A stretch of 64,000 nt of DNA from Malacoraja senta (lineage: Eukaryota): NCBI GenBank assembly GCA_038087875.1, contig JAXLNO010002060.1, positions 1 to 64,000 of the forward strand, written 5' to 3'. The notes under the pieces were generated by a model. That model was not told the DNA's origin. It made no database searches and saw only the letters and a program-made list of their open reading frames with translations. Shown here one piece after another: positions 1-64,000 of this stretch; the first letter of the stretch is position 1, and each line of letters starts with the position of its first letter. The position numbers and the translations under genes were made by a program.

Positions 1-207
1 TGTGTAGATATATATGTAACGGTTAAACTAACAATGTCCCAGTTTTTTTCTCTCCACTCCTCCTCCCCTCCTCCTTTCTCGTTCCCCCTCTCCACCCAGC
101 TCGGACGGAGGACGGGCCAAAACACCGCTTAAAAAAAAACTAGAGCTCGGATCGGAAAAAATGAATTAAATCTAAAACGATTGAAAGAAGAGAGAGAGAA
201 CGAAACG

Positions 208-590
208 CTAAAAGAAAAAGAGATGCAGACCATCAGGCCCTGGGGATTTATCAGCCTTCAGTCCCATCAGTCTATCCAACACCATTTCCTGCCTAATGTG
301 GATTTCCTTCAGTTCCTCCATCACCCCAGAACCTTTGGCCACTACTATATCAGGAAGATTGTTTGTGTCCTCCTTAGTGAAGACGGATCCAAAGTACCTG
401 TTCAACCCATCTGCCATTTCCTTGTTCCCCATAATAAATTCACCTGTTTCGGTCTTCAAGGGTCCAACTTTGGTCTTAACTCATTTTTGCCTCATCACAT
501 CCCTAAAGAAGCTTTTACTGTCCTGCTTTATATTCTTGGCTAGGTTACCTTCGTACCTCAACTTTTCTCCCCATATTGTCTTTTTAGTTA
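208..590 (-). mobile_element. CR1-type LINE ORF2 fragment
   Basis: KTETGEFIMGNKEMADGLNRYFGSVFTKED...LKADKSPGPDGLH, typical CR1 ORF2 linker/RT start. Confidence 0.85.
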
Positions 591-723
591 NNNNNNNNNN
601 NNNNNNNNNNNNNNNNNNNNNNNNNNNNNNNNNNNNNNNNNNNNNNNNNNNNNNNNNNNNNNNNNNNNNNNNNNNNNNNNNNNNNNNNNNNNNNNNNNNN
701 NNNNNNNNNNNNNNNNNNNNNNN
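591..723. other. Assembly gap (others: 19955-20161, 23061-23315, 25133-25354, 49756-49892)
   Basis: Runs of N, mostly flanked by tandem repeats. Confidence 0.99.
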
Positions 724-925
724 GAGAAAGAGAGAGAGAGAGGGGGAGAGGAGAGAGAGAGGGAGAGAGGAGAGAGAGGGAGAGAGAGAGAGTGGGAGAG
801 GAGAGAGGGAGAGAGTGGGGGAGAGAAAGAGAGGGAGAGAAAGAGAGAGAGAGAAGGAGAGAGAGAGAGGGAGAGAAGGAGAGCGAGAGGGTGTGAGATA
901 GAGAGGGAGGGAGAGAGAGGCGGAG
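724..925. repeat. GA-rich microsatellite
   Basis: (GA)n/GGGAGA low-complexity run next to an N-gap. Confidence 0.9.
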
Positions 926-1234
926 GGAGATCTTGGATCTAGAACACAAAGTCCTGGAGATCCTGATCTAGCACCAGTTTCCAGAACAGGTCCTCGGACA
1001 TCACCTGTTGCTAAGGGGAGGTGGGGGACCTCTGATTGGTCGCTGTGTACCCCCCATACAGCATCATCTGTTTCCGGGGGGAAGGGGGCAACTGATTGGC
1101 CGAAGGGGAAGCGGACGATCCGATCCGATTGGCTGCCGCACCCCATCGTGATGTCACCTGTTGCCAGGTGGGTGGGGGAGCCCGGAGCGGAGAGACTGTG
1201 CCCGCCCGCCCACCCGCCTCTGGGATGGATGCGC

Positions 1235-1910
1235 TCAGGGCGGGGATTTATTCATGAGCAGAAGCACTGAGGTGAGCGGATATTTCACCGCGCTCTTCAC
1301 CTGCTCCCTGAACTTGGACTGGGTCACCGCGTAAATAAATGTGTTGGTGCAGCAGCTGAGATTCCTCAGCAAATACCCGACGTAGTTAAAGATATATTGA
1401 GAATCATTCAGATCATTTCCAACTCCTGTGATCTGATAATAGACGAATTCTACAACATTCGTCAGCCACAGGAGGATGAAGCTGCCGGAGATGGTGAACA
1501 GTAAAACCATAGACCTCCTCCTGCTCTCCATCTCCGGGTCACTGCGGTTCTCCCCCTTGCTCTCACCCCTCAGCCCCTTACGGACCCGACTGGCCACTAA
1601 AATGTGGCGGACAGTCAGAGCGTTGAGCAGCAGGATTACAGCGAAAGGGAGGAACGGAGTTAAAACCGTGTCGATCCAGTCAAATGCCACCCACCCGGGG
1701 TCAGTGTAATAACTGGCCACTATGGCACAGCCCCACGGGACATTGTCGATGATATACCAGGGTTCCCGTGTGAAGTAGCGGGGAATGTTTTTCACACAGA
1801 ACAGAACGCCGGCTGTTACCAGAACCACAGCCGCAGTTTTCCCGGTGCAATATTTAGTTTTCAGCTTCTGGCAACAAATGGCGACAAAGCGATCAAAGGT
1901 GAAAGTGACG
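1235..1910 (-). CDS. GPCR exon 2, 3' piece (TM3 DRF motif to C-terminus)
   Basis: ORF track 1235-1927: VTFTFDRFVAICCQKLKTKYCT...WIDTVLTPFLPF...SFILLWLT...CCTNTFIY; stop at 1237-1235. Confidence 0.93.
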
Positions 1911-2101
1911 ACTTCCGGTTGCGACATGCTCTGCTAGCAGTCGCAAACTTTTTAGCTCCGCTGAAAAAATCGCGATTTTTCGCGTTAAAATCGGGTCTGG
2001 AGGTCGGGACCGTTTTTAAAAACTTACCGGAGCTTCATGTCGCGGTGCTGATGACGTCATCAGTAAGCGCCGCGATTTTAACGGAGGGAAAGTCATTTTA
2101 A

Positions 2102-3097
2102 ATGAAAAGTACATCTCCAGGTCAGAGCCCACAGAGGAAAATCTCAAAACATCTGCTAAAGACTCTGGAACAGCAAGAAACTTCAGAACTGACCTCTGGA
2201 GAGGTCTCTGGAATGGCTACTCGATCTGCAAAAGAGAAAACCGAAATGGAGGACTTAAGAAACTCGGTAAGAGATATCAAAAATGATATGGAAGCTGGGA
2301 ACAGTAAATTGATAGCCGGTAATGATAAAATACTTGAGGGTATTGAGGCTCTCCAAAAAAGAATTGAAGGTGTGGAAAAAGGACTATCGATAAAAATTGA
2401 AAAGGTGGCAGAAGAGACCACAAAGATGTTTGAGGCTGTGCACGAAACTGTGGCTGCAAATGCATCTGCAGTGAATGATTTGGAAGCTGCTGTGGAAGTG
2501 ATGGCTGGAGAGATGCAGACTATGAAGTCAGAAATAGATAGTCTCAAGAACCAAGTCACAAAGGTTTCGAATAAATGTGTTGACCTAGAAGCTCGCTCAA
2601 GACGTCAAAATATAAGAATACGTGGTGTAAAAGAGGGAGCTGAGGGGGACAATGTTTGTGAGTTCGCTGCCAACCTAATTAAACACGTACTGAAGCTACC
2701 AGAAGTACCTGTAATTGAAGTAGCACATCGACTCCCCAGATTTAAATCAAGATCTCAAGGAGAACGTGCCTACCCACGACAGATCATAATTAAACTTCGG
2801 GATATCTCAACAATGGAAGCGCTGATGAAAAAAATCAACCACGGAGAGAAGATGATGTACAGAGGTGATACTATTAAACTCCTACGGGACTACCCTTATG
2901 AGATTGAGCAAAAGAGAAGAAAGTTCTCACAGACCAGAGAAGTTCTTTATGGTGTTAAGGGAGTTTTGTGTGGAGTGTTTTACCCGGCTAGAATGCGTAT
3001 CACCTTTGAGGGAGTGTCAAAAACATTCACTAATTCGGATGAATCTCTCAAATACGCTCAAGAAATCGCGACTAAGGCTGCATCAACTGGAGACTGA
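2102..3097 (+). CDS. L1-A ORF1p (coiled coil + RRM/CTD), 331 aa
   Basis: Heptad-rich N-half, then DLEARSRRQNIRIRGVKEG, HR, RQIIIKL, RDYP and YPARMRI motifs typical of L1 ORF1p. Confidence 0.95.
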   Translation: MKSTSPGQSPQRKISKHLLKTLEQQETSELTSGEVSGMATRSAKEKTEMEDLRNSVRDIKNDMEAGNSKLIAGNDKILEGIEALQKRIEGVEKGLSIKIEKVAEETTKMFEAVHETVAANASAVNDLEAAVEVMAGEMQTMKSEIDSLKNQVTKVSNKCVDLEARSRRQNIRIRGVKEGAEGDNVCEFAANLIKHVLKLPEVPVIEVAHRLPRFKSRSQGERAYPRQIIIKLRDISTMEALMKKINHGEKMMYRGDTIKLLRDYPYEIEQKRRKFSQTREVLYGVKGVLCGVFYPARMRITFEGVSKTFTNSDESLKYAQEIATKAASTGD

Positions 3098-4316
3098 AAA
3101 CCAAGACGACATGAACAAATGAACTTGCTTATTCTTCCAACAAGAATATCACAAGGAAAGTGAATTAACTGAACACTGATTTTTTATTTTTTATTTGACT
3201 TCAAGCAACAGATTCTTAGTGAGACGTGGCTAGACATTATTATCTTCGCTGGAACATTGTGCTATGTAATTCAAGGACACTACGTGCTCAAACGAGGAAA
3301 ACCTGATAACGGGACGAACTGCTGGGCTGAGAGTGAAAAACATCACATGGCTTATATTGTTTATAAAAAACTGAAAAAACTGAGAACTAATAATAATTAA
3401 CAATTAACAATACTAATATAGAAATAGCAATTGAAATAGATAAAAAATGTGCAGTCTGCTCTGTTTAGCAGATAACAGCAAGTGCTATGCAGCTCGAGAG
3501 TGGAGGGAGGGGGAGACCGGGTACCTGGCATAACTCCAGGAGCCAGACTCCCGTTAACCCTTCCAGCGAACAGCTCATTTTTAACAATATTAAAATCAAT
3601 TTAAAATAGTTAAGAGATAATATACACTCGAGGTTGATATGAAAAATATATACGGCTTATATAGTTTTACAAAATGCTGAGAATTAATCATAATTAATAA
3701 TTAACAATACTAATATAGAAATAATATTTGAAACTGATAAAACTGTGGTGCCTGCGTCATAACGCAGACAGCAGTTATCACCTATGTTCGCAGCTCGTGG
3801 AGAGGAGAAGAGATCAGGCACCTGGCACAATTCCAGGAACCTGACTCCGGTTAATCCACTCAGTAAACCGCTCACTTTAACAATACTAAATTCATTTTAA
3901 AATAGTTAAGAGATAAAGAGTGAGTAGGATATGGAATCGAATACATTTGACATATATATAAATTGTAACTGGGTGAAATAGAACTGAATTGGAAACGGTA
4001 ATGACCCCATAGATTTTGGGTAATAAATACAGCGGGGCTAACTTTATACCAACTACGCCGGAAGCGTTATGGATGTCGTACCCCACAGACGAGTGGGCCA
4101 CTCACTACGGTGTTGAAATTTTAGACACCGTAAATTTATTTGATTTATATATATATTTTTTTTTAATCACAATATGTCACATCTGTGTGTTTTTTCTTCA
4201 AGGACAATCGCGCAGGAGAACTACCAAGGAAGTCTATAATAGAAATACTCCCAAAATAACCAGAGTCCGGAGGTATGAACGCACCACAATAATTAAGGTC
4301 ATTAAAATTGGTAAAA

Positions 4317-7300
4317 ATGCATGACGACAATCAAAAGAAAATAGGAGGAATCACATTATGTAGTTGGAATATAAGGGGGATTAATGAACCTATTAAAAGG
4401 GGCAAGATACTAGCTCAGTTGAAATCATACAACACGGACATAGCGTTTCTACAGGAAACACATCTTAAACAGCAAGATCAGACAAGACTGAGGGCGAACT
4501 GGATAGGCCAAACATTTCACTCTTCATTTACCTCCAAATCTAGAGGTACTGCAATTATTATTCGTAAAGGAATTCCATTTAAATCAAAGAACACTATTTT
4601 AGATAAGGAAGGGAGATATCTTATAGTAGCAGGGGAGATCAATAATATGCCAATTACGCTGGTAAACATATATGCGCCCAACTTTGATAACCCTCAATTT
4701 TTTAATAAAATTCTGAATATAATTGCAGAATCTAATTATCAAAATGTTATAATCGGAGGAGATTTTAATTGTGTTTTAGATCCTTATTTAGATAAATCGA
4801 TGCAAAAACAAAAAGGTCAGACGAAATCTAAAACCAGTGAACTCTTACACACATATATGGAAAACACAAATATAACAGATGTATGGAGGATTGCAAACCC
4901 GACGGGAAGGGATTACTCGTTTTATTCAATGGTGCATAAAACATATTCACGGATAGACTATTTTCTAGTGGATACAAAATTAATTTCGCAATCTCTGAAT
5001 CCTAAATATCATATTAATGCGATCTCAGATCATTCTCCGTTAACTTTTGTTCTAAAACTAGAAGGAATGTCTATGAATAAACCGTTCTGGAGGTTTAACT
5101 CACAAATTTTAAAAGACCCTCAAGGGAGTATCTATCTAAAAAAACAGATGGATCTATTTTTTGAGTTAAATGATACACCAGAGATATCCCCCACGTTATT
5201 ATGGGAATCCTTCAAAGCATTTATAAGAGGAGTCATTATTTCATTTCAAGCTTATCAAAATAAAAAGAATAAGAATGAACAAAGACACTTAGAAGATCAA
5301 ATAAAACAGTTAGATATAGATAATGCTAAAGACCCAACTATGGATAAACATAATAAAATACTACTACTGAAATTTCAGTTAAATAAATTACTGTCAGAGA
5401 AAGTTATAACATTATTTCAAATCACAAAACAAGAACACTTCGAATTCGGGGACAAACCCCACAAACTTCTAGCACGACAACTTAAAAAACGGGAAAAAGA
5501 GAATGCAATATTAAAGATTAAATCAGATAGAGGGGAAGTATTAACACTACCCAAGGATATTAATAAAAGATTTGCTCAATTTTACCAGAATCTATACACA
5601 TCTAAAACGTCAATAGACAATAATAAAATCTCAGAATTTTTAGATAATTGTAATCTACCACAATTAGAACGCAGGGAACAAGAGGAACTGGGAGCACAAA
5701 TTACTTCTAAGGAGATAGAAGACACAATAAAAACACTAAAAAATGGAAAAACACCAGGACCAGACGGATTCAGTAATGAATTTTATAAATCTTTTTATGA
5801 TATAGTTACTCCACGATTACAAAAAATGTATACATATGCTTATAAAGAGCAAAACCTACCTGAAACACTAGCGGAATCAACGATCATATTAATACTTAAA
5901 AAAGATAAAAATATAGAAGAACCAGGATCATATAGAGCTATTGCTTTGTTAAATACGGATCAGAAAATAATAGCAAAAACATTAGCCAATAGATTAAGCA
6001 AGTATGTTAGTAGACTAATACATGAGGATCAAACAGGATTTATACCTAAGAGACACTCATTTAATAATTTGAGACGTTTGCTTAACATAATGCATTCACA
6101 TAAATCTTATGACCAAGAGTTAGCTATCATCTCACTGGACGCAGAAAAAGCGTTTGATCAAGTAGAATGGGACTATATGATCAAAGTATTGCAAAAATTC
6201 CAATTGGGAGAAAACTTTATTGCATGGATAAAACTACTATATAACAAACCTACGGCTAGAATACTAACTAATAATATATTATCTTCAAAATTCGAATTAT
6301 CTAGGGGCAACAGACAAGGATGTTCACTATCACCGCTGTTATTTGCTTTGGTAATTGAACCCCTTGCTGAAAAAATAAGAACACACTCGAATATTCACGG
6401 TTATAACACAAAATATTCAAACAACAAACTATCCCTATATGCTGATGATGTACTACTGTACATCACAAAACCACAAATTAGTATACCAAATATATTAAAC
6501 TTAATTGAGGACTTTGGATCCTTTTCAGGATATAGAATAAATTGGAACAAAAGTGAAATTATGTCGATTAAACCAAAAGACTCAACACATCTCAGGAAAT
6601 TCCCTTTTAAAATAGCTATGGAAAAATTCAAATATTTAGGAATTGAGATTACTAGAAATTACCATGATATGTTTAAAGCTAATTATAATCCCCTACTTAA
6701 GAAATTAAATAATCTGATTAAATTTTGGAAAACACTTCCGATGTCCTTAATAGGTAGGATAAATGCTATAAAAATGATTTTCTTACCACAAATCCTTTAC
6801 CTATTTCAATCAATACCTATATATCTCCCAAAAAAGTTTTTCAAAAAACTGGACTCAGACATTACAAATTTTATATGGGATTACAAATCCCACAGAATAC
6901 AAAGAACACACCTTAACAAACGAAAAGAGTTGGGGGGTCTAGCGCTCCCTAACTTTATGTATTATAACTGGGCAGTAAATATTAAAAATATGATTCACCT
7001 GCTGGACAATTCTGCCCAGCAGGTGGACTGGATTATAATGGAAAAAGGGGATTGCTCCCCGAATAATATAGGAGCGATTATTCTCTCTCCAATAAATTTG
7101 AATAATAAAAATTATAATAAAAATCCAATTATATATAGCACTATTAGAACATGGAAGCAAATAAAACAGAATCTAAAATTAAGAAACCTATCTCTCTTAA
7201 TACCAATAGTCAATAACCCATCGTTTAAACCTTCAATCATAGATAAAGCATTTATACAATGGGAAAGAATGGGAATTAAAACGCTCGAAGATCTGTATGA

Positions 7301-8108
7301 ATTAGAAAAATTACTATCATTCCAACAACTACAACTGAAATATAATTTGAAAAATAATCAATATTTTAAATATATACAAATCTGTGACTATTTGAAAACA
7401 CACACAAAAGATTATTATAATATGCCTTCCGACTTACTAGATGAAGCAATGAAGACAAAGGCGGAATCAGTTAATTTAATATCATACTTATATAATATCA
7501 TCTTAAATATAGAAATACCCACAACAGATGGAATTAGAAGAGATTGGGAACAAGATCTAGGTATAAAAATTTCAAAAGAGAGTTGGGATAATCATTTATT
7601 ACAGGTGCATAAATGCTCGATCAACGTACGACATACGCTTATCCAATTTAAAACATTACATAGATTATATTATTCAAAAACCAAACTAAATAAAATCTTT
7701 CCTAACGTCTCACCAATCTGTGATAAATGTATATGTCAAGAAGCTACCATAGCACATTCTTTTGTTTTTTGTACAAAAATCCAAAAATTCTGGTTTGAAA
7801 TATTTGATATTTTTTCAAAATTAATCAAAATAAAACTGGTACCAAAACCAGAATGGATTATTTTTGGAATATCGGAAGGTATTCCTGAATTAAACGTGTA
7901 TCAGAAGAATTTACTCAATTATGGGCTAATAATGGGAAAAAAGCTTATACTTAAATTCTGGAAAAATGCGCCCACACCAACAATAAAAATGTGGACATCA
8001 AATATGTTGGAAACATTACATCTGGAAGAGATGAGATTCCTCCTAGTAGGCAAAGTAGATCAATTTCAAAAGACGTGGTCTACGTTTTTGGACCTATTAC
8101 AAGCATGA
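4317..8108 (+). CDS. L1-A ORF2p (APE endonuclease + reverse transcriptase + C-terminal Cys-rich region), 1263 aa
   Basis: SWNIRG, LQETH, GGDFN, SRIDY, SDH (EN); PGPDG, SLDAEKAFD, QGCSLSP, YADD (RT); CDKC...HSFVFC (C-terminal). No stops. Confidence 0.97.
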   Translation: MHDDNQKKIGGITLCSWNIRGINEPIKRGKILAQLKSYNTDIAFLQETHLKQQDQTRLRANWIGQTFHSSFTSKSRGTAIIIRKGIPFKSKNTILDKEGRYLIVAGEINNMPITLVNIYAPNFDNPQFFNKILNIIAESNYQNVIIGGDFNCVLDPYLDKSMQKQKGQTKSKTSELLHTYMENTNITDVWRIANPTGRDYSFYSMVHKTYSRIDYFLVDTKLISQSLNPKYHINAISDHSPLTFVLKLEGMSMNKPFWRFNSQILKDPQGSIYLKKQMDLFFELNDTPEISPTLLWESFKAFIRGVIISFQAYQNKKNKNEQRHLEDQIKQLDIDNAKDPTMDKHNKILLLKFQLNKLLSEKVITLFQITKQEHFEFGDKPHKLLARQLKKREKENAILKIKSDRGEVLTLPKDINKRFAQFYQNLYTSKTSIDNNKISEFLDNCNLPQLERREQEELGAQITSKEIEDTIKTLKNGKTPGPDGFSNEFYKSFYDIVTPRLQKMYTYAYKEQNLPETLAESTIILILKKDKNIEEPGSYRAIALLNTDQKIIAKTLANRLSKYVSRLIHEDQTGFIPKRHSFNNLRRLLNIMHSHKSYDQELAIISLDAEKAFDQVEWDYMIKVLQKFQLGENFIAWIKLLYNKPTARILTNNILSSKFELSRGNRQGCSLSPLLFALVIEPLAEKIRTHSNIHGYNTKYSNNKLSLYADDVLLYITKPQISIPNILNLIEDFGSFSGYRINWNKSEIMSIKPKDSTHLRKFPFKIAMEKFKYLGIEITRNYHDMFKANYNPLLKKLNNLIKFWKTLPMSLIGRINAIKMIFLPQILYLFQSIPIYLPKKFFKKLDSDITNFIWDYKSHRIQRTHLNKRKELGGLALPNFMYYNWAVNIKNMIHLLDNSAQQVDWIIMEKGDCSPNNIGAIILSPINLNNKNYNKNPIIYSTIRTWKQIKQNLKLRNLSLLIPIVNNPSFKPSIIDKAFIQWERMGIKTLEDLYELEKLLSFQQLQLKYNLKNNQYFKYIQICDYLKTHTKDYYNMPSDLLDEAMKTKAESVNLISYLYNIILNIEIPTTDGIRRDWEQDLGIKISKESWDNHLLQVHKCSINVRHTLIQFKTLHRLYYSKTKLNKIFPNVSPICDKCICQEATIAHSFVFCTKIQKFWFEIFDIFSKLIKIKLVPKPEWIIFGISEGIPELNVYQKNLLNYGLIMGKKLILKFWKNAPTPTIKMWTSNMLETLHLEEMRFLLVGKVDQFQKTWSTFLDLLQA

Positions 8109-8504
8109 GGTGCAATAGTAATTTAGAAAAACAAATAAATAAATAAAAGGTATCTGGACCTGGTAATGGGAGGTAAAATAAAAATAGACTTGGTTGGTAG
8201 TTCCTTCTCTATGAAGTATGGTATAAGAGTTATAATAGAGCGATTGTTCCTTCTTTCTTTCTCTTTTTTTTCTAGGGTCTATTTTCTAACTTTACTTCCT
8301 TCTCTAACCTCTTTTCTAAGGGGCTTTCTTTTCCCAACACTCTTTTGCACTTCACAACCTTTGCGCACTTTCTTCACTTTTCTTACTTCTTTCTTTTTCT
8401 TTCTTAAAGTTTAAAAAAGTGAAGCGGTACAAAAAATGTATTAATATATACGTGTTGTACATTACTGTAATCTACCGTACTTCTAAAAAATAAAAAAAAA
8501 TAAA

Positions 8505-8752
8505 AAAGGTGAAAGTGACGGTGAACCAGACAGAACAGTCTGTAGCTGCAGACTTCAGTACATCGTTAACACTACACACAGGGGTGATGGACAGGACACT
8601 CCATATAAAGTAATGATATCGGATCCAATACAAAATGACCTCGGTGATGGCGACCAGTAGATCGGCCGCTGCCATGGCCACCAGGTAGCGAGTGGTGCAG
8701 GTGGAGAGGCCACACTTTCCCCGGGACAGGATCACAATCGCCACTAAATTCA
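8505..8752 (-). CDS. GPCR exon 2, 5' piece (TM1 end to TM3)
   Basis: Acceptor TTTCCGCAG|TG; translates NLVAIVILSRGKCGLSTCTTRYLVAMAAADLLV...CSVWFTVTFTF. Confidence 0.92.
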
Positions 8753-9599
8753 CTGCGGAAAGACAAGGGAACGGACACTGGGCATTTACTCAACACGGTC
8801 TCCGGGGCTGAACACCGGCTCGACTTTCAGCTCAAGATCAGGAATGTTGGAGTCGGTGCGCGGCTGCTGCAAGTTTAACAATGTCAGAGCCGGCTCCGAC
8901 TGTGCCCGACCTGCCTGCCTGCTTCAGGGGACAAGAGATAAGGTGACGGGCGGGTGGGGTAAACGGCGGGGAGGGAACGAGTAGCCACCCACCCGCTACA
9001 ATAGGCGTAATGGTCCTTTCTATAGTGAACCCTGCTGCTGCTCACAGTCTGTGATGGGGCCGCTTTCACAGACTTAACCGTGAGCGGCCGGCCGCGTTTA
9101 ACCAGGGCTCTGGGAACTCGGCATCTGATGGGGACGAGGAGGGAGGCTTCCAGAGGGAAGGCAGGGACAACATGGAATCCGGCAGCAGAGTGGCTCCGTT
9201 AATGGATTCATTCCACAGTGAGTTCAGTAGACAACAGGTGCAGGAGGAGGCCATTTGGCCCTTCGAGCCAGCACCGCCATTCAATGTGATCATGGCTGAT
9301 CATCCCCAATCAGTACCCCGTTCCTGCCTTCTCCCCATATCCCCTGACTCCGCTATTTTTAAGAGCCCTATCTACTCTCTTTTGAAAGCATCCAGAGAAC
9401 CTGCCTCCACCGCCCTCTGAGACAGAGAATTCCACACTCACCACTCATCACTCTCAAGCTTCCACTGAGGTTATCCCAATGGCTTCTTGATGCAAACTAC
9501 TTCATCTATTGCATTATCCCCAAACTCTGCCCTTCCAGAACCAGGTTAGCATTCAGCACAGATAAGGGAAATTATTCAGAAAAGACTTTACACAAGAGT

Positions 9600-9798
9600 A
9601 GACAAAAGTGCTGGAGAAACTCAGCGGGTGAGGCAGCATCTATGGAACGAAGGAAACAGGTAACGTTTCGGGCCGAAACCCTTCTTCAGACTGGAAATAG
9701 TTACCTATTTCCTTCGCTCCATAGATGCTGCCTCACCCGCTGAGTTTCTCCAGCATTGTCTACCTTCGATTTCCAGCACCTGCAGTTCCTTCTTAAAC
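9600..9798 (-). mobile_element. Penelope-derived fold-back unit with 15-bp flanking direct repeat
   Basis: Inverted arms ~9601-9664 / ~9700-9762; ACTTTACACAAGAGT at 9585-9599 and 9799-9813; sequence matches the Penelope 3' terminal repeat seen at 60250-60380. Confidence 0.7.
9660..9693 (-). ncRNA. Minimal type I hammerhead ribozyme motif (Penelope-type)
   Basis: Minus strand CAGU-CUGAAGA-A-GGGUUUCGGCCC-GAAAC-GUU-ACCUG: core CUGANGA, stem II, GAAA, minimal stem III, GUH triplet. Confidence 0.6.
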
Positions 9799-9829
9799 AC
9801 TTTACACAAGAGTGCAGCTCGTAGGAGCA

Positions 9830-10075
9830 GAATTAGGCCATTCGGCCCATCATGTCTACTCCGCCATTCTATCATGGCCGATCTATCTTTCCCTCTCAAC
9901 CCCGTTCTCTTGCCTTCTCCCCGTAACCCCCCGACACCCGCACTAAACAAGAATCTATCACTCTCCGCCTTAAAACTATCCATTGACTTGGCCTCCACCC
10001 CCGTCTGCGGCAATGAATTCCACAGATTCACCACCTTCTGTCTAAAGAAATTCCTCCTCATCTCCTTTCTAAAGG
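9830..10075 (-). mobile_element. CR1 3' end fragment
   Basis: Reverse complement of the recurring CR1 3' UTR (CAGAAGGTGGTGAATCTGTGGAATTC...GGCCTAATTCTGCTCC). Confidence 0.75.
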
Positions 10076-10252
10076 TAAAGGTAAAGCTGGGGAAGAATGC
10101 ACTACAATGGCCACCATATCCAATATCCCTGATATTCCTCTTTCTCTCCCTCCCCACACAAGGTGCCCTTCACACTCCCCTCCTGAAGCAGAGGCCAATT
10201 GTTGCAAATGAGATTCCACCCCTTCTGGTCCTGAAGGTCGACGCAGAAAGCG

Positions 10253-32972: not shown

Positions 32973-35900
32973 GTGTATATATGTACGCATACATATATTC
33001 AAGAGGGAAATCCGGTCAGTTCAGGACACAGAGGTCACAATCTGATGATCAGGCTTCAAGTTGAGATGAAGAGCGATTACTTCTCCCACAGAATGATGAA
33101 GGTGTGGAATGTTATACCACTGGAAGCAGTTGAACACAGATCATTGAATTTATACAAGGAGTTATATGTTATTTGTATGGTCAAAGGATCAGAGAAATAA
33201 AAGGATCAAGGTATAAATTTTAGGTCACAATTGATCACATGGAATAATAGTTGAGGCTCAAATGCCTGAATTCCTATTACTTTTATATTCTGCATTTCAA
33301 CATTTTTGTATTTATCGTGGCCACATTTCCTCTGCATCGAAGAACATGATAACTGGGATGCTTAAAAGGAACTGAGACCCTGGTGCCAATGCCTTTTTGC
33401 AGCTGCATACATTGGTTTGGTGTTCATAAAGCGAGGACAAATCAGAAATAATTTTCTGAACACGCCATCCATTGCTATTTCAATGTGCTTACCCAAGATA
33501 CAAAAAAAAATACTATATTAATCTATATTAAAAAATGTTTGGATAAAATAAACAAAACACGGTCATCGAATGTCCCTGGGTAAGTTGTCCACCCCCTGCC
33601 CTCCACCCCTTTGAGAAGTGGCTGAAGGGAGATATTAAAATACATAAAGCTTTTAAATGAATCACTATGGTGAAAACTTTTCCACCATAAAATCCAGCAG
33701 GGAATTCGACAGAGAATGCTCCCTCTCCTCCCCTCCCACCCAATACAGGTGAGAATGAGGATCCAGATCAATGAATTGCATTCAGGGGAAGGCTGGGCAA
33801 ACACAAAAGAGAAAAGAATAGTCGGTTCTACATTGGAGAATCCAGCATAGACTTGCCAACCATGTTGCAGATCGCATAAGGTGGGAAGAGGGTCATGTGG
33901 ACCATATGCACCAGTATTGGCAGGATCGGCAGAGTGGCCTGTTCCTACACACTTGTCTCCACTACAACCTTGTATTACTTTGACTGCCAATTCATTTTTG
34001 ATCATTTTGTTCCCATTCATTCTTTAAAAAATACAAAATCAACTTTGACGTAAGAATACTGTGATTGATGCTGTTGCAAATAAATGGAGGCCTTACATTT
34101 TCTTAACAACAATTTAATTTTGCGCCTTGCATATTATATCTTTCATATTATATCTTGCATATTCCATATATCTTGCCTTTACTTGGCAACATGAAGCCAC
34201 TATAAAACAGGGTGCAATCCAATGTGTTTACTTGGATTTCATGCCAATCTATTTCCAAAAATCTTATACGCAATGGTCTATTCATCAAACACATTCTACA
34301 GGCAACTATTATTAGGTGAAATCTCAAGACCAGAACGTACCAAATGAGCCACATAAAATGAACTTGATCACTGTGCCACCAATCACTGTGGACAATTTTA
34401 TATTCATATGGATGATAAATTCTTTGCATTAGATTAGAAATGTACAAAGTACAAACAATCAAGACTTTTGACATCAAATAACCAAGCGTTATGTAACAAC
34501 ATTTATTGGTGCTGTGTCTCAGACTAAATGCAGTGTTAAAACAAAATATATTCTATCCAATAATGACTGTAGCTAATGGAATCAGCAACTAAAAACAGAA
34601 GACTGAAAGCATTCAATGGCTCAAGCAAAATTATTGGGACAAATGGTTGATGTCACAAATAGGGTCAAGAACCTGCACCAGGCCTGTGAGGGAAGAGGAT
34701 GAATTGCCAATATATAGCAATCAGGGAGGGATAGGACAGAGGCTGGTAGATCAAACGTAGAACCAGGTGGGGAGAGGATAATGGGTGGATGGAAACAGGT
34801 AGGAGAGGAGGAGGAAGAGGTGAACAACAGGAGAATAAACTGTTCAAATGAGACAGAGGTTCACTTGCATCTCTTTCAACTTTCTATACTGCAATCATTG
34901 CTCACACTGTGGAGAAACTAGCTTAGATGTCAACCATTTTGTACAGCACATCCCTTTGAAGTAAAGATCATCCTGAGATCTGTTGTATGGTATTTTAATA
35001 CCCCTTCCCACTCACACACTCACCCATCTGTCGTTAACCTTGGGCACAGAAAGTTTTAAGTAAAATATCTGATAATCCACCTGGGTAACTTTATATGAAT
35101 ATAAAGTTTTCACATTTCAGCTTATCCATACCACTGGTGTTCATTTGTTCTCCCACAACCACCCATACACCAAATTTGCTCCATCTGCCCATCATCCCCT
35201 CCCCAGCTGATTTTACTTCGGAGTCACGTGAGTGACTACGTGAAGAAGCCCCGTCCAGCCGCACACGCGTCATTATCGATCAGACGCATAGCGTTCATGA
35301 CCGTGTGTGGAGGAGCAGGAGCTCCTCCAGCCGGTGAGTAAAACAAAAGTCGGAAGGTAAGTGAGTTACTTTTCACTTACAGGAGCGTTTCCTTCCCGTT
35401 TAGACTTGTTTGGTGGAACTCCACACAAGTTTATTATGGAGAAATGGGAAGGAGAGTCGGCCAGGGACGCACTGTAGTAAAACCCCAGATCCTAAGGGTA
35501 GCGGGCGTCAGTCAGGGGAGTCAGTGGCAGCGAAGCCATTAACTCCAGTTGTGGTCGAATGTGCGTTAAACCGCCGCGGGCGGGGCGCAAGGCAAAAATC
35601 GGCCCGACCTGTAGACTCGGATGAGTCAGACCCGGAGGTATGCCCTCCTGAGGCAGGAAAGAGTATTACACTGCAAGGGTCAAAAACGTTATAACTCCTT
35701 ATGGGGCAGATGATTTGTAAAGAACCCCCACAGGAGGATTTAAGTCGGTGTTAGCCAATGAAGTATAGCACAGGAGGTGCCTTGGAACAGGCACAAGGGT
35801 GGCCTACAGGAGAGCCATCAGTGCCTGTGCAGAAACATTAAAGAGGTTGGCCTACAGGAGAGCCAGTGCCCCAAAATGCCATAAAAAAGGCAAGTTATGT

Positions 35901-36795
35901 GTTGGCCTATTGGAGAGCCAGTACTAGAAATGCCTGAACTAAAGGCAGCACAAACGTGCAATGATAAATGTGCCAGCACCGACAAATATAAAGTGTAAAA
36001 ATAATGAAGCGTTGGCCTAGAATTGAGCCAGCGCCAGCAGCACCTGAAGCAGGGCTGCCTGTCCGTGGGCCTACAAGAGAGCCCGCGCAGGGGGAATCTG
36101 GCAGAGACTTACCTGAAACAGGTGAGCCAGAAATTACCCAACATAAAAATGAATATTTAAATTTAGATGATGATTTAAATGAGGACCAGAGCCCATTATC
36201 AGAGCCAAAAATGTTCCAAGGCTGGCACAAAACTTTGCTGTTCCCAGAGTAACAGGGGAACCTTTGAGAGAGGAAATAGCTATGACTATAAATTATCTAC
36301 TCTCCCATCAGCCCCAGGAATTAACCATGGATGAGACAAAAAAAATATGAGACCCGGGAAATTGTAGCAGTTACAGCAGTGAATAAACTTGATATGGGTA
36401 ATTTGAGCAGTGGTTTACGCTCACAAGAATTGAAATTACACAAGTGCTGAAATTTCTGGGGTCAGTGGTTTGGATGAAGGTTATATATCGTATTCACAAC
36501 AAAATGCCTTAGCACTCATGTGTAGTGCGCACTTTGAAATAAATTGTATTCATAAAAATGCAATAAGACCAAATATTCATCCTAAGTATGCAGGCTCTGC
36601 AAACCATCCAATATACAAATGCCTAAATCTGTTTTGGAGAAAATCTAACAAAGAAACTAAAGGATCACCTATGCTGAGCAGAGCGGTGAGAAGGCAGTAT
36701 CCCTACAGGCGAAATGTGGTGCTGGAGAAGGAACAATCCTATCATTCTCGTATACACGTTGACATGCTGCACCGAGGATACGTGGAGGTTACAAT

Positions 36796-38308
36796 GTGCC
36801 TACTAGAAGGGGACAACAACTGCCGGTGGCAAACCCCGAGGTTAGGGGGCTTGGTCTGGTAAGAAACACAACAAATGTTTCACACTCACAAATAGGGGGA
36901 AGGTTACGATTCTTCCTAAAAGAATGGCAATCAATAACAAATGATTCATTTATTCTATGTAGCATTGTTGGATTCAAAATTGAGTTCTCTCCACTTTTGG
37001 ATCCTCCAATTCAGCATAATTCAAACTGGTCACAGATTTTTTTCAAAGGAAGAGAATGGGTTGATCAAAGGAGAATTGAAAAATGTTATGCAGAAAAGGA
37101 TGATATAAATGTCAGTAGAACAACACCATCAGTTTGTGTCAAATATTCTCCTAGGAATATTCTCCTAGAAAAGGGATGGTGGACGTAGAATCATTTCCGA
37201 TCTGACAAATCTTAACCTTTATGTACAATAGAAACATTTCAAAATGGAAACATTTACTAATGCCATTTAGCTAGTCACAAAGAATTGCTACAAGGCAAGC
37301 ATAGATCTGCAAAATGCATATTATTCTGTGGCAATGCATGGTAATGATCAAAGATATTTGAAATTTAGATGGATGAGTCAGTTATGGCAATTTAAAGCAT
37401 TGCCCAATGGTCTGATTTCAGCACCAAGATTATTCACTAAATTGCTCAAACCAATTTTAGCTCTGTTAAGAGCTGAGGGCCATGTATTAATGGCTTATTT
37501 AGATGATATCCTCATTGTAGGGGACACTTTGGCTGCTGCAAAATTGTCAGTATCCAGTCAAATACATTTTGAGAAATTAGGTTTCATTATTCACCTACAA
37601 AAATCTAAATTGTTACCAAGCAAAAAGATTGATTAGCTAGGGTTCACAATTAACTCCGAACACATGGTAATCACTTTGCCAAAAGATAAAAAGCTGCAGT
37701 TAATTGAAGGTTGCATAAAACTCATTAACGAGGACACATCTTCAATTAGAGAAGTGGCAAGCTTGCTAGGCAAATTAATTGCAGGGTTTCCAGCGGTCAC
37801 ATTTGGACCATTGCATTATCAATGTTTACAGAGAGCTAAGGTACAAGCGTTAAAAATGAATAGAGGGCATTTTGACAGGCCCATGAAATTAACAATTCAA
37901 TCCATTACAGAAATAGAATGGTGGATTAACAATGTTTCTAATGCTTCCAGAAAAGTTCTGGTAGAAACACCTTCCGTCACTCGACAGACTGATGTAAGTG
38001 CGCTGGGTTGGGGCGCTACTAACATGATTTCCAGCTGTGGAGGTAGGTGGAATGTGAATGAAGTACCTTTGCTGGAAAAACCGGGAATCAATTACCTAGA
38101 GCTATTAGGCGCATTTTACGGCCTTAGAGCTTATTGCACTGATATGGGAAATGTGCATGTTCAGGTACAGGTTGACAATACTACAGCTGTAGCATACATA
38201 AATCACATGGGTGGTATAAAATCAGAATCATGTGATAAATTGGCAAATGAAATTTGGACCTGGGGTATTGCCAGAAAAATGTGGCTGTCAGCAATATTTA
38301 CCAGGTAA
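36796..38308 (+). pseudogene. DIRS RT-RNase H, broken by stops and frameshifts
   Basis: GGRLRFFLKEW, QFKALPNGLISAPRLFTKLLKP, AYLDD, TDVSALGWG, INYLELL, VDNTTAVAYINHMGG. Confidence 0.9.
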
Positions 38309-38727
38309 AAATTAATACAATTGCAGACAAAAGATCACGTAAATTTAATGATAATACAGAATGGATGTTAAATCGGAAAATATTCACACAAATTATCACA
38401 CAATTTGGAATGCCAGAAATTGATCTGTTTGCATCAAGATTGAACCACCAGTTGCCTAAGTATGTGTCATGGGAACCTGATCCTGGAGCAGTAGTGGTGG
38501 ATGCTTTCTCGCTACATTGGGGTGGTATGTTTCTGTATGTTTTTCCACCATTTTGTTTAATCCACAAATGCATACAGAAAATTAAACAAGATTCAGCCTC
38601 AGGGATTTTGGTAGTACCAGATTGGCCTACACAGGTGTGGTACCCACTGGTGTTAAAAATGGGGAAAAAAAACCCAAAACCCTTATGGTTATTCCAAAGC
38701 AGATTAAACTGCTTGTACACCCTGTGA
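38254..38727 (+). pseudogene. DIRS adenine-methyltransferase-like (MT) domain
   Basis: PEIDLFASRLN...DAFSLHW...YVFPPF...VVPDWPTQVWY directly after RNase H, the standard DIRS position. Confidence 0.8.
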
Positions 38728-38770
38728 CTAATGAATCACATCCTTTACATAATCGTATTGGTTTGTTGAT

Positions 38771-39634
38771 TTGCAGATTCTAAGAAGGCCATATCTTGGA
38801 AAAAGATTATCAGACTGTACGGTGGATGTTATGACAGCAGCCTGGAGGAATAGTACCCAGAAGCAGTACATTTCCTATATAAAGAAATGGGAGGTGTTTT
38901 GTTCAGGAAAGAATATTGCATATAACACAGCAGAAATTTCAGATGTAATAGAGTTTCTTTCAACTCTACACTATGAATTGAAATTAAGTTATAGTGCAAT
39001 TAATACTGCACGAAGTGCACTCTCTGCATATTTAAGCAGTGAATCAGAACAAACTCCAATTGGAGCACATCCTTGGGTCTGTAGGTTTATGAAAGGAATT
39101 TTCAACTCAAATCCTCCCAGACCCAGGTATACAGAAATTTGGAATGTAAAAGATGTACTGATGTTCCTAAGGAATTGGAATCCAGTTGAAACTCTGTCAT
39201 TATCCAAAATTACCATGAAATTGGTTATGCTCATGGCATTAGTTTCAGCACAGAGAGTTCACACATTACAGAAACTCAGAATTGATAGAATGAAAGTAGG
39301 GCAAAATGCCGTGACATTCTATGTCTATGATTTACTGAAGCACAGTAGACCTGGGTTCACAGGATGCAAGTTGGAATTTTTAGCATATCCTACAGATCCA
39401 CGACTGTGTGTAGTAACATATGTGAAATGTTACATAGAAACAACAAAAGTTTTAAGAGGCGCCGAATTGGCATTTTTTACTAGTCATAAAAAGCCTCATA
39501 AGAAAGTGTCAACACAAACAATTTCACGATGGTTGAAACAGGTGTTGAGATATTCAGGTATTGATACTGATAAATTTAAATCTCATTCCACCAGGGCGGC
39601 ATCAACATCAGCGGCCAGGGATTCAGCGTGCTAA
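38771..39634 (+). pseudogene. DIRS tyrosine recombinase, prematurely stopped before the catalytic Tyr region
   Basis: SAINTARSALS, SAQRVHTL, KHSRPG, KSHSTRAASTS; the remaining AAGW...KYYHK segment lies past the stop in another frame. Confidence 0.88.
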
Positions 39635-40597
39635 TAGACCTTATTCTCGTGGCCGCAGGATGGGCAAGTGAACAGATGTTTCACAAGTATTACCACAAGG
39701 AGATTAAAGATCTCAGAGGGTTTGGTAATGCCGTGCTGGATACAGTATTAAATCCCCCATTATAATAAATGGGCCTAATTTTGTTACTTTTATTAAAATA
39801 AATAAAACCATTAACTGATTACATTCAAATGTTGTGGTTATGCATTGTTGATTGTGCTTACTCAAATAGAGTCAATCGATGCAGTGAACACCTGGATTTG
39901 AATCCACGGTGTGAAATCACAGAGCTTTGAAATCTTCACGTAGTCACTCACGTGACTCCGAAGTAAAATAGTAAGATTAAACGAGAACTTACCAAGTTTG
40001 AAGCTTGATCTTTATTTTATGAGGAGTAACGTTGAGGGATTACGTGCCCTCCGCTCCCACCCTCATAAAAGGATCAAGCTGGTAGTTCTAAGTCTTTATG
40101 CATCTTACTATCATACTTCAGTAATTATCGTCTGTGATTGTCACTCCGCTGCTTTGAAAGATTGACGCGTGTGCGGCTGGACGGGGCTTCTTCACGTAAT
40201 CCCTCAACGTTACTCCTCATAAAATAAAGATCAAACTTCAAACTTGGTAAGTTCTCGTTTAATCTTACTATTCCACCTGCCACATACCAGCCTCTGCCCC
40301 ATTCCTCCTTCAAACTGTTAGAATCTTCCCATCCTCTCCTTCAATTCTAATGCAGTGCCTTGCCTTGAAATGTTGGTATATGTCATTTGCCTCCACAGAT
40401 GCTGTTTGACCAAGTACTTCCACTGGCCTTTCTTTAGTCTAAAATTCTTGATGGAAATGACCACAAAGTCTTACTCTATCTATAATTGAAACCATTTAAT
40501 TGGTGCTTAGAGAGCTTTCTAAAATCATGAGGGCGATTGATCAGGATTTATTTTACCCAGGGTAGGGTAATCAAGAACCAGCAAAAACAGGTTTAAG

Positions 40598-40913
40598 CAG
40601 TGTTCAATGCTAATTTTTTAGGTGTCGGAGCTGTCAAACAGGGGCATTTCAGATTTTGCTGGGGGGGGGGGGCAAGCTAGTCTCCCTGGAGGGTCAAACA
40701 AGATTATAGCCTATTACTACATCCCAGTGTATAGCTAGTACATTAAAACATATAATACTTAATTTAATTATGACAAAATATTGCACGGTTGCACTCACTG
40801 ATTATCATGAAATATAATTATGAAGCAAGTAAAGAAAAAGACTGTTATCATGTATTTTTACAGAGGTGCCGGCAAGACACCGACTCACCCTGACTATCCC
40901 ACAGCTCTGGGCC

Positions 40914-40944
<31 letters not shown>

Positions 40945-41232
40945 TCACACACACACCCATTCACCTACACACCCACCCACCAGAGTTCCAGGCTCAGCTC
41001 CAGGCCCACAACCACAAACGATGCACACATCACATGGTCTGTCTCTGCTGTATCATAGTGTTCCCCTCCTCCTACAGGGAACCTCAGTAGTGATGGATCT
41101 TCCCCTTACCCCTCTTTTAATCAGGTTACCCCGACCACACATCCGCTAGTTAAAATTCCACCCTGTTTATTTGTTCTTTAACAGAGGTGCCGGATCGGTG
41201 CTCAGGTGAGCTCCGGCAGCACTGCACCCCTG
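40598..41232. mobile_element. Non-autonomous hAT-like DNA element inserted in a CR1 fragment
   Basis: 8-bp TSD GGTTTAAG at 40590-40597 and 41233-41240; termini CAG...CTG with imperfect TIRs; no ORF. Confidence 0.6.
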
Positions 41233-43593
41233 GGTTTAAGGTGAGGAGGAAGATTTAATAGGAACCTGAGAGGCAACCTTTTCTACTAAGAGGTTACTGG
41301 GTGTATGGAATGAGCTGCCAGCGAAGACAGAATAACAACATTGAAAAGACACTTGGACAGGTACATGGATAGAACATGTTGAGAGGAATGTGGGCCAAAT
41401 GCTGGCAAATGTGACTAACCTAAATGTAGCATCTTGTTCAGCTTGGAGCATTAGGCTGAAGTACCTACTTCCATGCTATATGGCTATATGACTCTTTGTT
41501 AGATGAACATAAACATGGCAAATGGAGTTTAATAATGGAAAATATGTGCTCACACACTTTGGTAAGAGCAATTCAAAGGAAGCTATTATCTAAATGGAGT
41601 GAGATTGCAAATGAGTGGAGTACAAGAGATTCAAGTGCTTAAAGTGCAAAACAAAAAGCCAGCAGGTAGATGCAGCACACAACTCAGAAGGTGAGTAGCA
41701 TTCAAAGGTAGGTTACTATTGTAATTATGGTACATGATGTTGCTAAGGACATATCAGGAGCACTGTGCACAGCTTGGTCCTCAAATTTAAGAAAGGATAT
41801 ATTAATATTGCATATCAGCTAGAAGAGATTTCTGGAATAAGCAAGTGTTGCCTAACCATGAATGGCTGAAATCACTGGTTCTGTGTCCCTTGGGGATGAC
41901 AAGAAACAGAGTTAACCTTATGAATGTATTAAAGAGGCATGATGTGGTGGTGAATTGATGGATAATGCGTGGATATATTCTAAAAGAACAGGGAATTGTG
42001 TCTTATGTGGAATAAGCACAGTAAAGGAGTTGAGGCATCAGTCATATCAGCTGTTATCAACATAAATTGCTAGATAGCTCTAATTTGTACAAATGCAGGG
42101 CAGTTTATTGAGAATTTCTGTCATGTTTGATAAACTTAATTGAACTCTTTCCATTTATTTCAGTTCCTGCATTTTAATCACATCCATGAAATCTTCTACT
42201 CAGCGATTGGTTAGCAGTGCACGTTCTGCTTTGGTTGAATATTTTGATAATCTGAGGAGGGAAATTAAATATTAGACAACAAAGAAATGGCATAGCAGAG
42301 AACAGAACTCAGAAAGATGCAACTACTTTATTCACTTTAACTGTTGATTCAACCCACATAACATCTTCCTTCCAGATATAAAGGCACAGTGCCAGACACC
42401 TGGGTTTGATCCTGACCACGGGTGATGTCTGTACGGAATTTGTACCTTCTCCCTGTGACTGCATAGGTTTTCTCCAGGTGCTCCAGTTTCCTCCCACATT
42501 CCAAAGACAGATGTGCAGGTTTGTAGGTTAATTGACTTGTGTCCCTAGCTTATGTGGGTGATCGTTGGTTGGTGCGGACTCAGTGGGGCCGAAGTGTCTG
42601 TTTCAATGCTCTCTCTCTAAACTAAACAAAAAACTCAATACTCCTTCAAATAGTTCCGTTCACACAAGTTCTATGTTATCTAACTTTCGCTTCCACACTA
42701 GGGTCAAATTACAGAGACCAATTAACCCATAAAACCTGGCATCTTTAGTATGTGTGTGAAAACTGGAGGACAGTGGAAACCCATGCGGTCATAGGGAATA
42801 CATGCAAACTTCACACAGCCGACAACCGAGGTTAGGATTGAACTGATGTGTATGACGCACTGAGGCAGCAGCTCTATCAGCAGCGCCACTCTGCCTCAGG
42901 TTGCGTCATGTTCAGCACAAACGTTGTTGGACAAAGGACCTGTTCCTCTATTACAGGGGCATTCCCATTCACCGTAAAATTCAGCGAACTCAGCACCATT
43001 GGGTCACTGGAAATATTCCCTGCCTGACCATCAGATCCCTCCAGATCAGTCAGACAGACACCAGTTAGGCAGCATCTGCCTGCAAATGATTCATGTCCCT
43101 CAAACCCCTCCATCTCCATGCACCACGAAGGTGCACCCCAGACGCCACCATCCCTGGCAGTGCTTTCCAGGCACACACCACATAGTATGTAATAAAAACT
43201 TGCCCTTTTAAAAACTGCAGCTTCTACCCTGCACTGAATATAATGCAATAAGTTAAATGCCATAGTAGGCATTTAGTTAATTGGGATAATTTTAGTCAAT
43301 TGGGAGGTGTGATTGCAAATCTTGTACAATATCATAAACCAAGTAAAATGTGACAAAGTCAAAATGGCCAGGCACAAAGAACAGAATAATCATGAACATC
43401 AATAACATGTCAATAACTAGACTCTCCTTGTGTAAGGCAGCATGCTGTAAGGTTGCAAACTCGTTTGCTCCCTTAACTTTTAACTTCCACTGACCACTCT
43501 TTCAATGTTACTGGTGACTATTTGACTTCAAGACACCGTCTAACTGTTCATAAAGTGTTGATAACACTTTTACACGCCTTAATCGTGAAAAGC

Positions 43594-44430
43594 ATGGAGA
43601 CAAGAAGGAAAGGAGGATCCCCAAAGAAGGAACTGGGGAAAGCCACAACCACAGCTGTAGCTTCTGATTCCAGCATCATAGAAGCAATATCGAAAATGAA
43701 CGATGAATTGAAAAATGAGCTGAAAAATGAAATGAAAACAAGATTTGGCAGTTTGGAAGAAATGGTGAAAGGAGTTTCGACCAAATTGAAGGAAGTCCAA
43801 GGAAAACTGTCTTTGTTACAAGATGAACTTCGTGAACAAAAGGATCAAATTGATATCTTGCGCACCCTGGGACAGGAGAGAGATTTGAAGATTGAAAAAT
43901 TGGAACGGAGAATGAATGAAAACACTCGAGCACTTCAGCAATACAGGTCTAAAAATATGGACTTAGAAAACAGAAGCCGTCGTTTGAATTTACGAATTGT
44001 TGGTTTGCCGGAAGGCCAAGAAGGAGATAACGTTATAAAATATGCTTCTAAAATGATAAAGGAAACATTCAACATTGAGCACAATGAAAACCTTCCGTTC
44101 CTGGAGAAGGCACACAGGATTGGGAAGAGATCCGGTAATAAACCGAGACACTTGATCATTCGGTTTCATTTTTTTCAAATGAAGAAGAATATTCTCCAGG
44201 CAGCAAAAAAGTTTGGTGTGGTTGAATACGAAGGATGTAAGTTTCGGTTTGTCCCTGATTATAGTTACGAGCTTTTGGAAATAAGAAAGACTTTTTATAA
44301 TGTAATGTCTGATTTGTATAAGAAAAAACTGCGCCCAGCTCTATTATCACCAGCTAGATTGCGTATTCGGCTTTTCAATGGTAACTTTCGATTTTTTAAC
44401 AGTCCTCAAGACGCCTCCAGCTGCGTCTGA
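43594..44430 (+). CDS. L1-C ORF1p
   Basis: METRRKG start, coiled coil, DLENRSRRLNLRIVGLPEG, AHR, FVPDYS, PARLRI. Confidence 0.85.
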   Translation: METRRKGGSPKKELGKATTTAVASDSSIIEAISKMNDELKNELKNEMKTRFGSLEEMVKGVSTKLKEVQGKLSLLQDELREQKDQIDILRTLGQERDLKIEKLERRMNENTRALQQYRSKNMDLENRSRRLNLRIVGLPEGQEGDNVIKYASKMIKETFNIEHNENLPFLEKAHRIGKRSGNKPRHLIIRFHFFQMKKNILQAAKKFGVVEYEGCKFRFVPDYSYELLEIRKTFYNVMSDLYKKKLRPALLSPARLRIRLFNGNFRFFNSPQDASSCV

Positions 44431-45051
44431 AGAGCTACGACGAGGAAGGGGAGTAATTGATAGCTGATTAAGTTATAATTGGAGATTTACTGTTCCTAAT
44501 TTGACAACATTTCGTTTCGTAATGATTAAGAATTTAACTGGACGAGTTGTTTTTCTTTTATATATATTCTTTTAAGAATTTCTTTGTTAATTCGTGTTCC
44601 CCTGTCGTTAGACAAACTAAGAGAACGCAGTTCTTGTTTTTTATATCTTGACCTTGGATAATAATAAGCAGCATTCCATGCCAGTCTGTATTTTTTTTTC
44701 TTCTCTCTCAAAGAGATAATAACGAATGTGTTATGACGTAGTGGTTAAATATTATTCATTTTATGCTGAGCGCTGTTACTGGGAGAGATGGGATTGGGGA
44801 GAGGATTAGGTAGTTTGCTGACTGTCTTTTGGTCAGTTTGGGGTTCTACAGGGGTGGGAGGGGGGAGGGGGGAGGGGGGAGGGGTCTTTTGTTCCCTATT
44901 TTGTGATCTCCATTTGTGCAAATTCTGAACTACAAAATTGGCTGAAATGTCGTCACCTGGCTCCGCCCTAGATTTTTCTTCTTCCAGTATTATGAACTTT
45001 TAGGCTTCAAGAAATTAACCCATTACATCCCACATGATTTTTACAAGCAAT

Positions 45052-48000
45052 ATGGATAAAGTTACTAACTTCCTTTCATGGAATGTGAATGGCTTGAACC
45101 ATCCCATTAAGAGGATATTTTTTTAAAAAGTTCTTCACAGACTAAATGCTCAGATTATCTTTGTTCAGGAAACTCATGTAAGGCAAGATGACAAGTCACG
45201 ATTTTTCAAGTTTTGGAGAGGACAGCAGTTTCATTCAAATTCACAGGCTAAGGTGAAAGGTTGTCTCTATTTTTATTGACCCCTCAATTCTGTTTGTTCA
45301 CCATGAAACAATTTCTGATCCATATGGCAGATTCTTGGTGATTACCGGTGTCCTTTATAGGCAAAAAGTCGCTATGGTGAATGTCTATGCACCAAATATT
45401 GATCACCCTGAGTTTTTTAAACAGTTAATTGCATCCTTTCCTAATTTAAATGAACACTTTTTAATAATGGGTGGAGACTTCAATTGCTGTTTGAATCCCT
45501 CGATTGATACGTCTACATGTGATCATGTGCTTCCAAATAAATCAGCTAATTTTATTAATTCTTTTTTACTTGACTCGGGAATGTTAGAAATTTGGAGATT
45601 CTTACATGCAAATGACAAAGAATTTTCATTTTTCTCTCATGTATATCATAGTTATTCTAGGATCGACTATTTTATACTAGATTCTCGGCTAGTTCCATTC
45701 GTCATTGCATGTGAGTATGATACAATTGCTATTTCTGATCATGCACCAGTGAAACTATTGATCAAACTACCTGATTCCAAGTTTAGTGCTAAACAATGGC
45801 GATTTAATGCTACTTTGCTTCAAGACTTAAACTTTATTAAGTTTATGAAAGATCAGATTGCTTTTTACTTCTTGACAAACTCTAATGAAGAGATATCCAA
45901 TGATATAGTTTGGGATGCTTTTAAGGCATATATTCGTGGACAAATTATTTCATACTCCGCGGGATTAAAAAAACAAACTCAAAAAGAAATACGCACATTG
46001 GCTGACGAGATTAAAGAAATAGATAAAAAATATTCAAAAGCTCCTAGTTTAGAGCTCTATAAGAATAGAGTTGAACTTCAATTGAGATATGATTTGTTAT
46101 TAGTATCACCGATTGAGAACCAGTTACTTAAAACCAAAAGTAAATTTTATATAAATGGCGTAAAATCTGGTAAATTACTTGCTAATCAATTGAAAGCAGT
46201 GTCGGCCAAGCGTCAGATTACTAAAGTGAGTAAACGGGATGGTACAGTAACCGTAGACCATGACGAAATTAATAAATCCTTTCAGGAATTTTATACCTCC
46301 CTATACCAATCAGATTTTCCTACTGATTCCAATATATTGCATGAGTTTTTAAAGAAACTGAACTTACCAAATTTACCATATAATGAGTCTCTGTTGTTTC
46401 GATGAACCCATCACGGAAGACGAAATACAGAAAGCAATATTTTCAATGAATTTTGGTAAAGCTCCCGGATTAGATGGGTTTACAGTAGAATTCTTAAAGT
46501 ATTTCTCAAATTTATTGTCTCCATGGCTATGCAAGGTATTTAAAGAAGCCTTTTTAAGGAATAGATTACCACAATCTTTTTATGAAGCTTCTATTTCTTT
46601 AATTTAAAAAAGATAAAGACCCTACTGAAGTGACATCATATAGACCTATATCAATGTTAAATGTAGATTTTAAAATTCTTTCCAAAATATTAGCTATGAG
46701 ATTGGAAAAGATTTTACCGCAAATTATCTCTGAAGATCAGACAGGTTTTATTAAAAATCGTTACTCATTCTTTAATGTTAGGAGACTAATAAATATTGTA
46801 TATACAGCGTCTAATAAAACCCCAGAATGTGTCATCTCACTTGATGCCGAGAAGGCTATTGATAGAGTAGAATGGAATACTTATTCAATATACTTGAAAA
46901 AGTTAAGATTGGTCCAAAATTTATCTCTTGGATCAAACTGATATATCTTATACCTCAGGCTTCTGTATTTACTAATAATCAGAGATCCCCTTTTTTCAGG
47001 CTCTTTCAAGGTACTAGACAGGGCTGTCCCTTAAGTCCTTTACTATTTGATATTGCTTTGGAAACTTTAGCCACTGCTATTAGGGAATACCCTAATATTT
47101 TTGGTATTGTCCGCGGGAATAAGACACATAAGCTATCTCTTTATGCAGATGATCTGTTATTATTTATTTCTAACCCTGAGAAATCTATTCCGGCAATAGT
47201 AGCATTACTTAATCAATTCAGTAGTTTTTCTGGTTATACAATACAATACAATACAATACAATTTATTTGTCATTTGGACCCCGTTGAGGTCCAAACGAAA
47301 TGTCGTTTCTGCAGCCATACATTACAAAACGAAGAAGACCCGAGACACAACACAATTTACACATACAGCCATCACAGCGCTGTGATGGAAGGCAAAAAAA
47401 ACGTATCTCTCCACTGCACTCACCCCCCCGATGTCAGAGTCAAAGTCAAAGCCCCTGGCGGGCGATGGTGATTGTCCCGTGGCCATTAAAGCCACGCCGG
47501 GTAATGCAAGGTCGCGCACCGGGTCTTGGTGTTAGAGCCCCGGCGTGCGCTAGCAAAGTCCCGCGGCCATTCCAAGCCGCGCGGGACGGTGATGTAAAGC
47601 CCCGCTCCAGGTGCTCTTCAACCCCGCAACTCGGGCGGGAGAAGTCGCCGCTGTGGAAGCCCCGAAAAGCGGTCTCCCACCAGGGACCCGCGGGCTTCCG
47701 GTGTTGCCGTCCGCCAGACCCGCGGCCGTAGCCCCCGAATCTCCGGGGGTCGGGTCGCAGCAGCGCTCCACCACAGCTCCACCCGCTCCGGACTCGGCCA
47801 GCCCCGTGACGGTGAGTAGTCCGCAGCTCCGCAACTGGAGCCCCAGGTCGTTCCTGCTGGAGGCCGCTCCACGTTGCCCAGCCCCAACGACAACGGAGAC
47901 CCGACAAAGAAAAGGTCGGGTCTCCCGTGCAGGGGAAAGATTTTAAAGTTCCCCCCCCCCACCCCCACACACATACCCCGACCAAAAAAATAATAAAAAC

Positions 48001-49657
48001 TACATAGAAACGAGACAAAAATAATAAAAAGACAGACGGACTGCAGAGGCCGCTGCTGACGAGAGTCGCGCCTAAATCTAAACTAAACTAATTATAAACT
48101 AAATCTTAGTAAGAGTGAGCTTTCCCATTAAATAATTTTGTTTCGAGTTATGGACAGTTTCCATTTAGATTGACTGCCGAACCATTTTTACTTATTTAGG
48201 TATTAAGATCACCAAGAAACACAAGGATTTATTTAAAGCTAATTTTATTCCTTTAATTGACCATATTAAACATCAGTTCACTAAATGGTCACCAATGTCC
48301 TTATCCTTAATTGGCTGAATCAATGCTATTAAAATGTTCATTTTACCTAAATGTCTGTATTTATTTCAGACGATACCAATTTTTATTGCCAAATCTTTCT
48401 TTGATATTATAGACTAAAATTTCTTCATATATATGGCAGAATAAAAATCCCAGACTAGGTAAAAAATACCTACAGAAATCAAAAAAAGTTGGTGGTTTGG
48501 CATTGCCGAACCTTAGACTCTACTATTGGGCAGTCAATGTTCGTTATTTAACATTTTGGACAAAAGATTTAGAAGATACCCAATGCCCTGGATGGATAAA
48601 CCTAGAACGTGATTCCTTACAAGGGCTATAATTGGCTTCTATTCTAGGGACCTCGTTACCTTTTACAATTACGAGATTGAATAAATATATGACGAACCCA
48701 ATAATAAGACATACGTTCCGAATACGGTTTCAATTTTGTAAGTTTTTTGGACTATCTGATTTTATCCAAATTTCTCTTCCAACCATCTAGTACTGATCAA
48801 GTTTTTTTGTAATGGAAGAGGAAGGGATTAGTAGCTTTTCGTGATTTGTTTTTGGAGTGTTGTTTTATGTCTTTCGAACAACTCTCCAATAAATATAACT
48901 TACCTAATTCACACTTTTTTAGATATTTACAAATTAGACAAAAGGAACTACCCCTTTTTCCGCTACCACATCAACCCGAAATTTTGGAATTTTGTTTACA
49001 GTTGAACCCTTATCAGAAAGGATTAATAACGACTATTCATGAGTTGATTTTAAAATTACAAATAGATACATTTGATAAAATTAAGAATGACTGGGAAAGA
49101 GAACTCCAAATTTCTTTCTCTATAGAGAAATGGGAGAGGATCCTTCAATTAGTTAATACCTCTTCAATGTGTGCAGACACGCTTTGATACAATTCAAGGT
49201 GGTCCACAGAGCTCATATGTCAAAAGATAAGTTAGCTCGTTTTTATGGTCATATAAATTCTACCTGTGACAGATGTAATTCTGAAGTGGCATCACTGACC
49301 CATATGTTTTGGTCCTGCCCTCTTTTGGAAAAATATTGGAAAGAAAGTTTTGATACTATTTCAGTAGTCTTAGGTATAGATTTACAACCTCATCCTATTA
49401 CTGCAATTTTGGGTTACCAATGTTAGATTCTATTCATTTGTCCCACTCCGCCCATCGGTTGATTGCTTTTACCACATTAATTGCCAGAAGATTTATTTTA
49501 TTTAAATCGAAAGATTCCAACCCTCCGACCACACTCCAGTGGTATTCTGAAACGATATCATGTTTAAATTTAGAAAAAATCAGGTGACATTGTTGAACCC
49601 TTGGTTAAATTTGATAAGACTTGGGGAAAATTTATTGAACACTTTCATACAACATAA
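45052..49657 (+). pseudogene. L1-C ORF2, several frameshifts and one insertion
   Basis: MDKVTNFLSWNVNG, QETH, GGDFN, SRIDY, SLDAEKA, QGCPLSP, YADD, CDRC...HMFWSC spread over several frames. Confidence 0.9.
47238..48091 (-). mobile_element. About 850-bp GC/CpG-rich non-coding retroposon with a (TTGTA)n tail, nested in L1-C ORF2
   Basis: Splits ...FSGY|KLNLSKSELF (short TTATA overlap); minus-strand 3' end TTGGACC-loop-GGTCCAA, AATAAA, (TTGTA)n. Confidence 0.7.
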
Positions 49658-50396
49658 ATTGTTCCCTCTTTAACCGTTATAAAACATATTTTACCTTCAT
49701 AGGGTGGAACAGACTTGACGACAAACAGACTTAAATTGTTGAATTTCTCAGTTCANNNNNNNNNNNNNNNNNNNNNNNNNNNNNNNNNNNNNNNNNNNNN
49801 NNNNNNNNNNNNNNNNNNNNNNNNNNNNNNNNNNNNNNNNNNNNNNNNNNNNNNNNNNNNNNNNNNNNNNNNNNNNNNNNNNNNNNNNNNNNTTACATTT
49901 ATGTTTCCTTTTAAAGATTGAACTATATTCATTGTGTATTTTGACACTGGTCTCATATTAGGTTATACCTGTTATTAATGTGTTTAATCATGATCCCTAT
50001 GTATCAATACCATTGTTATGTTTATCATTATTCTATTTGCTCTGTTTTTTTTATGTTTTATTTTTATTTTTGTTTTTGTGTTTTGGAAAAAAAACAATAA
50101 AAAGATTTTAAAAGAAAGGTACTGAATAAAAAAGTTGGGATGTTCTGCTACAGTTGTACAATATGTTGGTGAGGCCACATTTGGAGTATTGTGTTAAGTT
50201 TTGGTCACTCCACTATCGGAAGGATGTCATTAACAGGGCCTGTGATTCAGGGAGAGGATGAGAATGCTTGGACTTTAATCCTTGGCACGCAAGAGGCTGA
50301 GGGGTGATCTTATAGAGGTTTATAAAATCAAGGAGCATAGATAGATTGAATGCACAGAATCTTTTAACCAGCCTTGTGTAATCAAGAACCAGAGGA

Positions 50397-50899
50397 TGGA
50401 TTAATAACAGCAAAAAAATTAATACTGAAATTTTGGAAAAATGCTCCTACGCCAACAATAAAAATGTGGACTTCTAATATGTCAGAATTGTTACATCCAG
50501 AAGATATGAGATTCCTCCTAGCAGGTAAACAAGACCAATTCCAAAAGATTTGGTCTCCATATATTGACTTATTACAAACATAAGGTGCAACAAAATGATG
50601 ATAATAAATGGTTTTAAGTCCTGGCGAGGGGTGAGTAAAGATAAGAAGTAGGTGCATCCCTTTCATATTGTCCTATCTTATTTTATTTTTTCTCTTTTTT
50701 TTCCTCTCTTCTTTAACTACTTCATGTGGTTTAGGTTCACATGTGTGTTCCTGGACCACTTTTTCATTCACTCACTGACTGTCTTTGCTAGCTCTTTCTA
50801 TCCTTTCTTTCTATTAAAGTTGAAAAACAAAAGTGGTACAAGAACTGTATAAATTTACGTTATTGCAGATTACTGTAATGTAAAATACTTCTAATAAAT

Positions 50900-50944
<45 letters not shown>

Positions 50945-50983
50945 AAAATAAAAAAATAAAAAATAAAAAATAAAATAAATAAA
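50397..50983 (+). mobile_element. 5'-truncated L1 of the L1-A/B group inserted in a CR1 3' fragment
   Basis: GLITAKKLILKFWKNAPTPTIKMW...LLQT*; long poly(A); 13-bp TSD AAGAACCAGAGGA at 50384-50396 and 50984-50996. Confidence 0.92.
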
Positions 50984-53900
50984 AAGAACCAGAGGACTTA
51001 GGTTTAAGGTGAGAAGGAAACGAGTTACTCGGAACCAGAGGAAGTGGAAATATGGAAGAACATTCCAGGGGAAGGAGTTGAGGCAGGTATTAAAAAACAT
51101 TTAGAACACAGGTAGATAGGAAAGGTTCAGTGAGATATGGGTCAATTGCAGGTAAATTGTAGTTTAAACATGGCATCTTGGTTGACATGGCCAAGTTGAG
51201 GCAAAGGGCCCATTTCCATGCCGTATGACTCTATGGCTCCGTGGGCTTGAAAAGCCAATTCTTTTCCGTTTCACTGCTAAATGATAGTTAATCACCCTCA
51301 CTAATAGTGACCACAATGGCAGACCCATGACCACGACTGGTTTACAGTGATAATAAGCTAACCATTGCCTCAGTTCAAATATGCATGTCGTTGATGTTCA
51401 ATGACTAAATTGTTGCTGCATTCGTAGTTTTGGCAAGGTTCTGATTTGGGTGCTGGAGCTGTTAGACATCTTGATACCATGAAAGCAGAACCTCCGTTTC
51501 AGGAAATATACTTGCTGACTGGTGTCTCAGACCAGCAGTGCCTGGGAACATTGTATTTTGAAGAGGAAATATTACACAACCAAGGCCAAGTGCTCGAGAA
51601 AGCAGCACGTCTGTTATTTCAATGAAAACTCTGCTCTTCATCCATCTTGTCATTTTGATCACCCAGTTTAGTTTATAATATTGTATAACATTTGCAATCA
51701 ATTCTCACAGTTTATGACATTTACAGCTGGCGTGAAGATGCATCAGTCAATATCTTCTGTCTTCCAATTTAGTTTATTTAATAGAAAGATAGAAACATAA
51801 AAAAATAGGCGCAGGAATAGGCTATTCAGCCCTTTGAGCCAGCACCGCAATTCAATACAATCATGGCTGATCATCCAAAATTAATACTCCGATCTGGCTG
51901 TTTCCCCATATCCCTTGAATCCCTTAGCCCTAAGAGCTAAATCTAACTCTCTCTTGAAAACAGTGATACAGTGTGTAAACAGGCCATTTGTGCCACCAAA
52001 TCCATACTAACCAGCAATCACCCATTCATAATAGATTTCCCATCCACCCCCTACACTATCAGGGTGACTTACCGAGGATGATTACCTGCACACCTGCTCA
52101 TCTTTGGGATATGGGAGGAAACCGGAGCTCCCTGAGGAAGCCCACATAGTCACAAGAGAATGTGCAAACTCCACGTAGACAGTACCCGAGGTCCAGATTG
52201 AACCTGGGTCTCTGGCGTTGTGAGGCAGCAGTTCTACCAGCTGCACTACCATGCTGCATTACGTACAAACTCTAAATCCTACACTGACTTTCCCTTCCAC
52301 TTGTTATATTCAACACAATAACTCCTTTACACAGGAGGAAAGTGAACTGCAATTCATCACCAGAATATATCTTACAACAGTGTGATCACAGGCAAGAAAT
52401 CAGTGATATAGATGACTGAATATACACTAAAACCCTGATCATCCAGCTCGCTTGGGATTTGGGAAATGGTAGATTTTAAGGACTGCTGCATGTTACTCCA
52501 AACATACTTTAATTCAACTAATTTAAGCACTTGTTGAGCAAGTCAGTGGTTGAGGTGCATCTGTACACTACTATCAGACTTAAGCGGAGGAATACCCATT
52601 GTAATTTGCCTGAAGAGTCTCGAACCAGATTGTCACCTATCCATGGTCTCCAGGGATGTTGCCTGACCTGCTGAGTTACTACAGCACTGTCCCTCACAGT
52701 CTTTCCCAATCTTATAAATCAAAAATAGTCAGCATCTTTCTACATCATAAAGAGTCATGGAAATATGCAGCATACAAACATGGCCTTTGTCCCACTGACC
52801 TGCACCAACCATTCATGTACACTAATCCTACATTTGTCCCACATTCTCAACAGCTCTCCCCACATTGTATCATGCACAATCTAGGGGACAACTAACCTAC
52901 CAAACAATGTTTTGGGGATGTGGGAGGAAACCAGAGCACCTGGGGAAACCCACATGGTCACAGGAACAACATGCAAACTCTACAGATACATCAGCCGATG
53001 TCAGTATTTAATTCGGGTCTCTGACTCTGTGCTGTCCTGTTTCACATTGTAGTCCACCTGTCATGTTGTTGCTCATTCATTCGGCTTTCCACCTTGAACC
53101 ATTTCTCCCACTACTCACATTCCCACTTAAATTTGAGTTTTCCAGCAACAGCGGCCTTGGTGGCAGCTACTGTGTGCAGCGGTAGAGTTGCTGCCTTACA
53201 GTGCTTGCAGCACCGGAGACCCGGGTTCGATCCTGACTACTGATGCTGTCTGTACAAAGTTTGTACGTTCTCCCCGTGACCGCGTGTGTTTTCTCCAAGA
53301 TCTAAGGTTTCCTCCCACACTCCAAAGACGTACAGGTATGTAGGTTAATTGGCTTGGTGTGCGTGTATAGGATAGTGTTAATGTGCGGGGATCACTGGTC
53401 AGCTCAGACTCGATGGGCCTAAGGACCTGTTTCGTCACTATCTCTAAATTAAACTAAACAAAACTAGTAAACGATAAACTGCAACCAATCTGCCTCATAG
53501 CTGACTTGGATCATGAACAGTGCGAGCCCCCAACAGAGCAGCACAGTGTCACAACTCGTAGAGCTGCTGCCTCACAGCGACACAGACCCGGGTTCAATTT
53601 TGACCTTGAGTGCCATCTATGTGGAGTTTGCATGTTCTCCGTGTAACCGCATTGGATCCCTCCAGGGGCTCCGGTTTCCTCACACATCCTAAGATGTGTC
53701 AGTTTATAGTTTAATTGGCCACTGTAAATTGCCCCTAGTGGGTGGGTGACTGGATGAGAAGGTGCAATGAGATAGAATTCATGAGAATAGGTGGTTGGTG
53801 GTTGTCATGGACACGGTGGGCCGAAAGGACTGCTTCCATGCTGTACTTTTTAATGACTCATTGATATTTCTAGGATTTGGGGCAGTGAATCCATAATGTA

Positions 53901-54100
53901 TAACATTTTTTTACACTGAATTCACAATTTTAAAATATCTGATTATCAGAAACATTTAACAACAGCACAAAGGCTAGTTGACAGTGGTGACTGTCGAGGC
54001 ATTTCAGGTGTAGCTGCTGCCTTATCCTACTTGAGATCGATCATTTCTTCAAGCCCAATACCTTTACTAGCAACAGTGCATCACAATTTTTCCATCTTAC

Positions 54101-54208
54101 CTCTCCTCTTTTTTCTCCACCAAACAATTACTGCCAAGACAATAGCCAGCAATATCAGCACACACACGGCAATAAGGCCTATGTGCCTGTCTTTCTTCCT
54201 ATTTCCTT
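54101..54208 (-). CDS. Isolated transmembrane exon of a type I membrane protein
   Basis: TTTTTCAG|...|GTAAGA, 108 nt, phase 1-1; GNRKKDRHIGLIAVCVLILLAIVLAVIVWWRKKRR (TM helix plus basic stop-transfer). Confidence 0.7.
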
Positions 54209-54794
54209 CTGAAAAATATGAATGCATAATTTCACAAATCAATTGTTAAGCTGTGCAGCTAAATAGATGGGCACTGTCTGAAGACTTCAGGGTGAAGAAG
54301 GGTCTCGACCCGAAATGCCACCTATTCCTTTTCTCTAGAGATGTTATCAGACCGCTGAGTTACTCCAGCATTTTGTGTCTATATTTGGCGCTTTTCAAGG
54401 TATATAAGATGATATGGTGTTTTGAATCACGGAGTTCTGCAGCATGGCAAAGGGACAATATATGTTCTGTACAACTCTATGATATATGGCACCATCACAG
54501 CCACAACTTAATTCAAGAAAGAAGGTGAATTGAAAGCAGAAAGCTTTAACCCTATATAAACTAACATTTGTTTTGGGGAAAATGCTGGATTCCTTTCAAT
54601 AATGGCAGAACATTTAAGTAATAACAAAACAATAAAGTGCATTATCAGGGCATTAACAGGAAAATTGTAGAAAGAAAGAGATGCAGATACTGATTTACAC
54701 AAAAGCTTTAGTTTAGTTTATTGTCACATGTATTGAGGTACAGTGAAAAGCTTTTGTTACGTGCTAACCAGTCAGTGGAAAGAATATACATGAT

Positions 54795-54995
54795 AGACAC
54801 AAAATGCTGGAGTAACTCAGCGGAACAGGCAGCATCTCTGGCGAACATGGATTCATCACCTATTCCTTTTCTCCAGAGATGCTGGCTGACCAGCTGAGTT
54901 ATTCCAGCAATTTGTGTCCATCTTCGGTGTAAACCAGCATTTGCAGTTTCTTCTTACACATGGACAGGTGACGTTTCATTTTGGGACCCTTCTTC
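54795..54995. mobile_element. Penelope-derived fold-back remnant (others at ~30945-31130, 54285-54380, 57915-58010, 59100-59200)
   Basis: AGACACAAAATGCTGGAGTAACTCAGCGG...GCAGCATCT arm and its inverted copy. Confidence 0.65.
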
Positions 54996-55869
54996 AAACT
55001 TTGTTTGAGAAATTGATTAGAATTCTTTGAAAATGCAACAGGAACCCATAGACAATGTATATTCGAGGAGCAGGTGTGAAAAGCCTAAAATTCATAAACA
55101 AAATGATGGAAAAGCAGAATAGGTAACAAAATTCAAATGAGAAACAAAAGAAATACAATATATTGTAGAGATCCAAACGTCGTGAACATATCAATGTTTT
55201 TAAAGAAATACAGTTTTGGCACACTCGCGTTTAGTAAGGACTTGAGCAAAGTTCCTGCCGTTGTTATCGGGCACACCAGTTGACTGGCGATTAACTCATC
55301 ACCAACTCCCACCAAAACCCTGTCACTCACGTGATAGTCCCAGCTCCCCTGACGAGGGTTCTAGCAATAAGTGGCCTGACCACCAGATGTCGCCAGAATA
55401 TCTGGATTTTCATAAGATATCTGATCAAGTGATGCAAAGGCACATGGCTTATGACATTGGGGGTAATAATTAGCATGCATGGAAAAACAATTAAGAGCAA
55501 GCAGAGAGTTGTCTTAAAGGAGTGTTCAGGTTGGGAAACTGCAACTGCAGGTTGGGAATCAATGCAAGAAAGTGAACTACTTATCGTTGGTATTAAGAGC
55601 AGATGAAGGGACTGATGGCGCTGTAGCCTAGATTGCTGATGATACATAGATAGGTTGGAAATTAAGTTCTGGAGTATGTCAACAGTCTTCAGAGTGAAAC
55701 ATCAGATTCCTTATTTGTGCATTGTTCGAGGGAATCTTCAAAAGTGAACATTTGTGTAGGTTAGTGCAGCATACCTGGAATCAAACTACTACGATCGCTG
55801 TTTGTGAGGCAGTTATATTTTTCGTTGCTGAATCTGTAGCTTGCGTCAGGGAACTTACTTCATTAGGTT

Positions 55870-56520
55870 TAGTTTTATTAATGTCAGATGTTTCAAGATA
55901 CAGTGCAAAGGTTTGTTTTGTATGCTATCCAAACAAATTAGATAATACTATAGACAAATAAAAAACTCAAAAACAATAGATAGAGCAAAGAGGAGGATAC
56001 AGAGTACAGAATATAGTTCTCAGCATTGTAACACATCAGTTCCATGGACAATGTTCAATGTGCAATGAGGTTGAGGTGAATCGGGCATTAAACCTACATT
56101 ATGGAAGGACACTTCCGAAGCCTGTTAACAGGTGGAAAGGGGGTGTTCCTGAGTCTGGCAGTGCTTATTTTCAACTTTCTGTACCTAATGCCTGATGGGA
56201 GCAGGAAGGAGGAAGGTTGGGATAAGTTTCGTTTTCCAAGGCAACCTAGTGTAGATTGAGCCAATAGTGGGAAGTCTGGCCTGTGTGATGATCTTGAACT
56301 CTTTGTATATTCTTGCAGTCTTGGGCAGTGCAGTTCCCAAATCAAGATGTGATGCAACCCAACAACATGCTTTCCCTAACGGCATCTATAGATGTTTGCG
56401 AGAGTCACCAGAGACATGATGAATATTCTCAGTCTCCTGAGGAAGTAGAGGTGTCGGTGTGCCTCCTTGGCTATGTGGTCAGTCCATGACAGAATATTGG
56501 ATATATTCATGCCAAGGAAC
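55870..56520 (-). mobile_element. Rex/Babar-like LINE 3' fragment (another, plus strand, at ~56960-57420)
   Basis: LLPSGIRYRKLKISTARLRN-type C-terminus with a downstream 3' UTR. Confidence 0.65.
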
Positions 56521-59500
56521 ATGAAGCTCTCAATCATTTCCACTTCGGACCATTGATTTGGATTGGGGCATGTACTCCCCCAGTGCCTTGCTGTTAATCA
56601 CATCATGAGGAAAGATTCATTTTTTATTTAAACATACCTTTCATAGATTTCAGTTCCACCACTGAGAATCTCAAATACTCCTTCCTTATATATTAGTTAT
56701 TTATTTACTTTTGATAAATGTTCTGTTGACAATGTTCCATCGTTGTTGGGTATGACCCCAGAAGATTTGGACTCAGAGACATGTTGACCATTCTGCAACC
56801 AGCTGACATTGATGGCCGGTGGGTAAAATCCAAACACAGTGCAGTACAGGACTGAATGATCATCAGGGCGGGCAGCGAGAGTGACCTCAGGGGAAACTAC
56901 AAGACAGTAAGATGGTTATTTTCATCTTCAGTAAAACTTGCACAGTCACCCACCACAAAATATTCTTCAGCCCACTACAACAACCAAGTTACTGTCCACA
57001 TCTGCCCCATTTTGCCTCTTTCGTCACCATCAACCAACCACGTGGTTTAAAAGGGATCGCACGCTCCCTGTTAAGACAGTACACAACAAAGTTTGGAAGT
57101 ACGTACCATTAAATTCAGGAACAGCTTCTTCCCCGCTGTTATTGGACTACTGAATGATTCTCATGTAAGATAAGATGTTGCCCTGATCTTCCAACCAATC
57201 TCATTGTGATCCTTGCAACTCTTTTTGATCTGCACTTTCTCTGTAACTGTAATGCTATGATATTGTAACCCGATATTCTGCACTCTGAGTAGTTTTTTCT
57301 TTGCACTGATCTACTTGTGGATGGCTTGATTGCACATGTGTAGTATGATCTGATTGGATAACACACAGACAAACTTTTGACTATATCTCAGTTCACGTGA
57401 CAATAATAAACTAATACCAACAGCAAATCTTTTCACTAGGGCACATTATTGACAATAATAAATAATTGACAAGTTACGAAATGAGGGTCAATTGGGGAGG
57501 GGACAAGCTTAAAATTGGCAGTATTTCCACTACTCTTCAATAAGAGATAAAAGAGACCAGTCATTTGTTTACAAAATCTCTTTTTGCAGAGTGTGGTCAT
57601 TCTCTGGCGCCAGAGATTTGTGAAGACAAAATCATTGGAAGCATTTAATATGGCGGTAGTTAAACTTTTGAAAGATTGGAGAATTGAGTGCAATGAGGAA
57701 CTGGCACCGAACAGGAGTTGATGCCTGAGGAACGTCAGCCATGGTCATATTGAATGGTGGGCAGGTTAGAGGACCAAATGGCTTACTTGATAACTGAGGA
57801 GAAAATCAGGCTTCTGAATGATCGTTCCAAAAGCTAGGGTACTGTCCAATTGACCACTACCCCATTACAGACAGTGGACTTTGTTTATGGAACTATGCAG
57901 GAAGGAACTGTAGATGCTGGTATAAACCGCAGATAGACACAAAATGCTAGAGTAACTCAACGGGTCAGGCAGCATCTCTGGAGAGAAGGAATGTGTCATG
58001 TTTTGTGTCGAAACACTTATCTAATGGAACTGGTGTGCTACATTGCTGAGAACTATATGCCACACTCTGTACCTTCCCCTTTGCTCCACCTTCAGTTCTT
58101 GAGTTGACGATCATATATATGTATGTTGTTATCTCATCCAATTGGATAGCATGCAACTACCTGGAAAGTTGCTGCCTTACAGTACCACAGACCAAAGTTC
58201 AATCCTGACAATGGGTGCTGTCTATATAGAGTTCATATATTCTCTCTGTGACCATGTGAGTTATCTCCGGGTGCTACAGTTCCGTCACATTCAAAGACGT
58301 GCAGGTTTGTAAGTTTTTGGGCTTCTGTAAATTGTCCCTAATGTGTAGGATAGAACTAATATTTGGGTGGTCGTTAGTCAGCACAGGTTCAGTGGGCCAA
58401 AAGGCCTATTTTCATGCTGTACCTAGAAACTAAACGTGACAATAATAATCCGAAACTTATCCCTGCGCCTATCTGTAGATTAGTGTCACTCATACTGTGG
58501 CTCCGCCCACAGGCTTATTAGACAGCTCTCTCTCTCTCTGGTAGACTGGTAGTAAGCATGCTGAGAAGAAAGCACCTTGTGTTTCCTCTGCAAAGTTACT
58601 AATAACCACTATGTGTGAGTTTGATCATTCTTCCAACACTATCTCTTGTGTTGTTACATATCTGGAACTAAGTGGTAGCTGCGCTTAACTTTGTTGTAGC
58701 ATAACTGTTTATGCTGAACAATTCATGAAAAAAGTCTAAAAAGGATAAAAAACAAGTGATTCCAGCATGTTGAAAGATAATTGGGACTGATACGTAATGG
58801 GTGGCACTGCGGCACAGTTCAGTGATGAGGGTTTGATCACAATCTTGAAACAGAAAAACTTAAACTGAGGCAGGCGCCTCAACTTCATCAATCCAGTGCT
58901 GTTATGACACTGGGCCTTAACATGAGAAAATTAGAAATTGGGTATTTCCTTAGGGCAAAATCAGACTTCTCAGAGACTTGAAAGCTGCAAGATAGTCCTG
59001 GAATGTGGTGGATCTCTGCGTGCTGTTCCAGAAGAGGACGTATTGTACTTATGTACAGTATGACTTGACTGGGGAGAATGCAGAACAGCCATTTCACTGC
59101 AGATAGACACAAAAAGCTGGAGTAACTCAGCGGGACAGGCAGCATCTCTGGAGAGAAGGGACGGGGTGTCCAGCATCTGCTGTTCCATCCAAACCATTTC
59201 ACTGCATCTCTGCATGCATGAAACTAAACAGAGTTATATAAAATGCTGCACATACTGCACTACTCAAGTAGGTCAGGCTGTCATGATTTTGCTGGTGGAT
59301 AACTTAACTGTAATTTAAAAACACACAAAAACGTGCAGGTGTAACTCAGTGGCTCAGGCAGCATCTGGAAGACATGGTTATGTAATCTTTCAGCTTGGGA
59401 TCCTGCTTCATACTTCTTGCATCTGTTCTTTCTGACTTCAACTTAACAGTTGAAATGACCAGTTCTTTTATCGACAGGGAATGCAACTTGTTGAATGTGG

Positions 59501-59914
59501 AATTGAGTTTGAAAGGCTGCAACATGTCCAGACAGAAGCTGAGTTGTTGGTCCTCAAGGTTACTTTCACCCTTGTTATCCTAGTGTAAGAGGTACAGATG
59601 GATGGATCATGGTGGGTGTTGAATGGAGAATTAGAGTGGCAGGAATTATGAATCTTAGAAAGTCCCATGGATTGAATGCAGGTTCTCCAGAAAGCAGCCA
59701 TTCTATTTGTTTCATTGATGCAATGTGGAAGATTACGTCATGAAAACCAAATGCAGTAGATTTGACTGGAAGTCCAAGTGTTTCACGCTGTTTCACTTTG
59801 AAGAACTGCCTGTGTCTATGGAAAGTGGTAAATGGATAGATGTTGCTTGCACCAAGACAGGAAAGTAGAGGAAAGTTGTGGGGATAGTATCCGCTTTTTC
59901 AGTTCTCTACATCA

Positions 59915-60385
59915 GTGAGACCAAGCACAGTCTCGGCGATCGTTTTGCTGAACACTTCCCCTCAGTCCGTCTTACCCTACCTGATGGCTCAGCACTTCAA
60001 CTCCCCCTCCCATTCCCAATCTGACCTTTCTGTCCTGGGCCTCCTCCATTGTCAGAGTGAGGCCCAGCCCAAATTGGAGGAACAGCACCTCATATTTCGC
60101 TTGGGTAGTCTATACTCCAGCGGTATGAACATTGACTTCTATAACTTTCGATAGCCCTTGATTTCTCTCTCCATCCCCTCCCCCTTCCCAATTCTGCCAC
60201 CAGTCTTACTGTCTCCGCCCACATTCTATCTTTGTCCCTCCCCTGACATCAGTCTGAAGAAGGGTCTCGACCCAAAACGATGCCCATTCCTTCTCTCCAG
60301 GGAAGCTGCCTGACCCGCTGAGTTACGCCAGCATTTTGTGTCTCTACGATTTTAACATCTGCAGCATCTGCAGTTCTTTCTTACA
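59915..60385 (+). mobile_element. Penelope-like element 3' fragment (GIY-YIG C-terminus plus terminal repeat)
   Basis: HFNSPSHSQSDLSVLGLLHCQSEAQPKLEEQHLIFRLGSL...GMNIDF, then CTGAAGAAGGGTCTCGACCC at 60254. Confidence 0.85.
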
Positions 60386-60505
60386 CATGGAGAATCAATG
60401 TGGAGAATGCTAACATGCAGGGACACTTTGAAGTTAAGCAAGAAGAAGATGTTGGATCACTTGAAGAGAAATGTGGATAAATCCCCAGGACAGAGGGGTG
60501 TAGTG

Positions 60506-60950
60506 GATGATAATAATAATCGTTGAAAACATTAGTGCCGTGCTGGTTTCCGACGGGCACGGTGACGGACGCACCACACATCTCTGTCCTCCATGCAACT
60601 GACAAGCTCCTCTTTTATCTCTACACATGCGTCTTCCATCAACGTCTTCTGCATCATCTTGATTGGCCGTCCTGGGTCAAGTCTTCCATGGGTGGGTTCC
60701 CACAGCACAACCTTGTTTGCTGGCATTTCTGGGTAACGGAGCCAGTGACCTGCGAGCCTCATCCTTCTCAACGTGATCTTCTCGGTCAGAGGTGGATTCT
60801 CCCCATAGAGCTGGGCGTTGGTGATGTGGTCCCTCCATCTGACATTTTGAACTTTTCCGAGCATTCGGGTGTAGGTACCATCGAGAGACTAGGACAGTGC
60901 AGGAGTGAGAGTCCATGCCTCACACCCGTACAATAATATGGTCTCTACAG
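60506..60950 (-). mobile_element. RTE-clade LINE 3' fragment
   Basis: WRDHITNAQLYG...RRMRLAGHWLRYPEMPANKVVLWEPTHGR...GRP...MEDRDVW, with an (ATT)n-like tail. Confidence 0.7.
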
Positions 60951-61122
60951 TTGTACGGAAGGCCAAATATTCAGGCTGTAGTTCAGTGACAAGTAGAGTT
61001 CTGCAGGGATCTGTGCTGTGACCCTTGCTACTTGTGACATATATAAATGACTTGGACCCTGGTGTTCAGAAATTACCCAGTCATAACAATTAATCAAATA
61101 ATGATTTTTATTTTTATTTCAG

Positions 61123-61396
61123 ATTATCACTACGTTCAAGGACAGTTTGGTTGTGAGGTGAACGATCACAGTCCCACTGTAGGGATATTGAAGTTGGCTT
61201 TTGATGGAAGATATGCATTTAGTTTTGATAAGGACAAACTAAAGTGGACGGTGCATGATCCAATAGCTGAGCTTCAAAGAGAAATGGGACAAGAATGAAA
61301 AAATGAAGCGTTATTTCAAGAGCTTGTTAGAACATGACTGTGTGGATCTATGGCTTACATACTATGCAATTGGAAAGACATTCCTGACCAGAAAAG
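61123..61396 (+). pseudogene. MHC class I(-like) alpha2 domain exon with one frameshift
   Basis: TTTCAG|...AAAAG|GTGAGT; DYHYVQGQFGCEV...AFDGRYAFSFDKDKLKWTV...AE/FKEKWD...LEHDCVDLWLTYYAIGKTFLTRK; 274 nt (not a multiple of 3), shift at ~61272. Confidence 0.85.
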
Positions 61397-62060
61397 GTGA
61401 GTTCAGAACAAAGGATGTTGTTTTGTGATGGTAGGCAATGAGTAATATTTCACTCTGAGGCAATGAGTCATATTATCTCTGACTCAATCATGACAGAGGG
61501 AAAGGTCATTCGGCCCATTGATTCTATGCTAGTTTTCTATGCAATGTCGACAAACTGTTCCACAGCTCTCTCTCACAACTTGCACTCAGCTCCCTCGGAT
61601 TCTCCTTGCATTCAGCTCCACGACGGATAATTTGCAATGTCCAACTAACTCACTGGCTCGTCTTTGGTATATTGGACAAAACTGGAGCACATGGAGGAAG
61701 CCAACTGAGTCATAAGGTCATAAGTGATGGGTGCAGCATTAGAACATTCGGCCCATCAAGTCGACTTCGCCAGTCAATCATGGCTGATCTATCTCTCCCT
61801 CCTAACCCCATTCTCCTGCCTTCTCCCCATAACCCCTGACGTGCATACTAATCAAGAATTAAAAGTATCCATTGACGGACTCCACAGCCTTCTGTGGCAA
61901 ATAATTCCACAGAATCACCACCCTCTGACAAAATAAATTCCTCATCTCTTTCCTAAAGGATTGTCCTTTAATATTGAGACTATGACCTCTCGTCGTAGAC
62001 TCTCCCACCATTGGAGACATCCTCTCCACATCCACATCTATCCAAGCCTTTCACTATTTT

Positions 62061-63438
62061 TTATTTTAAAAAAATATATTGTTATTAGAAGCATGTGCAT
62101 ATCATAATACAAACATTTCTTATATATCAATCCTACTTTGCTAATAGGTGGGAGTCCAGGTATCAAAATAATAGTGGTCCTCCTTTATCAATTGTATATT
62201 AAATCTGCTTCTATTTAGGTTTTTTTTTATAGATAGAAAGTGAGAAATTAAAAAAAAAGGCATGAAAAAGAAGAATGGAATAATTTACCAATAATACAAC
62301 TTTGGAGATAGGTCCGTAGGTTATAAAGCATAACTATTCATCTAATCCTGAGCTTGGATTTCAGTCAGATTCCTATGCTGAACCAATTTACCCTTTCAAA
62401 AAATCAATAAATGGAGACCATATTCTATTAAATAATTCATGTTTTTCAATTAAGACAAGTCTAGTTCTTTCCAAATGTAAGGTCTCCGATATTTCCATAA
62501 TCCACATTTTAATTGTGGGGGTTATAGGACCTTTCCAAAATTTTAATATTAATTTTTTCCCAATTATTATACTATAATCAAGAAAGTTTCTTTGGTTTAT
62601 TGTAAGTCTTAGGCTTTGTTCTGATATTCCTAATATTATTATGAGTCGGGATCCAATTGGGTATTGACTAATTCAGAAATTATTCTGAAAATGTCCGTCC
62701 AGAAATTTTTGATTTTTATACAATTTACAAAGGTATGAGTTAAGTTAGCCTCTAAATGCTGGCATTTATCACAAATAGGAGAGATATGTGGGAAGATTCT
62801 ATTTAATTTTGTTTTAGAATAATGTCATCTATGTAATACTTTAAATTGTATTAAGGCATGTCTGGCATTTAATGAGCATTGATGTATATATTGTAGACTT
62901 TCGTCCCAAATATCTTTCGTTATGGGTTGGCCTAATTCATTTTCCCATGTGTGTCTATATAAATCCGTCGGCGGGACCTCACTATCTAAGAGGGTATTAT
63001 AAATATGAGATATTAATTTTTCTGTATTAGGATGTTTATTCAAACATTCATCAAGGATTTCTGGTTCCCTAGTTCTGTAATCTTGTGTATTTGATTTAAT
63101 GTAATCTCTAATTTGTAAATATCTAAAAAAGTTATTTGAGTGTGGTCCGTAAATCTGTTGTAACCCCTGAAATTACAGAAAAGTGCCTTTCCTATAAAGA
63201 TGTCCCATCTTTTTAATTCCATAATTTTTCCATTGTGTAAAGCCTTTATCCAACATGGAAGGTTTGAATAAAGGGTTGTTTATAATGGGGAGACAGTGAC
63301 AATTATCCAATTTTAAAGTCTTTTTTAATTGTTTCCAAATTCGTATACCACTATATATTATAGGATTTTCACTATAGGTGTTTTAATGCAATTTTGTGGG
63401 AGCAAACATAATCGAACCAATTTCAAAAGGCAAACAGT
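62061..63438 (-). mobile_element. 5'-truncated, decayed L1 inserted in a CR1 3' fragment
   Basis: ORF2 C-terminal remnants (CSLNARHALIQFKVLHR); A-rich tail; 13-bp TSD CTTTCACTATTTT at 62048-62060 and 63439-63451. Confidence 0.88.
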
Positions 63439-63690
63439 CTTTCACTATTTTGTATGATTCAATGAGGTCCCCCCTTATTCTTCTAAACCCCAGCAAGTAC
63501 AGGCCCACTGCCATCAAATGGTCATCATATGTTAACCCATTCAATCCTGGGATCATTCTTGTACACCTCCTCTGGACCCTCTCCAGAGCCAGCACATCCT
63601 TCCTCAGATATGGTGCCCAAAATTGCTCACAATGCTCCAAATGTGGCTTGACCGGCGCCTTATAGAACCTCAGCATTACATCCCTGTTTG
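63439..63690 (-). mobile_element. CR1 ORF2 C-terminal fragment (continues at ~61750-62060)
   Basis: FYKAPVKPHLEHCEQFWAPYLRKDVLALERVQRRCTRMIPG. Confidence 0.85.
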
Positions 63691-64000
63691 ACAGGGAGAA
63701 AGTGTAATTGATGTCTTTCATATTAGTTAACCATGGATTTTCTTGACCACAGTTGACAGCCCCTAATGGGATTGCATGTCTATCACACGTCTCTATAGAG
63801 CACAGCGTTAAGCTTCGAAGGGCAAAATTTACACGAGATGTGCAGGTCAAGTGTTTTTTTGCACAGAGAGAGCTTGATACCTAGAATGCGCTACCAGGAG
63901 TGGTGGTAGAGGAGGACATGATAATGGTGCTTAAGAAAGTTTTGGACAGGCTCGTGGGTATGCAGGGAATACAAGGATATGGAACACATGCAGGCAGTGG

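What the first reader, a model, noticed from the sequence alone, without database searches (positions are those of the whole stretch)
4073..4324. Candidate third ORF in the L1 spacer whose stop overlaps the ORF2 start (AUG-NN-stop)
Seen: L1-A has an ATG-started 83-aa ORF (4073-4324) and L1-B an 85-aa ORF (13008-13265). Both end in AAAATGCATGA, so the TGA begins 5 nt after the A of the ORF2 AUG. They stay open in the same register across an AT-rich, indel-containing spacer, share PTxxWxTxY, TP, YxRTT and terminal NA, and carry a central hydrophobic stretch. The more distant L1-C has the same geometry with different bases (ATGGATAA at 45052-45059, frame open from ~44946 but without an ATG). Known: AUG-NN-UGA overlap is the geometry of calicivirus termination-reinitiation, and overlapping stop-start coupling is used by some non-LTR elements; here ORF1 stops 0.6-1.2 kb away and cannot couple directly. 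Inference: a dedicated small ORF relays ribosomes to ORF2 and may encode a small membrane peptide, i.e. a tricistronic L1. Caveats: the hydrophobic stretch coincides with a T-rich tract, the homologous ATG is not frame-conserved between A and B, and A and B share ancestry.
Basis: partly seen in the sequence, partly recalled or inferred. Interest (0 to 1): 0.78.

Follow-up and report, generated by a model that had tools for sequence, protein, structure and literature searches.

The report
Upstream reading frame overlapping L1 ORF2
Two jumping genes (L1 elements) in this skate-like genome carry an extra 83-85-codon reading frame that ends just after the start of their enzyme gene ORF2; most related L1 lineages keep such a frame open although its peptide is not conserved, so it probably controls ribosome access to ORF2 and does not encode a third protein.

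Summary
L1-A has an ATG-started 83-codon frame (4073-4324) and L1-B an 85-codon frame (13008-13265). Both stop at a TGA that begins 5 nt after the A of the ORF2 AUG.

It is more than chance.
- Each is the longest sense ORF in its spacer (shuffle p <= 0.002).
- Randomly placing the 83 A/B substitutions keeps the frame open in only 0.4-3% of trials.
- Among 38 independent L1 lineages fetched from public contigs, 32 have an ATG-started, out-of-frame ORF running over the ORF2 AUG. About 15 were expected (P about 1e-8). Mean length was 49 codons against 11-17 in three null models.
- A 39th lineage, from a named wrasse, lacks it.

The peptide is not conserved.
- pN/pS is 1.03 for A/B, against 0.14 in ORF2.
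- There is no cross-lineage homology and no Pfam match.
- The hydrophobic stretch is a translated T-tract.

The exact AUG-NN-stop spacing is not conserved either. Offsets run from +1 to +118 nt, median 14.

Best reading: a translated uORF whose peptide sequence does not matter and which delivers or gates ribosomes at ORF2. Termination-reinitiation is favoured, and an ATF4-like inhibitory uORF is the main rival.

First readers noted the same feature on other DNA of this genome; none of those notes was followed up.

The parts
2102..3097 (+). L1-A ORF1 (331 aa, intact)
3098..4316 (+). L1-A inter-ORF spacer: 1219 nt, 36% GC, 15 ATGs, with an internal tandem duplication (3334-3620 similar to 3640-3916, 74% identity)
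4013..4324 (+). L1-A stop-to-stop open stretch (103 codons) in frame +2 relative to ORF2
4073..4324 (+). L1-A upstream ORF (83 codons, ATG to TGA). A stronger-context ATG at 4069 in another frame lies 4 nt upstream
4082..4131 (+). Two predicted RNA hairpins (stems 4082-4086/4093-4097 and about 4107-4113/4126-4131). They underlie the PTxxWxTxY conservation. The homologous hairpins in B lie at about 13032-13079, with one G-C to A-U compensatory pair
4317..4324 (+). Stop/start overlap ATGCATGA: ORF2 Met-His-Asp codons, with the uORF TGA 5 nt after the A of the AUG
4317..8108 (+). L1-A ORF2 (1263 aa, intact; endonuclease plus reverse transcriptase by homology)
11378..12448 (+). L1-B ORF1 (356 aa; only 42% identical to A ORF1)
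13008..13265 (+). L1-B upstream ORF (85 codons), same stop/start octamer. UGGGA at about 13210, 48 nt before the AUG
13258..17052 (+). L1-B ORF2: 80% aa identity to A. The N-terminus is broken by three 1-nt insertions with an in-frame stop at 13324; the frame is open again from 13369
44946..45059 (+). L1-C (decayed copy): 37-codon open stretch without an ATG, ending in TAA 5 nt after the ATG at 45052. An alternative in-frame ORF2 ATG lies at 45034 (ATGA)

Best explanation
The 83/85-codon frame is a translated upstream ORF whose peptide sequence does not matter. It is one example of a feature shared by most L1 lineages that have a long ORF1-ORF2 spacer.

Proposed mechanism: ribosomes that start at an AUG 0.1-0.35 kb upstream of ORF2 translate across the AUG-rich, T- and G-tract-containing end of the spacer. 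They terminate 1-30 nt past the ORF2 AUG. A fraction of the post-termination 40S subunits then reinitiate at that nearby AUG. This is termination-coupled reinitiation, which makes the L1 RNA functionally tricistronic.

Shown: the ORF exists, it is statistically kept open across lineages, its peptide is unconstrained, and upstream AUGs are not depleted.
Inferred: that it is translated, that termination feeds ORF2 initiation, and how ribosomes reach the uORF AUG.
For: Openness is selected.
- 32 of 38 independent lineages have an ATG-started out-of-frame ORF spanning the ORF2 AUG. Expected numbers were 15.4 (dinucleotide shuffle) and 14.8 (30-nt block shuffle), P = 2e-8 and 1e-8. Mean length was 49 codons against 10.6.
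- The result holds against other positions in the same natural spacers: 44.6 against 16.6 codons, Wilcoxon 5e-5, and it is the longest spacer ORF in 15 of 34.
- It is robust to coarser clustering: 29/34, 22/26 and 10/13.
- 12 of 12 slightly decayed copies also have it.
- In A/B the frame survived 83 substitutions in 242 aligned nt (P = 0.004-0.03) and indels that sum to a multiple of three.

The peptide is irrelevant, as expected for a regulatory uORF.
- pN/pS is 1.03 against 0.14 in ORF2.

Scanning is implausible.
- 108 intervening ATGs were found against 98 expected, and the ORF2 AUG context is only moderate.

Stops lie somewhat closer to the AUG than alternative-frame stops elsewhere in ORF2: median 14 against 23 nt, KS p = 0.02.

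The last 100 nt before the AUG are predicted to be unstructured in A and B.

Two otherwise intact ORF2s without an N-terminal AUG (L009, L025) have a 38- and a 56-codon uORF ending exactly there.

Precedent in the literature:
- Removing all spacer AUGs from a 445-nt megabat L1 spacer lowered retrotransposition 3.3-fold. This was read as support for the view that an ORF must terminate close upstream of ORF2 (PMC4072516).
- Overlaps of up to about 29 nt are tolerated in pneumovirus M2 reinitiation (PMC5972666).
Against: - There is no translation evidence of any kind.
- In A, a better-context ATG at 4069 in another frame lies 4 nt before the uORF ATG. A simple first-AUG chain of short uORFs from the ORF1 stop reaches the ORF2 AUG without using the 83-codon ORF.
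- ORFs longer than about 30 codons normally do not permit reinitiation without a tethering signal. The only known such core (UGGGA) is absent from A and present in just 13 of 38 lineages.
- The proximity of the stop is only weakly significant (p = 0.02), and 6 of 32 offsets exceed 34 nt.
- 6 of 38 lineages, plus a named wrasse L1 (L096) that was chosen beforehand, lack the ORF altogether.
- The hosts of most comparison contigs are unknown metagenome or read-archive assemblies.
Confidence: 0.42

Rival explanations
1. ATF4-type gate. The long out-of-frame uORF over the ORF2 AUG is inhibitory. Ribosomes reinitiating after the short spacer uORFs normally enter it and overshoot ORF2. Only when ternary complex is scarce (stress, or particular germline or embryonic states) do they bypass its AUG and start at ORF2. 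This would keep ORF2p scarce and conditional.
For: - The architecture is the same as the ATF4 pattern: several short uORFs followed by one long uORF that overlaps the main start out of frame (for A/B, for the clade).
- Peptide-independence and selection for openness are equally predicted by this model.
- The stop need only lie beyond the AUG, which fits the wide spread of offsets from +1 to +118.
- In A the first-AUG chain of short uORFs can reach ORF2, while the 83-codon ORF would divert ribosomes past it.
Against: - On average three other AUGs lie between the uORF AUG and the ORF2 AUG (108 in 32 uORFs). These would intercept ribosomes that bypass the uORF start.
- Stops lie closer to the AUG than the null predicts (p = 0.02), which a pure gate does not need.
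- In the only experiment on a long L1 spacer, deleting the spacer AUGs lowered retrotransposition (PMC4072516). That is the opposite of what relief from an inhibitory uORF would give.
Confidence: 0.25
2. By-product. The selected thing is an RNA or DNA element at the 3' end of the spacer: T/GT-rich tracts, G-runs and hairpins, for example an IRES or a protein-binding platform. The open frame would be a side effect of its A-poor composition and of shared ancestry.
For: - G-runs and T/GT-rich words are strongly enriched in the 200 nt before ORF2. GGGGT occurs in 21/38 lineages against 1/32 controls, and TTGTT in 30/38 against 8/32.
- All stop codons contain A.
- In A, 4165-4236 is open in all three frames.
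- The A/B blocks that look like conserved peptide are two predicted hairpin stems with one compensatory pair.
- IRES predictors place an IRES next to ORF2 in 32 of 36 long spacers (PMC5381506).
Against: - Shuffling within 30-nt blocks, which keeps local composition, still gives only 10.6 codons and 14.8 lineages expected.
- In 28 of 32 lineages both other frames of the same interval are closed, at 6.2% stops per codon.
- uORF composition (25% A) hardly differs from the spacer further upstream (27% A).
- An entry site gives no reason for a frame to run exactly up to and over the AUG.
Confidence: 0.17
3. A third L1 protein. The ORF encodes a small hydrophobic or basic peptide (membrane- or RNA-active) that functions in retrotransposition.
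For: - Most lineage peptides contain a very hydrophobic stretch of about 20 residues (maximum 19-residue Kyte-Doolittle hydropathy above 1.6), and several have basic tails.
- Lengths of 50-120 codons are unusual for regulatory uORFs.
Against: - pN/pS is 1.03 for A/B. Close pairs show 7 nonsynonymous and 0 synonymous changes, and their uORF nucleotide divergence is 4-5 times that of ORF2.
- Mismatches are spread evenly over codon positions, and the central third is read in different phases in A and B.
- No significant similarity exists between lineage peptides except one related pair.
- Pfam gives only a far sub-threshold match, E = 0.3.
- The hydrophobic stretch is the translated T-tract and the basic tail is the translated A-rich leader.
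Confidence: 0.06
4. Programmed frameshift. The upstream frame is an N-terminal extension joined to ORF2 by ribosomal frameshifting in the overlap.
For: - The upstream frame and ORF2 overlap.
- Earlier notes on this genome propose -1 frameshifting for its CR1 elements.
Against: - Lineages use both alternative frames, with overlaps as short as 1 nt (ATGA), which leaves no room for a shift site.
- The would-be extension is unconstrained.
- ORF2 always has its own AUG at the conserved N-terminus.
Confidence: 0.03

Closest known systems
Unconventional termination/reinitiation of mammalian L1 ORF2 (Alisch et al. 2006, as summarised in PMC4072516 and PMC5972666) and the megabat long-spacer L1 (Yang et al. 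2014, PMC4072516)
   Same: - The same element class and the same problem: ORF2 sits downstream of ORF1 on one RNA.
- ORF2 initiation is thought to need an ORF terminating close upstream.
- In the 445-nt megabat spacer, removing the spacer AUGs lowered retrotransposition 3.3-fold.
   Different: - In human L1 the terminating ORF is ORF1 itself, 63 nt upstream.
- Here ORF1 stops 0.3-1.3 kb away, and a separate 50-120-codon ORF, conserved as an open frame, ends on the ORF2 AUG.
- No paper I found describes such a conserved overlapping spacer ORF.
TURBS-dependent termination-reinitiation of caliciviruses (VP1/VP2) and influenza B (M1/BM2)
   Same: - A long upstream ORF whose stop overlaps or abuts the restart AUG (AUGA, UAAUG and AUG-NN-stop types).
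- Low-efficiency restart that gives a scarce downstream protein.
- G-rich words, including UGGGA in some lineages, lie 40-160 nt upstream.
   Different: - The UGGGA core is absent from L1-A and found in only 13 of 38 lineages.
- There is no fixed distance to the restart site.
- The stop lies after the AUG by up to tens of nucleotides.
- The upstream ORF has no conserved protein product.
Pneumovirus M2-1/M2-2 coupled translation
   Same: - The restart AUG lies upstream of the stop of the preceding ORF, with overlaps up to about 29-32 nt.
- It depends on a large upstream region (about 200 nt) without motif 1 (PMC5972666).
   Different: - It is a viral mRNA and the upstream ORF encodes a conserved protein.
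- No such structure has been tested here.
SART1 (silkworm non-LTR element) UAAUG coupling
   Same: A non-LTR retrotransposon that uses stop/start overlap to translate ORF2.
   Different: - There the overlapping ORF is ORF1 and the stimulatory structure lies downstream.
- Here a separate spacer ORF does the overlapping.
ATF4/ATF5-type uORF control
   Same: Short 5' uORFs are followed by a long uORF (59 codons in ATF4) that overlaps the main start out of frame. The peptide sequence is irrelevant.
   Different: - In ATF4 the overlapping uORF is inhibitory, and no AUGs intervene between its start and the main AUG.
- Here about three intervene.
Predicted IRES in long L1 spacers (Boissinot and Sookdeo 2016, PMC5381506)
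   Same: [quoted passage not shown]
- The same T-rich repeats and G-rich stretches were noted there.
   Different: - That work proposed internal entry from predicted structure and did not report an ORF.
- An entry site does not explain a frame kept open up to the AUG.

Membership tests
L1-clade LINE with long ORF1-ORF2 spacer | ORF1 followed by an ORF2 with an apurinic-type endonuclease and a reverse transcriptase | tested here: met
   ORF2 of A matches 730 proteins (best 53% identity) that carry PF03372 and PF00078. ORF1 and ORF2 are mapped.
L1-clade LINE with long ORF1-ORF2 spacer | [quoted passage not shown] | tested here: met
   Spacers are 1219 nt (A) and 809 nt (B) at 32-36% GC. Relatives have 322-1219 nt. 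The published description is in PMC5381506.
TURBS-type termination-reinitiation (calicivirus / influenza B) | Stop of the upstream ORF within a few nt of the restart AUG | tested here: met
   The offset is +5 nt in A and B. It is at most 14 nt in 20 of 32 lineages, but ranges up to +118.
TURBS-type termination-reinitiation (calicivirus / influenza B) | [quoted passage not shown] | tested here: not met
   The motif is absent from the 250 nt before the AUG in A and present at -48 in B. It occurs in 13 of 38 lineages at scattered positions, against 4 of 32 in a control window.
TURBS-type termination-reinitiation (calicivirus / influenza B) | Complementary motifs 2/2* that present motif 1, and pairing with helix 26 of 18S rRNA | not tested
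   No rRNA sequence of this organism was available from a tool. The last 100 nt before the AUG are predicted to be unstructured.
TURBS-type termination-reinitiation (calicivirus / influenza B) | ORF2 synthesis depends on translation and nearby termination of the upstream ORF | not testable with these tools
   This needs reporters or ribosome profiling.
ATF4-type overlapping inhibitory uORF | Short uORF(s) followed by a long uORF that overlaps the main AUG out of frame | tested here: met
   A has 8 short uORFs and B has 9 before the 83/85-codon ORF.
ATF4-type overlapping inhibitory uORF | An AUG-free path from the long uORF's start to the main AUG, so that bypassing ribosomes reach it | tested here: not met
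   There are 108 intervening ATGs in 32 uORFs, and only 4 uORFs have none.
Conserved small protein (third L1 gene product) | Purifying selection on the amino-acid sequence | tested here: not met
   pN/pS is 1.03 against 0.14 for ORF2. Close pairs show 7 nonsynonymous and 0 synonymous changes. There is no excess of third-position changes.
Conserved small protein (third L1 gene product) | Recognisable homologues in related elements or known families | tested here: not met
   All-against-all BLASTP found only one related pair. Pfam gave nothing above threshold.
Programmed ribosomal frameshift fusion | A fixed frame relation and an overlap long enough for a slippery site | tested here: not met
   Both alternative frames are used, and overlaps are as short as 1 nt.

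The most novel reading that the evidence does not exclude
Long-spacer L1 elements of fishes, and by inference the ancestral vertebrate L1, are functionally tricistronic. A dedicated 'carrier' ORF that makes no conserved protein, helped by G-tract and U-tract RNA signals, ferries ribosomes across the spacer and hands them to ORF2 by virus-like termination-reinitiation. This would be the general answer to how ORF2p is made when ORF1 stops a kilobase away.
Probability: 0.2. Interest if true: 0.8.

Novelty: new variant of a known kind. Interest (0 to 1): 0.62.

Why it matters
How the second protein of a LINE is translated from a bicistronic RNA has been open since the 1990s. For elements with long spacers, which are the ancestral vertebrate state according to PMC5381506, the only proposals are in-silico IRES predictions.

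A frame that is kept open in most lineages, ends on the ORF2 AUG and has an unconstrained peptide is a concrete, mutable handle. It turns the question into three simple reporter experiments and one ribosome-profiling re-analysis.

It also warns annotators not to call these frames a third L1 protein or a viroporin-like gene.

Tried and rejected
- **Chance.** Rejected by three null models and by the A/B substitution simulation.
- **Local A-poor composition.** The 30-nt block shuffle gives the same null as the dinucleotide shuffle.
- **Conserved peptide.** Rejected by pN/pS, codon-position counts, phase-shifted alignment, all-against-all BLASTP and Pfam.
- **Known RNA family in the A spacer.** Rfam at E <= 1 gave nothing.
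- **Calicivirus UGGGA as a general signal.** It is enriched only as part of a general G-run enrichment and is absent from A.
- **AUG depletion, as expected for leaky scanning or shunting.** Not seen.
- **Dose-response between intact and slightly decayed copies.** Uninformative: 12 of 12 decayed copies still have the ORF, and they carry only 1-5 stops in the first 250 ORF2 codons.
- **The uORF as the tail of ORF1.** Excluded for the 24 lineages where ORF1 was found, with spacers of 322-1219 nt. This was not checked for L033 and L077 (130-151 codons).
- **Viral contig collection.** No relatives found.
- **Same-family copies.** The closest ORF2 in the protein database is only 53% identical, so the small peptide was not searched there.
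- **Named-species anchor.** The one teleost locus fetched (wrasse L096) has no overlapping uORF. It is counted as a negative.
- **Alisch et al. 2006.** The paper could not be read; its content is cited second-hand.
Full report
**What is in the window**

The window is vertebrate DNA. Other follow-ups of this scan call the genome skate or cartilaginous-fish-like; I did not test that. It carries three L1 elements on the + strand.
- L1-A has an intact ORF1 (2102-3097), a 1219-nt spacer and an intact ORF2 of 1263 aa (ATG at 4317, stop at 8108).
- L1-B has ORF1 at 11378-12448, an 809-nt spacer and an ORF2 starting at 13258. The N-terminus of this ORF2 is broken by three single-base insertions with an in-frame stop at 13324. 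The remaining 1227 codons are open.
- A and B are 80% identical in ORF2 protein and 79.7% in ORF2 DNA, but only 42% in ORF1. They are therefore distinct families that share the ORF2 module and the last 300 nt or so of the spacer.
- L1-C (ORF1 43522-44430, ORF2 from 45034 or 45052) is decayed.

**Check of the observation**

- The small ORF lies in frame +2 relative to ORF2.
- Its TGA starts 5 nt after the A of the ORF2 AUG, within ATGCATGA. That octamer is also the Met-His-Asp start of ORF2.
- In A, a better-context ATG in another frame sits 4 nt upstream, at 4069.
- L1-C has a 37-codon open stretch without an ATG that ends 5 nt after the ATG at 45052.

**Is it chance in A and B?**

The evidence says no.
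- Over the same intervals the other two frames hold 5 and 10-11 stops.
- The small ORF is the longest sense ORF of each spacer.
- Shuffles reach its length in at most 0.2% of trials.
- A and B differ at 83 of 242 aligned positions inside the ORF, plus indels of 2, 8 and 1 nt that sum to a multiple of three.
- When those 83 changes are placed at random, the frame stays open in 3.0% (A to B) and 0.36% (B to A) of 20,000 simulations.

**Is it a protein?**

The evidence says no.
- Peptide identity is 32% against 65% nucleotide identity.
- Mismatches are spread evenly over codon positions (0.28, 0.40, 0.26).
- The central 110 nt are read in different phases in A and B.
- pN/pS is 1.03, against 0.14 for the first 200 codons of ORF2 in the same pair.
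- The blocks that look like conserved peptide (PTxxWxTxY) coincide with two predicted RNA hairpin stems, one of which shows a G-C to A-U compensatory change.
- The hydrophobic core is the translated T-tract.
- Pfam and Rfam give nothing.

**Relatives**

No close copy of the A or B families is in the databases; the best ORF2 hit is 53% identical. I therefore fetched DNA around ORF2 homologues.
- Fourteen loci came through exact-protein look-ups.
- Eighty loci came from a metagenome scan with an alignment of ORF2 N-termini.
- I kept loci with an uninterrupted ORF2 N-terminus, an AUG at the conserved position and at least 250 nt upstream.
- Single-linkage clustering at 75% nucleotide identity then left 38 lineages, with A/B counted once.

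Results for those 38 lineages:
- In 32, an ATG-started ORF in one of the two other frames begins upstream of the ORF2 AUG and stops after it.
- Dinucleotide shuffles of the upstream 400 nt predict 15.4 lineages, and shuffles within 30-nt blocks predict 14.8. Poisson-binomial P values are 2e-8 and 1e-8.
- Mean length is 49 codons against 10.6 in the shuffles, and about half of the lineages are individually significant.
- Measured against other positions in the same natural spacers, the overlapping ORF averages 44.6 against 16.6 codons (Wilcoxon 5e-5). It is the longest spacer ORF in 15 of 34 lineages.
- The result survives coarser grouping at 70, 60 and 50% ORF2 identity: 29/34, 22/26 and 10/13, with P from 3e-8 to 5e-3.
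- Twelve further copies with 1-5 stops in the ORF2 N-terminus all have the ORF.

Limits of this comparison:
- One wrasse L1, picked in advance as a named-species anchor, has no such ORF. The feature is frequent but not universal.
- Most comparison contigs come from metagenomes or read-archive assemblies whose hosts I could not name.

**Properties across lineages**

- Peptides share no significant similarity, apart from one related pair.
- Two close pairs show 7 nonsynonymous and 0 synonymous differences in the uORF. In the same pairs ORF2 shows 3 nonsynonymous and 10 synonymous differences.
- Two in-frame indels (15 nt and 9 nt) were seen within clusters.
- Both alternative frames are used, and stop offsets run from +1 (ATGA) to +118 nt. 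The median is 14 nt, against 23 nt for alternative-frame stops elsewhere in the same ORF2s (KS p = 0.02).
In A, B and L004 it follows from the His codon CAT being followed by a GA- or AA-initial codon.
- The 200 nt before ORF2 are enriched in G-runs and in T- or GT-rich words. This matches the T-rich repeats and G-rich stretches already described for long L1 spacers (PMC5381506).
- The calicivirus core UGGGA occurs in 13 of 38 lineages (control 4 of 32), in B at -48, and not in A.
- ATGs are not depleted between the uORF start and the ORF2 AUG: 108 observed against 98 expected, about one per 50 nt.
- The last 100 nt before the AUG are predicted to be unstructured in A and B.
- Two otherwise intact ORF2s without an N-terminal AUG have a 38- and a 56-codon uORF ending exactly where the ORF2 frame opens. 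This is anecdotal.

**Interpretation**

Only translation can select for a frame that is kept open, ends on the ORF2 AUG and has a free-running peptide. This is the signature of a regulatory uORF that does not depend on its peptide sequence.

I favour a positive relay by termination-coupled reinitiation (0.42), for these reasons:
- Scanning through an AUG-rich spacer is implausible.
- The stops lie near the AUG.
- In the one experiment on a long L1 spacer (megabat, tested in human cells), removing the spacer AUGs lowered retrotransposition 3.3-fold. The authors tied this to the earlier proposal that an ORF must terminate close upstream of ORF2 (PMC4072516).
- Overlaps of up to about 29 nt still allow such restarts in pneumovirus M2 (PMC5972666).

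The other readings, in order of weight:
- **ATF4-like inhibitory gate (0.25).** It predicts the same sequence signature. It fits the wide spread of offsets and the fact that in A a chain of short uORFs can reach ORF2 on its own.
- **By-product of an RNA element (0.17).** This is weakened by the block-shuffle control and by the closed state of the other frames.
- **Functional peptide (0.06) and frameshift fusion (0.03).** Both are unlikely.

**Literature and novelty**

- Full-text searches and the vertebrate L1 survey (PMC5381506) turned up no description of a conserved spacer ORF overlapping ORF2. That survey proposes an IRES next to ORF2.
- The idea that ORF2 needs a nearby upstream termination is known. 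I therefore rate this a new variant of a known kind.
- First readers of this scan noted the same feature on other DNA of this genome (s1-140449, s1-141294, s1-424152). None of those notes had been followed up.

Noticed in passing
window 3334-3916: There is a tandem duplication inside the L1-A spacer (3334-3620 against 3640-3916, 74% identity).
   Followed up: partly
window 4082-4131 and 13032-13079: Two adjacent predicted hairpins are conserved between A and B at the 5' end of the small ORF (z = -1.8 and -2.5). The stems are invariant and the loops differ. One pair changes from G-C to A-U. This explains the apparent peptide motif.
   Followed up: partly
window 2102-3097 vs 11378-12448: ORF1 of A and B are only 42% identical, while their ORF2s are 80% identical. 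This suggests exchange of the ORF1 module, or much faster ORF1 evolution, between co-resident L1 families.
   Followed up: no
window 13296-13345: L1-B ORF2 carries three separate 1-nt insertions within 50 nt that together restore the frame, with a stop in between. The remaining 1227 codons are open. The cluster could be a sequencing or assembly artefact at short homopolymers.
   Followed up: no
window 26234-27406: A 390-codon ORF has weak reverse-transcriptase similarity (25% to L1-A ORF2 residues 539-807). It is probably another retroelement.
   Followed up: no
window 48187-50580 and 62391-63439 (-): There are further L1 ORF2 3' fragments. One is 79% identical to A at its last 61 codons. One on the minus strand is about 50% identical.
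   Followed up: no
L009 2129-2144; L025 242-412: These ORF2s have an otherwise intact N-terminus but no AUG. In each, an upstream ORF (38 and 56 codons) ends where the ORF2 frame opens. This would fit AUG-independent restart, or it may simply be a dead copy.
   Followed up: partly
38 lineages, -200..-1 before ORF2 AUG (e.g. L001 1620-1660, window 44850-44890): Clusters of G-runs (GGGAGG, TGGGG) next to T- or GT-rich tracts are a clade-wide feature of the spacer end. GGGGT occurs in 21/38 lineages against 1/32 controls. They could form a G-quadruplex or a tethering element. L1-A itself lacks them.
   Followed up: partly
L096 (wrasse, OY660871.1): This intact teleost L1 has a 1288-nt spacer and no overlapping upstream ORF. 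Both alternative frames are closed within 6 codons of the AUG.
   Followed up: yes
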